Below are positions 1 to 64,000 of a stretch of 64,000 nucleotides of DNA, in pieces. The translations under genes and the position numbers were made by a program. The notes under the pieces are model-generated. The model worked only from the letters and a program-made list of their open reading frames with translations, was not told the origin of the DNA and did no database searches. The DNA is from Abditibacteriaceae bacterium (GTDB lineage Bacteria; Armatimonadota; Abditibacteriia; Abditibacteriales; Abditibacteriaceae), in the NCBI GenBank assembly GCA_031425655.1, contig JANPJS010000045.1:16305-80304 (forward strand), given 5' to 3'. Numbering within the stretch: position 1 is the first letter of the stretch; every line of letters starts with the position of its first letter.

Positions 1-2337
1 GTTCTGGGCCGTGGTGAGCAGCGTGGCGCTGGCCGCAAGGCCCGAATCGCTAACGTCGCCCACGAAGTTCGCACCGCTGGCAGTGACGGTGCCGACAAAT
101 TTCCCAATATCCGGGCCGCCGTTGGTGGCGCTGTTCCCCGCGACGATGCTGTTGGTCAGCGTCAGCGTGCCGTTGTGGTTGTAAAACGCGCCGCCAAACA
201 AGGAGGCGGAATTGCCGGAGAGCGTGCAGTGCGTCAGCGTCAGCGTGCCGACTGTGTTGGAAATCGCGCCGCCGTAGTTGGCGGCGGAATTGCCGGAGAG
301 CGTGCACTGTGTCAGTGTCAATGTGCCCTCATAGTTGACGATTGCCCCACCGCCGAAACCCCCTAAAGTGCCCGTATGGTTGTCGCTGAGCGTGCAGCCG
401 ATGAGCGTCAGTGTTCCGGCATTGAATATCGCGCCGCCGTCGTAATCGGTATATCCACCAGTGAGGGTCAGTTTCGCCAAGGTGACGGTGGCCCCACTGT
501 TCACCGCAAAAATTTCGTTCGCGTAGTTCCCGCTGAGGGTCACGCCGCCGGGCAGGATGCTGGCATCTATCGTCAGGTTTTTCCCAATGACAACCGCACT
601 GCCGAGCGCGATGGTCGCTCCGCTCAGCGAGGCATCGAAGGTGATGGTCGCGCCGGCGGGTGCATCGCGCACCGCCTCTCGCAACGACACGCCGGTGCCG
701 AGCGTGCCGTTTGCGTCCAGTTCATCGGTGGCGGTCGTCACCACGATGGGGTTAGGATTGCCAACGGTTGGAACAGCTTGCGCCTCGTAGGCGCCGAGGT
801 CGGGCACGGCTCCGGCGACCGCGTTCCCATCGCGGTTACGGTCAAAGCCGCGCTGGTCGGTTATCTCGCTGCTGCCCACGGCGGCATCAAGGGCCGGGCT
901 GCCGGAAAGCAGTGCCATCGTCTGCGTCGGCCCACCGTTGCCCGCCAGCGGGGCGAGTTGAATCGCGCCGTTTTGTGCCGTGGTGAGCAGCGTGGCGCTG
1001 GCCGCAAGGCTCGAACTGGCGGGGTCGCCCACGAAGTTCGCACCGCTGGCGGTGACGGTGCCAGTAAATTTGTAAATGTCCGGTCCGCCCACGCCGGCGG
1101 TGTTTCCGGTGACGATGCTGTTGGTCAGCGTCAGCGTGGCGGTGTTGTTGTAAATCGCGCCGCCGTAGTTGTTGGCGGAATTACCGGAGAGGGTGCAGTG
1201 AGTGAGTGTCAGCGGGCTGGTGTTGGCAATCGCGCCGCCGTAGTTGTTGGCGGAATTGCCGGTGAGGGTGCAATGCCTCAACGTCAGCGAGCCGGAGTTG
1301 GTGTAAATCGCGCCACCAAGGCCGCTCGAATTGCCGAAGAGGGTGCAGCGCGTCAGAGTTACCGTGCCCCCGATGTTAAAAATCGCGCCGCCGTATACGG
1401 GACTGCCTACGCCGCCAATGCCGTTGCCTCCCGTGAGCGTGAGGTTTTGCAACGACACGGTCTGGCCGCTGCTCATGCGGAAGATGCGGCTGTTGCCGCC
1501 GCCGGAAACCGTCACGCCGCCGGGCAGGCTGGTGGCGTCAATGGTCACATCGCCGCCGATGACGATTTCGCCGCTCGTGAGCGTGATGCTCTGGCCGGAG
1601 AGCGTGGGGGCGAAGGCGATGGTGTCCGGCCCGGCGCGGTCCGCCGCATTAGCCAAAGCCCAGCGCAGCGATCCGGGGCCGGAGTTGTTGACATTCGTGA
1701 CGGTGGTGGGGGCGGATTCCGGGCGCAGCGCGAGGCCGTAGAGGTGCCAAGTGTAGGCCACGTTGTTCGGAGTGAGGGTGATGGCCTGCGTGGCCGCCGT
1801 GGCGACGAAACTGTGGTCCACGCGGATGCCGTTGCTGGAGCTGTAGAGGCTTTCATCCACATTGAGGCTGGTGGAGCCGGCGTTGGAAAAGCTGACGATG
1901 CGGGCACCCGCGCCTTCAAAGCCGACGCCGAACACGGAGGCGGTGTAAGCCTGTCCGGCGGTGAGGCCCTTCAAGGTGATGGTGGCCGGGTTCCCGCCAT
2001 AGACGAAACGCCGCGCCATCTCCGCGCTGCCCGTGCCGCCGAGCGCGGTGAGGTTGTTCGCGTGGTCCACGCCATAAAGGAATTGCGTTCCCGCGAGGTC
2101 GAAATTCGCATTCGACGCTGTAGGCCCATCAAGGCCGGTGACGGTGACGCCATTGACGGCGGCGGTGGCGGTGGAGCCGAAATGATAGGCCCACACCGTC
2201 TGCCCAGAGGCGATGTAACTGGAGGCGTCATTCGTCCACGGAGTGGTGGAGAATGTGCCCGCACGAGCCAGCGGCACAGCGCCCAACAGGGCGAGCAGCA
2301 GAAATACGGCGCGGCGCAGACGGCAGACATTCGACAT
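1..2337 (-). CDS. Large secreted/surface beta-helix protein (CSLREA-type motifs, GGAI repeats, choice-of-anchor Q-like segment); runs off the left edge
   Basis: Read manually; absent from the ORF track because there is no stop in the window. ATG at 2337 after GGGGAGA. Translation begins MSNVCRLRRAVFLLLALLGAVPLARAG (signal peptide) and contains NNSGPGSLRWALANA, repeated GGAI(F/Y)N..LTLT.CTLSGNSA, LAPLAGNGGPTQTMALLSGSPALDA..DQRGFDR..DLGAYE and GVSLREAV. The module is repeated at least twice. Confidence 0.88.
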   Translation of the reverse strand, partial: MSNVCRLRRAVFLLLALLGAVPLARAGTFSTTPWTNDASSYIASGQTVWAYHFGSTATAAVNGVTVTGLDGPTASNANFDLAGTQFLYGVDHANNLTALGGTGSAEMARRFVYGGNPATITLKGLTAGQAYTASVFGVGFEGAGARIVSFSNAGSTSLNVDESLYSSSNGIRVDHSFVATAATQAITLTPNNVAYTWHLYGLALRPESAPTTVTNVNNSGPGSLRWALANAADRAGPDTIAFAPTLSGQSITLTSGEIVIGGDVTIDATSLPGGVTVSGGGNSRIFRMSSGQTVSLQNLTLTGGNGIGGVGSPVYGGAIFNIGGTVTLTRCTLFGNSSGLGGAIYTNSGSLTLRHCTLTGNSANNYGGAIANTSPLTLTHCTLSGNSANNYGGAIYNNTATLTLTNSIVTGNTAGVGGPDIYKFTGTVTASGANFVGDPASSSLAASATLLTTAQNGAIQLAPLAGNGGPTQTMALLSGSPALDAAVGSSEITDQRGFDRNRDGNAVAGAVPDLGAYEAQAVPTVGNPNPIVVTTATDELDANGTLGTGVSLREAVRDAPAGATITFDASLSGATIALGSAVVIGKNLTIDASILPGGVTLSGNYANEIFAVNSGATVTLAKLTLTGGYTDYDGGAIFNAGTLTLIGCTLSDNHTGTLGGFGGGAIVNYEGTLTLTQCTLSGNSAANYGGAISNTVGTLTLTHCTLSGNSASLFGGAFYNHNGTLTLTNSIVAGNSATNGGPDIGKFVGTVTASGANFVGDVSDSGLAASATLLTTAQN

Positions 2338-2761
2338 AAATTCTCCCCAAGACCAAACGGCAACTTTGCATCGCAGAGCGTGGTGACTCATGGCGATAAT
2401 ATGGCGATAATAGCGAATTCGCCATCTGCGAAGATTATAACCAAGCTGTTGCACTATTAATCTGCATCCCAGGGCAATCGTATTAGAAACGGCAGGCATC
2501 GTCGTCACGCCAGATGCGAAGGTTAGCGTGTTCAAAGGCACGGCCTGCCTGGGCGCCCTCTGGGCAGAGGAATGAGTTCAACTCGGCGCAACTTGCCGTT
2601 CAGGTCGTTCGTGCCACGTCGCCGCCAGCCAAAAAATGATTCGCCGCCGGGCCTCACGCTCTGCACTTAAGCGATGTTGGCCGGATTCCACGGCGCGGCG
2701 TTCAGGGCAGCGCGGCGCGCAGTTGTCGCGCGATTTCGCTCATCTTGGGGAAATATCAAAG

Positions 2762-2888
2762 TTTCAATGGAACACGGAGCTTCGCTACACGGCGGCTTCG
2801 CCGACACGGATTTTCACTGATCAATCCAAAAAATCCGTGTAAATCTGTGTCGTTTCCGTGTCGGTGAAGCCGCCGTGTTCCATTGAAA
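2762..2888. repeat. Palindromic intergenic element, TTTCAATGGAACACGG family, copy 1
   Basis: 16-bp terminal inverted repeat tttcaatggaacacgg/ccgtgttccattgaaa; right arm nearly identical to the copy at 22846-22972. Confidence 0.85.
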
Positions 2889-2903
2889 GCTATTCGCTCA
2901 AAA

Positions 2904-3842
2904 TCACTCGTGCGTGGCGCGCGAAAAGTCTTCTCCGGCGTGATACGAAGAGCGCACGAACGGGCCGGATGCCACCATCGCAAAGCCGATTTCTTCGCCG
3001 ATGCGCCGCAGTTCGTCGAATTCGTCGGGATGATAATATTTGAGAACGGGCAAATGGCGCGGACTGGGCCGCAAATACTGGCCGATAGTGATGAAATCCA
3101 CGTTATGCGCTTTCAAATCGTGCAAAACCGCGACGATTTCGTCCATTTCTTCGCCCAAACCGACCATCAAGCCGCTTTTGGTTTTGATTCTGGGATGCTG
3201 TTCTTTAACGAAGCGTAAAAGTTCGAGCGAACGCTCGTATTTCGAGCCGGGGCGCACCGGCTTATACAGTCGCGGCACGGTTTCGATGTTGTGGTTGTAA
3301 ACGTCCGGCTTCGTGGCCGCAACAAGTGCGACTTGTGCTAAATCGCCTTTGAAATCGGGCGTGAGAATCTCGACTTTGGCGTCCGGCAAAGCGCGCCGCA
3401 CTGCGGCGACGGTTTCTACCCAATGATGCGCGCCGCCATCGGCTAAGTCGTCGCGGTCAACGGACGTGATGACCACGTATTTGAGGCCCAAACGCTGCGC
3501 GGCTTGGGCGACTCGTTCCGGCTCAGTCGCGTCGAGCGCCAGTGGGCGATTCGTCTGGATGTTGCAAAAGCCGCAATTGCGCGTGCAGCGGTCGCCGCCG
3601 ATCATAAACGTCGCGGTTTTGTGGCTCCAACATTCGCCGATGTTGGGGCAGCGCGCTTCCTCGCAGACGGTCACGATTTTCAGTTCGTCCAACAGCGCGC
3701 CGGTTTGCACGGTCTGGCGCGCTTTGCCGGTTTTGACTTTGAGCCAGTCGGGCACGCGCGTCGCGTTGGGCTGCGCCGCCCGCGCTGCGCGATGCGTCCC
3801 GGCGGGTTTGGTGAGTGAATCGAGAGGAATGAGTTGAGGCAT
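2904..3842 (-). CDS. lipA: Lipoyl synthase
   Basis: CEEARCPNIGEC, CTRNCGFC radical SAM motif, C-terminal VRSSYHA. Confidence 0.97.
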   Translation of the reverse strand: MPQLIPLDSLTKPAGTHRAARAAQPNATRVPDWLKVKTGKARQTVQTGALLDELKIVTVCEEARCPNIGECWSHKTATFMIGGDRCTRNCGFCNIQTNRPLALDATEPERVAQAAQRLGLKYVVITSVDRDDLADGGAHHWVETVAAVRRALPDAKVEILTPDFKGDLAQVALVAATKPDVYNHNIETVPRLYKPVRPGSKYERSLELLRFVKEQHPRIKTKSGLMVGLGEEMDEIVAVLHDLKAHNVDFITIGQYLRPSPRHLPVLKYYHPDEFDELRRIGEEIGFAMVASGPFVRSSYHAGEDFSRATHE

Positions 3843-3915
3843 GAGCTTCCGGTCAGGAGAGAATTCGACAATTTGATTTTACAACTCCTACTTGGAATCT
3901 GTGCCGCTAATCTAC

Positions 3916-4452
3916 TTATTTCAATTGCACATGAGTCTGTGCGATGATAGCCGCGAATTTGTATAGGGCATCCGGTCGTTTTTCTGCGGGAATATCTGAA
4001 AATTCGGGATGAGGTTCTGACGGCAATTCGCTTAAACCTTGGCGGAATTCTACGTTTTTGCGGCTTAACTCTTCTTCCACAGGGTCGTTGCAGGCAAGGA
4101 TATAACGAACGGGCAACAAAACAATACCATGCTTATTTTTCCAGAAGCGAGGCTCCAGCGTAATGTTGGTGATCATTCCTGCCGCGTATTCCGCCCAGCT
4201 CCAAAGGTATTCAACCCCTTCGCCAATCCAATCTTGTTGCATAAACAACTCGAAGAATCGGATGAACTTATCGCCTTTGACTAAAAAATCGTCATTTTCT
4301 CGACAGTCAATTAAACCGCACGATGTTTCGAGTTTTTCTTCAATCAGCTTTGCTATTTCATAAAACAGAATGGCCCGTGACGGGGAGCAACTCATAACGG
4401 GGTAATTGTGAACAGGCTCTGGTTCAGGCCATAAAGAGTAGATCATTCCCAT
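3916..4452 (-). CDS. Hypothetical protein (lower GC, probably accessory)
   Basis: 178-aa ORF, co-oriented with neighbours, AT-richer than flanks; no recognised motif. Confidence 0.6.
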   Translation of the reverse strand: MGMIYSLWPEPEPVHNYPVMSCSPSRAILFYEIAKLIEEKLETSCGLIDCRENDDFLVKGDKFIRFFELFMQQDWIGEGVEYLWSWAEYAAGMITNITLEPRFWKNKHGIVLLPVRYILACNDPVEEELSRKNVEFRQGLSELPSEPHPEFSDIPAEKRPDALYKFAAIIAQTHVQLK

Positions 4453-4469
4453 AAGAATTCTGACTTGTC

Positions 4470-5195
4470 CTAATTAGTGCGCCGCACTTCGAGGGTGAAA
4501 TCGGTGATATCGAGTTGGGCGCGCTGCTGTTCTGTGATGCTGCTGCCAAAAGGCGTAAAGGTGTCGCCGGTCGGTTCTCGCACCGTATCCGTATTGCGGA
4601 TGGTGCGCGTGCCGGAAACATCGAAGGGAAACCATTGGCTGATGCCCGGCCCGAAGGCATCGAAGGGCTTGTTTTGCAGATTATTCGGGTCGCGGATGAT
4701 TTCCGAAGTGGTAACGAAATTCACGTCCAACTGCTGAAGCTGCACGAGCGGCACGAATAAACGCTGCGTTTGGTCGGCGTCTATTTTGGCATCGAGGTCA
4801 AGCGTGAATTGAATGGTATTGCCTGAACCAACCGGCACGCCGATGAAAGCGTTTGAGGCGCGTTCGAGTTGCTCTTGTCCGTTGCCCAAATCGGTGCGTT
4901 TGAAAGCGATGAACTGCCCGCCGCGATACTGCACCAAAACCGTGAATGCGCCGCCGACCACGCCATTTGTGGATTGCGTGGTGCCAATAATGGCATCCGG
5001 CCCGTCGGCGGGATTGCCGTTGTCATCGAAGGCGAAGTCGTAAAAGAACAGCGGGTTGATGGCCTGCTGCAAAGTCAGATTGACCGTCAGGCGATTGGCG
5101 GCGATGGGCGTGACGCCACCCGCCGGGCCTTTAGCGCAACCCGCGAAACAAGCGCCCAATAATCCTAAAATCGGAAAAACAAGTATTTTTTTCAT
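4470..5195 (-). CDS. Putative lipoprotein
   Basis: MKKILVFPILGLLGACFAGC signal peptide with lipobox; beta-rich mature region. Confidence 0.8.
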   Translation of the reverse strand: MKKILVFPILGLLGACFAGCAKGPAGGVTPIAANRLTVNLTLQQAINPLFFYDFAFDDNGNPADGPDAIIGTTQSTNGVVGGAFTVLVQYRGGQFIAFKRTDLGNGQEQLERASNAFIGVPVGSGNTIQFTLDLDAKIDADQTQRLFVPLVQLQQLDVNFVTTSEIIRDPNNLQNKPFDAFGPGISQWFPFDVSGTRTIRNTDTVREPTGDTFTPFGSSITEQQRAQLDITDFTLEVRRTN

Positions 5196-5205
5196 GGCTA
5201 ATGAC

Positions 5206-5979
5206 TCACAAATAAACTAAAACCGCCCACGCAACGTGAACTATGGCGTGAATGTAAAAGGCGGGCGCGAACGATTTTTCTTTCCAGCACAGCGCGCCTA
5301 AAATCGCGCCGCCGGCGAACGCGCTCAGCGTTTCGGCCAACGGCTTGCCGATGTGCGCTATTCCGAACAGAGCGGCCTGTAAAGCAATCGCAACAACGGG
5401 GCCGAAGCCCTGCGCCATGCCGAACAGCAAAAAGCCGCGAAAGAAAAACTCCCAGCAGAACATATAAACGACGAGCGTGGCCAGCAAAATCGCCATGTCG
5501 CCGGGGCCGGAAAGCTGTGGGAAGTAGCCGGTTTTGTAATCGGAAGCGGCTTGGATTCCTGCCGGCGTCAGGCGGAAAATTACCATGACGATCAGCATTG
5601 CGCCTGCAAAACGCAGCGCCCATTTGCGATGCCGCCGCCAATCGCCAAACGACCAGCCGTAATTCCACGCGTTGGAACGCTGTTCTTTCAGCCAATCGAG
5701 ATGCACGATGCCCTGTCCGAAAAACAGCCAGATGATGCCGAGAGGCAGCACTAAATTCGCGGCGACGCTGATCTTAATCCAGCGCAGCCATTCATAAGTT
5801 GTCGAAATTTCCGCGTTATATTGCGCCCACGCCAGATAGCCGCCGCACAGCAGCGTTGCAACGGCGCGCAGGAAAAATCCGGCGCTCGTTTCGTCGTCTT
5901 CCCACGTCGGGCCGTCGCTCGGCTGATCGGGCGCGATTGGTTCTTCAGTCATTGGGGCGACGGATTCAGGAGCAGTCAT
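5206..5979 (-). CDS. CPBP (Abi/CAAX) family intramembrane metalloprotease
   Basis: WEFFFRG, LFGIAH and IHAIVH motifs; multiple TM helices; start taken at MTAPES. Confidence 0.85.
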   Translation of the reverse strand: MTAPESVAPMTEEPIAPDQPSDGPTWEDDETSAGFFLRAVATLLCGGYLAWAQYNAEISTTYEWLRWIKISVAANLVLPLGIIWLFFGQGIVHLDWLKEQRSNAWNYGWSFGDWRRHRKWALRFAGAMLIVMVIFRLTPAGIQAASDYKTGYFPQLSGPGDMAILLATLVVYMFCWEFFFRGFLLFGMAQGFGPVVAIALQAALFGIAHIGKPLAETLSAFAGGAILGALCWKEKSFAPAFYIHAIVHVAWAVLVYL

Positions 5980-6203
5980 GACGAAATAAAGCAGGTTCAG
6001 GGCGAAAAATGGCACGCTTCGCGCGCCGCGTTGGAGTGCGTTTCCACAGAGGCGCAGTGTTTGACAACACGAGTGCAGAGAAGTAAGATTTTGCGCGGAC
6101 AACGCGAATATTTTGCGTCCAAAAAACCACGATTCCACTTCTTTCGCATCGCCGCACAAAATACTAAAAACGCCCTTTTCCTTGCGGAAAATGCGACCAA
6201 ATT

Positions 6204-7394
6204 ATGCTTTCAGAACGCATCAATCGTATCCAGCCGTCGCCGACTCTGGCGATTTCGGCCAAAGCCAAAGCTATGCGCGCCGCCGGTGAAGACGTGATCT
6301 CCTTCGACGTAGGCGAACCCGATTTCGACACGCCGCAGCACATCAAAGACGCTTGCATCGAAGCGCTGCGCAATGGCGACACGCGTTACACGGCAGCGGC
6401 GGGCACTCCGAAACTGCTCGAAGCCATTAGCCGCAAAATGCAGCGCGAAAGCCATTTGCGCTACGAGCCGGGCCAGATTGTCGTCTCGTGCGGCGGCAAG
6501 CACAGCCTTTACAACATTTTTCAAAGCATACTCAATCCCGGCGATGAGGTCATCATTCCCGCGCCGTATTGGGTGAGCTATCCCGATCAGGTTTTGCTTG
6601 CCGACGGCGTGCCCGTTATTCTGCACGCCGGGCAGGAGCAGGGCTTTAAAATCACCGCGCAGCAGCTTGACGACTGCCTCAAACAGCATCCGCGCGTCAA
6701 AGCCTTCATCATCAACTCGCCCAGCAACCCGACCGGCGCCGTTTATTCGCCCGAAGCCTTACGCGAATTGTGCGCTGTTCTGGAAAATTATCCCGACGTT
6801 TTGGTGATTTCCGATGAGGTTTACGAGCACATGGTTTACGCGCCGCATGAAATGTGGAGCGTGGCGCGCTACAACGAAGATTTCCAAAAGCGCACCGTAA
6901 TCGTGCAATCCTGCTCGAAATCGTATGCCATGACCGGCTGGCGCATCGGCTGGACGTGTTCATCGCCGGAATTGGCAAAAGCGATGGGCAAATTGCAAAG
7001 CCAGTCCACTTCTAACCCGACCAGTTTTGCGATGGCCGGCGCCGTTGCTGCGGTTGATAACCCCGTTGATTCCGCGATGATGGCCGAATTTGAAAAGCGC
7101 GGCAAAGTCATCCGCGAATTGCTCAAAGACGTGCCCGGTTTCAAGTGCGCCAAGCCCGAAGGCGCTTTCTACGCATTCCCGAAGGTGGACGGCATTTTCG
7201 GCGTGATGGTGGAAAAGGACACGCAAATCAACAGCGCGCAAATCCTCGCCGATTATTTGCTGCGCGTTGCCAAAGTGGCGGTCGTGCCGGGCGAAGGCTT
7301 CGGAGCGCCGCAGCATATTCGCTTCAGCTACGCCAATTCGATGGAAAATATCAAGGAAGGCATCAACCGCATTTTGCGCGTTCTGCCGGAGTAG
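6204..7394 (+). CDS. aspC: PLP-dependent aminotransferase class I/II (aspartate aminotransferase type)
   Basis: GEPDFDTP, NSPSNPTG, SDEVY, SKSYAMTGWRIG (PLP Lys); lies directly upstream of citrate synthase. Confidence 0.9.
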   Translation: MLSERINRIQPSPTLAISAKAKAMRAAGEDVISFDVGEPDFDTPQHIKDACIEALRNGDTRYTAAAGTPKLLEAISRKMQRESHLRYEPGQIVVSCGGKHSLYNIFQSILNPGDEVIIPAPYWVSYPDQVLLADGVPVILHAGQEQGFKITAQQLDDCLKQHPRVKAFIINSPSNPTGAVYSPEALRELCAVLENYPDVLVISDEVYEHMVYAPHEMWSVARYNEDFQKRTVIVQSCSKSYAMTGWRIGWTCSSPELAKAMGKLQSQSTSNPTSFAMAGAVAAVDNPVDSAMMAEFEKRGKVIRELLKDVPGFKCAKPEGAFYAFPKVDGIFGVMVEKDTQINSAQILADYLLRVAKVAVVPGEGFGAPQHIRFSYANSMENIKEGINRILRVLPE

Positions 7395-7476
7395 GTTTTA
7401 GGTGTTGGGGGCTGGGTTCTGGAAGCATTCCAACCCCGCCCCAGAACCCAGAACCCAGAACCTAAAACCTAAAACC
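7395..7476. repeat. Heptamer-repeat hairpin (CCAGAAC/CTAAAAC units)
   Basis: ccagaacccagaacccagaacctaaaacctaaaacc with a degenerate complementary left arm. Confidence 0.75.
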
Positions 7477-7485
7477 GAGGAAACA

Positions 7486-8634
7486 ATGGCCGATAAAATA
7501 GACAAAAAACCGTCGGGGCTGGAAGATGTCGTCGTTTGCGAGCAGGACATTTGCTATATTGACGGCAAACGCGGCCAACTCGTCTATCACGGCTACGATA
7601 TTGACGACTTGTGCGATCACTCCACCTTCGAGGAAGTCGCGTATTTGCTGTGGAACGGCAAACTGCCCAACCAAGCCGAGCTAACGGCGTTTCACGATTC
7701 GCTTTTCGACGCCATGACGGTGCCGGACGCGGTTTTCGACGTGATGCGCCTTCTGCCCAAAAACACCGACGCCATGCGCGTTCTGGCAACGGCGGTTTCG
7801 GTTTTGGGCACTTTCGACCCGCAGGCCGACGATATGTCGCCCGAAGCCAATCGCGCCAAATCGCTGCGCTTGACGGCGCAAATGCCGATGCTCACGACGG
7901 CTTGGTATCACATCAGTCAAGGCCGAGAGCCGCAGCCTGTCACTAATCCGGCGCGCGGAATCGCTTATAACTTCCTCAGAACCCTGACCGGCGAAGAGCC
8001 GGACAATTACACGGTTCGCACTTTCGACGTGGCTTTAATCCTTCACGCCGACCACGAACTTAACGCCAGCACCTTTTCGGGCCGCGTCACAGCGGGCACG
8101 CTCAGTGACTTGCATTCGGCGGTCGTGGCGGCAATTAACACGCTGAAAGGGCCGCTTCACGGCGGCGCCAACGAAGCCGTGATGAAAATGCTGCGCGACA
8201 TCGGCGAAGTGGACAAAGCTGAAGCCTATGTGCAAAACATGGTTGCCAACAAGCAAAAAGTAATGGGCTTCGGGCACCGCGTTTACAAAGCTAAAGACCC
8301 GCGCGCCGTGATTTTGGAAGAAATGAGCGAAGAATTGTCCAAGCGCACCGGCGACACCAAATGGTTCGACATGAGCCGCAAAGTTGAAGCGACTTTTCAG
8401 CCTTACGTCGCGGCCAAAGGCATTTATCCAAACGTGGATTTTTACTCGGCTTCGACTTATCACATGATGGGCATTCCCGACGACATTTTTACGCCGATTT
8501 TCGCCTGCTCGCGCGTGATTGGCTGGACGGCGCACATCATGCAGCAGTATCAAAACAACCGCATTTTTCGCCCCAGTTCCGATTACGATGGCCCGCAAAA
8601 CCTCAAATGGTCGCCGATTGAACAGCGCAGTTGA
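7486..8634 (+). CDS. gltA: Citrate synthase (short type; could be 2-methylcitrate synthase)
   Basis: GLEDVV, HADHELNAST, GPLHGGANE, GFGHRVYK, YPNVDFYS; RBS GAGGA before ATG 7486. Confidence 0.93.
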   Translation: MADKIDKKPSGLEDVVVCEQDICYIDGKRGQLVYHGYDIDDLCDHSTFEEVAYLLWNGKLPNQAELTAFHDSLFDAMTVPDAVFDVMRLLPKNTDAMRVLATAVSVLGTFDPQADDMSPEANRAKSLRLTAQMPMLTTAWYHISQGREPQPVTNPARGIAYNFLRTLTGEEPDNYTVRTFDVALILHADHELNASTFSGRVTAGTLSDLHSAVVAAINTLKGPLHGGANEAVMKMLRDIGEVDKAEAYVQNMVANKQKVMGFGHRVYKAKDPRAVILEEMSEELSKRTGDTKWFDMSRKVEATFQPYVAAKGIYPNVDFYSASTYHMMGIPDDIFTPIFACSRVIGWTAHIMQQYQNNRIFRPSSDYDGPQNLKWSPIEQRS

Positions 8635-8654
8635 GTGAGGAGATGGGGAGCAAG

Positions 8655-8693
8655 AAACGCGGCGCCTAATTTTTAGGTGCCGCGTTTTGTTTT
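8655..8693 (+). terminator. Intrinsic terminator after gltA
   Basis: aaacgcggcgccta..taggtgccgcgttt stem followed by a T-rich tract. Confidence 0.8.
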
Positions 8694-8780
8694 CAATCTC
8701 TCCCAGGCACTTTTCGCATTCTCAATGCTTGTTATTGGCATCTACCAGTCAAAATTGATTGCGAGGAAGCGATGCGAGTT

Positions 8781-9917
8781 TTAGGTCGGAATGTTTAATG
8801 CGCGCAATTCGCGCCTAATTTTCTCTCCGGCGCTCTCAATGCCATTCGATATGTCTATGTATTCGACTCCACTTATATCTGACGGTATTTCAAGTGGCCC
8901 TTTATGAAGCAAAAGTATTCTGCCGCTTTCCCGCTTCAGCACACCGAGAAAGAATCCCATCTCAAAAATGACATTCTGACGTGCCCGGCGCTTTTCGTCG
9001 TTAGAGTCGTTGGGAGAGGTTGCATTATCGTCTGGCGTTAGCAAAACGAATACTACCTCTATGCCTTGAGCATGGTGTTCAAACTTCTCAATTATTGTTC
9101 GGCCAAGACCTGCCTGCTCGCGTAAAATCGTAGGTTCGCCGAGCTTTAAAGTGTTTTGAATGTAATTTTTTAAGTTGAGTAAAGCTACTTCATCGTGGCC
9201 GTGGACAATGAATACGTTGACTTCTCGATCTGAGGGTTGATTAGTTTGATTTACACTCGTCATGTCCGCTCCCAGCCTTCTTAACAGATTTTGGATTTGA
9301 ATGGCTCTCGCTTCGTGTTCTGGATTATACACCTGTGGCAGGGCGGTAAGCTCCAACTCCCTTTTTGCTTTAATGATAGCCTGCTTTCTTCGATTGAGAT
9401 CGTCCGCCATCGCGACGGCTAAATCTTTGTTGAAATCAACAAGTTTTTTAGTGAGTTCGTCTGCAAATTGTTCGATCAAGCCGGTTCGATAGTCCAGTTT
9501 CCGTTTTAAGGCGCCTTCTTCGTCATCTGGAGAGGCGCTAACTCTTATTTCGATACGATGACGTTCTTTATCTAAGAATGCCAAGGGAACGTTATGGATA
9601 TTTTGATCGCTTATTTCATCCAGCCATTCAGCATCGCGTTCAATCGGAATAAAGAAAGGGTGGTAGGTAATTCCGGTTTTACGAAAGAAGGTATGGTCTA
9701 CCGCCTCTAGGATTTCTTCATCCGCTTCCATCAAATCGAACCGAAGGATGGGCGGCGATACAGCATAATATCTGGTAAAGACAACCAATGTTCCGGTATC
9801 GCAGCGTAAAATATCCTCTTTAGAGAGTTCGTTGATGAACCTTAAGGCTTTTTCCCGACGCTCAATTAATTTTCTTTCCAGATAGCTGTAAGTGAAGGTA
9901 ACTTCTTCATTGTTCAT
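8781..9917 (-). CDS. TIR-like (Cap12/Pycsar-effector type) domain protein with an uncharacterised N-terminal domain
   Basis: C-terminal VFIVHGHDE..TIIEKFE..VLLTPDD..RARQNVIFEMGFF..EIPSDISG; lower GC than flanks. Confidence 0.85.
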   Translation of the reverse strand: MNNEEVTFTYSYLERKLIERREKALRFINELSKEDILRCDTGTLVVFTRYYAVSPPILRFDLMEADEEILEAVDHTFFRKTGITYHPFFIPIERDAEWLDEISDQNIHNVPLAFLDKERHRIEIRVSASPDDEEGALKRKLDYRTGLIEQFADELTKKLVDFNKDLAVAMADDLNRRKQAIIKAKRELELTALPQVYNPEHEARAIQIQNLLRRLGADMTSVNQTNQPSDREVNVFIVHGHDEVALLNLKNYIQNTLKLGEPTILREQAGLGRTIIEKFEHHAQGIEVVFVLLTPDDNATSPNDSNDEKRRARQNVIFEMGFFLGVLKRESGRILLLHKGPLEIPSDISGVEYIDISNGIESAGEKIRRELRALNIPT

Positions 9918-10104
9918 GGTTGAATTAGTGCTGTAACCGGCATTCGGCGTGCCCCTTGCTAAACAAGGTTTCTCTTATCTGATTTCTCAAATTGAGAGTA
10001 TCACAACTCAAAACCTAACTTTCAAACGCTCGGCGCGTAGGTTGGCTTCAAGCAGCGAATTTGTAAAATAGAAGGGCACGTCGCGCGGCGTGCCCTTCTA
10101 TTTT

Positions 10105-11067
10105 ATGCCCCTGCTTTCGCTCGAAAACCTGCACATTCGCTTTGGCGCCACGACGGTCGTGGACGGCGTGGATTTATCTATCGAACCGGGCGAAACACTG
10201 GCTTTAGTCGGCGAAAGCGGCTGCGGTAAAAGCGTGACGGCACTGGCAATTTTGCGGCTTTTGCCGCCGCCCGGCGCGGTTTCCGGTTCAATTCGCTTTG
10301 AAAACGCCGACCTGACTTCGCACAGCGAAGCGCAACTCGACGATTTACGCGGCGGCGCCATCAGCGTGATTTGGCAAGACCCGTTGGCGGCTTTGAATCC
10401 GCTTTTGCCGGTCGGCGTGCCGATTATCGAAGCCCTTGTGCGCCACAAGAAACTCGATAAAAAAGCGGCGCGCCTGCAAGCCATCGAAGTGCTGCACCGC
10501 GTCGGCATTCCCCAGCCGGAAAAGCGTTTGGACGATTATCCGCATCAAATGTCGGGCGGTCAGCGCCAGCGCGTAATGATCGCCGCCGCTATCGCCTGCG
10601 GCCCCAAATTGCTCATCGCCGACGAGCCGACAACCGCCTTAGACGTTTCGGTTCAAGCGCAAATTCTCGAATTGTTAAAAGAGCTTTCGCGCGAATTAGG
10701 CACGGCGCTGTTGCTTATCACGCACGATTTGGGCGTTGTGGCGCAATTGGCACAGTGCGTGGCCGTGATGTATGCCGGGCAAATCGTCGAAACGGGTAGC
10801 GTGGCAGAGATTTTCGCGCGCCCTCAGCATCCTTATACGCAGGGACTTTTGCTCGCCACGCCGCGCCTTGACAGCGATGCCATGCCATTGCCGATTCCCG
10901 GAACCGTCCCCGCTCCGGGCCGCTGGCCGCAGGGCTGCCGCTTCAAAGCGCGCTGCCCGTTGGCGCAAGAAATATGCAACGAAATGCCACCGCTCGAATC
11001 GCACAACGACGCGCAGCCGGCGCGTTGCTGGTTCGCCGGACAAAAAGCGTGGCCAATCGGGAAATAG
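10105..11067 (+). CDS. Oligopeptide/dipeptide ABC transporter ATP-binding protein (OppD/DppD type), orphan
   Basis: GESGCGKS, MSGGQRQR, IADEPT, C-terminal HPYT..GCRF..RC; no permease adjacent. Confidence 0.92.
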   Translation: MPLLSLENLHIRFGATTVVDGVDLSIEPGETLALVGESGCGKSVTALAILRLLPPPGAVSGSIRFENADLTSHSEAQLDDLRGGAISVIWQDPLAALNPLLPVGVPIIEALVRHKKLDKKAARLQAIEVLHRVGIPQPEKRLDDYPHQMSGGQRQRVMIAAAIACGPKLLIADEPTTALDVSVQAQILELLKELSRELGTALLLITHDLGVVAQLAQCVAVMYAGQIVETGSVAEIFARPQHPYTQGLLLATPRLDSDAMPLPIPGTVPAPGRWPQGCRFKARCPLAQEICNEMPPLESHNDAQPARCWFAGQKAWPIGK

Positions 11068-11221
11068 CACTTTCAATGGAACACGGGCCTACGGCATCCT
11101 GTCCAGAGGGCGCCCGAAACGACACAGATTCATCCGCCCAAAGGGCACCCGATTTTTTGGATTGATCTGCGGAAATCCCTGTGCATCCGCGAAATCCGTG
11201 TTCTATTGAAAGTGCTATTTC
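11061..11221. repeat. Palindromic intergenic element, TTTCAATGGAACACGG family, copy 2
   Basis: 26-bp inverted repeat gaaatagcactttcaat(g/a)gaacacgg that includes the TAG stops of both convergent genes. Confidence 0.85.
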
Positions 11222-11511
11222 GGCCACAGCGGATGCAAAATGAGAAACAGCGAAACAACGCTGACCATTGACCACAACGCGGCGATGAGCAGCGGCTTTT
11301 TCAAAATGCAGCGCGTGTCGTTTTTGCCCGCGCGATAAGCCAGAATGTAGAAAATTGCCGTCGCACCGGCGGCGACCGGCAAAGCGAAACGGCCCGTTAG
11401 CAAAATCAACGTCGCGGCCTTGCAAAAGGTGAACGCAATGCCTTCGTAAACTTCGCCCGGCGTTTTAGTGCGCGTTTTGATTTCGTCGGTTGGAATTGCT
11501 TCGTGCATCAT
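11215..11511 (-). CDS. Small membrane protein, last gene of the rSAM-Lgt operon
   Basis: 98 aa with hydrophobic segments; start abuts the upstream stop. Confidence 0.75.
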   Translation of the reverse strand: MMHEAIPTDEIKTRTKTPGEVYEGIAFTFCKAATLILLTGRFALPVAAGATAIFYILAYRAGKNDTRCILKKPLLIAALWSMVSVVSLFLILHPLWPK

Positions 11512-11838
11512 TTAGTCTCGTTTCGTCAGACGCATCAAAACGCGCCAACACGCAAAGGCGGCGGCTAAAAGAACGGCGCCGACCATGATTAAAATGGGCC
11601 GCAGTTCAGGGTATTCTCTGATGCCGTTAATGCCGGTTATCGTCGTGCAGGCGCCGAATGCGCCGAATCCCAAAGCGAGCAACGCCAGAACTACGATGCC
11701 CGCAAGCCGCGCCGCTTTGAACGGTTTCATCTCAATGCGAGCGCCGCACGCCGGGCAAAGCGGCACTAATTCAGGCAGGGCCATGCCGCAGTTGGGACAG
11801 GAATAAGGTTCAATCGGCGGAATCGGCGGCGCGCTCAT
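11512..11838 (-). CDS. Zinc-ribbon + 2 TM protein with lipobox-like FGAC
   Basis: CPNCG..CPACG, hydrophobic helix ending GFGAFGAC, second TM; paralog of 11843-12184. Confidence 0.85.
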   Translation of the reverse strand: MSAPPIPPIEPYSCPNCGMALPELVPLCPACGARIEMKPFKAARLAGIVVLALLALGFGAFGACTTITGINGIREYPELRPILIMVGAVLLAAAFACWRVLMRLTKRD

Positions 11839-11842
11839 GGTT

Positions 11843-12184
11843 TCACTTTCTCTTCAATTTAGCGATACCGATGGCGCACAGCACGGCGGTGGCGCATAAA
11901 GCAAGGCCAACGGCGCCAAAGACCAGCGCACCGACATAATTATTGATAGTGCCGTCGAAAAACGCACTAATGGGCGCTGTCACGAAGCAGGCTCCCAAAA
12001 GACCCGTCGGCACCATAAAAAGCGCGAGGACGCTCATCATTAAACAGTTCAACCATTGCGGTTTGCGCTGCGCGTTATCGGTGTGCGCGCCACACGCCGG
12101 GCAAAATTCGACGATTTCGGGCAGCGGCAGACCGCAATTCGGACAGCTATACGGTTCAAAAGAGGGAATTGGCGGCGCGTTCAT
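11843..12184 (-). CDS. Zinc-ribbon + 2 TM protein with lipobox-like LLGAC
   Basis: Start MNAPPIP overlaps the Lgt stop (ATGA); CPNCG..CPACG; TM ending GLLGAC. Confidence 0.85.
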   Translation of the reverse strand: MNAPPIPSFEPYSCPNCGLPLPEIVEFCPACGAHTDNAQRKPQWLNCLMMSVLALFMVPTGLLGACFVTAPISAFFDGTINNYVGALVFGAVGLALCATAVLCAIGIAKLKRK

Positions 12185-12888
12185 AATGATGCTCTGAGTT
12201 GTGACTTGCGGCTTTGGCGAGTCAAATAACCATGCCAAATCACGATAATGGCCGCAATTTCCAGGCAAATAAGCTGCGCAAGCGAAAGCGGGCCGATAAT
12301 CGCCGGGCTTTCGCGGAAAAACTCCAAGACGAAGCGACCAAATGTGAAAAGCAGCAGATAAAGTCGAAATAAATCGCCTTCGCGCCGCGTTTTTGCGCGC
12401 AAATTCCACAAAATAACGAAAATCGTCGCGGCAATCAGCGTGGCATAAAGCTGCGCCGGATGTCGCCACGCGCCGTGCTGAAAAATCGCCCACGGCAGAT
12501 GCGCCGCATCGCAGCGCGTGCCGAAACAGCAGCCATTGAAATAACAACCGATGCGTCCGATGGCTTCGCCTGTCGGTAAGGCCAGCGCCCACAAATCGCC
12601 CGTCGAACGCCGAATGCCCAGCCGCTTTTTAGCGATTTCCACAAACAGCCAGCCGCCGAGCAAACCTCCGATTAAAGCGCGTCCGCCGGGCGCGGTCAAT
12701 GATGCCGCGTCAGCGCCGGGCGTGGAAAGCCAAGCCGCGATGCGCGCTCCTAAAACTCCGCCGACCACGCCCCAGAACGCCACCAGTTTCATGCCTTCGG
12801 TGGATAAACGACGTTCGCGTGCTGCGATGAAAAAGACGGTTGCGCCCGCAACGTAAGCTAAAAAAGTGAAAAATTCGCCAAGTGTCAT
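12181..12888 (-). CDS. Prolipoprotein diacylglyceryl transferase (Lgt) family paralog
   Basis: GGVLGARI, GGLLGG, GD..ALAL..GEAIGRIGCYFNGCCFG, RHPAQLY, RFVLEFFR; short at 235 aa. Confidence 0.88.
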   Translation of the reverse strand: MTLGEFFTFLAYVAGATVFFIAARERRLSTEGMKLVAFWGVVGGVLGARIAAWLSTPGADAASLTAPGGRALIGGLLGGWLFVEIAKKRLGIRRSTGDLWALALPTGEAIGRIGCYFNGCCFGTRCDAAHLPWAIFQHGAWRHPAQLYATLIAATIFVILWNLRAKTRREGDLFRLYLLLFTFGRFVLEFFRESPAIIGPLSLAQLICLEIAAIIVIWHGYLTRQSRKSQLRASL

Positions 12889-12895
12889 AAAAATG

Positions 12896-13020
12896 AACCA
12901 CAGAGGGCACAGAGAACACAGAGAAATTTGAGAACAGTCAAGCTAAAGGCTTTTTCGTGTTGCTTCATTGCTCAGTTCTCAACTCTTGAAACCTCTGTGT
13001 TCACTGTGCCCTCTGTGGTT
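12896..13020. repeat. 9-mer-repeat hairpin element (CACAGAG units) inside the rSAM-Lgt operon
   Basis: aaccacagagggcacagagaacacagag and its inverse, 27/28 match. Confidence 0.85.
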
Positions 13021-13022
13021 TA

Positions 13023-14582
13023 TTAAACAGCCTCCAGCGGAATTATGCCTTCCACGAGGCGATGTTCGGGAAAGTCTTCGGCGTCGTCGAACAAATAGCG
13101 CCAGCAAAACGAATAACGGCGCGGGTCTTTTTCAAAAGTGCCGGTGTGAACGCAGCATTGCCGCAGGCGGGCCGAGTGCAGCGTGTGCGCGTCCATGAAC
13201 ATTTTGACCGTGATGCGAAACGTCTTCTCGGCGGTTTTTTCCAGCATCGAATCGCTCCAATCGCGCGCCGGACGCCATAATTCCAGCAATTCCGGCAGGC
13301 CCGCGACACAGCCGCACAAACGCGATAAATCGCGCGCCAGTTGCGGCGCGCCAAGCGGCAGTTGCTCTGAGAAAACGCGCGCAAGGGCGCCCGAACGCAG
13401 CATTTCTTTGAGCGAATCGGAGGCGCTTTCAAAAGAAATCGTGTTGGCGAAAAGGTGCAGCCACGATTTCAATTCGTCGCGCCCGATAAGCTGTGGCAAC
13501 GATTTCCAGCCGTTGCGGGTTTGCAAAAGATAGGTAATATCGCAGCAATCGCGGTGCGAGCAGGGCAAAGGTATGAAATCGTCGCCGCGCAATAAACCGT
13601 CGCTTTGAGCTTCCAATCGCCGCAAAACGCCGGTCGGCGTGAGGCGGTTTTGTGGGTCGTAAGCCACGGCGCGGCCCGAACCGAACATCGGCTGAATCGC
13701 CAAGCCGGAACAATGCGGCGTGTCCAAACCGAGTTGCACGACGGCGCCCAATTCGTCGTCGTTGACGCCCTGTGCGGCTGTCATTACTAACGTCGTCCAC
13801 ACGCCGGCTTTGCTTAATCGCTGCAAAGCGCGCAATTTTTCTGCGGCCACGTCGTCGCCGCGCAAAGTGAGATAAGTTTGTGGTCGCAAGCCATCGAATT
13901 GCAGGTAAATCTCGATTTTCCTGCGATGTTTTTGCAAGAATTGCAGGAATTTATCGTCGCGCGCGATGCGGCGCCCGTTGGTGTTGATGAGAATGCGCGT
14001 GATCGGCAAATCGCTCAGCGATTCGATGACTTGCGGCAAATCTTCGCGCACGGTTGGCTCGCCGCCCGACAGCATCAGCACGCCCAATTTGCCGTTTTCG
14101 CGCGCCAACATGGTTTCGACGGTGCGGCGGATTTCGTCAATCGAAGGATGCTCCGGCTGCGGCGAGGGCGTGCCGGGCGCAAGCGCCGAAGCGTAGCACG
14201 CCGGGCACGAATAATTGCAGCGAGCCGTGACGTTGAGCAGCAAAATGCAGGTGTGTTGGCCGTGCGAGGCCGGCAAACCGTCGCGGTAGGCGTCGGGAAA
14301 GGCGCCGAAATTATCGGCGCGATCCGGCGTGACACGAAGCGTCGGCGCACTCCAACCTTGCCGGGCGCGCCACAATTCGGCGTCTTCTTCGTAAAGCGAT
14401 TCGCTTTCGCCGTGCGAAGCACAAAAGCGGCGCATCCAGACTTTGCCTTCTCGGCTCACCAGCATTCCGTCTTTCCAAATATCGGCTTCATCCGAGCGCC
14501 GTGCGCGTTCGGCGAAGCATTGCGGGCAAACCGTGGTTGTGTATTCTTCGATGAGATAATCGCGCGGCGGCATTCCAATCAT
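13023..14582 (-). CDS. Radical SAM protein of the Tes/GDGT-MAS (MJ0619-like) family
   Basis: N-terminal TVCPQC..RFCASHG; CNYSCPAC; SGGEPT; NTNG; YLQFDG; IPLPCSHRDCC; C-terminal FMDAH..RLRQCCVH..SFC. Confidence 0.85.
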   Translation of the reverse strand: MIGMPPRDYLIEEYTTTVCPQCFAERARRSDEADIWKDGMLVSREGKVWMRRFCASHGESESLYEEDAELWRARQGWSAPTLRVTPDRADNFGAFPDAYRDGLPASHGQHTCILLLNVTARCNYSCPACYASALAPGTPSPQPEHPSIDEIRRTVETMLARENGKLGVLMLSGGEPTVREDLPQVIESLSDLPITRILINTNGRRIARDDKFLQFLQKHRRKIEIYLQFDGLRPQTYLTLRGDDVAAEKLRALQRLSKAGVWTTLVMTAAQGVNDDELGAVVQLGLDTPHCSGLAIQPMFGSGRAVAYDPQNRLTPTGVLRRLEAQSDGLLRGDDFIPLPCSHRDCCDITYLLQTRNGWKSLPQLIGRDELKSWLHLFANTISFESASDSLKEMLRSGALARVFSEQLPLGAPQLARDLSRLCGCVAGLPELLELWRPARDWSDSMLEKTAEKTFRITVKMFMDAHTLHSARLRQCCVHTGTFEKDPRRYSFCWRYLFDDAEDFPEHRLVEGIIPLEAV

Positions 14583-14597
14583 GGCTACAATTTTAGT
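14583..14597. promoter_or_regulatory. Overlapping divergent -10 boxes, probably driving leaderless transcripts
   Basis: TACAAT (+, 14586-14591) lies 6 nt before GTG 14598; TAAAAT (-, 14595-14590) lies 7 nt before ATG 14582. Confidence 0.5.
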
Positions 14598-15137
14598 GTG
14601 AAACGAACGTGGATGCTGTTTATCATCGCGGCGATAATTGGAAGCGGCGTGTTCTGGCTGCGCCGCGCGCCGAATCCATCGTGGCCTGTGCCTGCGCCGC
14701 TTCCGCTGCGTTTAACTCTGCCTTACGGCATGGCGCCGCCGGCTTTTAAGGCGTTCGTGCGCGCTTGTCATCGCGCGAAAATTCATCCGTGGCGCATCGG
14801 GCAAACCATCGGCGAGCATCCACTGTCGGTGGGCTACCATCGTCAAGACGGCGTGTGGCGGCTGAATAAAATGCCGTTCGATTATTGCGCCGCCGTGGAT
14901 TTAGGCACCAGCGACCTCAACGAAACGCAGATTAAGGTATTTCTCGAAGAGTTGGCGAAGCAGGGATTTGCGTCCTTTTATCGTCACGGAGGCAAATGGA
15001 AAGGCCGCGAGCATATTCACGCGATTTACGCGCTACTGCCGATGAAAATTCAACTGCGCCGCCAAGTGCGCGAATTTTTGCGCGAGCGCCGCGCCGCGAA
15101 GAAGCCGAATTTGAAGTGGGCGAAACGCTGGCGCTAA
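14598..15137 (+). CDS. Membrane-anchored putative M15/LAS-type metallopeptidase
   Basis: N-terminal TM; SVGYH..AAVDL..EHIHA zinc-ligand-like pattern; the real gene is the 3' part of ORF 13878-15137. Confidence 0.6.
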   Translation: MKRTWMLFIIAAIIGSGVFWLRRAPNPSWPVPAPLPLRLTLPYGMAPPAFKAFVRACHRAKIHPWRIGQTIGEHPLSVGYHRQDGVWRLNKMPFDYCAAVDLGTSDLNETQIKVFLEELAKQGFASFYRHGGKWKGREHIHAIYALLPMKIQLRRQVREFLRERRAAKKPNLKWAKRWR

Positions 15138-15198
15138 ACCGACGGGTTTCGCTTTGTTTTTGGTTTCAGCGCGGTTAAAATCAGCGCAGGAGAACGAA

Positions 15199-16461
15199 AT
15201 GAATCATTTAAAACATCCCTTGTTGATGGCCGGTGTGGCGCTTCTGCTTGCGGCTGAAATCGGGCACGCGCGTTGGATAAAGGTCACCGAACCTGTTCCC
15301 GTTGATCGTCTGGCCGCAAACGTAGCGCGCTATGTGAAAGAGCATCCGGCGGACGCCGAAGGCTATTACACGCTGGGGCGTATTCACAGCCTCGCCTTCG
15401 CGCGCGGCACGGCAACCGTTGAGGTGATTCCCGCCGGTAGCAAATATAAGCGGGAAAAGCCGGAATTGCCGGGCTTTGCCGGTTACGATTCGGTGCAGGT
15501 GCGACGGGAAAAATCGGAGGCGCCGCTCAGTGACGCGCTTGTGGCGCATTTGAAAGCCTCCGTAGCCAACTACGCCAAAGCCAGCGAGTTGGCGCCCACG
15601 AACGCGCTTTATCTGTTGGGTTACGGCTGGATGTTGGAGCAAGGCGCGCCTTATGCCTCCAAAATCGGCGCGCCGTGGGACGATAATCGGAAAAAGCAGG
15701 CCGAAGTCAAATCGGCGGATTGGCTGGAAAAGTCTTTGGCCGTTTATCGAAAAGCCTTTGATCTGACTGTTGAATCCGACGCCGGTAGAATGAGGGGGCC
15801 AAAGGCAGATAGCGCGATCAGTATCGAAGCTGGGCAGGGCATTTTTCGCATATATGGTGTTTCTCAGCACCCCTCTGAGGCCGACCAAAAGAAGACGGAT
15901 GCGGAAATGCAGGAAATCACCCGCGTGCGCGTCGGCTTCGCCAAAGTGATCGTTAGGCCGACGGCAGTCACGCCGATTATCGTGCCGCTGGGCCGCGAAA
16001 CGTCGCTGCGCGGCCTGCTGGCGCCGGGCAAAAGCGTGAGATTCGATTTAGCCGGCGATGGTTTGGGAAAGCGTTGGCCGTGGGTAAAGCCGGACACCGG
16101 CATTCTGGTGTGGGATCCGCAGCAGAGCGGGAAAATCACCTCCGGGCGGCAATTATTCGGCTCGGTAACGTGGTGGATTTTCTGGAAAAACGGCTACGAT
16201 GCGCTGGCCGCCCTCGACAACGACGGAAACGGTCTTTTAACCGGACGCGAACTGGATGGCATTTCAATCTGGCGCGATGGCAACGGCAACGGCGTTTCTG
16301 ATTTCGGCGAAGTCAAGTCGCTCGAAGAGTGGGACATCCGCGCCATTGCAACGCGCGCCAGTCGGAAAATTGAAGGCGTGCCTGCCAATCTGCGCGGCTG
16401 CCTCCGCAGCGACGGCACATGGCTGCCAACCTACGATTGGACGCCGCAATCGCTGGATTGA
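15199..16461 (+). CDS. Secreted TPR protein with a C-terminal Ca-binding (DxDGxG) domain
   Basis: RBS AGGAG, signal peptide, TPR-like helices, VRFDLAGDG..WV..SGRQLFG..LDNDGNG..WRDGNGNG. Confidence 0.8.
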   Translation: MNHLKHPLLMAGVALLLAAEIGHARWIKVTEPVPVDRLAANVARYVKEHPADAEGYYTLGRIHSLAFARGTATVEVIPAGSKYKREKPELPGFAGYDSVQVRREKSEAPLSDALVAHLKASVANYAKASELAPTNALYLLGYGWMLEQGAPYASKIGAPWDDNRKKQAEVKSADWLEKSLAVYRKAFDLTVESDAGRMRGPKADSAISIEAGQGIFRIYGVSQHPSEADQKKTDAEMQEITRVRVGFAKVIVRPTAVTPIIVPLGRETSLRGLLAPGKSVRFDLAGDGLGKRWPWVKPDTGILVWDPQQSGKITSGRQLFGSVTWWIFWKNGYDALAALDNDGNGLLTGRELDGISIWRDGNGNGVSDFGEVKSLEEWDIRAIATRASRKIEGVPANLRGCLRSDGTWLPTYDWTPQSLD

Positions 16462-16465
16462 ATGT

Positions 16466-16932
16466 TTAACCGCCAAGACGCCAAGGACGCCAAGAATTGT
16501 GAGGGATAATGGAACCAGGAAGTGAATTGGATTTGCTGGCGAGAGCCGTAATTGGTGCGGCCATCGAAGTGCATCGTCAGCTTGGCCCCGGTTTTCTGGA
16601 ATCGGTTTATGAGCAGGCGTTGGCGATTGAGTTCGCAGAACGTGGCCTTTCCTTCGCCCGACAAGTGGAAATCGCGGTGAATTATAAGGGGCAGCGAGTG
16701 GGCGAAGGGCGTTTGGATTTTCTGGTCGGTGGACTGCTCATCATAGAATTGAAAGCGGTCGAATCTTTAGCGCCCATTCATACAGCCCAAGTTCTCTCAT
16801 ATCTCAAAACTACCGGGTTTCAACTCGGCTTGCTCATCAACTTCAATGTTCCGGTGCTTAAACAAGGCTTGCGCCGCGTCATTCTTTCTTAGCCCTCGCA
16901 ATTCTTGGCGTCCTTGGCGTCTTGGCGGTTAA
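16466..16932. mobile_element. Putative GxxExxY element: a single gene inside 40-bp terminal inverted repeats
   Basis: 16466-16505 ttaaccgccaagacgccaaggacgccaagaattgtgaggg matches the reverse complement of 16893-16932 at 39/40; TTAA at both ends. Confidence 0.7.
16509..16892 (+). CDS. GxxExxY protein (PD-(D/E)XK nuclease fold)
   Basis: LGPGFLESVYE, RLDFLV..IIELKA, AQVLSYLK, GLLINF. Confidence 0.95.
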   Translation: MEPGSELDLLARAVIGAAIEVHRQLGPGFLESVYEQALAIEFAERGLSFARQVEIAVNYKGQRVGEGRLDFLVGGLLIIELKAVESLAPIHTAQVLSYLKTTGFQLGLLINFNVPVLKQGLRRVILS

Positions 16933-18826
16933 CCAGCTTGAAATAGACCGTTGCCAGCGGCGGAAGCGTGACTTCGATGGAATAAGGCAGGCCGTGCCAC
17001 GACTGTTCCTGCGATTCGACGCCGCCCAAATTGCCGACGTTTCCGCCCCAGTAGAGCGCCGAATCGGTGTTTAACAATTCGCGGTAAAAGCCGGGCTGCG
17101 GCACGCCGATGCGATAATGGTCGCGCGCAATTGGCGTGAAATTGGAAATCACAATCAGCGAATCGCTTTTGTCGGCGTCGTGGCGCATGAAAGAAACGGT
17201 GCAGTTTTCGGTATCGCTGCCGTCAATCCACGAAAAACCTTCGCGCTTGAAATCCACTTCGTAAAGCGCCGGCTCGCTTTTCAGCAGCCGATTCAATTCT
17301 TGCACCAGCCGTTGCACGCCCTGATGGCTGGACGCGGAAAGCGCATCCCATTCAAGCTGAGTGGCAAAAGCCCATTCCTGCCATTGGCCGAATTCTCCGC
17401 CCATGAAAAGCAGTTTTTTGCCGGGATGCGCCCACATAAAGCCCAAATACGCGCGCAAATTGGCGAATTGCTGCCATTCGTCGCCCGGCATTTTACCCAG
17501 CAGCGAACGCTTGAGATGCACCACTTCATCGTGCGAAAGCGGCAGCACGAAGTTTTCGTTGAACGAGTAGTGCAGGCTGTAAGTGATTTCGCTTTGGTGC
17601 CAGCGGCGGTGAATCGGCTCGTATTTTATGTATTTCAGGCTGTCGTTCATCCAGCCCATGTTCCACTTCATGCTGAAGCCTAAGCCTCCGACATAAGTCG
17701 GCATCGTAACCATCGGCCACGAGGTGGATTCTTCAGCGATGGTTAGCGTGCCGGGAAAAAGGCCGTGCGCGGCTTCGTTCATTTTCTGCAAAAACGAAAT
17801 CGCGCCCAGATTTTCGCGTCCGCCGTGCGCGTTGGGCATCCAGTCGCCGCCTTCGCGCGAATAATCGAGATACAGCATCGAAGCCACGGCGTCCACGCGC
17901 AGGCCGTCGAAGTGATACTTTTCCAGCCAGAAAAGCGCGTTTGACAGCAAAAACGAGCGCACTTCGCAGCGTTCGTAGTTGAAGATTAAAGTGCCCCAAT
18001 CAACGTGTTCACCCTGACGCGGATCGGCGTGCGAATATAAGTGCGTGCCGTCGAAATAATTGAGGCCGGAGCCGTCTTTGGGAAAGTGCGCCGGCACCCA
18101 GTCAAGCAAAACGCCGATGCCTTCCTGATGGCACTGGTCAATGAAATACATTAAGTCTTGCGGCGTGCCGAAACGGCTGGTCGGCGCGAAAAATCCCAGC
18201 ACTTGATAGCCCCACGATTGGTCGAAGGGAAACTCCAAAATCGGCAGAAATTCGATGTGCGTGAAGCCCATTTCCTTAACATAAGGGATGAGTTCATCCG
18301 CCATTTCGCGGTAAGTGAGATAACGCCGGCCCCATTGTTCGTCGTGTTTGGTGCGCCACGAGCCGAGATGCACTTCGTAAATCGAAAGCGGCTGATCGAG
18401 TGCTTGATGCTTCGCGCGATTAGCGACCCACGCGGCGTCGTTCCATTGATACGAATCGAGTTTGGCCACGACCGAACCGGTGCGAGGCCGCTGTTCCATC
18501 GCAAAACCATACGGATCGCATTTATCGTAGCCTTCGCCGCTCGCGCCGATGACGCGATATTTATAAACCGCGTGTTCGCCCAAACCGGGCATAAACAGCG
18601 TCCAGATGCCGCCCGTTCCCGGCGTCATCGGGTGACTGCTGTTATTCCATTCGTTGAACTCGCCGAAGAGAAACACCTGCTGCGCGTTGGGCGCCCAGAC
18701 CGAAAACCGCACGCCGTCTTTGCCGCCGTGTTGCGTGATATGCGCGCCCATTTTGTCGTAGATGCGCTCGTGCGTGCCTTCGCCAAAAAGGTGCAGGTCG
18801 AGATCGGTAAACCAAGAGTTTTTCAT
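16889..18826 (-). CDS. glgB: 1,4-alpha-glucan branching enzyme
   Basis: VWAPNA, IYEVHLGSW, DWVPAHF, LRVDAVASM, IAEES, LSHDEVVH; the C-terminal NRQDAKDAKNCEG is encoded by the element's inverted repeat. Confidence 0.97.
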   Translation of the reverse strand: MKNSWFTDLDLHLFGEGTHERIYDKMGAHITQHGGKDGVRFSVWAPNAQQVFLFGEFNEWNNSSHPMTPGTGGIWTLFMPGLGEHAVYKYRVIGASGEGYDKCDPYGFAMEQRPRTGSVVAKLDSYQWNDAAWVANRAKHQALDQPLSIYEVHLGSWRTKHDEQWGRRYLTYREMADELIPYVKEMGFTHIEFLPILEFPFDQSWGYQVLGFFAPTSRFGTPQDLMYFIDQCHQEGIGVLLDWVPAHFPKDGSGLNYFDGTHLYSHADPRQGEHVDWGTLIFNYERCEVRSFLLSNALFWLEKYHFDGLRVDAVASMLYLDYSREGGDWMPNAHGGRENLGAISFLQKMNEAAHGLFPGTLTIAEESTSWPMVTMPTYVGGLGFSMKWNMGWMNDSLKYIKYEPIHRRWHQSEITYSLHYSFNENFVLPLSHDEVVHLKRSLLGKMPGDEWQQFANLRAYLGFMWAHPGKKLLFMGGEFGQWQEWAFATQLEWDALSASSHQGVQRLVQELNRLLKSEPALYEVDFKREGFSWIDGSDTENCTVSFMRHDADKSDSLIVISNFTPIARDHYRIGVPQPGFYRELLNTDSALYWGGNVGNLGGVESQEQSWHGLPYSIEVTLPPLATVYFKLVNRQDAKDAKNCEG

Positions 18827-18827
18827 G

Positions 18828-18862
18828 AAAATTTTGAATTTTGAATTTTGAATTTCGAATTG
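18828..18862. repeat. Heptamer tandem repeat (TTTTGAA)
   Basis: aaattttgaattttgaattttgaatttcgaatt directly upstream of the glgB start. Confidence 0.7.
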
Positions 18863-18923
18863 CGACTCGCACAGAGCGCAGTTCTGTTCTCAATTCTATC
18901 GCGCTATGCAAAGCGCGGCGCGT

Positions 18924-20210
18924 TTAGCGGTTCACGCCGAAGACGAAATCGCCTTTGCTCTTGTCGCTTACTAAAAAGCGACCGGTCGTTGCGGTTTTGG
19001 CGGGATTCTCGATAGCTTTGCCGCCATCGTCTACGGTATCGGGGCCAACGCTCCACAAAACGTAGGTGCTACCTTGCTTTTTGTAGCGCAAACCTTCGCC
19101 GGCGCCAAAGGCATCGGCGGGAACGGCTTGCAGATAATTCGGCACAAGCTGCGTCAGTTTTTCGGGAAACGCGCCCTTTTCGAGTTGGTAAGCGCGCAAA
19201 GCCAAAGCGGTCATCACAAGCGAAGCGCCGGTTTCGGCGCGGGCATCGTTCCAGCGCGCACGAGTGAAAACCGGCTCTAAATCGCCGGTGAGAAAATCAA
19301 CGGGCGGAAGCGGCGTGGATGCCGTGGAATAAGGCTGTTTAGCCGATGCGCTCAGCGCGTCCATATAGGCCAGAAATTCGCGCATCACGCGCCTTCGGGT
19401 GGCTAAACGGAAATGCGGTTTTTTCGTGGCGGCATTGTAGCCGCTGATTTGAAAGGCTAACGATTGTGCCGCGCCGCTTTTCATCATGCCGAGAATATTG
19501 GCGGCGACTATCCATTTTTCCTGCTGCAAAACTTCGGAAAACGGCACGCGCCCGGCACGCAGCTTTTCGATTTCGCGCGCGGCGCTGCGGCAGGTTGCGG
19601 CGTCGAGATGCGGCAATAATTCTTGCAAACTTCGCCGTCCGTAAGCCTGCACCGCGTAGCCGACAAGCGTGCCGATAAGTGGCGCGCCGCGTGGAATATC
19701 GTAGCCGAGATGGAGGCCATCTAAGGCGCTGCGTGTTGCGCCCTTCCAGTCGCCCCGTGCGGCGCGGGCTTCGCTTTCAGCGGCCAGGCTGCGCGCAAAA
19801 TCGCGGACGCCCGCATAATGCGAAGGCGGGGGTGTGCCTTTCTGCGGCGGCTCACGATACGCATAAGCGAAACCTTGCCGCAGTAGTTGGAACGCACGCT
19901 CGTTTTGCTTCAGCCACGCGTTCACTTGCGGTTGGTGCGTGCGATAAATCGGCAAGCGTTGCTCAAAGGGCACGCGCGGGCTGGATGCGATGCCCAGTGT
20001 CTTTTCTAAATCGCCAGAAGTCGAAACTTGCGCTTTAGCGGCTTGCACCACGAAATCGTAGGCGTTGGGTTTGGGTAACGCCACGATGGGAATGTTGACG
20101 GCAGGCATCGCCGTGAAAGCAAACCAACTCCACGCCGCGCCCAGCAGTCCGATGGCGAAGACCGTCATGCAGCCGAACATCCGGATTTCTTTGTGTGTAA
20201 AAGGTTTCAT
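18924..20210 (-). CDS. Membrane-anchored helical protein with a GspG-like C-terminus, paralog 3
   Basis: N-terminal TM; ALALRAY..GAFPEKL.QLVP.YL..P.D.F..LRYKK..LWSVGPD..DDGG. Confidence 0.8.
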   Translation of the reverse strand: MKPFTHKEIRMFGCMTVFAIGLLGAAWSWFAFTAMPAVNIPIVALPKPNAYDFVVQAAKAQVSTSGDLEKTLGIASSPRVPFEQRLPIYRTHQPQVNAWLKQNERAFQLLRQGFAYAYREPPQKGTPPPSHYAGVRDFARSLAAESEARAARGDWKGATRSALDGLHLGYDIPRGAPLIGTLVGYAVQAYGRRSLQELLPHLDAATCRSAAREIEKLRAGRVPFSEVLQQEKWIVAANILGMMKSGAAQSLAFQISGYNAATKKPHFRLATRRRVMREFLAYMDALSASAKQPYSTASTPLPPVDFLTGDLEPVFTRARWNDARAETGASLVMTALALRAYQLEKGAFPEKLTQLVPNYLQAVPADAFGAGEGLRYKKQGSTYVLWSVGPDTVDDGGKAIENPAKTATTGRFLVSDKSKGDFVFGVNR

Positions 20211-20216
20211 CGTGTT

Positions 20217-21509
20217 TCAACGGTTCTTGCCGTGAACCCAATCGCCTTTGTAAGGCATTTCAACTTCGTTCTCGGCTTCGTCGCCGAAAACATCCTGCCG
20301 CGTGAGTCCGGGGCCGGCATTGCTGCCAACCGGCACGCCTCCGTCATCTTTTTTGTCGGGGCCGATGCTCCATAAAACAAAGTTGTTGCCCTGCTTTTTA
20401 TAGCGCAAGCCTTCGCCGCCGCCGAACGGATCAGAGGGAATTTGCGGCAGAGTATTCGGCGTTAATTGCGAAAGCGTGGCGGGATATGCGCCGCTTTCAA
20501 GGTGATAAGCGCGCAAAGCCAGCGCGACGATCAAAAGTGCGGTGCGCGTTTCGGTAGCGGCGTTGTTGAAGCGCGCATTTGCATCGTCCATTGATCGGCG
20601 TTCCATCCACATTCCCAACACGCCTGCGGGCCTTGCCACAGACGGCGCCGTCGCGTAGGGTTTTTTCGCCGCCGCGATGCGCGCGTCGAAATAGCGCGTT
20701 AACTCGTTGAATAATCGCTTTTTGCCCTTGAATTGCACCGGCAGCAGATCCGAGTAAGATGCCGGTGCGCCAAGTTGCCTGAAAATCTGGTCGGCCCAAT
20801 CGCGCTGGCGTAGAACGTCTAAAAGCATGAGTTGGTAGAAGTATTTTTGATGTTGAATCTGTTGCCATAAAGGTCGCCGCTGCGTGTGCCATTGAAAAAT
20901 GCGACGCGCCGCTGAGCGGCAAAAATTGGCATCGAAGTGAGTTTGAAGCACTTTTAGCTGGCGCGTGCTGCTTTCCCCATTCTGTGTTTTGATGCCAAAT
21001 TGAAGCCCCTCTAATGCGCTTTGCGCGGCGCCCTTCCAATCGCCCTGTGCGGCGCGCACGTCGCTTTCCACGCGCAGTGCGTTGGACAAATTGCCGTAGC
21101 CCCGCCACAGCATAAAATTGAACATCGTTTTCGGATCGGCTGGAAATTGATACGGTTTGGGCAAGCCTTCGCGCAACGCTTTCAGGGCCTGCGTGTTCTG
21201 GCTAAGCCACGCTTTTTTGCGCCACAGCGGATACACCCTCGGCCAGTCTTTGCGCGGCACGTTTTTGCGGTCGAACATCGCGTCGAGAGGCGGATTGCGC
21301 GGCGCGGCGACGGCCAGCATGGCGGCGCTGAAGAAATCATCGAAAGCGTTGACGGCTAACGGTGTCTGCGCGGGCATTTCGATTTCGGGCAATTCGTTGA
21401 GCGTGCCCCACCACAGCAACGTGCCCAAAAACGCGCCGGTCAGCAGCACGCAGACGAAAAGAAATCGCTTCTCGGCGCTATCGAAGTGCAGACGGATGCG
21501 AGTAGCCAT
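20217..21509 (-). CDS. Membrane-anchored helical protein with a GspG-like C-terminus, paralog 2
   Basis: Start MATRIR overlaps the upstream stop (TGATG); same motifs; internal ~13-aa deletion. Confidence 0.8.
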   Translation of the reverse strand: MATRIRLHFDSAEKRFLFVCVLLTGAFLGTLLWWGTLNELPEIEMPAQTPLAVNAFDDFFSAAMLAVAAPRNPPLDAMFDRKNVPRKDWPRVYPLWRKKAWLSQNTQALKALREGLPKPYQFPADPKTMFNFMLWRGYGNLSNALRVESDVRAAQGDWKGAAQSALEGLQFGIKTQNGESSTRQLKVLQTHFDANFCRSAARRIFQWHTQRRPLWQQIQHQKYFYQLMLLDVLRQRDWADQIFRQLGAPASYSDLLPVQFKGKKRLFNELTRYFDARIAAAKKPYATAPSVARPAGVLGMWMERRSMDDANARFNNAATETRTALLIVALALRAYHLESGAYPATLSQLTPNTLPQIPSDPFGGGEGLRYKKQGNNFVLWSIGPDKKDDGGVPVGSNAGPGLTRQDVFGDEAENEVEMPYKGDWVHGKNR

Positions 21510-22825
21510 CAGCGGTTTTTTTCGTAAACCCAATCGCCTTGCGAGGTAACGTCTACAGTCACTTCGTCACTGTAAAGGTCATAGGCCCGCGAAGGGCGCG
21601 GCGTGCCTTGAATCGCTTTGCCGCCGTTATCTTTCTTGTCGGGGCCGATGCTCCACAAAACGAAGCTGTCGCCCTGTTTTTTGTAGCGCAACGCTTCGCC
21701 CCGGCCAAAGCCGTCCATCGGCAGTTGCGACAGATAATTGGGCACTAATTGCTCAAGTTTTTCGGGAAATGCGCCGCGTTCGAGATTGTAAGCACGCAAA
21801 GCCAGCGCGGTGGCCAACATCAGGTTGCCCGTCGCGGCGCGGGCGTCGTTAAAGCGCGCGTGTTCATAAGCCGGCGCCAGCGATTCGCCGACAAAGCCGT
21901 CGGGCAGCGGCACCGTGGGTGCCGTCGCGTAAGGCTGCTTTGCCGAAGCGATGATCCCATCCATGTAGCGCGTGTAATCGCTAAGAATCCGCCGCTTGGA
22001 CGTGAAGCGGTAGCGCAAGTAATCGCCGATATTCGGTGGCCCGCCGCCGATTCCCCATGAAGCGTAAAGCTGATTCGCCCAATCGCGCTGGCGCATGGCA
22101 TCGAGCAAGCCGCCCTGTCCGCTCCACTTTTCCTCGCGCAGCACTTGCCAGAAGGGCACGCGCGCGGCGTGGATTTGCTCGATGCGGCGCGCGGCGGCGC
22201 GGCAGGTTGGGGCATCCAAATGAGGAACGAGGCTTTGCAACTGCCTTCGGCCCATCGCTTGAATCGTATAGCCGACCAGAGCGCCGATGAGCGGCCCGCC
22301 GTTGGGAATCTGCCCGCCAAATTGCATCGTATCTAAAGCGCTTTGCGACGCGCCTTTCCAATCGCCATCGGCGGCGCGCACACGGCTTTCGACGCTGATC
22401 ACCCGCGCCATCTCGCGGAACCGCGCGTAATGCGGAAAAAGCGCCGAAAACGAACGCGGCGCCGGCTCGACGTAAACGCGGCGCAAGCCCTGCCGAAAGG
22501 CTTTTAAGGCCGGCGCATTTTGCCTGAGCCACACTTTTTTGCGCCACAGCGGATAAACCTTCGGCCAATCCTTTTTCGGCACCTCTTTGCTGTCTAACAT
22601 CGCATCTACTGCTTGTCTGGGCGGCGAGGGCATCAGCAGCACATTGGCTTGCACGAAGTCGTCGTAGGCGTTGAGCGCGGGCAACGCTTTCGCGGGAATT
22701 TCGATCTCCGGCAGCGTGTTGACCTCGCCCCACCAGCGCAAAGCGCCGAAAAACAGCGCAATCAGCAGCAAACTGGCGGCAAGAAATCGCTTTTCGGCTT
22801 TGTCAAATTGCGGGCGGGTAACCAT
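21509..22825 (-). CDS. Membrane-anchored helical protein with a GspG-like C-terminus, paralog 1
   Basis: Start MVTRPQFDK; shares VYPLWRKK.WL.QN and LWSIGPDKKD with paralog 2. Confidence 0.8.
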   Translation of the reverse strand: MVTRPQFDKAEKRFLAASLLLIALFFGALRWWGEVNTLPEIEIPAKALPALNAYDDFVQANVLLMPSPPRQAVDAMLDSKEVPKKDWPKVYPLWRKKVWLRQNAPALKAFRQGLRRVYVEPAPRSFSALFPHYARFREMARVISVESRVRAADGDWKGASQSALDTMQFGGQIPNGGPLIGALVGYTIQAMGRRQLQSLVPHLDAPTCRAAARRIEQIHAARVPFWQVLREEKWSGQGGLLDAMRQRDWANQLYASWGIGGGPPNIGDYLRYRFTSKRRILSDYTRYMDGIIASAKQPYATAPTVPLPDGFVGESLAPAYEHARFNDARAATGNLMLATALALRAYNLERGAFPEKLEQLVPNYLSQLPMDGFGRGEALRYKKQGDSFVLWSIGPDKKDNGGKAIQGTPRPSRAYDLYSDEVTVDVTSQGDWVYEKNR

Positions 22826-22845
22826 AGAGTTATTTTTCGCAAAGT

Positions 22846-22972
22846 TTTCAATGGAACACGGGGCCTTCGGCCACACGGAAACGACACAGATTTTCACAGA
22901 TCAAGCCAACAGAAAAATCCGTGTTAATCCGTGTCGTTTCCGTGTCGGCGAAGCCGCCGTGTTCCATTGAAA
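22846..22972. repeat. Palindromic intergenic element, TTTCAATGGAACACGG family, copy 3
   Basis: Same 16-bp termini as 2762-2888. Confidence 0.85.
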
Positions 22973-22991
22973 CTATCTCGATGCAGCAAAA

Positions 22992-25088
22992 TCATGCGCC
23001 CTGCATCGCGGCGACGGCGCGTTTTTCCAGTTCGCGGGCGGCGCGCAGTTGGCGCGCGGCTTCGGCGAAACCTCGCCGCGCGTTGGGCGAAAGCGTGCTG
23101 CCGCCCAACGTATTGGCCGAGGGCAGTGCGGCGGCGGCGCGGCCTAATGCGGCGACCGAAGCGCGCAAATCGTCTCCGGCGCGGCCCAGTTGCGGTTGGC
23201 GCAGCGCGGCGGCGGCGACATCCAGATAAGCGGCGGCATCGCGCCGTGCGCCAATCCAGCGATGCAGCGGCGCCTTGAACCAGCCCAACAGCGCCTCGGC
23301 CCGTTCCACTTGCCGCGCGGCGTTGACCGGCACATTCGGAACGCTAATCGGCGGGCTAAGCGTTGCTTCAGGCGCAGTTGTCGCCGTTGGAGTGGGCACG
23401 GCGTTTTCATCGAGGGGAAAAGCCGCATCGGGCGTGGCTGTGGGTTCGACTGCGGGCAGCGGGAGTGGCAATTCCGGCGTGGCTTTGGGCGTTACGCCGG
23501 GCGGCGTGCCCAGACGTTCGAGTTCGCCGGCCAGCGCGTTTAACGCTTCCAGGTTGATCAGCACACCGCCGTCGCGGGCGCGCAGCATCAGCGTTGCGGC
23601 GCGACGTAAGGCGCGTTTGTGCGCGTCTGCCGAAGAAAGCGGCTTTAATTCAAAGACGAAAGTCGGGCGCAGGCCAAGCAGCGGCGGCGCGGTTGGTGTC
23701 GCGGTCGGTTCGGGCGTGCCGACCGGGCCGACAACGAGCGGTTTGCCATCAGCGCTTTCGATGCGTGCTACGGCGGCGTCTGCGGCGTTGCCGGGCAGAC
23801 GCCGCACGCGCGTTCGCTCGCCGGGCGCGTAAAAACTGAGCAGCGTGAAGGCGCCGCCGTCCGGCGCTTTGCGTTTCCAGCCTTCCTGAAGCTGTTTCAC
23901 GCTGACTTTTTGCACTCGCGCGCCCCGGCTTTGCAACAGCACTTGCTGATGCTCCGAATCGTAGCCGACCACCAGTTGCCATTGGCCGTTGAAAATCACC
24001 GTGGGATGCACGGCGTCGAGTTCGCGCTGTAAATCCAGCAGTGCGGCGCCGCCGTTAGTGTTCTGGCGACGGTCGTAAAACAAGCCGGCGCTGTCTGCGA
24101 TATTGTTGAACGGACTCAGCGGCGAAGCCGAAACCGACGACGGACGGCCCGGATCGAAGGCGGCCCAGAACGGTTCCAGCGACCAGCCTCGCAACGTGGT
24201 GACATCGGCATCCAGCCCGCGCGCCGCCAAAATCGGGCGTAGAGCTGCCGTTAAGGTGCCGCGCGCGAAAGCATCGCTGTCGCCGGTGTCGTCGGGCAAA
24301 GGTTGAGTTTCGATCAACACCAAGCGGTCGGGATGGCGCGTTGAACTCATTTGATAAATCAGCAGGCCGAGGCGCTGGCGCGCGTTGGCGGCCCACACCG
24401 TTGGCGCATAGCGGGCGATGGTGGCGCGGTAAGCGTTTTCGGCCCAGGTTTTGTTTTTGAAAAGCGTCTCGAACAGCACGCCGAGTTGATATTGCGCTTC
24501 GGCGCAGGCTTCGGGAAATGTCGGGTAACGCTGCAAAACGCGCTGCAAAAGCGTGCGCGCCTCGTCTTTTTTGCCTTCGTCGAGCGAAAGATGGCCTAAT
24601 TTCAGCGTGGCCTGCGAAGCGTAGAAATCGTTGTTGGGAAAGCGCGTCAGCACGTCGTTGAAAATGACGCGGGCGGTCGCGCGGTCTTGCAAATCGTTGG
24701 CGGCGATGTCGCCCGCCGCGATGAGCGCCTTACCCGCCGCGCGGTCGTTGGCGTAAGTGTCGGCCAAGCGCCGATACAGCGCGATGGCTTCTTCCAACTG
24801 TGTGCGGTTTCCGCTTTTGCGTCCTAATCCCGTCAGCAAATTGGCCTGCGCTTCCAGCGAAGCGGGCGCGAAAGCCGATTCGGGATGGCTGTCGCTGAGC
24901 AATCGGTAATGCTTGAGCGCCAGTTCGGTCAGGCCGCGCGCTTCGAGCTGCTGCGCCTTATAGAAAAAGCCGGCGTAAGGATCGGGCGCGAGAATCCCGC
25001 GCAGCAACACGGCTAAAAGTGCGACTCCGGCGGCGGCGGCGCACCACAGGGCAACGGAGCGAAGAACAAAAGGGACGGAGCGCGGCAT
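22992..25088 (-). CDS. Membrane-anchored TPR protein with Pro/Thr-rich linkers
   Basis: N-terminal TM, several BamD/YbgF-style TPRs, alpha/beta middle domain, PTATP linkers. Confidence 0.8.
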   Translation of the reverse strand: MPRSVPFVLRSVALWCAAAAGVALLAVLLRGILAPDPYAGFFYKAQQLEARGLTELALKHYRLLSDSHPESAFAPASLEAQANLLTGLGRKSGNRTQLEEAIALYRRLADTYANDRAAGKALIAAGDIAANDLQDRATARVIFNDVLTRFPNNDFYASQATLKLGHLSLDEGKKDEARTLLQRVLQRYPTFPEACAEAQYQLGVLFETLFKNKTWAENAYRATIARYAPTVWAANARQRLGLLIYQMSSTRHPDRLVLIETQPLPDDTGDSDAFARGTLTAALRPILAARGLDADVTTLRGWSLEPFWAAFDPGRPSSVSASPLSPFNNIADSAGLFYDRRQNTNGGAALLDLQRELDAVHPTVIFNGQWQLVVGYDSEHQQVLLQSRGARVQKVSVKQLQEGWKRKAPDGGAFTLLSFYAPGERTRVRRLPGNAADAAVARIESADGKPLVVGPVGTPEPTATPTAPPLLGLRPTFVFELKPLSSADAHKRALRRAATLMLRARDGGVLINLEALNALAGELERLGTPPGVTPKATPELPLPLPAVEPTATPDAAFPLDENAVPTPTATTAPEATLSPPISVPNVPVNAARQVERAEALLGWFKAPLHRWIGARRDAAAYLDVAAAALRQPQLGRAGDDLRASVAALGRAAAALPSANTLGGSTLSPNARRGFAEAARQLRAARELEKRAVAAMQGA

Positions 25089-25275
25089 GATAAATTCCAA
25101 AAGCGGCCCGATAAAAATGGCTTGAAAACCGATTCGGGCGTGCGGCACAGTGTAGGGCGCGCCTTCTGCGACGGCAATTTAGAAGCGCCGGCACAACGCA
25201 AAGTTCGCTGTCGAACGCGATGCGGGCGCGCAGTTTGCAGAATGGTTTTCGACCTGATTTCAAGGAGAACTGACG

Positions 25276-25905
25276 ATGCAAAAGACGATGAAAATGCTAA
25301 GCTGCGCGGCTCTGTGCGGCGCGTTGTGGACAAGCGGAGCTTCCGCCGACCCCCCGACCGACATGACGAAAAAAGACAAAACGGCGCCGACCACACCGCA
25401 AACAACCGACCGGCATTGGCCCAAGCCGCATCACGGCGCGATGTCGCCGGGCAGCGATGAGCGCGCCGACATGGTTTCGGTCAACGCGACCGCACTGGTC
25501 AACACGCTCAGCGAAGAAAAAACCGAAATCGCAGCCTTAGCGGCGCAGGTGGCGGAATTTCGCAAAATGGGTGGCCGCGATAATCTGCGCACCGCCGCGC
25601 TGTTGGAGCGTATGCGGCGCGAACACGTCGCCGCCGGCCCGACTCTGATGAAGCTGGCGCGCCGTTATGGCGGCGATCCTACTCTGGCCAAAATTCTCAA
25701 AGCGCCGGTTTTGGGCGACAAAGCCACGATGCTGCACGCCACGCACATGGATCGCATGAAAGCGGTGCAAACCTCGCAGATGCGCTGGAAAATGACCAAC
25801 AGTTGGCCGATTAAAACCGCGATGCGTAAACGTGCCACTTTAGCGCGCCGGCATATGCGCTGGATGAAGCCGCATCACGACCGCGCTATGGCCGCGAAGA
25901 TGTAA
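25276..25905 (+). CDS. Secreted helical hypothetical protein (possibly ferritin-like)
   Basis: RBS AAGGAG, signal peptide, rich in Met and His. Confidence 0.75.
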   Translation: MQKTMKMLSCAALCGALWTSGASADPPTDMTKKDKTAPTTPQTTDRHWPKPHHGAMSPGSDERADMVSVNATALVNTLSEEKTEIAALAAQVAEFRKMGGRDNLRTAALLERMRREHVAAGPTLMKLARRYGGDPTLAKILKAPVLGDKATMLHATHMDRMKAVQTSQMRWKMTNSWPIKTAMRKRATLARRHMRWMKPHHDRAMAAKM

Positions 25906-25906
25906 A

Positions 25907-26042
25907 ACGGCAGGAAGCAGGCGGCAGGCGGCAGGAAGCAGGAAACACAGAAAAGCCGCAGCGTAAATCACGCTGCGGCTTTTGTATCGCCTGACTCGCC
26001 TCCCGCCGTCTGCTTCCTGCCGCCTGCTTCCCGCCGTCCCGC
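25907..26042. repeat. Heptamer-repeat hairpin (GGCAGGC/AGCAGGA) enclosing a bidirectional terminator
   Basis: ggcaggaagcaggcggcaggcggcaggaagcagg..ctgcttcctgccgcctgcttcccgcc; inner stem aaaagccgcagcgt..acgctgcggctttt at 25951-25983. Confidence 0.8.
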
Positions 26043-26903
26043 TTATGCTTCATTCCACGCTTGCTCGGCTAATTGTTTCATGACCAAACTTTGCGTCCAG
26101 CGGTCGGAGAATTCGCGGCCATCGGGCAGCGTGATGGCGTAGCGCGGCGGGCCAAGCTCGCTGGTGAAAGGCAGCACGTCGCCGGGCGTGGCATTGGCTT
26201 TCCAAGCGCGCATCGCGTGTGTCCACAAGCGCACGAAAAACTGCGCCGTATCGCCCCGTCCGTCGCCGACATCCACTTGCACTTGCTCGCCGTTGGAAAT
26301 GCGCCCGTGGATATGTGACGTGCGTTCCAAGACCGGCGCCATGCGTTCTAAAGCGCCTTCGGCTTCCCAGCCGTAAAACTCTCCGACGACCACGAAGTGC
26401 GATAAATCGGCGGTAAAACGAATTTCGGGCACGGCTTCGATGAGTCGCAGTGTTTGCGGCAGGTTTTCCGTGAAATTATTGCGATGCGTTTCCACAAAGT
26501 GCGCGATTCCGGCGTCGTTGGCGATTTTACGGCCTTCGCGCACGATGTTTACCACGTCTTCGAGCGCATGAAACGCGCTGGCCGGCTGCGCGAAAATGAA
26601 ATCAGCGCCCAATCGGCTGGCGCGTTCAACGACTGTCCGCGTGTCGTCTACCGAATATGGGCGATGGCCTAAAATGAGGCGCAAACCGTGGCGGTCAAGC
26701 GCATCTTTCACTTCGCGCTCGTTTTCGTCGCTGAGCCAGCACTCAACGGCCTCGAAACCTGCTGCGCGCACCCGCGAAAACTTTTCGTCCAACGTCCACT
26801 CGTCGGCGTTCATCGGCAATTTAATCAATGACCACAGCGAATGCTGCACGCGCAATCGCGGCGCGGCGCCGCTGCCATCGTTATAGCGGTCGAAATCGGG
26901 CAT
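26043..26903 (-). CDS. Sugar phosphate isomerase/epimerase (xylose isomerase-like TIM barrel)
   Basis: AGFEAVE, ETHR, TADLSHF, HIHGRI, SELGPPRY. Confidence 0.85.
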   Translation of the reverse strand: MPDFDRYNDGSGAAPRLRVQHSLWSLIKLPMNADEWTLDEKFSRVRAAGFEAVECWLSDENEREVKDALDRHGLRLILGHRPYSVDDTRTVVERASRLGADFIFAQPASAFHALEDVVNIVREGRKIANDAGIAHFVETHRNNFTENLPQTLRLIEAVPEIRFTADLSHFVVVGEFYGWEAEGALERMAPVLERTSHIHGRISNGEQVQVDVGDGRGDTAQFFVRLWTHAMRAWKANATPGDVLPFTSELGPPRYAITLPDGREFSDRWTQSLVMKQLAEQAWNEA

Positions 26904-26990
26904 AAAACTAAAACTCCTGTGCGTTGAAATCGCGGCGGATTCTATCAGGGACAAGTGATATGCCGCCAAAATTCACTTGGGAGGATTGTC

Positions 26991-27080
26991 GGCAAAAAAT
27001 GGGTGGCAAAAAATGGTGAAAAGCATGACATTGCCCAACAAAAAACCGTTGTTGTTATTTTTTGCCACCCATTTTTTGCC
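26991..27080. repeat. Palindromic element (GGCAAAAAAT units)
   Basis: Perfect 24-bp inverted repeat ggcaaaaaatgggtggcaaaaaat. Confidence 0.85.
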
Positions 27081-27109
27081 AATATGCCGTTGCCGCAAAT
27101 GGCGTGGCT

Positions 27110-30100
27110 CTACGATGGCTTGGGTTCGGCGGTTTCCAGTTCGGCGTCCGTGACGGAGCGCGGCTTGATGTTGGTGACGTTCATAAAATAGCCGCCTTCG
27201 CCCAACGCGCCGCCTTCTTCCATTTGCGATTCGGGTTGGAGAATTTCTTCGGCTTCGGCGCCTTCGGGCGTGTTGGCGTGCTGCGGCGCCTTGCCATCTT
27301 TGAGGGCTTGTTCTTCAGCTTGCAATTCACGAATGCCGGCCAAAAAAGCGTCGGCCATCACCGGGTCGAACTGCGTGCCTTTGCCTTTCACGATTTCCGC
27401 GATGGCTTCTTCCCAGCTCAAGCCCTGACGATAGGGACGGTTGGTGGTCATCGCCGAAAAACAGTCGGGCACGGCTAAAATGCGCCCGAAAAGCGGCGTG
27501 TCTTCGCCGCTTGTTTTGTCGGGATAGCCGCGCCCATCGTAACGCTCGTGATGGTTGCGAATGCCGCCCAAGACTTCTTCGACGTTCGGCACATCTTTGA
27601 CGATGAGCGCGCCGAAAACCGGGTGCGCCTGCATGATTTTGAATTCATCGTCGCTTAAGCGGCCCGGCTTGCGCAAAATCGAGTCGGGCACGGCGATTTT
27701 GCCGACATCGTGCAGCAGGCCGCACATCCGAATCGAGCGCTGCTGTTCCTGCGAATAACCCAGTTGGCGCGCGATCATGACAGCCCAGCGCGCCACGTCT
27801 TCTGAATGGCGGCGCGTGTAATTGTCTTTGTTGTCAATGGCCGTCACGAGCGCGTCCAACACGCCGAAGCTACCGCCCACGGCGGCGTCTTTGAGCGCCT
27901 TGAGTTCTTCGCTTTCTTCTTCGTGGCGCCGCACCACGAAGCCGCCGCCCTGATGCTTGGCTTCGATGAGGTTGGTGCCGGCTACGCCCAGCAAATCGAG
28001 CGCGCTTTCGCCGTCGTGCGGAAAAATCGAGGCGGCGAACGAAAGGCCGATGGGAATACGCCGCCCGTCACTGGATTCCAATGCTTGTTCCGCGGTTTTT
28101 TCTTCCAGGCGATTGACGACGACGCGGGCACCTTCGACATCGGTGTCCATCAAAATGGCGATGAATTCGTCGCCGCCGTAACGCCCAATCACGTCGCTGA
28201 TGCGGCACGACTGGCGCAGGCATTCGGCAACGCGGCGCAGCACTTCATCGCCCGCCGTATGGCCGTAGGTATCGTTGAAAAACTTGAAGTTATTCACGTC
28301 CAACATCAAGATCACGAACTGATCGCGCGAGCGCGCGGCGCGGGCCAGACACACGTTAAGCTGCTGCTGCACGGCGCGATGGTTCAGTAAATCGGTCAGG
28401 CTGTCGCGGTCGGCCAAACGCACCGCTTCCTGATAAAGATGCGCGTTCTGCAAAGCCGCGCCGACTTCGAGCGCCAGGCTTTGCATCAGTGTTTTTTCGG
28501 CCTGGTTCAGCGCACCTTTTTGGCGCAAAACAGCCATCGCACCCAAAATTTCGCCCTTCGATTGCAGTGCGACGATGAAAGTGCCGCTGAACGAATTATT
28601 CAGCGAGCGGCACGCGATGAGGGCGTTTTCCAGATCGCCTTGCTCCAAGCCGTTGTTCAGAGAAATCAAAGCGGTGCGCTGCATTTCGCCGCGCGGGGCT
28701 TCAGCGTCGTCGCCGGACAAAACTAAATGCCAGCGCTTGCCTTTGGGAATCCATTCGGCGCGACTGCCGCTCATCATTTGCCCGATGGCCGATTCGACCA
28801 GGGCTTTACGAATCGAAGCCGCGCTGGTGCGGGCCGCGACGGGTTCGGCGGCGTCCTCGGCGCGGCGTCCGCCACGCTTTTCTCCGCGCCGTTCGCCGGA
28901 TGGCGTTTGCGCGGCGGCGTTTTCCGGCCCTCCGGCGTTTCCGCTCAGGGGCAGCGTCGTGCTGCGCTCTTCTTCGTCGCCGCGAAATAGCCAGAGCGCG
29001 CCGGCGTCCGCGTGCAGCGCGGTCATCATGCGGTCGAGCGCCGTCGTCAAAATATGCGCGCTATCGAGCGTATTCGACAGGTCGGCAGCGACGGCGTGCA
29101 TCGTAGATAACTCGCGGGTGCGCGCGGCCACGTCGTGCTGCAAGCTGGCTGTGACATCGTTCCACGAGCGATAATCCTCGAAGGTTTGGCGCGTGATTAA
29201 AAGCGAATCGAAGGCGTGGCGAACTAAAGCGATGGCGATGAGAAGGATGCCCCACCACGCTTCGCCCGCCGCACCCGGCAGCGGCGCGGCTTTAGGTGAA
29301 ACCGCCGCGAAGTGCCGGTGCGCGACGATGCTGGCGACTCCGGCAAAAAGCAGCGGCGCGAAATTACGCAGCCAAAAAGCACGCGCCGCTCTGGGATCGA
29401 GCGGCGAATTCGCCATGCCGGGACGCTGGCCGACTAATTGGAAGCTTTCGCCCAAAGCCGCCACGCCGATCAGCAGCGGCGCCGCGACGCGTGAAAACAC
29501 GTCGAACGAACTCAGGGGCGCGCCGCGCAGCCAGAAAAAACGATAAGCCACGACGGTAAGGAAGAAGGCGCCAAGCGCGGTTAAAGCCCAGCCGATGTTC
29601 CAGCGTGGCGCGGGCACGCCTTCGCCGCGCGCCGCATCGTGCAAAATGGGCCGCAGCTCGTTGCGCCCGATTACTAACAAGGCCAAAACCGCGACGTGGG
29701 CCGCAGCTAACAAGTGATGCAAGAGCGCGTAATGTCCGTCGAGGTTGGCTCTGGCGGCTGGTGGCGCGGCGCGCAGCGAAGGCGCAACCAACATCCACCA
29801 CAGCAGCGCCGATACTGCGCCGCCGATGACTAAAGCGTCGGGCGCTAAAGCCCAATCGAAGGGCGGCGCGGCGTTTTCGGAAGCTTCTTCACCGGGTTGC
29901 GCGGCCTGCGGAACAATAGCCGAGCGCGCGATGAACAATAATCCCAAAAGCAGGAGCAGAGGTTGCACCGTCAGCAACACGGTGCCGAGCCATTCGACTT
30001 TCGCGGCCAAAAGCAAGCCTGCAAAGCGTATGAATAGGGACACCGCGACAATCAGCCAGCCCAGCCGCCGCGCCGGGAAGTTTGTGGAGCGCAGGCCGGC

Positions 30101-30313
30101 GAAAGCACAAAGCAAAGCGCCCAAAAAGGCGCTGGCCGCCGCTAATAAAGCGCTTTTCTGGCCGCCCGCCATCGCGCCCAATGCCGATAGCACTAAAACG
30201 GCCCCGCCGCCGCCGGCCCAGATCGGCAGCGCCAGACGCGCCGCTGCGCCGCTGTTTGGTGCGCTCATGGAAGTTTTGTTGTTAATGCCGGAAAGATTCA
30301 CTGCGCCATTCAT
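27110..30313 (-). CDS. Membrane-bound GAF-GGDEF-HD-GYP c-di-GMP enzyme
   Basis: Multi-TM N-terminus, GAF-like region, DSLTDLLNHR..GRYGGDEF, LLHDVGKI..HHERYDGRGYP; start uncertain (30268-30355). Confidence 0.9.
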   Translation of the reverse strand: MNGAVNLSGINNKTSMSAPNSGAAARLALPIWAGGGGAVLVLSALGAMAGGQKSALLAAASAFLGALLCAFAGLRSTNFPARRLGWLIVAVSLFIRFAGLLLAAKVEWLGTVLLTVQPLLLLLGLLFIARSAIVPQAAQPGEEASENAAPPFDWALAPDALVIGGAVSALLWWMLVAPSLRAAPPAARANLDGHYALLHHLLAAAHVAVLALLVIGRNELRPILHDAARGEGVPAPRWNIGWALTALGAFFLTVVAYRFFWLRGAPLSSFDVFSRVAAPLLIGVAALGESFQLVGQRPGMANSPLDPRAARAFWLRNFAPLLFAGVASIVAHRHFAAVSPKAAPLPGAAGEAWWGILLIAIALVRHAFDSLLITRQTFEDYRSWNDVTASLQHDVAARTRELSTMHAVAADLSNTLDSAHILTTALDRMMTALHADAGALWLFRGDEEERSTTLPLSGNAGGPENAAAQTPSGERRGEKRGGRRAEDAAEPVAARTSAASIRKALVESAIGQMMSGSRAEWIPKGKRWHLVLSGDDAEAPRGEMQRTALISLNNGLEQGDLENALIACRSLNNSFSGTFIVALQSKGEILGAMAVLRQKGALNQAEKTLMQSLALEVGAALQNAHLYQEAVRLADRDSLTDLLNHRAVQQQLNVCLARAARSRDQFVILMLDVNNFKFFNDTYGHTAGDEVLRRVAECLRQSCRISDVIGRYGGDEFIAILMDTDVEGARVVVNRLEEKTAEQALESSDGRRIPIGLSFAASIFPHDGESALDLLGVAGTNLIEAKHQGGGFVVRRHEEESEELKALKDAAVGGSFGVLDALVTAIDNKDNYTRRHSEDVARWAVMIARQLGYSQEQQRSIRMCGLLHDVGKIAVPDSILRKPGRLSDDEFKIMQAHPVFGALIVKDVPNVEEVLGGIRNHHERYDGRGYPDKTSGEDTPLFGRILAVPDCFSAMTTNRPYRQGLSWEEAIAEIVKGKGTQFDPVMADAFLAGIRELQAEEQALKDGKAPQHANTPEGAEAEEILQPESQMEEGGALGEGGYFMNVTNIKPRSVTDAELETAEPKPS

Positions 30314-30489
30314 TTTAGTGGCATTTCTCTTCAATAAAAAGGCGAAAATACACAAACAGTGATGAGAGCGGCGCTGGAAGCAGCGCCCTTGCCGGGTTCA
30401 TGTGTTTCAAAGACGCCCGGTGTCTTACCACGGGGAAGCGCCTGCGGTAAAAACTAAAATGCCGTTCAATTCATCCTGCCAGAGGTTTC

Positions 30490-32484
30490 ATGCACGATTT
30501 TCTGAATTTTCGCCAGATTCATCTCGACTTTCACACCAGCGAAGCCATTCCCGGCATCGGCGCCGAGTTTGATCCCGAAGAATACGCCGCTACGCTCGAT
30601 AAAGCGCGCGTTAACTCGATCACGACTTTTGCGCGCTGTCATCACGGCTGCATTTATTACGACTCAAAAGTGCATCCCGAACGCGTTCATCCGCAATTAT
30701 CGCGCAAGAATTTACTCGTCGAGCAAATCGAAGCCTGCCACAAGCGCGGCATAAAAGTGCCGATTTACACGACGGTTCAATGGGACGAATACACCGCCGA
30801 CCGTCACCGCGATTGGCTGATGATTGACGAAAACGGAGCGGAATTCGGCACCAAACCCTTTGATGCCGGTTTTTATCGCAACCTCGACGTGTTTCATCCC
30901 GGTTATCGCCAGTTTCTCTACGATCACGTCAAGGAATTGCTGGAAACCATGCCCGTTGATGGGATTTTCTTCGACATCGTGCAAAACCGGCCCTCGGTTG
31001 CCAAACATTGGTTGGACGCGATGGATAATCTGGGCTTCAACCCCGAAAACGAAGGCGAACGCCAACGATTCGCGGCCAAAGTGCACGATGAATGGGCGCT
31101 GGAAATGACCGAATTCATCCGCCAAACCCACAAAGACGCGACGATTTTCTACAACTCCGGCCACGTCGGGCCGCGCCACCGCACTTCGATGGCGGCCTAT
31201 TCTCATTACGAACTGGAATCGCTGCCGTCGGGCGGTTGGGGCTATTTGCACTTTCCGCAAGCGATGCGCTATGCGCGCGGCTTGGGCAAAGACTGCTTAG
31301 GCATGACCGGAAAATTTCACACCTCGTGGGGCGATTTTCACTCGTTCAAAAACCCCGCCGCGCTGCAATTCGAGTGCTTTCATATGCTGGCTTTGGGCGC
31401 CAAATGCTCGGTCGGCGACCAGTTGCATCCGTCGGGCCGAATTGACGAAACAACCTACGATCTTATCGGCGGCGTGTATAGCGAAGTCGAAAAGAAAGAA
31501 GCGTGGTGCCGGGGCGCGATTCCGATCAACGAAATCGGCTTGCTCACGCCCGAAGAATTCGTGACGCAGCGCCCGGCCTTCAACGCTAAATCCGACCGCG
31601 ACCAACCGGCAGTCATGGGCGCGATTCGGATGCTGCAAGAGCTTCGTTTGCAGTTCGATATTCTCGATTCCGACCGCGATTTTAATCAATATAAATTGCT
31701 GATTTTGCCCGATGAAATTCCCGTTGACGACGTGTTGGCCGAAAAACTGGAAAATTATTTGGCCGGCGGCGGCTCGATTATCGCCTCGTATCATTCGGGC
31801 TTATCGCACGATGGTGCGAATTTCACCTCGCGCGCGTGGGGCGTGAATTATGTCGGCGATGCGCCGTATTCGCCCGATTTCATCGTGCCCGGCGAACTGA
31901 GTAACGGTCTGCCCGAAACCGGCCACGTCATGTATTTCAAAGGCTTGGAAGTGCAGCCTGAAAGCGCGCAGGTTTTGGCGCGCGTCGAAGTGCCGTATTT
32001 CAACCGCACATGGCGCCACTTTTGTTCGCATCGCCACACGCCGTCGAAAGGCGAAATCGCCTATCCAGCGGCGACGAAAAATGCGCGCGTTATTTATTTC
32101 GCACACCCGATTTTCGCGCAATATCAGGACTGCGCGCCGCGCTGGTGCAAGCAACTGGTCTCGAACGCCATTGACCTGCTGCTGCCCGAAAAACTGGTCG
32201 AAGTCACCGGCCCGTCGTCGCTTTTAGCCACGCTTAACGAGCAACCGGAACACAATCGTCGCGTGCTGCACCTGCTTCATTACATCCCCGAACGGCGTGG
32301 GCAAGCCTTCGACATTATCGAAGACGTGATTCCACTGCATTCGCTAAAAGTCAGCGTTGCGGGCGAAGCGCAAAGCGTAAAACTGGTGCCGTCCGGCGAA
32401 GAATTAGAATTTCAAAACGAGGGCGGGCGCGTGCTTTTCACGCTGCCGAAATTGGACGGGCACGCGATGGTGGAGATTAGTTGA
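30490..32484 (+). CDS. Glycoside hydrolase, GH151-like alpha-L-fucosidase with a beta-galactosidase trimerisation domain
   Basis: RQIHLDFHTS, FARCHHG, DGIFFDI, ELESLPSGGWGY, GKFHTSWGDF. Confidence 0.8.
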   Translation: MHDFLNFRQIHLDFHTSEAIPGIGAEFDPEEYAATLDKARVNSITTFARCHHGCIYYDSKVHPERVHPQLSRKNLLVEQIEACHKRGIKVPIYTTVQWDEYTADRHRDWLMIDENGAEFGTKPFDAGFYRNLDVFHPGYRQFLYDHVKELLETMPVDGIFFDIVQNRPSVAKHWLDAMDNLGFNPENEGERQRFAAKVHDEWALEMTEFIRQTHKDATIFYNSGHVGPRHRTSMAAYSHYELESLPSGGWGYLHFPQAMRYARGLGKDCLGMTGKFHTSWGDFHSFKNPAALQFECFHMLALGAKCSVGDQLHPSGRIDETTYDLIGGVYSEVEKKEAWCRGAIPINEIGLLTPEEFVTQRPAFNAKSDRDQPAVMGAIRMLQELRLQFDILDSDRDFNQYKLLILPDEIPVDDVLAEKLENYLAGGGSIIASYHSGLSHDGANFTSRAWGVNYVGDAPYSPDFIVPGELSNGLPETGHVMYFKGLEVQPESAQVLARVEVPYFNRTWRHFCSHRHTPSKGEIAYPAATKNARVIYFAHPIFAQYQDCAPRWCKQLVSNAIDLLLPEKLVEVTGPSSLLATLNEQPEHNRRVLHLLHYIPERRGQAFDIIEDVIPLHSLKVSVAGEAQSVKLVPSGEELEFQNEGGRVLFTLPKLDGHAMVEIS

Positions 32485-32503
32485 ATAAGTGGGTGACTAC
32501 TCC

Positions 32504-33565
32504 ATGCCTGCAAAACGACGCCGCATCGCCATTGCTGCACTGCTGTTGATCCTGCTTTGCGGCTTGCTGTGGCTGAACATTCGCCGCAAGGAGAACCTCA
32601 TTGTGGCGGCGCAGGGGCGTGAAGCTTTTCGCATTGCTTTTGTGCCCGACGGTTCAGCGATTGCTTGCGGCGGCGTTGATGGAACCGTGCGTTTTTGGGA
32701 TGTCAACGTGGATTGGTGGCGTTCGCGGCGAGTGCTGAAAACTTTTACTGGACATCGCAGAGGCATCACGCAATTGACGTTCACGAGAGACGGAACGCTG
32801 ATGGCAACGGCGGACGCAAACGGCGAAATCAGAATTTGGGACGTGGCGCAGAGCGCGTTGCGTCGCGTTTTTCCTGCACGAAAAGACACCATTGTCGCGC
32901 TGACTTTGTTTCCCGACGATCAAACTTTAGCAGTTACTTTCGACCCGCCTTACTCCTCACCGCCAAAATATGGGCCGAGCTGGCTGGAATTGTGGAACAT
33001 TTCGTCAGGTAAACGACAGCGCGTTATCACAGTCATTCAGGCCAGAGGAATCAGTGTTTCTCCCGATGGGCGCTTTTATGTTGTAAGACACGACTTAGAT
33101 TCCGAAAAGAAATGCTGCGAGCCAAAGGGTGAATTGCGGCGCTTATCCGACGGTAAGTTGCTCCGCGTCATGCAAGGATTCGGTTACGATATAGGCTGTT
33201 GCACCACCCTATTTTCTCCCGATGAGAAGACCTTAGCGCCAATTACGGGTGTGGGCTTTGCCCAAACTTGGGACGTAACCAGTGGAAAACTGCTGCACAC
33301 CTTTTCTACTCATGCATCTCCGTTTTTCGGAGTAGCAGCGTTTTCGCCTGATAGCGGTTGGTTGGCAATTGGTGGAGGTGGGTGGGGAATTAATCCCCAT
33401 ACGCCAGTGAATTTATTTTCGGTGAAGTCACCGGCTGTTAGCCGCGACATCGGCCCTTACCTCACGACTGAAAATGCGGTTGTTGATGTCGCGTTTTCGC
33501 CCGATAGCACTTGGCTTGCTACCAGCCGCTATGGAATTGGCGTGCAGGTTTGGCGCATCAAATAA
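32504..33565 (+). CDS. Membrane-anchored WD40 repeat protein
   Basis: N-terminal TM; repeated AF.PDG..DGTVRFWD and FSPD motifs. Confidence 0.88.
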   Translation: MPAKRRRIAIAALLLILLCGLLWLNIRRKENLIVAAQGREAFRIAFVPDGSAIACGGVDGTVRFWDVNVDWWRSRRVLKTFTGHRRGITQLTFTRDGTLMATADANGEIRIWDVAQSALRRVFPARKDTIVALTLFPDDQTLAVTFDPPYSSPPKYGPSWLELWNISSGKRQRVITVIQARGISVSPDGRFYVVRHDLDSEKKCCEPKGELRRLSDGKLLRVMQGFGYDIGCCTTLFSPDEKTLAPITGVGFAQTWDVTSGKLLHTFSTHASPFFGVAAFSPDSGWLAIGGGGWGINPHTPVNLFSVKSPAVSRDIGPYLTTENAVVDVAFSPDSTWLATSRYGIGVQVWRIK

Positions 33566-33596
33566 TCACCGTGCGCCACAAATTTAACGTCAGATG

Positions 33597-33637
33597 AAAC
33601 AAAAATCCTCACGCTCTGCGCGAGGATTTTTGTTTTT
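33597..33637 (+). terminator. Intrinsic terminator
   Basis: aaacaaaaatcctc..gaggatttttgttt stem with T tract. Confidence 0.75.
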
Positions 33638-33692
33638 GTAATCTGCTGTTCACATGGCTGCATTAGAATGCTGTGGGGAGTTTGAAATTGCG

Positions 33693-36600
33693 ATGAGTAT
33701 GGATTTGAACAAAGCAAGCGCGGCGGGCAGTCGGCAAATGCTGCAATACGTCAATTTGAAATTGGGATTTCTCGGATGCCCGACGGTCGGCACGGCGGGC
33801 GATCCACAATTTAACCAGATGCTTTCGGCGCTGCTGGTGCGCCAACAGGAAACCGACCGCTTATTGGCCGATTATTTGTGCCCGGCGGACGCGCGCATCC
33901 AAGAATTTTTACAGCGCACGCTAAAAGATGTCGCCGATTGCCCGAAATTGCCGTCGCGCACGTTCGTGCTCGATCAGCCGGAATTGGCGCGCACGCTTTC
34001 GTTGCCGCCCGACCGCGATGAGTTCGTGTCCGACATCGTGAGTTCGTATCGCGTGCGGCAGGGCGTTTTGCACAATCCGGCCAGCGAAAGGCGCACTACG
34101 CACGGCATTTTTCATATTGTCGAAGGCGGCTTGCCGATCCCCGACGATAAAAAAGGCGTGCCCAAAGCCGCTTATGCCAATCTGCTGAAATTGGCGCTCA
34201 ATCCGCCGCGCGAGTTGATGAAACTGCCCTTTACCTCGTCGCAGCAAGCGCAAGCCGAATGCTGGGTTTCGCTGCTGTTGCGTCCGCTTGTTTGCCCCAA
34301 AGTGCCCGGTTATATAGGTGAAAAGCGCACGGAAATTCGCTTTTTCGTGCCGGGAAACTTGGTCAGCAACCTCGATTTCGTGGAAACGATTTTCGGCAAC
34401 GCCGGCGACCCGTTTTTGCCGTCCAACGATGCCGCACTTGATGTCGAAGGCTGGACGGGGCACACAGGCTGCGTGATTTTGGCGCCGCATTTAACCGGCG
34501 TGTTGAAAAAAGACATCGGCCTGCCGCATTGGGACGATGCTACCGAACGTCAGCGCCGCGACGGAATGTGCTGGAAAAGTGCCGATGAAAAATACAACGA
34601 AGGCGGTGCTTTTAAAGTCGCCTGTCGTGACGAAAGTGGCGTGATGGTCACCATCATTACCGACAATTATTTCGGCTACTGCAAAAAGGAAGTCAAGACG
34701 CAGATCAGCTTTTCGGCCAACCTTTCAGGCCGTTACGAAGAAGAACACGCGGGCGGCGCCTTAGTTTTTCCGGCTTACGATTTAGGCGAAGAGTTCAGCG
34801 GCGAAGCGCACGCGCCGCTGCAAGAGCATAATTTTGCCGATGCTCTGGCTGAATATGCCGAAATAATGCGCGAACAGCCCGAAGGCCACGCGATTGATGC
34901 CAACTTTTCCAGCATCGTTTATGTGCCCGAAAACGCGCACTTCGATTTGCCGACGCAAAGCGTAACGTGGCCGCGCGGCGACGGCGAATCGCGCATCAAA
35001 CTTTTGCCGGAAAAAGTCTACGTGCGGCCATCGGGCTATCGCGTGTGGATGGAAAAAGTGCCGGGCGGACGCGGCTGGCGCTTGGTCGGAACCGTCGCTG
35101 AAGGCACGCTGTGTCACAAGCCTTGCACCGTTTCGGGCGGCGGCAAATCGGAGATTTCCAAGCCGATTACCGATGCGATTTTGCAAGGCCCGGTTTTCGT
35201 CGCCGATTTTCAAAAAGACTTCGATGTCGTGGAACAGATCATCAACCGCGATTATTCGGATCGTTTCAGCGAGCAATATCGCCAAAAACTCTCCATCAAT
35301 CGTGACAGTCGCCCGATTCTTGGCTCGCAGCGCTCGCTTGGCTCGGTTATAAAGCTGCTGATTCCGGCTTCGCGCGATTACAACGTCGAATACAACGACT
35401 GGCTGAAATCTATTCCGCAATACCTCAAAGAATTGGTTTTCGTGGTCAAGCGCCTTTACAAACCGGAATGGGACGGCAACTGGCGCGAGCATTTCAGCGT
35501 GGACGTGATTAACGGCACGCCGGGCAACGAACTCAAGTGCGACAACCGCAAAATCATCTCGCATTATCTGCGCGTGGGCTACGCGGAAGACGGCTCGTGG
35601 CGCGTTTTCGGATTGCGCCAAGACTTTCATCCCGCCGCCAAATTGGCCGTTGAAGACGATATTTCGGCTTCGATTGTCGTGCCATCAAGTGTGCTGGAAA
35701 ACCTCAATCCAAATTACCAAAACCCGTCTGTGAAATTCGTGCAGAACTGCGAATTCCGCTTGTTCCAACGGCCCGACGACGCCATTCATCGCGGCTACGA
35801 CAAACAATGCGAAGCCGATTTCGCGCAGCCCGATAACTTTTTCAGCAACTACGAACCGCTGACCGTCGCGCAGGCGCGCGAAGCCATCGAGGATTTCATC
35901 GGTTTCGACCAATATACGGCGCCGATGCAGCAACTCATCGAAAACGCGGCCAACGAGCCGGGCGCCGATTATTTCGTGTCGTCGGCGCATCCGCGTTTGG
36001 TAGACGGGCAGCCTTCGAAAAACCCGCGTTATTTGCAAAAACGTCCCGATTTGGTGCATCCGCGCGAATCGTATATCGCCGATATTTGCGCGCGAATGCG
36101 GCGGCGTATTCCATTGGACAAGCCGCTTTATCAGCCGGTCAATGCGGTTTTGCCGGGACGCCGCAATAATCCGCCGGACGCCGCAGCCGGTATTCGTTCA
36201 CTCGCGGTTTACAACCCGATTCACTTCATGGAATTGCCCGAACTTTTCATGGAATTCATTTGCAGCATGACGGGAAAATCGCCTTCGACGACCGGCGCCG
36301 GTTCGGAAGGCGCGATGACAAAAGGGCCGTTCAACGCCCTGCCGCCGATTTTAGATGTCAACGCCGCGCTCATTTCCTACGTGCTGACCGGCTACGACGG
36401 TTTCGTGACAGCCGCCGGTTATGTCGGGCCGAAAGTGCGCGTAGATCACGATGTCAGCCTGCTGGTGCCCGAAGTGTGGTGCCGCATGGCTGTGGCCGAG
36501 CGTGAGCCGGATTTCCTGATTCGCAACGGTTATTTGGAAAAATGCGAGGATTTTGAACACGACGGCCAAAAAGTGCTGACCAGCCGCCTGGGTTATCGCA

Positions 36601-37082
36601 TCACGCGGCGTTTCGTGCGAACGTATTTCGGGCGCGTTTTCAACCATCCTCAGGCGATTTTCACCGAAGAAATGCTGCGTCCCGAAAAGCAAAGCGTGGA
36701 ACTCGTCGTGGACGGCATGAGCAACATCGTCGAAACGCAAAAGCGCGTGGCCGAAGGCTATTTCGCCGATGGCAGCATCGAACTCGCGTGTCCGCCGCTG
36801 CGCGCCATTTTGCACATCATGCGCGATGGAACTTTCGAGGGCAAAGAACTCAGCGACCCCGAAGTGCGCGACTTGTTTTCGCGCGAAAGTCTGCTGCGTA
36901 GCGCTTGGTATCATCAGCGCGAAGCGGCACTTGGCGCCGCCGATGCGCGCTTGTGGCAGCGCCATGTTGATTATTTAGAAGATTTTCTGGCGCGTCCCAA
37001 TTATGTCGAAGAAGCCGAGCGGCTTGGCATCGCCGAGCGGCTTGCGACGGCGCGCGAAGCGCTGGCGAAGTTGCAGGCGTAA
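33693..37082 (+). CDS. Pyrophosphate-dependent phosphoenolpyruvate carboxykinase (PPi-PEPCK)
   Basis: About 1130 aa; RRTTHGIFH, NLDFVE.IFGN, DNYFGYCKKEVKTQIS, EEEHAGGA, HKPCTVSGGGKSEISK, RLFQRPDDAIHRG, GKSPSTTGAGSEGA. Confidence 0.88.
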   Translation: MSMDLNKASAAGSRQMLQYVNLKLGFLGCPTVGTAGDPQFNQMLSALLVRQQETDRLLADYLCPADARIQEFLQRTLKDVADCPKLPSRTFVLDQPELARTLSLPPDRDEFVSDIVSSYRVRQGVLHNPASERRTTHGIFHIVEGGLPIPDDKKGVPKAAYANLLKLALNPPRELMKLPFTSSQQAQAECWVSLLLRPLVCPKVPGYIGEKRTEIRFFVPGNLVSNLDFVETIFGNAGDPFLPSNDAALDVEGWTGHTGCVILAPHLTGVLKKDIGLPHWDDATERQRRDGMCWKSADEKYNEGGAFKVACRDESGVMVTIITDNYFGYCKKEVKTQISFSANLSGRYEEEHAGGALVFPAYDLGEEFSGEAHAPLQEHNFADALAEYAEIMREQPEGHAIDANFSSIVYVPENAHFDLPTQSVTWPRGDGESRIKLLPEKVYVRPSGYRVWMEKVPGGRGWRLVGTVAEGTLCHKPCTVSGGGKSEISKPITDAILQGPVFVADFQKDFDVVEQIINRDYSDRFSEQYRQKLSINRDSRPILGSQRSLGSVIKLLIPASRDYNVEYNDWLKSIPQYLKELVFVVKRLYKPEWDGNWREHFSVDVINGTPGNELKCDNRKIISHYLRVGYAEDGSWRVFGLRQDFHPAAKLAVEDDISASIVVPSSVLENLNPNYQNPSVKFVQNCEFRLFQRPDDAIHRGYDKQCEADFAQPDNFFSNYEPLTVAQAREAIEDFIGFDQYTAPMQQLIENAANEPGADYFVSSAHPRLVDGQPSKNPRYLQKRPDLVHPRESYIADICARMRRRIPLDKPLYQPVNAVLPGRRNNPPDAAAGIRSLAVYNPIHFMELPELFMEFICSMTGKSPSTTGAGSEGAMTKGPFNALPPILDVNAALISYVLTGYDGFVTAAGYVGPKVRVDHDVSLLVPEVWCRMAVAEREPDFLIRNGYLEKCEDFEHDGQKVLTSRLGYRITRRFVRTYFGRVFNHPQAIFTEEMLRPEKQSVELVVDGMSNIVETQKRVAEGYFADGSIELACPPLRAILHIMRDGTFEGKELSDPEVRDLFSRESLLRSAWYHQREAALGAADARLWQRHVDYLEDFLARPNYVEEAERLGIAERLATAREALAKLQA

Positions 37083-37090
37083 CGAAGAAA

Positions 37091-37124
37091 CAAAGGCCGT
37101 CGCACGATGGTGCGGCGGCCTTTG
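37091..37124. terminator. Bidirectional terminator hairpin
   Basis: caaaggccgtcgcac..gtgcggcggcctttg between convergent genes. Confidence 0.75.
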
Positions 37125-37128
37125 CAAT

Positions 37129-37596
37129 TTATCCGCGCTGTTGAAATTGCGGTATGCCGCGTGGCGCGTCGGGATGCGGCGGGCGGCTGTAGCGGTAGGA
37201 GCGGCGCAGCAAACACAAAATGCGTCCGACATAAATCGGCGCCTCGAAAGGAAAGGCGATGCAATCGTCGGCGCCGGTATTGAGGCATTGAATCTGGTGC
37301 AAAGCATCAGTGTGCTTGGTCAGGAAAATCATCGGTATCGTCGAGGTCAGGCGAATTTTTGAACACAATTCCTGACCGCTGATGCCGGCCACGGCATCGC
37401 CGACAATCAGCAGTTGTGGATGCCATGAATTCATTTTCTCAAACGCCGCCGCTTCGCTGATGACGCGCACCAAGTCGAGGCGATCTACCTGTTTCAAGAT
37501 GTCCAAGCAGTGTCGCGCGACGTGTTCGGTGGCTTCGATGATAAGCACGCGCGCCGGAATGCGGCGCTCGTGTTCGGAAGGCGGAGTGTGGGACAT
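37129..37596 (-). CDS. Atypical single-domain response regulator (pseudo-receiver)
   Basis: REC-fold pattern VLIIE..PQLLIVG..SGQELC..IPMIFLT..GADDCI; acceptor Asp and conserved Lys appear substituted. Confidence 0.75.
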   Translation of the reverse strand: MSHTPPSEHERRIPARVLIIEATEHVARHCLDILKQVDRLDLVRVISEAAAFEKMNSWHPQLLIVGDAVAGISGQELCSKIRLTSTIPMIFLTKHTDALHQIQCLNTGADDCIAFPFEAPIYVGRILCLLRRSYRYSRPPHPDAPRGIPQFQQRG

Positions 37597-37722
37597 AATG
37601 TTTTCCTTTGTTCAAGGGTGTGTTGCCACACAAAGCGCAGTGTTTGAGTGTTAATCGAGAATCACGTCACGCTCGCCGGCTTGGTTGACGCTCCGGCGCG
37701 CCTTTGCCATGCTGAAAAGGCA

Positions 37723-38718
37723 ATGAATTCTTTGACGACACTCGTAAATTTTCAAGAACTGGCCGATGTTTCATTAAGTGGCGCGCTGCTGTCGCGCGAA
37801 CAGGCCCGCGCGGTTTTAAACGCCGACGAACCGCAGCAAAGCGAATTATTAAACGCCGCGCTGCGAGTGCGCGAAACCTATTTCGGGCGCCGCGTGAAGC
37901 TGTGCGTTTTGCTGAACGCGCAAAGCGGCATCTGTCCCGAAGACTGCGGATATTGTTCGCAATCGAAGATTTCCAAAGCTTTGGTTGACAAATACAAGCT
38001 GCTACCCGAAGACGTCATGGTGCAACGCGCGCAAGACGCCGCGCGTTCGGGCGCCAAACGCTTTTGCATGGTGATTGCAGCGCGCGGCCCGCAGCAAAAA
38101 GATGTGGATCGCATCAGCGCCGCCGTGACGCGCATCAAAAGCGATGCAGCCACGCAAAAGCTGGAAATCTGTGCTTCGCTGGGCCTCATGAATCGCGCGC
38201 AATGCGACCAGTTAAAAGCAGCGGGCGTGGATTACGTCAATCACAATCTCAATACCAGCGAAAGCCATTACGAGAAGATTTGCACGACGCACTCTTACGC
38301 CGACCGCGTGGAAACCATCAATCACGTCAAAGACGCGGGCCTGCAAACTTGTAGCGGCGGCATCATCGGATTGGGCGAAAGTGACGAGGACATCATTGAC
38401 ATGGCGTTCGCGCTGCGCGCCATGAACATCGAAAGCATCCCGATGAACACGCTACTTTCCTTAGACGGCACGCCGATGCAGGGACAGCCCGATGTCGAGC
38501 CGGATCGTGCTTTAAACGTGCTGTGCCTGATGCGCCTTTTGAATCCCGATAAAGAAGTGCGCGTGGCCGCAGGCCGCGAACGCTTGGGCGAAAAGCAATC
38601 TCTGGCGCTTTATGCAGCCAATTCGCTTTTTGTGGACGGCTATCTCACCACACCCGGCGACCCGCACGCTGAGGTCAAAAACTGGATCGAAGCCGCCGGA
38701 TTTGAAGTGGAAATTTAA
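37723..38718 (+). CDS. bioB: Biotin synthase
   Basis: CPEDCGYC, RFCMV, ICASLG, NHNLNTS, CSGGIIGLGE, AAGRE. Confidence 0.95.
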   Translation: MNSLTTLVNFQELADVSLSGALLSREQARAVLNADEPQQSELLNAALRVRETYFGRRVKLCVLLNAQSGICPEDCGYCSQSKISKALVDKYKLLPEDVMVQRAQDAARSGAKRFCMVIAARGPQQKDVDRISAAVTRIKSDAATQKLEICASLGLMNRAQCDQLKAAGVDYVNHNLNTSESHYEKICTTHSYADRVETINHVKDAGLQTCSGGIIGLGESDEDIIDMAFALRAMNIESIPMNTLLSLDGTPMQGQPDVEPDRALNVLCLMRLLNPDKEVRVAAGRERLGEKQSLALYAANSLFVDGYLTTPGDPHAEVKNWIEAAGFEVEI

Positions 38719-38719
38719 G

Positions 38720-38799
38720 TTCACCGCCGAGACGCTGAGACGCAGAGAAATTTAAGCATATATTTGGTTTTCTCTGCGCCTCAGCGCCTCGGCGGTGAA
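38720..38799. repeat. 8-9-mer-repeat hairpin element
   Basis: ttcaccgccgagacgctgagacgcagagaaa and its inverse, 29/31 match. Confidence 0.85.
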
Positions 38800-38817
38800 T
38801 AAGAAAAGGTGGTTTTC

Positions 38818-39612
38818 ATGTTACGCAGTGCCAAAGATTTACACGGTTATACGCTCCACGCCAGCGGGGCACTCTCTGGGTCGGGAAATATCGGTCATGT
38901 GGACGAGTTTTACTTCGATGACGAAAGCTGGACGGTGCGTTATTTCGTGGTGGACACCGGCCACTGGCTGCCGGGCCGGCGCGTTTTAATGGCGCCGCAG
39001 GCCATCGAAAAGGCCGATTGGGGCACGCGTCAGTTGCATACCAATCTCACGCGCGAGCAAGTCGAAAACTCACCGGATTCCGGCACGCATCAGCCTTTGT
39101 CACGGCGCTGGCAAGCACATTATCACGCGTATTATCAATGGCCGGTTTACTGGGCCGGCGCCGCGTTAGGCGGATTGGCCGCTTATCCAAGCCTGCTCGC
39201 CGAACAAGAGCCGGAACCGCTGCCCGATGCCCCCGGCGACGAAGATTCGCATCTGCAAAGCTCGGCTGACGTGACGGGCTATCAAATTCACGCGGTTGAC
39301 GGCGATATTGGCCACGTCGCCGACTTCATCGTGGACGACGACAATTGGGCGATTCGCTATCTCGTGTTAGATACCGGAGCGTGGTGGCCCGGCAAAAAAG
39401 TGCTGCTCTCGCCGGCGTGGATTGAGGCCGTAAAATGGTCGGAAGCGAAGGTTTACACGCCGCTTTTGCGCGAGGCGATGCAAAGCAGCCCGGCGTATGA
39501 ATCGCGTTATCCCATCACGCGCGATTACGAAGTGCAGCTTTTCGCGCACTACGGCCAAACCCAATATTGGGACGTGGAAGATCACGCCAAACACCGCGCC
39601 GAGAATCCGTAA
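38818..39612 (+). CDS. Tandem PRC-barrel domain protein
   Basis: Two repeats of IGHV.(D/E)F..DD..W..RY.V.DTG.W.PG..VL. Confidence 0.9.
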   Translation: MLRSAKDLHGYTLHASGALSGSGNIGHVDEFYFDDESWTVRYFVVDTGHWLPGRRVLMAPQAIEKADWGTRQLHTNLTREQVENSPDSGTHQPLSRRWQAHYHAYYQWPVYWAGAALGGLAAYPSLLAEQEPEPLPDAPGDEDSHLQSSADVTGYQIHAVDGDIGHVADFIVDDDNWAIRYLVLDTGAWWPGKKVLLSPAWIEAVKWSEAKVYTPLLREAMQSSPAYESRYPITRDYEVQLFAHYGQTQYWDVEDHAKHRAENP

Positions 39613-39618
39613 AATAGG

Positions 39619-39714
39619 TCAATGACCGCTGACGGCCCATTGCAGCAGTTGCGCTTTCTCCTCCCATGTCATGCGCGTCAGCAATGGTTCGACTTCAAGC
39701 AGTGCGCTGGTCAT
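39619..39714 (-). pseudogene. Possible truncated N-terminus of a DUF433-type antitoxin
   Basis: MTSALLEVEPLLTRMTWEEKAQLLQWAV resembles the leader of some DUF433 proteins (from memory); stops after 31 aa. Confidence 0.4.
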
Positions 39715-39833
39715 GGTGAGTTTGAGTGTGAGCCAAAGCTGCCGCGCTGAACGAATCTGAACACCTCTTCGTTTATGTCGTATAATCTCCCCAAATCGGC
39801 CCCGCCAAAGGTGCCGCTTCAAAGGAGATTGTC

Positions 39834-40094
39834 ATGCAGAAAACAGATCGTTTGACCAAGACGTTGCTTGCCTTGCTGGTTCTCGGCGTGTGGGGTTTGC
39901 TCCTGCGCCCCCTCGTCCCCGTCACGCCCGCCGAGGCGCAATCGGGCGGGCGCACCAAGTGGGAATATGTTGTGCCGGATATGGATGGCAGCTTGAATGG
40001 CGCCATAGCAGCTTGTAATCGGATGGGTAAAGAAGGGTGGGAACTTGCAGTCGTATCTGGTCACGCTTTTTATTTTAAGCGCCCTATCAGATAA
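39834..40094 (+). CDS. Small exported DUF4177-like protein
   Basis: TATAAT at 39781, RBS AAGGAG; KWEY..NRMGKEGWEL..FYFKRP. Confidence 0.75.
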   Translation: MQKTDRLTKTLLALLVLGVWGLLLRPLVPVTPAEAQSGGRTKWEYVVPDMDGSLNGAIAACNRMGKEGWELAVVSGHAFYFKRPIR

Positions 40095-40111
40095 CACTGA
40101 TCCCGAAACAA

Positions 40112-40166
40112 GACGAAAGCGCCGCCCGAATCGGATTCGGGCGGCGTTTTTCGTTGTGAGGGCAAA
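40112..40166. repeat. Hairpin/terminator, copy A (left flank of the TA module)
   Basis: acgaaagcgccgcccgaatcggattcgggcggcgtttttcgt; related to 41252-41295. Confidence 0.75.
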
Positions 40167-40168
40167 AT

Positions 40169-40948
40169 TTAATCTTGCGACAGCGTGATAGGACGAAAAT
40201 AGCCCAAAATGCAGTCGAGATTGCGAACGCAGATTTGGATGTGATTGGCTTCGCGCACACTGGCGCCGGGATAGATTTCTGCGCCTTCCCAAAACAGGCC
40301 GCGCACGGTGTCGTAGTCGGGAAAACCTTCCTGCTTGCGAATATCATGCAAGGCGTTAAACACAGCGCAATCCAGGCGACGGGCTTTAAAGTCGGCTCCG
40401 TTTGAGGGCAACCGTTTGCCTGTGGCCTGAATTACTTCTCGAAAGTCTCTGTAAGAGATAGTCTGAAAAGTCCCCTCCCCTTGCCGTTTGAAGGGGAGGG
40501 TTAGGGTGGGGTTCTGCCATTTCTCGAACCCCATCCCCAACCCTTCCCCTTGAAACGGCAAAGGGGAAGGGAGTCGCCGCCACTTTTCAGACTGTTTCTA
40601 AGAATCTTTTACCTGATCTATGGCGCTGCTGTCCGCCAAATTCAGGCACCGATGGAGATTGATGATCGCACCCAACACAAAGGGCTGATTGATCTGGCCG
40701 CGTGAGTTTTTCCCGCCCTCGGCACGCTCTCGCACAAATTTCAAGGCACGGGCCGGGTTTCCTTCCCAGAAGTAAACACCAGAACCAAGCCAATCGTAAT
40801 CGTTTTCGCTGCGCTTGAGATGCCGGATTTCCCCCGAAAGAATCGCCTCGCCAACCGTGGCGTCGCAACCGTGAAAACCCAACAAGAAGGAGGGAAGAAA
40901 CTCATAGTTGCCCCACTCCTGCGCCGCTGGGAAATTCGGCTCCCTCAT
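40169..40948 (-). pseudogene. ADP-ribosyltransferase-like toxin gene interrupted by a 144-bp MITE
   Basis: GFHGC..SENDYDWLGSGVYFWE..HIQICVRN; removing 40455-40601 restores KDSYRDF in frame. Confidence 0.8.
40455..40598. mobile_element. MITE with IS5-like ends and a TAA target duplication
   Basis: TIR gagatagtctgaaaagt/acttttcagactgtttc (15/17); TAA at 40452-40454 and 40599-40601; internal cccctcccc..ggggagggttagggtgggg palindromes. Confidence 0.85.
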
Positions 40949-41202
40949 TTGGTTTTGGTTCGTTTCTTGGAGGTCTTGCCAACTTCAGGTTTTGTGGCGG
41001 GCGGAGGATAAGCAACGAGGTCTTCTCCGTTGTCCCGTTCGGGATACATATCGAAATAGCCTGTTCTCCGCAGGAAAGCCAGTGCATACAGTCTGTCTTT
41101 TTTGGCCCTCTCGACAACGCGAGCCGACGCTGCGCGAAAGAGTTCCACTTCTTCGCTCTTGGTCATTTCTCGTGGGAATTTTGGTAAAGGTGTGCGTGCC
41201 AT
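40945..41202 (-). CDS. Small protein, putative antitoxin of the downstream toxin
   Basis: 85 aa, RBS GGAG, ATGA overlap with the toxin start. Confidence 0.65.
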   Translation of the reverse strand: MARTPLPKFPREMTKSEEVELFRAASARVVERAKKDRLYALAFLRRTGYFDMYPERDNGEDLVAYPPPATKPEVGKTSKKRTKTK

Positions 41203-41251
41203 ACATCTCCCAGTATAAATCGAACGCGCGAGTTTGGGGAAAGCTAATACT

Positions 41252-41295
41252 GCCGCGCGAATCCGATTCGGGCGGCGCTTTCGTTTCAGGACAAA
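41252..41295. repeat. Hairpin/terminator, copy B (right flank of the TA module)
   Basis: gccgcgcgaatccgattcgggcggcgctttcgtttcaggacaaa. Confidence 0.7.
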
Positions 41296-41305
41296 GTGGG
41301 AGTTT

Positions 41306-43717
41306 TCACTGCCCCGCCACAATCAGCGCGGCGTTGCCGCTCCAACGCGGGTCGGTGTCTTTCAATTCCTTCGTTTCGCCGCCTTTGGTTTCGCGCAAAA
41401 TGGTGTGGAAGTGGCCGCCGCCGAAATCAATTTCGCAAAAGCTGAACGTCGCGCGCGAATTTTCGACGATAAACATTGGTGTGGTTAGATTCTGGCCGGA
41501 CGAGTAGGCCATGCCGCCCAAAATTTCGGTCGTGCCGTCATTCGTGGTTTGGTGCAAGGTGCCGCCGCCTTCGGTTTTGTAGCCTAAAATCCACTGCGTG
41601 CCGCCGTCGTTGGAAATATGCACGCCGCCGCCTTCGACGTTGAACTGCCGCGCCCACAGCTTTTCGTTCTTGAAACGAAAGTTATGGCCGACCACGTCTT
41701 CGATAAACACTTCGCCGCTGCCTTTGCCGCGATACGCGTCGCCGCCTTGATAGTTGATGGCTAAACGGTGCAAAACAAGGGTGCGTTTAGCGTTGTTTTC
41801 GAGGAAGCAATGCGCGCCGCCCGCGAAATCGGTGCTCATGCCTTCGACAATCACGACCGGCGCGATTCCGTCCTCGAAGCGAAAGGCGGGTTTGCCGGCT
41901 TTGCGCAGCGCATCGGTCATGTCGAGCCACGCGCGGCATCCGATAATGCGGCGCACGTTGCCGCGAATCACAACCGTGTCGCCGATATTGTAGTTGCCGC
42001 GCGGCAGATAAACCGTCGTGGCGCCCGAATCAATCGCTTTCTGAATCGCCGCGCTGTCATCTTGCCCGTCGCCTTCTTTGGCGCCGAATTGCTGCGCGCC
42101 GGCCCAACTTTTCACGTCGTCCCACGGCACAATCGGCGTTTCTTTAATCGGCAGATTCAACGGCTTGACGCCGCCGCCAAACAGGTTCGACGGCGCTTTG
42201 TTGACGAAGAAATCCACATTTGCGCCGTCCACGCCCTTTTTGTCTCCAGTGCGGTTTTCAATCGCCTGTTTGTAGCCCGTCGTTTTGATATTGCGCGCCA
42301 GCATCGTGCCTTCGAGCAGAATCGCCGGTTGCGTTGTGGCTGCGCCCAGTCCTTTAAACTCGCAGTCAATTAAGACGTTCAGGCCGCCGAGCGCGAGAAA
42401 AGCCGGCACGTCGTTGAGGCTTTTCAGGCCGCGCGCCGTGAAAGGCTGGCCGTCGTTGCGAAATCCGGCTTTGTTTTGATGCTCGACCGAAACGTGTTCC
42501 AGCGTTTCGCCATTGACGGTCGTGGCCGTCTTCACGCCGAAATCGAAGCCGCGCACAAGCACGTTTTTGATAAAACAGGGGCCTTGTTCGTCGCTGTAGG
42601 CCAAATCGAGGCCGTTGACGCCCTGACCCTCGCCGGAAACAATCGTCACGTCCCACATTCCGCCTTGATTATTGGCGATGAACTGCACGCCGCACGCGCC
42701 GGGATTGCCGGTTCCTGTATCCACCGTTAAATTGTGAATCTCGTTGGAAAAGCGTTGCGCGGGCGCGTTTCCCGTCCAAATCACGCCTTTGGGTTTGCGC
42801 GGATTTTCGTAGCCGGGACACGAATCTTTGAGCTTAATCACGGCACCGGCGCGGCTTTGGCCCCACAAAACCGTGTTGCGCTCGTCTTTGCCCCAGCGAA
42901 TTGTGTCCGACACGAGATAAACGCCGTTCGGCAGATAAATAATGGCGTTCTTCGAGCCGTAATCGGTGAAGGCTTTTTGAATCGCGGCGGTGTCGTCAGT
43001 CGCGCCGTCGCCTTTGGCCAAATACGGCGCTTTTGTCACGTCAATTACGCCGGCGCCTTCGGGGAAAATCGCGCCGGGCGCGAGTTTGGGATGAACAGGG
43101 CGCGGATATTTGGGCGTCCACACGATTTTGCGCGGTGCGGGCGCTGCTTCGCTGGCATTGGCGAAGCGAATTTCTGCCAAGCCGCTTTGTTCGCCGCCGC
43201 GATAATTCGACTTGATTTGCAGCTTGAAATAACGCGCCGCGACGGTTTTTTCAAATTTAACGGCCTGCCCTTTGTAATCGTCTTTGCCGGGCGCTTCCTG
43301 CAAGGTAAAATCGCCGACCGGCGCGAAGGTTTTGCCGTCTGGCGATGCGGAAATTGTCACGTCTTTGAGGCCGCGATTCGTCCAGCCCGGCTCGTTGTAA
43401 TTCCACGCATAAAATCCGGCGACGTTGAAACTCTTGCCCAAGTCGAATTGCAGCCACGCATTGGCGTCGCCGTTCCACATATTGTTGCCGTCCCAAATGT
43501 TGGAGCTATGCACAAAAACCGCGCTGCCCGGAATGGTTTCGCCCCAGCCGGAGCCGTCAATGGTTTTGCGCGGCGTGCGTCCGGCGCCGTCCTGCGAATT
43601 GGACGCGGTTGCGTCAACCGGCGCGATAAAAGCACCGATTGTCGCGTTGGGTGCTTCCTGAGTGTGAGCTGCACAAGCAGACATCAAAACAGCGCAAAAG
43701 AGAAATTTAAGTCGCAT
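41306..43717 (-). CDS. Secreted F5/8 type C (discoidin) + GH55/pectate-lyase-3-like beta-helix glycoside hydrolase
   Basis: Signal peptide; WLQFDLGK..ARYFKL..GLAEIRF; two AKGDG.TDDT.AIQKA..YLP.G.Y motifs. Confidence 0.85.
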   Translation of the reverse strand: MRLKFLFCAVLMSACAAHTQEAPNATIGAFIAPVDATASNSQDGAGRTPRKTIDGSGWGETIPGSAVFVHSSNIWDGNNMWNGDANAWLQFDLGKSFNVAGFYAWNYNEPGWTNRGLKDVTISASPDGKTFAPVGDFTLQEAPGKDDYKGQAVKFEKTVAARYFKLQIKSNYRGGEQSGLAEIRFANASEAAPAPRKIVWTPKYPRPVHPKLAPGAIFPEGAGVIDVTKAPYLAKGDGATDDTAAIQKAFTDYGSKNAIIYLPNGVYLVSDTIRWGKDERNTVLWGQSRAGAVIKLKDSCPGYENPRKPKGVIWTGNAPAQRFSNEIHNLTVDTGTGNPGACGVQFIANNQGGMWDVTIVSGEGQGVNGLDLAYSDEQGPCFIKNVLVRGFDFGVKTATTVNGETLEHVSVEHQNKAGFRNDGQPFTARGLKSLNDVPAFLALGGLNVLIDCEFKGLGAATTQPAILLEGTMLARNIKTTGYKQAIENRTGDKKGVDGANVDFFVNKAPSNLFGGGVKPLNLPIKETPIVPWDDVKSWAGAQQFGAKEGDGQDDSAAIQKAIDSGATTVYLPRGNYNIGDTVVIRGNVRRIIGCRAWLDMTDALRKAGKPAFRFEDGIAPVVIVEGMSTDFAGGAHCFLENNAKRTLVLHRLAINYQGGDAYRGKGSGEVFIEDVVGHNFRFKNEKLWARQFNVEGGGVHISNDGGTQWILGYKTEGGGTLHQTTNDGTTEILGGMAYSSGQNLTTPMFIVENSRATFSFCEIDFGGGHFHTILRETKGGETKELKDTDPRWSGNAALIVAGQ

Positions 43718-43795
43718 AAAAGCTCCTGAAAACGCAAAAGAGGCAGGCAAATGCCCACATCTTGTTTAGCTTAAAATCGTTCGATTGTGTGAAGG

Positions 43796-44689
43796 TTAAT
43801 CCGGCAAAATCGCGTTGTGAATTTCAAATGGGTCATCCCAAAATTCGAGGCTATAGAGCACGAGGCGCGGCGGTGTTGTTTTGGTTGTGACCCACCATTC
43901 GAGCGGCGCTTCTTGGGAGGAATCTTGAGACTGTTGATAAATTAGCAGTTCTGTTTCGGCAAATTCTCGATAGGCATTGGGTGAAACATAGTCCACAGGC
44001 GGTGGTGCGTGATGTGTAGCCGGAAAGTGCTGCGGGATTTCGGCAAGAGGCATCGTGCGATGACAGACGACTTGTGCCCAGTTTGAATAGAGGATTACCT
44101 GCTTGATTTCGCATTCACAAAGCACAGATTGTTCCAACATTTCGGGGTGCATTTCCCACCCGTTGAGGAAAGCCAACGTGGGCCGAAAGAGCAGCCAAGC
44201 GCGCTGACCCTCTCGAAATTCGGGATCCGCTGGGATTTTTGCCCATCGTGATTCTCCGACTTGCGGGCAGGTTTTATTTTGTTCCCAATGCTCTTCTTCG
44301 GCTTCCTCTTCGCCGACTTCACGCCATTCTACATGCGAAAATCCAAGCAGGCGAGTGCGCTCTGCCACAACACTGGCCTTTTGTTCCGTCGCAAATTCCA
44401 GAAGCCAAAGCATTTTTCCTACTGGACTTTGTTTGTCAGCAGTAGGAAAACAGGCGCACAACGCTTGCAACGCGGCTCCAACGTGCGCGGCGGGTAGCAA
44501 TAAATCATCGAAAAAGCCGCCGAACGGTAACTGCGCCGCGCGACAGGCCTGCACCCACGGCAAAAGAGCCGCGTATTCGCTTTCCAGCAAAACGGTGTCT
44601 GGCTGAACACCTTCCAGCAAATCGAGAGTCGTTTGTCGCGCGTTTGTGTCAATCAGCGCGGAATCTTGCACGAAGAGTTGTAGCAGCAT
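43796..44689 (-). CDS. Hypothetical protein, cassette 3; C-terminal domain paralogous to 46846-47508
   Basis: NKTCP..WLLF.PTL..L.GW..VVCH..WWV.TKT.P.RLVLYS.E..EIHNAILPD. Confidence 0.8.
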   Translation of the reverse strand: MLLQLFVQDSALIDTNARQTTLDLLEGVQPDTVLLESEYAALLPWVQACRAAQLPFGGFFDDLLLPAAHVGAALQALCACFPTADKQSPVGKMLWLLEFATEQKASVVAERTRLLGFSHVEWREVGEEEAEEEHWEQNKTCPQVGESRWAKIPADPEFREGQRAWLLFRPTLAFLNGWEMHPEMLEQSVLCECEIKQVILYSNWAQVVCHRTMPLAEIPQHFPATHHAPPPVDYVSPNAYREFAETELLIYQQSQDSSQEAPLEWWVTTKTTPPRLVLYSLEFWDDPFEIHNAILPD

Positions 44690-44704
44690 CGTCGCTCAAA
44701 CTTA

Positions 44705-44770
44705 CTAACTTTCATCCGCCGCCGACAAAGCGGCTTCGCGGCGGGCTTGAATCGGCGCAGCGATAAAATC
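44705..44770 (-). repeat. Duplicated prfA 3' end, copy 3
   Basis: Translates to [21 protein letters not shown]; 44720-44753 is identical to 47540-47573. Confidence 0.92.
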
Positions 44771-44787
44771 TCAAAACTCTACAGCAT

Positions 44788-45594
44788 CTACACAATTTGC
44801 GGCCATGCGCCGCAGATGCGGCCTTCGTGAAAGCGCAGCGCGTCATTTTTAAGCGCCGCTTCGAGGTCGCGCGGGCCGAGGTTGCACAGCGTGCCGTCGG
44901 CGGTCACTACGCATTTGCCGACTTCTTCGGGTGGCAGAATTTCGGCGATTTCTCGCGCCTGCGCCAGCATCGCGCGCCACTTTTGGCCGAGTTCGATGGG
45001 ACTGGGCGGCGGGCCATCGAAGCTCAATTTAGCGAATTGCGGCGCCGAAAAACGAGCGGTGCGCGTGGCTTCTTCCAGCAAAAACAGCGGAGAATAACCG
45101 GGGTCTTTGCCACACGCCGCCCATGCCAGCAAGCCAAAATGCTGCAAAATATCGCTGCAAGTCATGGCGTCCACCCAATCGCGCGGCTCAATACGTCCGA
45201 CAAACGCCAAAACTTTGTTGGTCGCGGCGTCCAGAGGATGCAGCGTTAAACCAAAATCGGGATGTTCGATCAGTGGAAAAAAACGAAACGCGCTATCGTA
45301 AGCCCATTGCATCAAGAGCGATTCGCTGCCACGCATTATGCGCGCTTCGATGAAAGTGGGAAAAGCGCGGAGTTGTTCAATGGCGTAGCCGCTTTTTTCA
45401 AGCGTTTGGCGGTCAGCATTCCACGAAGCGGCGACAGCGGTTTCCGTGTCGTGAAACACGTCTACATCGTCGGAAAGCCGCGCGCCGCCCAAAAGCACGT
45501 TCAATGCCGCAGCGCCCGCGACATAGCCGCCACCAGCGGTGCGGTTTTGGGCCAGCAAACGGCAAACTTCGCGTTGAAAAGCAGTGAGCGCCAT
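44788..45594 (-). CDS. AbiEii-like nucleotidyltransferase (type IV TA toxin-like)
   Basis: YVAGAAALN..ARLSDDVDVF; NKVLA..R.EPRDWVD. Confidence 0.75.
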   Translation of the reverse strand: MALTAFQREVCRLLAQNRTAGGGYVAGAAALNVLLGGARLSDDVDVFHDTETAVAASWNADRQTLEKSGYAIEQLRAFPTFIEARIMRGSESLLMQWAYDSAFRFFPLIEHPDFGLTLHPLDAATNKVLAFVGRIEPRDWVDAMTCSDILQHFGLLAWAACGKDPGYSPLFLLEEATRTARFSAPQFAKLSFDGPPPSPIELGQKWRAMLAQAREIAEILPPEEVGKCVVTADGTLCNLGPRDLEAALKNDALRFHEGRICGAWPQIV

Positions 45595-45599
45595 TTCGA

Positions 45600-45794
45600 T
45601 TAATTTCCCAGCCGGCGCCGCAGCGTCATGGCGCAAATAAACATTTCGCGGTCGCCGCGCGTGGCGATGCTTTTCAAAACGTCGCGCGCCTGCTCGGTGT
45701 TTTGCGGGTAATAATCGGCGCGCATCCACCACAGTGCCCGCGCGCGATGCTCGTCCACGAACGCCCAAATTTCACGCTTGAGATTCTCGTCCAT
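45600..45794 (-). CDS. Small protein, putative antitoxin partner of the AbiEii-like gene
   Basis: 64 aa, RARALWWMRADYYP, directly upstream of the nucleotidyltransferase. Confidence 0.65.
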   Translation of the reverse strand: MDENLKREIWAFVDEHRARALWWMRADYYPQNTEQARDVLKSIATRGDREMFICAMTLRRRLGN

Positions 45795-45817
45795 TAGTCG
45801 TCCCGAAGGCTCAATTC

Positions 45818-46225
45818 TCACGGCACTTCAAGGCCAAAGTGTCCGCGTTGCCCAAAGTTGCCGTAGGTAAAGGAATCAAGAAAGCGAATCGTAGCGATGC
45901 CGGCAAAACCAGCGGGTAGCGTTTCAATGGGAACAATCATGGCGTTGACGCGACGCACCATGCTTAAATCTCGAATCGCAATCGTTACCGTGAAGACCTC
46001 AAAGTGTCCGGGAATGGCGCCGCCCGATACGACGCGGCCTTGAAAACGCCGCGCGAAAAGTGCGCCATCTTCTGTGCCTAAAACCAAATCTACCGGCTCA
46101 TGCTGCGAACCGGCTCCTGTATCGGCTAATAAAATTCGACTCGCTGAAACGCCGGTGATTTGATTTTGCAGTTCCATTTGAACCGCAGGTTGGCCGTTTT
46201 GCAGAGGCCACAGCGCACGCGGCAT
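45818..46225 (-). CDS. Retropepsin-like aspartyl protease domain protein
   Basis: LLADTGAG motif; C-terminal GIATIRFLDSF. Confidence 0.7.
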   Translation of the reverse strand: MPRALWPLQNGQPAVQMELQNQITGVSASRILLADTGAGSQHEPVDLVLGTEDGALFARRFQGRVVSGGAIPGHFEVFTVTIAIRDLSMVRRVNAMIVPIETLPAGFAGIATIRFLDSFTYGNFGQRGHFGLEVP

Positions 46226-46503
46226 CAGGGCATTCTCCAGAACATGACTTTGCGGTCATAATCAGCGTTGGCTTCAATAGCGACGCCTTGATCATCGTCG
46301 CCCAAAGCATCCAACTGGTCGCAGACTTTATCGAGCGTGTTCCCGACGGCTACCACTTGCTGATGCAAAACGCCAACATATTTTCCTGTGTAAGGCGACT
46401 GGGGATTAGCGCGCGTTTCGCGGTTAATGCGTTGCGCGACTTGCCAGTTCTTTTCCTGCTCTTCGGTCACCTGCAAGGTGTCCCTGACTTTCAAAGTGAT
46501 CAT
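46225..46503 (-). CDS. DUF5678-like small protein
   Basis: YTGKYVGVLHQQVVAVG; TGATG overlap with the protease gene. Confidence 0.65.
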   Translation of the reverse strand: MITLKVRDTLQVTEEQEKNWQVAQRINRETRANPQSPYTGKYVGVLHQQVVAVGNTLDKVCDQLDALGDDDQGVAIEANADYDRKVMFWRMP

Positions 46504-46570
46504 TGCCCTCGCCTCGCAAGGGAGTTTAGCGTGCAAAAGTTCACCCGGCGATTCATCGCCGGGTGTCAAG

Positions 46571-46755
46571 CAGGGCAATCGCATGAGAAATACCCGGCGG
46601 CTAAAGCCGCAGGCAACAGCGGCACGAAGGCTCCCTTCGGAGCCTAAAAGCTCTATTTTTAGGCCGCGCAGGCGGTCTTTGTGCCGGCGTTGCCTGCGGC
46701 TTTAGCCGCCGGGACGCTCAGGCAGGACACAAAAAATTCTCATGCGATTGCCCTA
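46571..46755. mobile_element. MITE with ISAs1-like ends and a 10-bp target duplication
   Basis: TIR cagggcaatcgcatgagaa/ttctcatgcgattgcccta (18/19); gggtgtcaag at 46561-46570 and 46756-46765; internal REP-like cccggcggctaaagccgcaggcaac palindrome. Confidence 0.9.
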
Positions 46756-46760
46756 GGGTG

Positions 46761-46823
46761 TCAAGCATCCGTCGCAGACAAAGCGGCTTCGCGGCGCGCC
46801 TGAATCAGGGCCGGGATTAAATC
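46761..46823 (-). repeat. Duplicated prfA 3' end, copy 2
   Basis: Translates to [20 protein letters not shown], with synonymous differences from the resident prfA. Confidence 0.9.
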
Positions 46824-46845
46824 AACGCAAACTTAGATGGAATTC

Positions 46846-47508
46846 TTAATCCGGCAAAATCGCGTTGTGAATCTCGCAAGCATCACGACCAATTTCAAAG
46901 CTGTAGAGCACTAAACGGCGTGGTGAGGTTTTCGTAACAACCCACCATGCACGGGCTTCACCGTAGCTATTAAATGTGTAAATTAACTCTTCAGTCTCCA
47001 CTATCACAGACTGGCATTCTGCGATGGGAGCACCGGCTCCGATTGCCTTTGGAGACTGTGTGGGAGGAAATTGATAGGGAATCTGGGCTAACGGCACGAC
47101 TTTGTGGCAGACGACCTCGACATTTCCATAATATTCGTCGTCGGGTGGCCAACCAATAACGATACCAATTTTTTCCAGACCTTCGAGCGTAGCGCGTGCT
47201 TCGGGTTCACTGCGAGATTTTCTTGCGCGTTCCAAGTGCCATTCAGTTTCGTGACGCGTGATAATTTCGCATTCGACAACTGCGGATTCGTCCAATTCCT
47301 GTGGGTATTCATCCCAGCCATCCAAACAAGAAAGCGTTGGCTGAAAAAGCAGCCATACTCGCCCGCCGAGCGGTGTTTGATGCCAATTTTCAATTCTTGC
47401 CCTGCGTATTTCTCCAGCGCGAGGACAGGTTTTATTGGGTTCGGGGCTATCGTCGTTTGCTCGCCAGTAAACATTGTGCAAGCAGACAGTGAAATTCGTG
47501 GATTCCAT
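46846..47508 (-). CDS. Hypothetical protein, cassette 1
   Basis: 220 aa, paralog of 43796-44689; the last 27 nt are identical. Confidence 0.8.
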   Translation of the reverse strand: MESTNFTVCLHNVYWRANDDSPEPNKTCPRAGEIRRARIENWHQTPLGGRVWLLFQPTLSCLDGWDEYPQELDESAVVECEIITRHETEWHLERARKSRSEPEARATLEGLEKIGIVIGWPPDDEYYGNVEVVCHKVVPLAQIPYQFPPTQSPKAIGAGAPIAECQSVIVETEELIYTFNSYGEARAWWVVTKTSPRRLVLYSFEIGRDACEIHNAILPD

Positions 47509-47524
47509 CGGCGTTTCTCGTCTC

Positions 47525-48589
47525 TTACGATTCGTCCGGCGCCGACAAAGCGGCTTCGCGGCGGGCTTGAATCAGGGCGGCGACGAGGTCGTCTAAGCGG
47601 CCTTCCATGATTTGGTCGAGGTTGTTGCTTTTGAAGTTGATGCGATGGTCGGCAACGCGGTTTTCGGCGAAGTTGTAGGTGCGGATTTTGTCACTGCGGT
47701 CGCCGCTTTTGACTTGCGCGCGGCGCACGCTGTCCCGTTCGTTGGCTTGGCGTTCGCGCTCGGCTTCGTAAAGGCGCGAACGCAAAACGCGCATCGCTTT
47801 TTCTTTGTTCTGGCGCAAGCTGCGCTCGTCCTGACAAGTCACGACCAGGCCACTCGGTTTGTGAACAAGGCGCACGGCGGTTTCGGTTTTCTGCACGTTT
47901 TGGCCGCCCGCGCCCGACGAGCGCATGGTTTCGATTTCCACGTCGTCGTCTTTGATTTCCACGTCCACTTCTTCGGCTTCGGGCAGAACCGCGACGCTGG
48001 CAGCGCTGGTGTGAATGCGGCCTTTTTGCTCCGTCGCGGGCACGCGCTGCACGCGATGCACGCCGCTTTCGCCTTGCAAGGCTTCCCACGCGCCTTTGCC
48101 CTGCACGCCGAATACGATTTCTTTGATGCCGCCCATTTCGGCTTCGGACAGCGACATCGCCTCGGTTTTCCAGCCGCGCACCTCGGCGAAGCGCGAATAC
48201 ATTCGATATAAATCGCCGGCCCACAGCGCGGCTTCTTCGCCGCCGCTGCCCTGACGAATTTCCACAATTACGTTGCGGTTGGCGTCTTCGTCTTTGGGCA
48301 AAAGCGCGTCGTTTAATACTTCGGTGCGCGCGGCCAAGCGCGGCTCCAAATCGGCGATTTCAAGTTCGGCTAATTCGCTTATTTCAGGGTCGTCGAGGCT
48401 GGCGCGGGCGTCGTCGAGTTGATTTTCGAGCGATTCGACTTCGCGCACGAGCCGGGCGACGTGTTCAAGCCGCGCCCGCTCTTTGCCGATGCGCTGCATG
48501 GCCGCGCCGTCGTTCAAAACGGCAGGGTCGGAAAGCTGGTGCGTGAGATTGTCGAAGCGTTCGGCTAAGGCGATGGCTTTGGCGAGCAT
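47525..48589 (-). CDS. prfA: Peptide chain release factor 1
   Basis: [23 protein letters not shown] (PAT anticodon motif of RF1), [18 protein letters not shown]. Confidence 0.97.
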
Positions 48590-48607
48590 TGTGGTTGTCG
48601 AATCTAT

Positions 48608-50488
48608 TTAGCGCGCCAGCGTGGGATTAAGCCACAGGCCCCAATCGGAACTGGCGCCGTCTCCGCTATCTTCAACTTGTAGTTCAAGAGTTTTCGCGTC
48701 TTTGACGGCGATGTCGAAGGGCGCGGCGTCGCCTTCACGAATGGTTTTGCTGCGCCATAATTCTTTGCCGTCAGCGACAACGACGAAAACTACCGAGGCC
48801 TCTTTTCCATCGGCGGCGCATACCGTGCCGCTAAAGCGGCTCCACTTGCCGCTTAAATCGTAAACGTGGCGCGCCGGGGCGTGCGCGTAAATGCCGCGCG
48901 CGTAAAATTGACCGCCGGCAGCAAGCAGCGGACTATCTTCGGGCAAGCGATTGTAAGCGGGTTTGAGCCAGCCAACGCTCGCCTCAATGGGCTTCGCTTC
49001 CGAAAGAAACAGCGTGTCGCCGGTTGCTGCGTTAGGCGATGGATTGGTTTTTTTATCGAAATTCGCAAGCTGCACCTGGGCGATTTCTAAAAGGAGAGCC
49101 GGTGCGTTTTGCGCTTCGAGATTTTGCAGTGCCTTTTCAACGGCGTCGCGTTTTCCTGAGTGAACGGCGGCAGAAAGCGGCGCTAATTGCTGTTGCGTGT
49201 TCCACAAAGTCAAATCAACGGCGCCGTCCGGCGCGACGGCGTAAGGATATTTTTGCTTTTCTGTGGAAGCTGTTGCCCACGAACTGGCGGCGCCGTTGGC
49301 CTGCAACGTCACCACGCGCAAAACGCCGCGCTTGCCTTTAGCGAGCGCGCTGCATTCGAGCGTGAAACTCCCGTCTTGGTCTGGAATGGCGGTGGCAGTC
49401 GGGGCGTCATAATCGCTGCCTCCCGCCGGGTCGAAATAGCCAATCACGCCATAAACCGGTGGGTCGGCTGTAACGCGCGCGGAATAGGTGATGCTTTTGC
49501 CGTCGGTGGCAAATTTCACTTCGCTGAGTTTCGCGTTTGGCTCGTCGTCGAAGCCCTTGACGGAGCCGCAAAAGCTGGGGTGCGAGGCCAATCGCAGCGC
49601 GTCGGCGAAAACGAGAAACGAGCCTCTGCCTTTGCTTTCGCTGTTCGCCTCGCCGCGCAATTCCTCGCCGTAAGTGCGGTTGCCATCTCCCATCAGCGAT
49701 TTGCCCCACGCTTCCTGATTGGGCCGTGCTTTGTTGTGCGGCAGCGACAGCGCGTGGCCGAGTTCGTGGGCGATGCCGCCGATGAAAATGGAATTATAGC
49801 GCGCCAGCGTGATGAAGCCGTATTCGTTGTTTCGCACTTTGCTCTTGTCCGCGACATCGAGCAGAAAATCAAGCGACAAAACCGCAGAGTCCACTTGAAC
49901 GGCAGAGCCGTGGCGCGTGGTGCCGCCGCCGTTGTAGGGATAGGTGCCGCCCATCGTGCGGGTTTTCTCATCCCAGTCCACGAGGTGGGCGAAGATGAGA
50001 ACGGTTTCCTTTTCGCCGTCAATGCCGGCTTTTTTCAGCGCGGCGAAAGACTCTTTGCGAAGTTCGCCGCCGCTTTGCCGCGCATATTGATCGCGCGTTT
50101 TGTCGCCGCGCGCTATGAACGTTTCGAGGAAGCCGTCAGCGTCTTTTTTCAGCTTGAAAGTGCGCGGCCCGAAGCCATTGCGCTCCATTTCGCGCGCGAA
50201 AAACGCTTGAATGTCGAACATGATTTTGGACAAGCGTTCGCGGTATTGTGGCACCGGCTCGCGGTCTTGCGGCACCCAGTAAACAATGCGAATGAAACGC
50301 TCCGCCCGCACCGGATTTTTCGCCTGCCAAGTGTCGAGAATCGCTCGCGCGGTGGGCGCCTGCGCCGCGATTTCCTGTCCGGCAGGCACGGCGTCGTTGG
50401 AGCGCAGCGGCCATTCAATTTTCGCGTTTTGCGCGTTCGTCGAATGCGAGAGCGCAACACATAACAGCAGCAAAACAAATTTGTTCAT
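48608..50488 (-). CDS. Secreted zinc metallopeptidase with a C-terminal NPCBM/NEW2 domain
   Basis: Signal peptide; HELGHALSLPH..SLMG (metzincin); RGIYAHAP..YDL.GK..SVVF.V..DGKEL..DWGLW.NP.L. Confidence 0.85.
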   Translation of the reverse strand: MNKFVLLLLCVALSHSTNAQNAKIEWPLRSNDAVPAGQEIAAQAPTARAILDTWQAKNPVRAERFIRIVYWVPQDREPVPQYRERLSKIMFDIQAFFAREMERNGFGPRTFKLKKDADGFLETFIARGDKTRDQYARQSGGELRKESFAALKKAGIDGEKETVLIFAHLVDWDEKTRTMGGTYPYNGGGTTRHGSAVQVDSAVLSLDFLLDVADKSKVRNNEYGFITLARYNSIFIGGIAHELGHALSLPHNKARPNQEAWGKSLMGDGNRTYGEELRGEANSESKGRGSFLVFADALRLASHPSFCGSVKGFDDEPNAKLSEVKFATDGKSITYSARVTADPPVYGVIGYFDPAGGSDYDAPTATAIPDQDGSFTLECSALAKGKRGVLRVVTLQANGAASSWATASTEKQKYPYAVAPDGAVDLTLWNTQQQLAPLSAAVHSGKRDAVEKALQNLEAQNAPALLLEIAQVQLANFDKKTNPSPNAATGDTLFLSEAKPIEASVGWLKPAYNRLPEDSPLLAAGGQFYARGIYAHAPARHVYDLSGKWSRFSGTVCAADGKEASVVFVVVADGKELWRSKTIREGDAAPFDIAVKDAKTLELQVEDSGDGASSDWGLWLNPTLAR

Positions 50489-50538
50489 GCGATAACTCTT
50501 CAAGAACCCGGCCAAGCTCGCCGTGCCGGTGACTTTGA

Positions 50539-51523
50539 TCAAACGACCGGCTCTGCGGCGCTTTGGGCGTCCTGTGACAGCGGGCCACTGGCCACCGGCC
50601 ACTTTTCTTCAGCATCCAAAATGGCTTGCATCGCGGCGCAACTGACTTCGAGTTGTTCGTCGTTGGGCTGGCGCGTGGTCAGGCGCTGCATCCACAGGCC
50701 GGGAATCATCACGAATTGCGCGGCGCGTCCCCAGGTTGGATGCGCGGTGAGTTTGATGATTTCATACGATACGCCGGCGACAACAGGCATCAAAGCCAGG
50801 CGCCATAGCAGGCGCGGCCAATGGCTTTCCGTCCACGGCAAAAACGAGAAGACGATTACGCTGACGACAACGGTAAGTAGCGCGAAGCCGGTTCCGCAGC
50901 GCGGATGCGGCGTGTCGAAAGGGCGGGCGCTTTCGGGCGTAATCGGCAAACCGTTTTCCGCCGCGAAGACAACTTTGTGTTCGGCGCCGTGATATTCAAA
51001 AACGCGGCGAATGTCGGGTCGCGTGCCGATCAGCGCGACGTAAGCGACGAAAATCGCCAGCTTGACAGCGCCTTCGACCAAGTTCAGTGCGATGCGGTCT
51101 TCGGTATAACGCGCCGCCGTCCAATCGGTGATGAGGTTGGGCAGCGCCACGAACAAACCGATGCCTAAGCTGAACGAGCCAAGCACGGTCAGGCCGAAAA
51201 GCCAGGCCGGCATTTCAGTTTGGGGCTTGTTCATGCGCGGCTTTTTCCGAGGCTTTTTCGATGTCCTGCATGGCAATATCGCTTGACCATTTGAGGTAGC
51301 GCGAACCAAGAATCAGCATTTCGACTAAGGCGATCACGCCGCGCATGAACGGCACGTTGAGATACGGCCTCTTTTTGAGAATCGAAGTGAATTCTTCGAG
51401 GCGTGTTTCGATAGTGCCGTCGGCGCGGCGCACCGCAGCGGCGACGTAGCGCGGCGAACGCATCATTACGCCTTCGACCAAAGCTTGTCCGCCGAGTTGG
51501 AATTGCTGTTTTTTTTCGGACAT
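50539..51523 (-). pseudogene. DUF1385 (YqhQ-like) membrane protein, frameshifted near 51215-51270
   Basis: GGQALVEGVMMR in one frame; VFEYHGAEHK, HPRCGTGF and QRLTTRQP in another; consistent with one extra base. Confidence 0.8.
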
Positions 51524-51550
51524 AATTGCGGGCACCGGGCCTACAAAACA

Positions 51551-51586
51551 AAACCCTGCCGCGCCAGAAAAGGCGCGGCAGGGTTT
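51551..51586 (-). terminator. Intrinsic terminator after rpmE
   Basis: aaaccctgccgcgcc..ggcgcggcagggttt. Confidence 0.8.
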
Positions 51587-51601
51587 GGCATCGGAGCGGG
51601 G

Positions 51602-51850
51602 CTACGCTTTGGCTTTTTCGCGTTTGGCGGCGGCTTTTTGTGCTTTGTCGCCGGCAATGCGGCGCTGATTGAAGCGATCCACGCGGCCCGCGGTGTCCAC
51701 AATGCGCTTTTTGCCGGTATAAAACGGGTGGCAGTTCGAGCAGATGTCTACGCGAATGCTCGGCGTCGTCGAGCGCGTTTGCACTTCGGTGTTGCACGAA
51801 AGGCACACGATAGTCGCGTCCTCGTAATTCGGATGAATGTTGTCCTTCAT
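51602..51850 (-). CDS. rpmE: 50S ribosomal protein L31 (Zn-binding type)
   Basis: [35 protein letters not shown]. Confidence 0.97.
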
Positions 51851-51944
51851 TTTCTCTTTGAACCTCACTGAATTCCTGTCTAACAGGTGAACACCGCAGT
51901 TTACACGCGGCGTGCGGCCAAAGCAACGTGTCACATTCGATGGT

Positions 51945-54359
51945 TTAGCGGCGCGCCGGGGCAACGCCAGACACGGCGGGCGTATTCGGCGCTTTCTCAA
52001 ACCAGGCGCCGCTCCACGTTAAATTCGCGGGCGCGGTGAACGCAAAACGCTGCCAGCCCGACCGACCGGCGGTGTCAATGCGCGAAGCGTGTGTGGCGCC
52101 CGGAGCCGTCGGCGGCAATGGCGATGATTTCCAGCCGCCTTCGACCAAAAGAGGCTGCGCGCCCGGCGTGGTTTTCCATTCGATGCGCAGCGCCACGGCG
52201 TTGAGTGGCACAAAAAGCCAACTGGTCGCGCGTTCGCCGTTTTTCAAGCCCGATGGCGCGCGGGCGATGAGTTCCACCGCGCTCAGTTTCGTGCCGGGCG
52301 AGGTGAGAGCGCCCGGCAGCCAAATCGGAAGTTTAGTTTGGCCCGGCGCGAAGGCGTTTTTCAAAGTCGTGCCGAAGCTTTCAAGCAATGCCGTGCTTTG
52401 CAAAGGCGGCATCATCGGCGGTGCGGGCAAGGGAACGCCGTTGGGTAAGATGCCGGGTGCCAAAGCTCCCGCGCCAACGGCCAAGCTGCCCGATGCGCCG
52501 GAGCCGCTGACTACGTTGATCGGTTCGGCTTCGTCATCGGGGTCGAGCTGCGCCGTCGCCGTGCGCGGCAGGGAAACCAACGCCGAACTCAGGATGCGGG
52601 CGCCGTAAACGCGTTCGATGTAAGTCGCCAAGCCTTGCAGATATTGCAGCCCGGCGGCGTTGCGAGCGCGGCGCAAAGCCGAACCCGGCCCCTGCAAATT
52701 CCACTGATTCAAGGATAAGAGCGCGTTGGCCGCAACGTGCGATTCCATCTCGCGCGCGAAATCAACCGTTTCGGTATCGCCGCCCGGTAACGTCGCGGGT
52801 TGCAAAGTCGCGCTGGCCTGAGTGTTGACCAAACTTACAGCGGGAAGAGCAGGGATGCGGCGCGCGCCTTTGAGGGCTTGCAGCGGCGCAGCGAACTCGG
52901 CGGGCGAGGCGGCGGCCCACATCATGCCTAAAGTTTCGCCCAGTAATCCGTTTGCGAAAGGCTCCAAAGGCGGGCGAAAGCCGTTGAACGTCGGCAAAAC
53001 GACGTGTCCGTATTCGTGTGCCAGTTGGCGCAGCCATTCGGCTTCGCTGCGCGGCTGGCTCGTCTTGAAAAAGATGATGTCGCCCGGCACGTCCAACGAT
53101 TGTCCGGCGGCCAGCCACGGACGCGAAATCGGCGTGGTTTCGATTTCCCTGATCTCCGGCGGCTTGCTGGTGCTGGGAATATTGACTTTGGGCATCTCGA
53201 TCATGCCCAGTGAGGCTAAAACAGCCGGATCGTCTTCGTCGCGCGGCCACAAAGCCGAGACTTCGGAAAGCCACAACGTCGTCAGCGGCGGATTGGAAGC
53301 GAGAGGCTGTCTTGTATACGGATTTTCCAAGCCGAGCGCGAGGCGTGTCTGGGCGTGGATTTTCAAGAATTGCAGGCATAAAGCTTCGGCGCGCGGTAAA
53401 TCGTCGCGGTTGTTTTTCGCCAGCACGGCATGGGGATAATGCACGCGCACGATTTGGCGCCACATTCCGCGATTAGGGCCGTCCGTTTCGCGCACGAAGC
53501 CGGCAACAATTGTTGACATTTTCAGCACGCGCGGCAAAGCGTCTTTGGGAACGCCGCGAAAGGGCGGCGGCACCTGCGTTAACTCTGGATTGGGGTCGCG
53601 CGGCGAAGGCGATGCGAAAAGCTTGTAACCGTCGGTGATGAGAAATTCGAGTTGCTTCGGGGCAGCGGGCGCGTTCGCGGCGAAGAAGTTGTCCGGCGCA
53701 AACGCGCTGTCGGTGACGTTAAATGTAAAGCGCAGAGGGCGCCACAAGCGTTCGCCCGTGACCAGATTGGCGTGCGCGATGGACGAAATGGTTTCCAGCG
53801 TGTCGTCGGGCGCGACGAGCGGCAAACCTTCGCCCAAAGCGCCGCGCAGATTGGGCAGAGCTTCGCGCGCCGCCGAATAAGTGCCGCTTTTATCGCCCAA
53901 AGCGAAGCGCGCCGAACGCGCAAAAGCGGTCATGGCCCAATCGCGTTGGGCGAAGCGGTCGGCGGCCACGCCCCACCAGTAATGCGCTTCTGCCGCTTGA
54001 CGCGCTAAAACGTAAAAACTGGCCGTTTTCGGCATCTCGTTGGGGCTTTTGGTGAGAATTTCCGGCCCGGCAGCGGTCGCCAAAGGCGCCAGCGATTGCT
54101 GTGCGGCGTTTTGCAAAGTGAGCATCGCCGCTTCATTGCCGGCTTCGAGTTGCACACGCCCGCGAATGACTTGCTCGGTCAGGGTGCCCGGCGCAGGGAC
54201 ACTGGTGGGCGCAGCCGCTAAAAGCGGTGCGGCTTCGCGCAGTGTGGCTCCCCTTTCTTGCGCCCAAACGCAGGAACCAAGCACCAGAGCGCCGGCTAAC
54301 ACAAAATCGCGCGGCGGCGCTGCGCCCCGATTTTTCCGTGGAGTGTCCCCTCGCTTCAT
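51945..54359 (-). CDS. Exported hypothetical protein with an HExxH (gluzincin-like) motif
   Basis: Signal-like N-terminus; [20 protein letters not shown]. Confidence 0.7.
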
Positions 54360-54463
54360 GGATTTATTAAGCTCCTGCCGTTTATTTTTATGGGATTCGT
54401 AATTAAGAGTATCAAAGTCCGGGCTTCGCGGGCTTGCCCTGTCAGTAATTTCTCTTACTTGTA

Positions 54464-54660
54464 ACCCAAGTTGCTACCCATTGAAGATAGATAATGGAGC
54501 CGCACTTTGCCCCCATCCGCCTTCCCCCGGTGGGGGAAGAGCTACGCTTTTCACGGGCAAAATTCCTTGAGAAACCCGGCTCTTCCCCCACCGGGGGAAG
54601 GTGGATGGGGGCATGAGCGACGTAGTCGCTCTTCGCACTCCCGTAGGTAGCAATTTGGGT
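54464..54660. mobile_element. MITE with ACCCAAGTTGCTACC ends and an 8-bp target duplication
   Basis: TIR 14/15; tacttgta at 54456-54463 and 54661-54668; internal ccttcccccggtgggggaagag palindromes. Confidence 0.88.
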
Positions 54661-55745
54661 TACTTGTAATCGAGTGAGTCAACTACATCTTCGAGAACGT
54701 GGCGGTTTTTGGGCGTCAGTTCGGTTTCGAGCGAGAGAATTTTATTGGTTCGTTCCGATTGCCACACGCGCAATTCGACTTCGGGCACCGCTTGGCGCAG
54801 AATTTTGGCCCGCGCCCAACGAACGGCGCGCTGACGCCAATGGCGCGAGGCGCCGCGAAACAGCAAGCCGTCTTCGCCGTGCAGCGCGATTTCTTCAGCC
54901 TCGCCGTAAGAAGTGCGTTTGTTGCTGTCGAGCAGTTTGCGGCGTGTCCAGTCGGGCAGCGATTCGGTTTCCAAAAGCACGTTGGCGGCGGCCAAACGCT
55001 GCAAAACAATGCGTTCGGGACGCGCCTGCCAGCCTTGGATGCCGCGCGGAATCGGGCGTGCCCATTCGATTTCAATTTTGCCGGTTTGCAGCTTCGCGCG
55101 GCCCAAAGCGAACTCTGTGGGGATTTCCGCGCTGAGGCCGAAAACGCTCCACGCTTGCCAGCCGCCGCGCCCGTGGCATTCCAGTGAAGTGAAAATATCG
55201 GTGGCGAATTGCTGCGCGGCGCGCGGTTTTTCACGGCCTCGCCCCATCAAATGCGCCACAACTACGCGCCCGCAATCGGCGCAGTGCCAGGCGGTGCCCC
55301 AGCCGTGCGCGGCCAAGTGTTCCTGCGAATCGCCCGTCCAGCCGAAGTTGACCAGTTGCGCTTTTTGCTTGCGGGTTTTGGCGACGATATGCGGATGATC
55401 GGCGGCTTGAAACGGTTGTTTTTTCTTTTTGGCATCGCGTTCGAGGCGCGAAACGAAGTCGGAGATGCTGCGTTCGAGGTCAATCGAGGCCGGCGGCGTT
55501 TCCCAGCGCAATTCGATGCGTGGGCCATCGGGATCGTCAATGCGCAGCGTGCCTTTTTGCTGCGTGCCGCCGAATTGCGCCAAATCCCAATCAGCAGGCA
55601 AAGTCAGCGTGAAGCCTTGCCAGCCGAGCCAATGTTTAGGAGCCGCAAACAGCGCAGAGCGCGCAGGCGGCGCGTCCGGCTCCGTTGCGGATTCTGTGTC
55701 GGAAACAACGGGTTCAGGTTGCGAAGAAGAGCGGGGAACAGGCAT
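54660..55745 (-). CDS. Hypothetical protein
   Basis: Long ORF with two similar halves (W.GWQG.TLTLPADW / WSVFGLSAEIPTEF); host-like codon use. Confidence 0.7.
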   Translation of the reverse strand: MPVPRSSSQPEPVVSDTESATEPDAPPARSALFAAPKHWLGWQGFTLTLPADWDLAQFGGTQQKGTLRIDDPDGPRIELRWETPPASIDLERSISDFVSRLERDAKKKKQPFQAADHPHIVAKTRKQKAQLVNFGWTGDSQEHLAAHGWGTAWHCADCGRVVVAHLMGRGREKPRAAQQFATDIFTSLECHGRGGWQAWSVFGLSAEIPTEFALGRAKLQTGKIEIEWARPIPRGIQGWQARPERIVLQRLAAANVLLETESLPDWTRRKLLDSNKRTSYGEAEEIALHGEDGLLFRGASRHWRQRAVRWARAKILRQAVPEVELRVWQSERTNKILSLETELTPKNRHVLEDVVDSLDYK

Positions 55746-55807
55746 TGCAGCGGCTTTGCAGTATAGCAGAGGCCGCATCGCAGGCCCGATTGCGTGCTAT
55801 TTACGGT

Positions 55808-55991
55808 CAGGGCCAACGCATTAGGATTTTTCGGTGTTTCACGAAATGGCCCAGCGAATAAATTCGCGGCAACAAAGCGGCAAAGTCGCCCTGCGGCGAC
55901 TAAGAACTCAGAAAAGAGTCCACGAAGGTGGACTTTGCCGCGTGGTTGCCGCGAATTTATTCGCCCGGCAAGTTCTAATGCGATTGTCCTG
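55808..55991. mobile_element. MITE with ISAs1-like ends, older copy
   Basis: cagggccaacgcattagga..ttctaatgcgattgtcctg; degenerate 10-bp duplication tatttacggt/gatttacggc; 184 bp; internal gcgaataaattcgcggcaac palindrome. Confidence 0.8.
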
Positions 55992-55994
55992 GAT

Positions 55995-56420
55995 TTACGG
56001 CGTAATCGTGATTTGATCTATGCGCCAATTTTTGCCTTCGGGCACCATTCGCGTCGTGACAAGGCCGGAACTGCCTTTCCGCCCGCTGACCGTTTGCTTA
56101 TCCGTTACATAACGTGGGCACAGAATGATGAATCGGGTTGTGCCACGCGCCTGCGCCCAGCTTTTAGTTGCGCCGTGCGCGGTTTCAAACGCCTTCCATT
56201 GTTGCGCCAGAGTTTGCGCGCTCATCTGTTTTTGTAATTGGCGGCTGAATAATTTACGTGCGCCGGCGTAATCGTGGCTTTGCGAATGGCGATAAAAATC
56301 GTCAAGAGTCGCGTTTGATCGCGCCATAATTTGGGGCGCGTTAATTATCCCGTAACCTACAAGTCCGCAGAAACCCGTGAGCACAACCGCAAGCACGACG
56401 AAAATGGTGGAAAATTTCAT
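55995..56420 (-). CDS. Membrane-anchored NTF2-like (DUF3887/DUF4878-like) protein
   Basis: N-terminal TM; DYAGARKLFS..EGKNWRID. Confidence 0.7.
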   Translation of the reverse strand: MKFSTIFVVLAVVLTGFCGLVGYGIINAPQIMARSNATLDDFYRHSQSHDYAGARKLFSRQLQKQMSAQTLAQQWKAFETAHGATKSWAQARGTTRFIILCPRYVTDKQTVSGRKGSSGLVTTRMVPEGKNWRIDQITITP

Positions 56421-56424
56421 GGCG

Positions 56425-57609
56425 CTACGACAACACTTCGCGGTAGATGTCGAGCACGCGCTGTGCGGTGTCGGCGATATGAAATTTTTGAGAAACGGTT
56501 TGGCGCGCGTGGCGCTGCAAGTGGCCGCGCAATTCAGCGTCTTGTAAAGCGCGGCGCATCATCTGGACTAAGCTGTCGGGGTCGAGCGGGTCGGCCAAAA
56601 GGCCGTCGTGTTCGTGGGTAACGATTTCCTGCGGGCCGTGGGCGTTGAAGGCGATGACAACTTTTTCCAGCGCCATGCCTTCGATGAGAACGCGCCCGAA
56701 CGGTTCTTCGAGCGACGGCAAAACCACGGCGTCCACTGCCGAAAGCGCGTCTATGTTGTTGGTTTGGTGCGGAATAAAGTTGAAACGCTGCTGCAACTCG
56801 TGCTTTTTGACCAATTCACGCAATTCTTTAACGTAACTTTGCTGTTCGCCCCACAAGTCGCCGCCCACAATGATAAAGCGTGCGTTGGCGCAATCTTCGT
56901 CTTGCACCAACTTCGCGGCGGCTTCGATAAAGGCGACGTGATTTTTCCACGGCACCAATTGCGTCACGCAGCCGAAAACAAAGGTTTCCGGCGAAATATT
57001 CAGCGATTCGCGCAATTGACTTTGCTCGCGCGGACGCCATTCGTCGGTATTGATGCCGTTGTGGATGATGCGCACTTTTTCGGGCGGAACGCCGTCGTTT
57101 TGCAGCCTTTGCGCAACGGCCCCGGAAATGGCGATAACCCACGCCGCATTGCTGGCGGCGCGCTTGGCTACGCCTTTGAGCGACACCAAATCGCGGACGT
57201 GCCAGAGCGCCGGCAATTGACATTTTGCGGCGGCGATGCCGGCCACCAAGTGCGCGGTTGTCGAGTTGGAATGAATGAGTTGGGCTTTGGTCTGTCGGGC
57301 TAATTTGGCCACGAAAGGCGCGGTGCGCGTGATGTAAAACAGCGTGGACAAGCCCTCAACGGGGTTTTGCGGGCGCGCGATGCGGCGCAGCGGCGCGAAA
57401 GTGACGGGAAATTCTTCGTCGCGCAGCAAGTCGGCGAAAGGGCCGCCGCCGGGCAAACCGACCAAAGGATCAACCTCGGCCCCGGAGCGGCGCAGCTCCC
57501 AAAGCAAGGCGCGCAGCGATTGCTCGGCGCCGCTCATCTGGCCCGAATGGTTCAGATAAAGCACGCTGAGGCGCTTCGAGTTGGCGTTCGTCGTCACAGT
57601 TTCAGCCAT
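56425..57609 (-). CDS. Glycosyltransferase family 4
   Basis: SGAEQSL, IHNGIN, PWKNH, EPFGRVLIEGMA (EX7E). Confidence 0.92.
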   Translation of the reverse strand: MAETVTTNANSKRLSVLYLNHSGQMSGAEQSLRALLWELRRSGAEVDPLVGLPGGGPFADLLRDEEFPVTFAPLRRIARPQNPVEGLSTLFYITRTAPFVAKLARQTKAQLIHSNSTTAHLVAGIAAAKCQLPALWHVRDLVSLKGVAKRAASNAAWVIAISGAVAQRLQNDGVPPEKVRIIHNGINTDEWRPREQSQLRESLNISPETFVFGCVTQLVPWKNHVAFIEAAAKLVQDEDCANARFIIVGGDLWGEQQSYVKELRELVKKHELQQRFNFIPHQTNNIDALSAVDAVVLPSLEEPFGRVLIEGMALEKVVIAFNAHGPQEIVTHEHDGLLADPLDPDSLVQMMRRALQDAELRGHLQRHARQTVSQKFHIADTAQRVLDIYREVLS

Positions 57610-57627
57610 CGCAGTCTCCCTGTCTGT

Positions 57628-57708
57628 GAGAAGCCAGAAGACGGAAGTCAGAATCCAGAAGAAGCAGCGCCAAATTCTGTCTTCTGAATTCTGTCTTCCG
57701 AATTCTGC
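57628..57708. repeat. Heptamer-repeat hairpin (CAGAA units)
   Basis: agaagccagaagacggaagtcagaatccagaa..ttctgtcttctgaattctgtcttccgaattctg. Confidence 0.7.
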
Positions 57709-57711
57709 CGT

Positions 57712-57954
57712 TTATTGTCTTGCGCCGACGAATTCGGCGATGGAATTGACGGTGCGGAAGGTTTCAATTTGAAAATCCACGTCTTCCATGACCACGCCGA
57801 ATTCGTCTTCGAGTCCGACGACCAGCTCGAAAAGCGCTACGGAGTCAATGCCGTAAGTTTCCATCAACGGCGCGTCGTCGGGAATGTCTTCGGGCTTGAC
57901 GTTGAGGAACAAGCGTTCGACGATCATTTGCTTGATTTGCGAATTTAAATCCAT
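57712..57954 (-). CDS. Acyl carrier protein
   Basis: YGIDSVALFELV..LEDEFGV phosphopantetheine site; RBS GGAG. Confidence 0.9.
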   Translation of the reverse strand: MDLNSQIKQMIVERLFLNVKPEDIPDDAPLMETYGIDSVALFELVVGLEDEFGVVMEDVDFQIETFRTVNSIAEFVGARQ

Positions 57955-57973
57955 TTTATTCTCCAAAATCTAA

Positions 57974-58175
57974 GAATCTGTCTGAGAAAAGTCATTAATC
58001 CTGAGTTGAGTCGCTTTGTAATAGGACGCGGAGCTTCGCTTCGCAGAAACAGCTTTGATTTTCGCGGTTTTAAAGAAAAAATCAGCGAAAATCCGCGCAT
58101 GAAATCCGCGTAGCGAAGCTCCGCGTCCCATTACAAGTTTTTGGTGCAGTCTGTAACGAATTCTCAGACAGTTTC
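57974..58175. mobile_element. MITE with IS5-like ends wrapping a palindrome
   Basis: TIR gaatctgtctgagaa/ttctcagacagtttc (14/15), flanked by TA; internal ttgtaataggacgcggagcttcgct..agcgaagctccgcgtcccattacaa. Confidence 0.75.
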
Positions 58176-58969
58176 TACCGGGCCAAATAGCCGGGCAAAA
58201 GGGTTAGACACACGCCGCACCAAATGGCGCCGATCAGAAAACCGCCCAGCACATCGGACGGAAAATGCACCCGCAGGTAAACGCGGCTCAGGCCCGTCAG
58301 CGCGATGGTCGTGGCTGCAACGACGCACAATGCCATTACTGTCGCACTTGATGAATGTGTCAGCGAGGCGCTAATCGGCACCATTGTCCAGAAGCAAAAC
58401 GAAGTCAGCGAATGGCCCGATGGAAACGACGGGTCTGTGACGAGTTTATGGCCGAAATCGCCTTTTTGCAGCGGCGGGCGCAGGCGCTTGAAAACGCGCT
58501 TCAAAACGAACGATAACAGCATCGAGCCGCCGTAGCACACTCCCGGCATCATCCACAGCCCGGCTACGGCTTCCATTGACATCCAATGCGGCCCCTGCTC
58601 CATTTGCCGCCAGTAAACGTAAAGCGGCACTAAAAACGAAAAAGTGGCCAAAGAAGGCGCTGAAGCGAAGTTCGTCCAAAAGCGAAAAAACCATGTCAGC
58701 GCGATACGCTCGCGGCGCTCGGCGGCATCTTCGTGCTCGTGCGAGCGAAAGCGCACACGATGCGCGTGCGCTCGAAAATGCGAATCGGCTTTCAGCACGC
58801 GCTCGCGCAGTCGCGGTCTGGCCCAGCGAAACACAAAGGCGATAACGCCCAGAGTGAGTGCCCACAATGCCCAATAAAGCCAGAAAAACGGCTGGATTTT
58901 GGTGTAAAGCAGCGCGGGAAAAAGACGAATGGCCTGTTCCAACATGAGAAAACTTTCAGCTAAAGCCAC
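58175..58969 (-). CDS. PAP2 family phosphatase
   Basis: K..FKRLRP, SFPSGHS, SRVYLRVHFPSDV; start uncertain. Confidence 0.9.
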   Translation of the reverse strand: MALAESFLMLEQAIRLFPALLYTKIQPFFWLYWALWALTLGVIAFVFRWARPRLRERVLKADSHFRAHAHRVRFRSHEHEDAAERRERIALTWFFRFWTNFASAPSLATFSFLVPLYVYWRQMEQGPHWMSMEAVAGLWMMPGVCYGGSMLLSFVLKRVFKRLRPPLQKGDFGHKLVTDPSFPSGHSLTSFCFWTMVPISASLTHSSSATVMALCVVAATTIALTGLSRVYLRVHFPSDVLGGFLIGAIWCGVCLTLLPGYLAR

Positions 58970-58999
58970 CCGGCGCTAAAGCACCGGGCTGGCAGCAAA

Positions 59000-59851
59000 T
59001 CAGGGCAGCAAACTGGGCCAGTCTACCTCTTCGATGCGCTTTCGCGGTAGATTTTGCCACTGCGCCGTGGCTTCGTCGGGGCCGTCTTCGGCGCCAAAAA
59101 CCGGCGACCAGCGCTTTTTAAAGAGAATGCCGTTTTTCGTAGTCACGTATTTGAAATTGATGTCGCCACTGCCCGCCGTCGTAGTGTGTTCGAAGTGAAA
59201 AAGCTCGACGGAAGGCAACGCCCACACTTGCGCGCCGGCTTCGCGGGCACGATAGCAAAAGTCCAAATCTTCGTATTGAACGGGCGAAAAAGCGTCATCC
59301 AGCACGCCGATAGCTTCAATTAAACGGCGCGGCATCAGCCAAGCCGCCGAAATCGCGCATTGAACTTCAAACGGCTCGCTCAATGCCTCGCGCGCCTGTC
59401 CGCGACCGATGTATTGCACGCGCCCGCCGCGCGAAATGCCGCAGCCGCAGCATTCGATGTCCAATGAATCCCACGGAAAAAGCAGTTTGGGCGCCACGAT
59501 GGCGCGCCGCTCGTCGGCGTCAAGAAATTCGCGCAATCGCTCCAGCCAGTCGCGTTGCGCGACCAGCGTGTCGTTATCCAAAAACGCTAAATAATCGCCG
59601 CCCGCGACTGCCATCGCTTCGTTTCGTCCGCGAATCGCGCCGATATTGGTGTCGAAATTCAAGCGTTTCACGCTGATTCCGGCCTCGCGCGCTTTGTCTT
59701 GCCATTCGTCCAGCACTTGCGGCGTGGCATCGCGCGAACCGTTGTCCACATTGATAACTTCCAAAGGCCGCGCCGACGAGCGCAACAACGATTCGAGACA
59801 CGCCCGCGAATATTCCGCTTTATCGTGATGAAGAATGATGATGGAAAACAT
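59000..59851 (-). CDS. Glycosyltransferase family 2
   Basis: VDNGSRD, FLDNDT, YEDLDFCYR. Confidence 0.9.
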   Translation of the reverse strand: MFSIIILHHDKAEYSRACLESLLRSSARPLEVINVDNGSRDATPQVLDEWQDKAREAGISVKRLNFDTNIGAIRGRNEAMAVAGGDYLAFLDNDTLVAQRDWLERLREFLDADERRAIVAPKLLFPWDSLDIECCGCGISRGGRVQYIGRGQAREALSEPFEVQCAISAAWLMPRRLIEAIGVLDDAFSPVQYEDLDFCYRAREAGAQVWALPSVELFHFEHTTTAGSGDINFKYVTTKNGILFKKRWSPVFGAEDGPDEATAQWQNLPRKRIEEVDWPSLLP

Positions 59852-59854
59852 AAA

Positions 59855-59931
59855 GAGTTTTGAGTTTTGAGTTTTGAGTCTTGAGTTGAGCGAATTTAAC
59901 TCAAAATTCAAAACTTAAAACTCAAAACTCT
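59855..59931. repeat. Heptamer-repeat hairpin (GTTTTGA/ACTCAAA)
   Basis: gagttttgagttttgagttttgagtcttgagtt..aactcaaaattcaaaacttaaaactcaaaactc. Confidence 0.85.
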
Positions 59932-59940
59932 TATAAAAGC

Positions 59941-59973
59941 AAACGCCGCGTTTTTGGGAAAAACGCGGCGTTT
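59941..59973 (-). terminator. Intrinsic terminator
   Basis: aaacgccgcgttttt..aaaaacgcggcgttt. Confidence 0.75.
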
Positions 59974-59998
59974 GGAAGTTGCGCGAAGGCAAGTCGGG

Positions 59999-60664
59999 TT
60001 ATTTTTTGTTCAGTGCGGCGCGGGCCTGCATCGCTTCGATAACGGCTTGCGGCAAAGGCCGATCTTTGGGCGGACGGCCACGGCGCACCGGCGCTTGCGG
60101 AACGCCTGCGGCCATGAGCGCGTGGTGCCACGAGCCGAAGTTTTCACGGCGCCGTGCCGCGCGATAAATGCCGGGGCAATGCTCTTCGATGTGCGCCCAG
60201 TTCAGCGATTGGCCGTTATCGGCCATGTTTTGAATGGTGTCTAAGATTTTGCGGCGCGTCCAGATGTGGCCTTCGCGCATAGTTTCGTGATCCAGGCCCG
60301 CCGCGTGAATCGCGCGACGCCACGATCCGAAATAACGGTGCGCGCAGGCCGCCAAATACAAATCGCGGTGCTTGATCTTGAATTTCGGATCGAGCAAATC
60401 TTCGCCGCGAGCATGGTGTTCCCGAACCTGGCGCACGATTTCATCGTGGCTCCAGCGCTGTTTCAAACGCTTGATGTTGTCATACGACAATCCCGCGGCT
60501 TCGATGGCGATGCGCCAACTTCCAAAATGGCTGCGCGACCGCGCCGAAGCGAACAGCGCGCTGTGCGTCTGCTGAATGGCGGTCGGCGATAAGTCCACGT
60601 TCTGCGCGTGCAGTTCGCGGATCGTCTGAATCAGCTTTTCAGTTGTCCACACTCTTTCTGGCAT
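59999..60664 (-). CDS. Protein with three homing-endonuclease-associated-like repeats and a C-terminal AT-hook
   Basis: 3x W(T/S)...FGSW..A(I/L).AAG(L/V); RRGRPPK. Confidence 0.8.
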   Translation of the reverse strand: MPERVWTTEKLIQTIRELHAQNVDLSPTAIQQTHSALFASARSRSHFGSWRIAIEAAGLSYDNIKRLKQRWSHDEIVRQVREHHARGEDLLDPKFKIKHRDLYLAACAHRYFGSWRRAIHAAGLDHETMREGHIWTRRKILDTIQNMADNGQSLNWAHIEEHCPGIYRAARRRENFGSWHHALMAAGVPQAPVRRGRPPKDRPLPQAVIEAMQARAALNKK

Positions 60665-60830
60665 AAGAGACCCCTTTAGCGTCATAAATTGAACATTATG
60701 ATTAAATATCGCGTTGCACTGCACTGTGTAGCGCGGCGTGACATTTGTGACATCACTAATGTCTATTATGACGCTATGCGATGATAATTGCGAGTGGTTG
60801 CCGCGTGTTTATTTTTTGTTCACTGACTGC

Positions 60831-61394
60831 TCAATCGGCAATCGGCTCGATGAGGCCGTAGCCGCCATCCTGCCGCTTGTAAACCACGCTGACCTGATTC
60901 GATTCGGCATCGCGGAACACGAAAAAGTTGTGTCCGAGCAAATCCATTTGCAAAACGGCTTCTTCGGGCGCCATCGGCTTGAGTGCGAACCGCTTGGTGC
61001 GAACCACGTCGTCGGGGCCGTTTTCGCCCGCGTCCTCGGATGTCGGCGCGCTTGTGCCGTTGTCCAAGCCCGGCTCGCCATTGTTTTCACGACGATTGCG
61101 GCGCGACAGTTCGCGGTCTTTGTGGCGTCGAAGCTGTTGTTCCAGCTTGTTGAGAGCGGTATCGAAGGCCGCGCGCAAATTGCTGGAGCGTTCTTCGCCG
61201 CGCGTAATCATGCCGCCGCTGATGAGAGTGATTTCCGTGACGTAGCGCCCGCGCACCTCGGTGATGCGAATTTGCGCCTCGTCCACTCTGGGCCACAATC
61301 GTTCGAGGCCGTCCACTTTGTCCGCGATGTGCTTGCGATGATCGTCGCTGACTTCGCAGTTAAACGCCTGAATGTTCACGTTGTTGACTGACAT
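60831..61394 (-). CDS. hpf: Ribosome hibernation promoting factor (long HPF)
   Basis: KLEQQLRRHK; VVRTKRFALKPMAPEEAVLQMDLLGHNFFVF..VVYKRQDGGYGLIEP. Confidence 0.95.
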   Translation of the reverse strand: MSVNNVNIQAFNCEVSDDHRKHIADKVDGLERLWPRVDEAQIRITEVRGRYVTEITLISGGMITRGEERSSNLRAAFDTALNKLEQQLRRHKDRELSRRNRRENNGEPGLDNGTSAPTSEDAGENGPDDVVRTKRFALKPMAPEEAVLQMDLLGHNFFVFRDAESNQVSVVYKRQDGGYGLIEPIAD

Positions 61395-61407
61395 AGTGTT
61401 CCTTTCG

Positions 61408-61489
61408 GAGAATTGAGAATTTGGAAGTTAGAATGGAGAATTGCGTCTCCATTTTCTTCATTCTCGATTCTCCATTCTAAATTCTATTC
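61408..61489. repeat. Heptamer-repeat hairpin (GAGAATT), overlapping the ispF stop
   Basis: gagaattgagaatttggaagttagaatggagaa..attctcgattctccattctaaattctattc. Confidence 0.75.
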
Positions 61490-61998
61490 AAGAGGCACAC
61501 GGCGTGCGCTTCCATGCCCAAGCCTTCGCCCAGAGCGCCCAAACCTTCGGCGGTTTTGCCGCGCACGTTGACTTGCTCGATTTGCGCCGAAATCGCACCG
61601 GCGATGCGTTCGCGCATTTGCGGCACAAAGGGCGCAATTTTCGGGCGTTGGGCGATGAGAACGGCGTCCACGTTGCCGATTTGCCAGCCGTTAAGCCGCG
61701 CTTTTTGGGCGATGGCCTGCAAAAGCTGCCAGCTATCGGCGTTTTGCCACTGCGCGTCGGTGTCGGGAAAAAGCTGGCCGATGTCGGGCAATCCCGCCGC
61801 GCCGCACAATGCGTCGCTGATGGCGTGCAGCAAAACGTCGGCGTCGGAGTGGCCTTGCAAGCCTTTTTCAAAGGGCACGCGCACGCCGCCCAAAATTAAA
61901 GGCCGCCCTTCCACCAAACGATGGCTGTCGTAGCCGATGCCGACGCGAAATGCGGGCCGCATCGGGTTGGATTCACCTTCGAGTTTAAGGTCGCTCAT
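61477..61998 (-). CDS. ispF: 2-C-methyl-D-erythritol 2,4-cyclodiphosphate synthase
   Basis: RVGIGYDSH, GHSDADVLLHAISDA, DIGQLFPD. Confidence 0.96.
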   Translation of the reverse strand: MSDLKLEGESNPMRPAFRVGIGYDSHRLVEGRPLILGGVRVPFEKGLQGHSDADVLLHAISDALCGAAGLPDIGQLFPDTDAQWQNADSWQLLQAIAQKARLNGWQIGNVDAVLIAQRPKIAPFVPQMRERIAGAISAQIEQVNVRGKTAEGLGALGEGLGMEAHAVCLLNRI

Positions 61999-62101
61999 CG
62001 CTGGTTGCTTGTGCCGTTTTTTGGTTCGCTACGGCACGTTTGGAAAGCGGGTAATTTGTCGCTCAGGTTATCACTTTGACACCGCGTTGTAAAGAAATCG
62101 G

Positions 62102-62716
62102 TCAGCGGTTTTTAACGGGCAATGCCAGCCGCCAGCGCAGTGCAATGAGGCGCAAACCGAGCGCCGCACTTACCGCGACGGCACTGGCGAGATCGGTTCC
62201 GACGGCGAAATAATGCAGCGCCAGAAAAACGCTGCCGCCGAGCAACGCCGCCGTCGCGTAAAGTTTGGTGTCGGGCCGGAAAACCAGCGGCACTTCGTTG
62301 CAGAGAATATCGCGGCCCACACCGCCGGCCACGCCGGTCATTACCGCCATGATGATCACCACCGGCACGCTCACGCCCGCCGCCAGCGCCTTTTGCGCGC
62401 CGATAACGGAAGCAACCGCCAAACCGACGGCATCGGCCACCAAAAGAACGCGCCGCGCGAAGTGTCCGTTTATCGAAACCGCGAAGCCAAGCGCACCGCC
62501 GAACAGCGCCATGTAAATGTAAAATGGGTCGGCGAACCAGAAAATCGGGCGCGGCGTGGCTGTGGAAAGCAATAAATCGCGCAGCGTGCCGCCTCCGAGT
62601 GCGGTAACCAGCGCCACCACCAGCACGCCGAATAAATCCATGCGCTTGCGCCCCGCTTCCAACGCGCCGCTGAACGCGAAAACCGCTACGCCGCCGATGT
62701 CAAGAAAATGGAGCAT
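62102..62716 (-). CDS. Trimeric intracellular cation channel family (YadS/UPF0126) membrane protein
   Basis: FAFSGA..MDLFG..GGGTLRD; DAVGL..GGVGRDIL. Confidence 0.92.
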   Translation of the reverse strand: MLHFLDIGGVAVFAFSGALEAGRKRMDLFGVLVVALVTALGGGTLRDLLLSTATPRPIFWFADPFYIYMALFGGALGFAVSINGHFARRVLLVADAVGLAVASVIGAQKALAAGVSVPVVIIMAVMTGVAGGVGRDILCNEVPLVFRPDTKLYATAALLGGSVFLALHYFAVGTDLASAVAVSAALGLRLIALRWRLALPVKNR

Positions 62717-62720
62717 GGTT

Positions 62721-62843
62721 CGGGATGCTGGATACTCGATGCTCGATGCTGGTTGTTAGATACTGGATGCTTGTTATGTGATGCTGATAAGCAACGCTTC
62801 TCGTTAGTCATCCAGCAATCATGCATTCAGCATCCAGTATCCA
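62721..62843. repeat. Heptamer-repeat hairpin (GATGCTG/CATCCAG)
   Basis: gatgctggatactcgatgctcgatgctgg..catccagcaatc..cagcatccagtatcc. Confidence 0.75.
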
Positions 62844-62864
62844 AACTTTGAGGAGAATGAGACG

Positions 62865-63968
62865 ATGAAATCCAAAGCCGCGATTTTTGAAGGCATCGGC
62901 AAACCGCTAATCGTTGACGAAATCGAAGTAGACGACCCCAAAGACGGCGAAGTCTTGGTGAAACTCGACGCGACGGGCCTGTGCCACACCGAGGTTTGGT
63001 ATATGAGCGGCGGCGATACGGTCACGCGCCATCCGCAAATTTTGGGACACGAAGGCTGCGGCATCGTGCAGAAAGTCGGCAAAGGCGTCACGGAATTGAA
63101 AGAAGGCGACCGCGTGGTGCCGCTTTATATTCCCGAATGCGGCCAGTGCCGCGAATGTCTGAGCGGCGTCACCAATTTATGCTCGGCGTTGGACGACGCC
63201 TATTTCGGCGGTTCGATGAACGACGGTAGCGTGCGCTTTCATCATCAGGGCCGCGATGTCAATCATTTCATGCTGACCAGCACGTTTTCGCAATACACCG
63301 TGATTCATCAGGAAGCTCTGGCCAAAATCCGCGACGACGCTCCGGCGGAAAAAGCCTGCCTTTTCGGTTGCGCCGTGACGACCGGCATCGGCGCCGCATT
63401 ATGGACGGCCAAAGTCACGCCGGGCAGCAAATGCGCGGTTTTCGGCTGCGGCCCGATTGGCCTGAACGCCATTCAAGGCTGCAAATTGGCCGGCGCCGAA
63501 ATGATTATCGCCGTTGATTTGAATCCGGCGCGCTTGGAGAAAGCGCAGCAATTCGGCGCTACGCATTTAATTAATCCCGAAGGCGGCAACGGCACGCAAG
63601 CCGTGAAAGAATTGACGGGCGGCGGCGCCGAATTCGTTTTCGAGGCGACAGGCAACGTCAACGTGATGCGGCAAGCGCTGGAATCCACCATTTACGGCGG
63701 CGGCAAATGCTGTTTAATCGGCGTGGCCAAAACCGGCGAAGTCGTCGAAGTCACGCCGCGTTTACTGATTGCCGGACGCCAGTTAATCGGCACCGCGTTT
63801 GGCGGCTGCCGGGGCAAAACCCAGCTTCCCGGCCTGATTGATCGCTACATGGACGGCGAAATTCTCGTGGATGAGCTGGTAACCGGCCTGATTCCTCTCG
63901 AAAAAATCAACGAAGCCTTCGAGCATATGCACACCGACAGCGGCTACCGTTACGTTGTGCAGTTTTGA
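62865..63968 (+). CDS. Zn-dependent class III alcohol/formaldehyde dehydrogenase family
   Basis: LCHT, LGHEGCG, CGQCREC..C, GCAVTTG, FGCGPIG; RBS GAGGAG. Confidence 0.9.
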   Translation: MKSKAAIFEGIGKPLIVDEIEVDDPKDGEVLVKLDATGLCHTEVWYMSGGDTVTRHPQILGHEGCGIVQKVGKGVTELKEGDRVVPLYIPECGQCRECLSGVTNLCSALDDAYFGGSMNDGSVRFHHQGRDVNHFMLTSTFSQYTVIHQEALAKIRDDAPAEKACLFGCAVTTGIGAALWTAKVTPGSKCAVFGCGPIGLNAIQGCKLAGAEMIIAVDLNPARLEKAQQFGATHLINPEGGNGTQAVKELTGGGAEFVFEATGNVNVMRQALESTIYGGGKCCLIGVAKTGEVVEVTPRLLIAGRQLIGTAFGGCRGKTQLPGLIDRYMDGEILVDELVTGLIPLEKINEAFEHMHTDSGYRYVVQF

Positions 63969-63972
63969 TTAA

Positions 63973-64000
63973 TTCACCGCAGAGAACGCAGAGGGCGCAG
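63973..64000. repeat. Left arm of a 9-mer-repeat element, cut by the window edge
   Basis: ttcaccgcagagaacgcagagggcgcag, same architecture as 38720 and 12896. Confidence 0.65.

Follow-up and report, generated by a model that had tools for sequence, protein, structure and literature searches.

GDGT-MAS, or Tes, is the archaeal radical SAM (rSAM) enzyme that joins lipid tails. According to the structural account in PMC9433317, it binds phospholipids from E. coli and its reaction runs through a lipid C–S intermediate with a terminal C–S bond, its crystals hold the tails threaded into internal pockets and tolerate varied, outward-facing head groups, and both Met 439 and Tyr 459 are dispensable for activity. 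Bacterial Tes homologs serve as pointers to the sources of lipid biomarkers and, as set out in PMC8941075, have been proposed to make membrane-spanning lipids. PMC13159169 describes them as undetected in most known bacterial producers of such lipids. In Lgt, the second enzyme family considered here, His 103 and Tyr 26 are essential in the E. coli protein.

The window, a 64,000-nucleotide stretch from an Abditibacteriaceae bacterium, brings relatives of both enzymes together. It contains a five-gene set composed of an altered copy of Lgt (Lgt'), a relative of Tes and small membrane proteins with a common cysteine:

13023..14582, minus strand: Tes/GDGT-MAS-like rSAM, 519 aa, Pfam PF04055 and PF23545
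12889..13022, minus strand: rSAM-lgt spacer, 134 nt, a single long hairpin
12181..12888, minus strand: Lgt paralog (Lgt'), 235 aa, PF01790 at 119.7 bits, short N terminus
11843..12184, minus strand: protein A, 113 aa, zinc ribbon, membrane helix ending in LGAC, second helix and basic tail; candidate acceptor
11512..11838, minus strand: protein B, 108 aa, paralog of A with FGAC; candidate acceptor
11215..11511, minus strand: protein C, 98 aa, three helices and two invariant cysteines

An earlier note on this DNA had described five co-oriented genes, the last four abutting or overlapping. All five open reading frames were recovered on the minus strand; the ATG of A overlaps the lgt stop codon, B lies 4 nt past A, and C abuts B. 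The motifs it quoted are likewise present in the translations, with CPQC (residues 19–22), CASH (54–57), CNYSCPAC (122–129), FMD (462–464), RQCCVH and SFC (491–493) in the rSAM, GRIGCYFNGCC and RHPAQLY in Lgt', and the helix ends LLGAC in A (Cys 66) and FGAC in B (Cys 64). The spacer hairpin is very stable (–64.8 kcal/mol, z –8.1, none of 200 shuffles equally stable), and arms resembling its own also occur on contigs C16, C70, C186 and C300. The rSAM-lgt gap in close relatives varies from 0 to 274 nt, and the hairpin is probably a small dispersed palindromic repeat and no conserved part of the system. A promoter and terminator scan gave no more hits than shuffled sequence.

The Tes/GDGT-MAS layout proposed for the rSAM holds for its architecture. 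Among relatives with a solved structure, GDGT-MAS comes nearest both in sequence (E 7e-43 against PDB 7tol) and in fold: the predicted model (pLDDT 90) has the overall four-domain GDGT-MAS fold, with TM-scores of 0.72/0.75 to 7tom, and a fold search returned GDGT-MAS at E 5.5e-36 with the next match at E 1e-10. Identity in the structural alignment is only 23%, however, and the enzyme is no member of the Tes family, as it scores 193.5 bits against NF045702 (cut-off 450); eight homologs score 146–324 bits. The best NCBIfam score is to TrsS (NF045646), although at 238 bits this too is below its cut-off of 490, and TrsS outscores Tes in the window rSAM and in 8/8 homologs tested.

Nor is the cofactor set that of Tes. 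The rubredoxin site (C19, C22, C54 and H57) and the SAM-cluster cysteines (C122, C126 and C129) are kept, and the corresponding CxxC...CxxH and CxxxCxxC motifs are found in 77/77 homologs. C476, C477 and C493 near the C terminus are retained and align with GDGT-MAS cysteines (the numbering of the alignment with 7tol carries a 20-residue tag offset). In contrast, the N-terminal auxiliary-cluster cysteines C73, C77 and C80 (GDGT-MAS numbering) are all replaced, and the full motif with its His occurs in just five of the 77 homologs, being absent from 72. The Met 439 position is Lys in 71/77 and the Tyr 459 position Val, Thr, Ser or Ile in 73/77, and additional cysteines are conserved at C112, C341, C346, C347, C423 and C425 (judged over an alignment of 77 homologs). 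Auxiliary-cluster ligands also vary between Lgt-linked rSAM clades: in a second Lgt-linked type, the C476 and C493 positions are not Cys in 36 aligned rows, and the C-terminal cluster, which carries the intermediate in GDGT-MAS, may have been lost or remodelled there.

The rSAM sequence shows neither a signal nor a membrane segment and, as the enzyme also needs Fe–S clusters, it is presumably cytoplasmic. It has no Pfam match to SPASM/twitch or RRE domains, and RiPP maturases fit its core barrel alone (TM ~0.34); the small proteins are membrane-embedded and have no evident leader. In a quick IQ-TREE search of 65 rows, with no true Tes among them, a sister group whose gene partner is a DVU_1556-like methyltransferase in place of Lgt separates from the Lgt-linked clades, with weak basal support.

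The pairing of rSAM and Lgt', which the earlier note expected to recur in homologous loci, is conserved across phyla. Lgt' lies next to the rSAM and co-oriented with it in 68/69 well-flanked genome loci from at least six phyla, and is likewise co-oriented with the rSAM in 42/80 metagenome loci that carry the other type of rSAM. In the host family, it is found in 19/20 genomes with the rSAM and 0/7 without it, while a housekeeping Lgt is present in 26/27. Since it recurs across phyla, the linkage is far beyond chance. The three-part core of Tes-like rSAM, Lgt' and small membrane proteins with a G-x-C motif is conserved across phyla and additional to normal lipoprotein synthesis.

The genome of the window has a separate housekeeping lgt, adjoining lspA, whose product passes TIGR00544 (123.3; cut-off 118.9), whereas Lgt' falls below equivalog level (79.1); Lgt' is a dedicated additional paralog. 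Because the housekeeping protein contains both the GCC and the HP motif, neither is specific to Lgt', and we rejected GCC as its marker. Within the 13-residue Lgt motif, R143, G154, R239 and E243 (E. coli numbering) are present in 94/94 Lgt' copies and R246 in 92/94, including that of the window. Aligned to 5azb, however, the window Lgt' has Ile for His 103, Gly at the Tyr 26 position and Cys for N146, the last also seen in the housekeeping Lgt. His 103 is absent from all 94 rows (Leu in 66, Ile in 12, Val in nine, Met in three, Glu in three and Phe in one) and from all 37 rows of the other type, where position 26 is His in 32. The Lgt-family assignment stands for the domain and for R143, G154, R239 and E243, but ordinary Lgt catalysis cannot be assumed for a protein that lacks His 103 and, in the host lineage, Tyr 26 as well. 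As both residues are gone from the window copy and 93/94 copies have no His, Tyr, Trp or Phe at position 103, Lgt' may not be a thiol-activating transferase.

Proteins A and B are paralogs, as noted earlier (47% over 77 aa, E 4e-20), each with two hydrophobic segments and a zinc ribbon whose Pfam match reaches or approaches the cut-off. The ribbon is a feature of lineage-specific versions, mainly from Armatimonadota, so that the earlier description of zinc-ribbon membrane proteins applies to A and B and not to the family at large. The cysteine itself (codons 11987–11989 in A and 11647–11649 in B) is kept across phyla, within G-x-C. Proteins with G-x-C at a helix end make up 81/135 membrane ORFs in the cassettes vs 4/161 farther away, and 34/80 vs 2/43 in a second locus set; the genome background is 98/2630. 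A motif-bearing ORF was absent, by the rule used, from 10/70 and 7/26 well-flanked loci. The A/B-type proteins occur as tandem paralogs that have diverged strongly, as many as seven of them at one locus, and they are hypervariable apart from the cysteine, which some of them lack. A genome search for further acceptors with a profile of 50 A/B-type sequences gave only A and B as motif-bearing among the matches listed.

The lipobox consensus, [LVI][ASTVI][GAS]C, has a small residue at –1 and belongs to an N-terminal signal peptide, with a polar mature region after the Cys. The earlier note had called A and B lipobox-bearing, and by letter they are. Their Cys, though, stands at residue 64–66 behind the zinc ribbon, and neither passes as a canonical prolipoprotein. 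The family consensus is also unlike cleavable lipoboxes: among 124 G-x-C motifs, –1 is a bulky Leu, Val, Ile or Phe in 72 and Ala or Gly in 30, and residues +1 to +6 are hydrophobic (median +1.65 vs –0.97 in 33 canonical-like lipoproteins picked by pattern from the genome). As these following residues are hydrophobic, the cysteine may be more buried than that of a lipobox. The nearest upstream Lys or Arg lies a median of 21 residues before it (quartiles 20–21, n=124), one membrane span away, which by the positive-inside rule would place the cysteine on the working side of Lgt.

Protein C is a single-copy accessory of one rSAM clade, with one copy in each of 28/151 phylum genomes and no Pfam or NCBIfam family match. 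Its model (pLDDT 90) has helices at 18–39, 44–60 and 73–92, and its cysteines C30 (codon 11422–11424) and C68 (11308–11310) occur in 66/67 and 65/67 rows, the remaining rows being gaps. The matches from a fold search were all three-helix bundles of a generic kind, the best of them MIT-type with Z 11.3, which is too low to be informative for helical bundles, and those from the ESM Atlas were all unnamed clusters. C is found in 57/69 loci of the window rSAM type and in 0/80 loci fetched with rSAMs that retain the N-terminal cluster. This pattern would fit C as supplier of the lost cluster ligands, but we rejected that role as C is missing at 12/69 loci. It was not found in 5/5 whole-searched actinobacterial genomes (completeness unstated) with a C-less locus, and some mycobacteria also lack it; together with the 12 loci, the five genomes indicate that C is not obligatory. 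Nor do the sequences establish a C-rSAM fusion: 15/25 longer proteins hold both, but in nearly all of them the start is truncated and the linker garbled, as is typical when an assembly contains frameshifts, and the only two to read through cleanly (P0126 and P0132) are N-truncated, single-cluster records.

Taken together, the Lgt'-rSAM linkage, the acceptor-like behaviour of G-x-C and the whole-length match to GDGT-MAS suggest a dedicated lipidation pathway that consists of two enzymes and has acceptors of its own, a reading that we favour tentatively and give a little under an even chance. The cytoplasmic rSAM would draw a phospholipid tail into a predicted GDGT-MAS-type tunnel and generate a tail radical, leading to a tail-to-tail C–C bond (a macrocyclic or membrane-spanning lipid) or to some other change in the tail, for example the addition of sulfur. 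The retained Lgt' arginines would then hold the phosphoglycerol head group while the modified glyceryl lipid is moved onto the G-x-C Cys at the outer-leaflet end of the helix. The acceptors would not be cut by LspA and would stay integral membrane proteins with an unusual thioether-linked lipid, C acting as an optional membrane partner in one rSAM clade. A specialised rather than bulk product fits the failure to detect Tes homologs in the majority of bacteria known to produce membrane-spanning lipids. In the boldest version, which we think unlikely but worth stating, the Tes-like enzyme would weld two phospholipid tails and Lgt' would hang the membrane-spanning lipid on the small-protein Cys, stapling the protein to both leaflets.

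The earlier note had placed lipidation before crosslinking. On that scheme Lgt' would add ordinary diacylglycerol to the G-x-C Cys, and the rSAM would then join the tail of the bound lipid either to another lipid or to another lipidated protein. This order accounts equally well for gene linkage and Cys conservation, and the varied, outward-facing head groups in the GDGT-MAS crystals (PMC9433317) would permit it. It is topologically awkward, however, for a presumably cytoplasmic Fe–S enzyme and a cysteine one helix away from cytoplasmic Lys/Arg at the outer face, and threading into internal pockets (PMC9433317) would be hard for a lipid tethered there. As it also explains the need for a separate, altered Lgt less simply than a modified donor does, we favour the opposite order and consider this one quite unlikely. 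Direct radical S-alkylation, in which the Cys of A or B (or C) captures the tail radical as a tail-linked thioether and Lgt' is a non-catalytic presenter of lipid or substrate, would recall the terminal C–S bond of the GDGT-MAS intermediate (PMC9433317). The loss of His 103 from all 94 and 37 Lgt' rows, the hydrophobic residues after the Cys and the extra conserved rSAM cysteines would suit it, but invariant R143, R239 and E243 suggest a working head-group site and the Cys lies ~21 residues from the cytoplasmic boundary, away from the rSAM, leaving this reading a small chance.

Alternatively, the rSAM and Lgt', as a lipid-to-lipid transferase, could make a free unusual lipid, with the small proteins as scaffolds or regulators whose Cys serves in a disulfide, metal binding or packing. 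That G-x-C is no canonical lipobox agrees with this, as do the two invariant cysteines of the single-copy, subunit-like C. Against it, the G-x-C proteins occur in several copies and vary greatly everywhere but at the Cys, as substrates would, and every characterised Lgt acceptor is, to our knowledge, a protein cysteine. Although PMC8941075 proposes bacterial Tes homologs as makers of membrane-spanning lipids, their distribution does not follow that of the known producers as described in PMC13159169, and we hold a lipid-only pathway to be improbable. Least probable in our estimate is that the rSAM has a cofactor, metalloid or peptide for its substrate, which may also be true of its TrsS-like methyltransferase-linked relatives, and that Lgt' merely lipidates private proteins. 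The higher TrsS scores and the methyltransferase-linked sister group point that way, but the TrsS score is itself far below cut-off, and we found no described TrsS substrate, only a table entry. A lipid substrate is favoured by the almost invariable pairing of the rSAM with a lipid transferase, and the sole protein that its fold matches over the full length acts on lipids.

In agreement with the earlier claim of novelty, we found no description of the cassette in the literature searched, and no pathway described there joins Tes-like rSAM and Lgt families; judged by its genes, the make-up appears new, although both enzymes are members of known superfamilies. Gene context ties a broad group of bacterial Tes homologs to an Lgt paralog and cysteine-tagged membrane proteins, giving a concrete enzyme, partner and candidate substrate, and offers a possible role for second copies of Lgt that are presumed to have little activity. 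A membrane-spanning lipid on a protein Cys would, if true, be a new post-translational modification, and would explain what many of the so far unexplained bacterial Tes homologs do, as well as second Lgt genes like the mycobacterial one.

In sorting-tag systems (archaeosortase with PGF-CTERM, rhombosortase with GlyGly-CTERM, and MYXO-CTERM), a membrane enzyme is encoded next to variable proteins that carry a short helix-adjacent motif, in some cases with lipid attachment. The locus is similar in having a dedicated membrane enzyme beside variable motif-sharing proteins, but its enzyme is an Lgt paralog instead of a protease or transpeptidase, its rSAM is always present, and its tagged proteins are mostly tiny. 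With GDGT-MAS/Tes (M. jannaschii MJ0619; 7TOL, 7TOM; NF045702) the rSAM shares the whole-length fold, the rubredoxin and SAM sites and, in the window clade, the C-terminal CC...C pattern, and differs in the N-terminal cluster, the Met 439 and Tyr 459 positions, its extra cysteines, its bacterial host and its operon with Lgt' and candidate acceptors. TrsS (NF045646), a radical SAM (seleno)protein and the best-scoring NCBIfam family, has the same rubredoxin and SAM layout, but the match is below threshold and the neighbours differ; the methyltransferase-linked relatives stand apart from the Lgt-linked clades in the tree, whose basal support is weak. E. coli Lgt (5AZB; PF01790; TIGR00544) shares with Lgt' the family domain and invariant R143, G154, R239 and E243, whereas Lgt' lacks His 103, has Cys for N146 and has Gly at position 26 in the window but mostly His in other phyla; Gly at this position also sets the window copy apart from the second Lgt of M. 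smegmatis, MSMEG_5408, which has His. Finally, unlike E. coli Lgt, Lgt' is a second copy beside a housekeeping gene, and its candidate acceptors are without a cleavable signal peptide.

Five genes sharing the minus strand, together with every motif quoted for them in the earlier note, are present in the window sequence, confirming the co-oriented arrangement described there. The cassette and its spacer are as follows.

13023-14582, minus strand: rSAM, a radical SAM enzyme resembling Tes/GDGT-MAS
12889-13022: spacer between rSAM and lgt', 134 nt, forming a very stable hairpin (z -8.1)
12181-12888, minus strand: lgt', encoding an Lgt paralog
11843-12184, minus strand: A, small membrane protein and candidate acceptor
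11512-11838, minus strand: B, paralog of A and likewise a candidate acceptor
11215-11511, minus strand: C, accessory membrane protein

Genes lgt' and A overlap by 4 bases, A and B lie 4 bases apart, and B directly abuts C. Because arms related to the 134-nt hairpin are present on four other contigs, it is probably a small dispersed palindromic repeat, and it could additionally stabilize the rSAM portion of the transcript. The five genes have third-position GC values of 0.59-0.68, which do not stand out beside a nearby low-GC TIR gene (0.44). This neighbor (8781-9917, minus strand; GC 0.44 versus 0.57 for the genome) encodes a 378-residue protein with a C-terminal CAP12/Pycsar-type TIR domain (PF10137, 107.7 bits) and has the appearance of a stand-alone defence effector that was acquired recently. 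A divergently transcribed gene (14598-15137, plus strand) encodes a 179-residue protein that bears a membrane anchor at its N terminus and matches nothing in Pfam or NCBIfam. It has a homolog at the equivalent place in one related genome (G002) and a paralog on contig C278 of the host, and no homolog was seen adjoining rSAM in more distant loci.

The nearest solved relative of rSAM is GDGT-MAS, in sequence (residues 3-494, E = 7e-43; next match 2e-06) as well as in fold (TM 0.72, E = 5.5e-36, next 1e-10, for a model with pLDDT 90). It is nevertheless not a member of Tes, scoring 193.5 bits against a cut-off of 450. The TrsS profile gives 238 bits against a cut-off of 490. Conservation was read from 77 aligned rows, namely the window rSAM and the 76 of 115 loci that passed a length and motif filter, with cluster ligands taken from the available text of Lloyd et al. 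(PMC9433317) and placed through the rSAM/GDGT-MAS sequence alignment. All 77 rows retain the rubredoxin site along with the SAM cluster; the N-terminal cluster motif is whole in only five. Lysine occupies the position of GDGT-MAS Met439 in 71 rows, and V, T, S or I that of Tyr459 in 73, both residues being dispensable in GDGT-MAS according to that text. Additional cysteines are conserved at C112 and C341 (77 rows each), C346 and C425 (73 each), C423 (72) and C347 (65). Residues 370-450 are helical in the model, where confidence is lower; amphipathic helices build the second lipid pocket of GDGT-MAS (PMC9433317).

A match to rSAM was found in 29 of 61 related genomes. Its named close homologs are from Armatimonadota, Abditibacteriaceae among them; the rSAM of Fimbriimonas ginsengisoli, which is in culture, is 66% identical. 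The best 80 of 599 matches in the genome collection come from Armatimonadota, Actinomycetota, Chloroflexota, Vulcanimicrobiota, Gemmatimonadota and Bacillota. The Lgt linkage proposed earlier is conserved across this range. Lgt' accompanies rSAM, co-oriented without exception, in 100 of the 115 loci L001-L115, among which are the window itself, four duplicates and numerous short-flanked loci. In the genome collection, 69 loci have flanks of 900 nt or more on both sides, and Lgt' is present in 68 of these. A second search, using rSAM queries that retain the N-terminal cluster, gave 80 metagenome loci (the best 80 of 588), of which 44 carry an Lgt, 42 of them co-oriented; among the 40 with long flanks the count is 28, one on the opposite strand. 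Nine of the 12 Lgt-less long-flank loci belong to a distinct subgroup, in which a methyltransferase comes after rSAM in at least six loci. Tes-like rSAMs of a separate group, which includes bacterial and haloarchaeal members, have a methyltransferase next and no Lgt nearby (L033, L130, L137, L141, L160, L173, L193 and L198); the one such methyltransferase tested is DVU_1556-like, at 125 bits against a cut-off of 155. In a quick tree of 65 rows, true Tes not among them, the window type, which has lost the N-terminal cluster, makes up one clade (SH-aLRT 99, 25 rows) adjacent to two Lgt-linked clades in which the cluster is kept, and the methyltransferase-linked rows fall apart from these with weak support. 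The cassette can also be split: in the nearly closed genome G016 (C3 and C8; locus L204), rSAM lies on another contig than lgt', the A/B-type genes and C.

The host genome (97% complete) contains two Lgt genes. As the earlier note required of a dedicated paralog, a separate housekeeping copy exists: the Lgt on contig C64 passes the TIGR00544 cut-off, which Lgt' misses, and directly follows signal peptidase II-like and aminoacyl-tRNA synthetase-like genes, which we take to be lspA and ileS. Within the host family, whose members are kin and not independent, the paralog type occurs in 19 of 20 genomes with rSAM (one with a fragment only) and in none of seven without it, and the housekeeping type in 26 of 27. 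Lgt' was compared over 94 rows (window and loci, with duplicates and fragments below 200 residues removed) with the 13-residue motif in the available text of an Lgt preprint (10.1101/2025.03.27.645668), Fig. S5 of which may show the Lgt' subgroup. In E. coli numbering, R143, G154, R239 and E243 are kept in all 94 rows, and position 146 is always cysteine. None has histidine at 103 (L in 66, I in 12, V in 9, M and E in 3 each, F in 1), and position 26 is glycine in the window copy and histidine in most other phyla. His103 and Tyr26 are both essential in the E. coli enzyme, according to the same preprint. Another preprint (10.1101/2025.01.07.631728) reports Y26H together with N146C for MSMEG_5408, the second Lgt of M. 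smegmatis, a protein of unclear role.

The small proteins are of two different kinds. C, a predicted three-helix fold with two invariant cysteines, is single-copy in 28 of 151 genomes of the phylum. Among loci whose rSAM is of the window type, 57 of 69 have it, against none of the 80 second-search loci (best 80 of 588), and a search of five actinobacterial genomes carrying window-type rSAM did not find it. C is best interpreted as an optional partner.

A and B are members of a loosely defined class whose mark is a membrane helix ending in G-x-C. The rule used (18 hydrophobic residues, G, A or S at -2, then cysteine) was derived from the first locus set and loosened after the second had been seen, and the ORFs were called mechanically in six frames, which makes the ratios indicative. 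Of the co-oriented membrane ORFs lying at the cassette in L031-L115, 81 of 135 fit the rule, versus 4 of 161 farther away; in L116-L195 the figures are 34 of 80 and 2 of 43. The genome background is 98 in 2630. At least one such ORF occurs in 60 of 70 well-flanked loci of the first set and 19 of 26 of the second. Tandem arrays reach seven copies, some members lacking the cysteine. The part before the helix varies: Armatimonadota have a zinc ribbon there, and Actinomycetota have additional helices and tails rich in proline. Across 124 motifs, position -2 is glycine in 108, position -1 is L, V, I or F in 72 and A or G in 30, the nearest upstream K or R lies a median of 21 residues away, and 74 cysteines are within 15 residues of the C terminus. 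The following six residues are hydrophobic (+1.65 versus -0.97 in 33 canonical-like lipoproteins). Judged by these features, A/B-type proteins behave like substrates, yet do not look like cleavable lipoproteins; of the 'lipobox' suggested earlier, the conserved cysteine at the helix end survives, but the mostly bulky -1 residue and hydrophobic continuation do not fit.

In the A/B alignment, many copies of the Abditibacteriaceae type (uncounted) show another cysteine towards the cytoplasmic end of helix 2, frequently before WG; it was not seen in other phyla. In a few Chloroflexota proteins the cysteine is followed by a soluble domain some 150 residues long (L087:3667-4533, L088:3995-4897, L093:1165-2028 and L104:3130-4029), the only clear cases of cargo on the motif. 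In genome G091, a canonical-looking lipoprotein (L209:4044-4604, minus strand), with a signal peptide ending in SGC and a polar mature part, sits within the cassette, between the zinc-ribbon protein and rSAM.

rSAM, Lgt' and G-x-C proteins form a conserved set of three that exists alongside the housekeeping synthesis of lipoproteins. Phospholipid would be the sole shared currency of GDGT-MAS-fold and Lgt-fold enzymes, and in the variable proteins the only side chain that appears conserved is a cysteine, which lies a single membrane span away from the cytoplasm. GDGT-MAS draws lipid tails into pockets in its interior and binds phospholipids of bacterial origin (available text of PMC9433317), so a cytoplasmic rSAM would most simply act on free phospholipid first; Lgt' would then use the modified lipid as donor for transfer to the G-x-C cysteine. 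A modified donor would also account for the retention of a separate Lgt whose 26/100/103 site is remodelled. We favor this reading tentatively, at slightly less than an even chance, since Lgt' lacks His103 and Tyr26, the residues after the acceptor cysteine are hydrophobic, and the rSAM cluster ligands are not alike between clades.

The reverse order in the earlier note, with Lgt' lipidating the proteins and rSAM then acting on protein-bound lipid, involves the same components, but internal threading of tails speaks for a free substrate, and we consider it unlikely. Comparably improbable are a direct tail-to-cysteine thioether made by rSAM with Lgt' as presenter, and a free lipid as the product. 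Least probable is a non-lipid substrate for rSAM, given its nearest solved relative. In outline, the earlier note has both the parts and the logic right; what must be corrected are 'Tes', 'lipobox' and the proposed step order.

No description of an rSAM-Lgt cassette was found in a search confined largely to open-access literature, and the available text of PMC7174638 (including three supplementary files searched) and of PMC8939145 held nothing relevant to it. In the accessible text of Zeng et al. (PMC8941075), 456 bacterial Tes homologs are reported and a role in branched tetraethers is proposed without test; in that of Sahonero-Canavesi et al. (PMC13159169), Tes homologs occur in none of the diabolic-acid producers studied and in only 3 of 14 acidobacterial producers. 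TrsS is merely a table entry in the available part of PMC13188914. The cassette is a genuine membrane system that is widespread and appears to be undescribed, and the hypothesis is directly testable.
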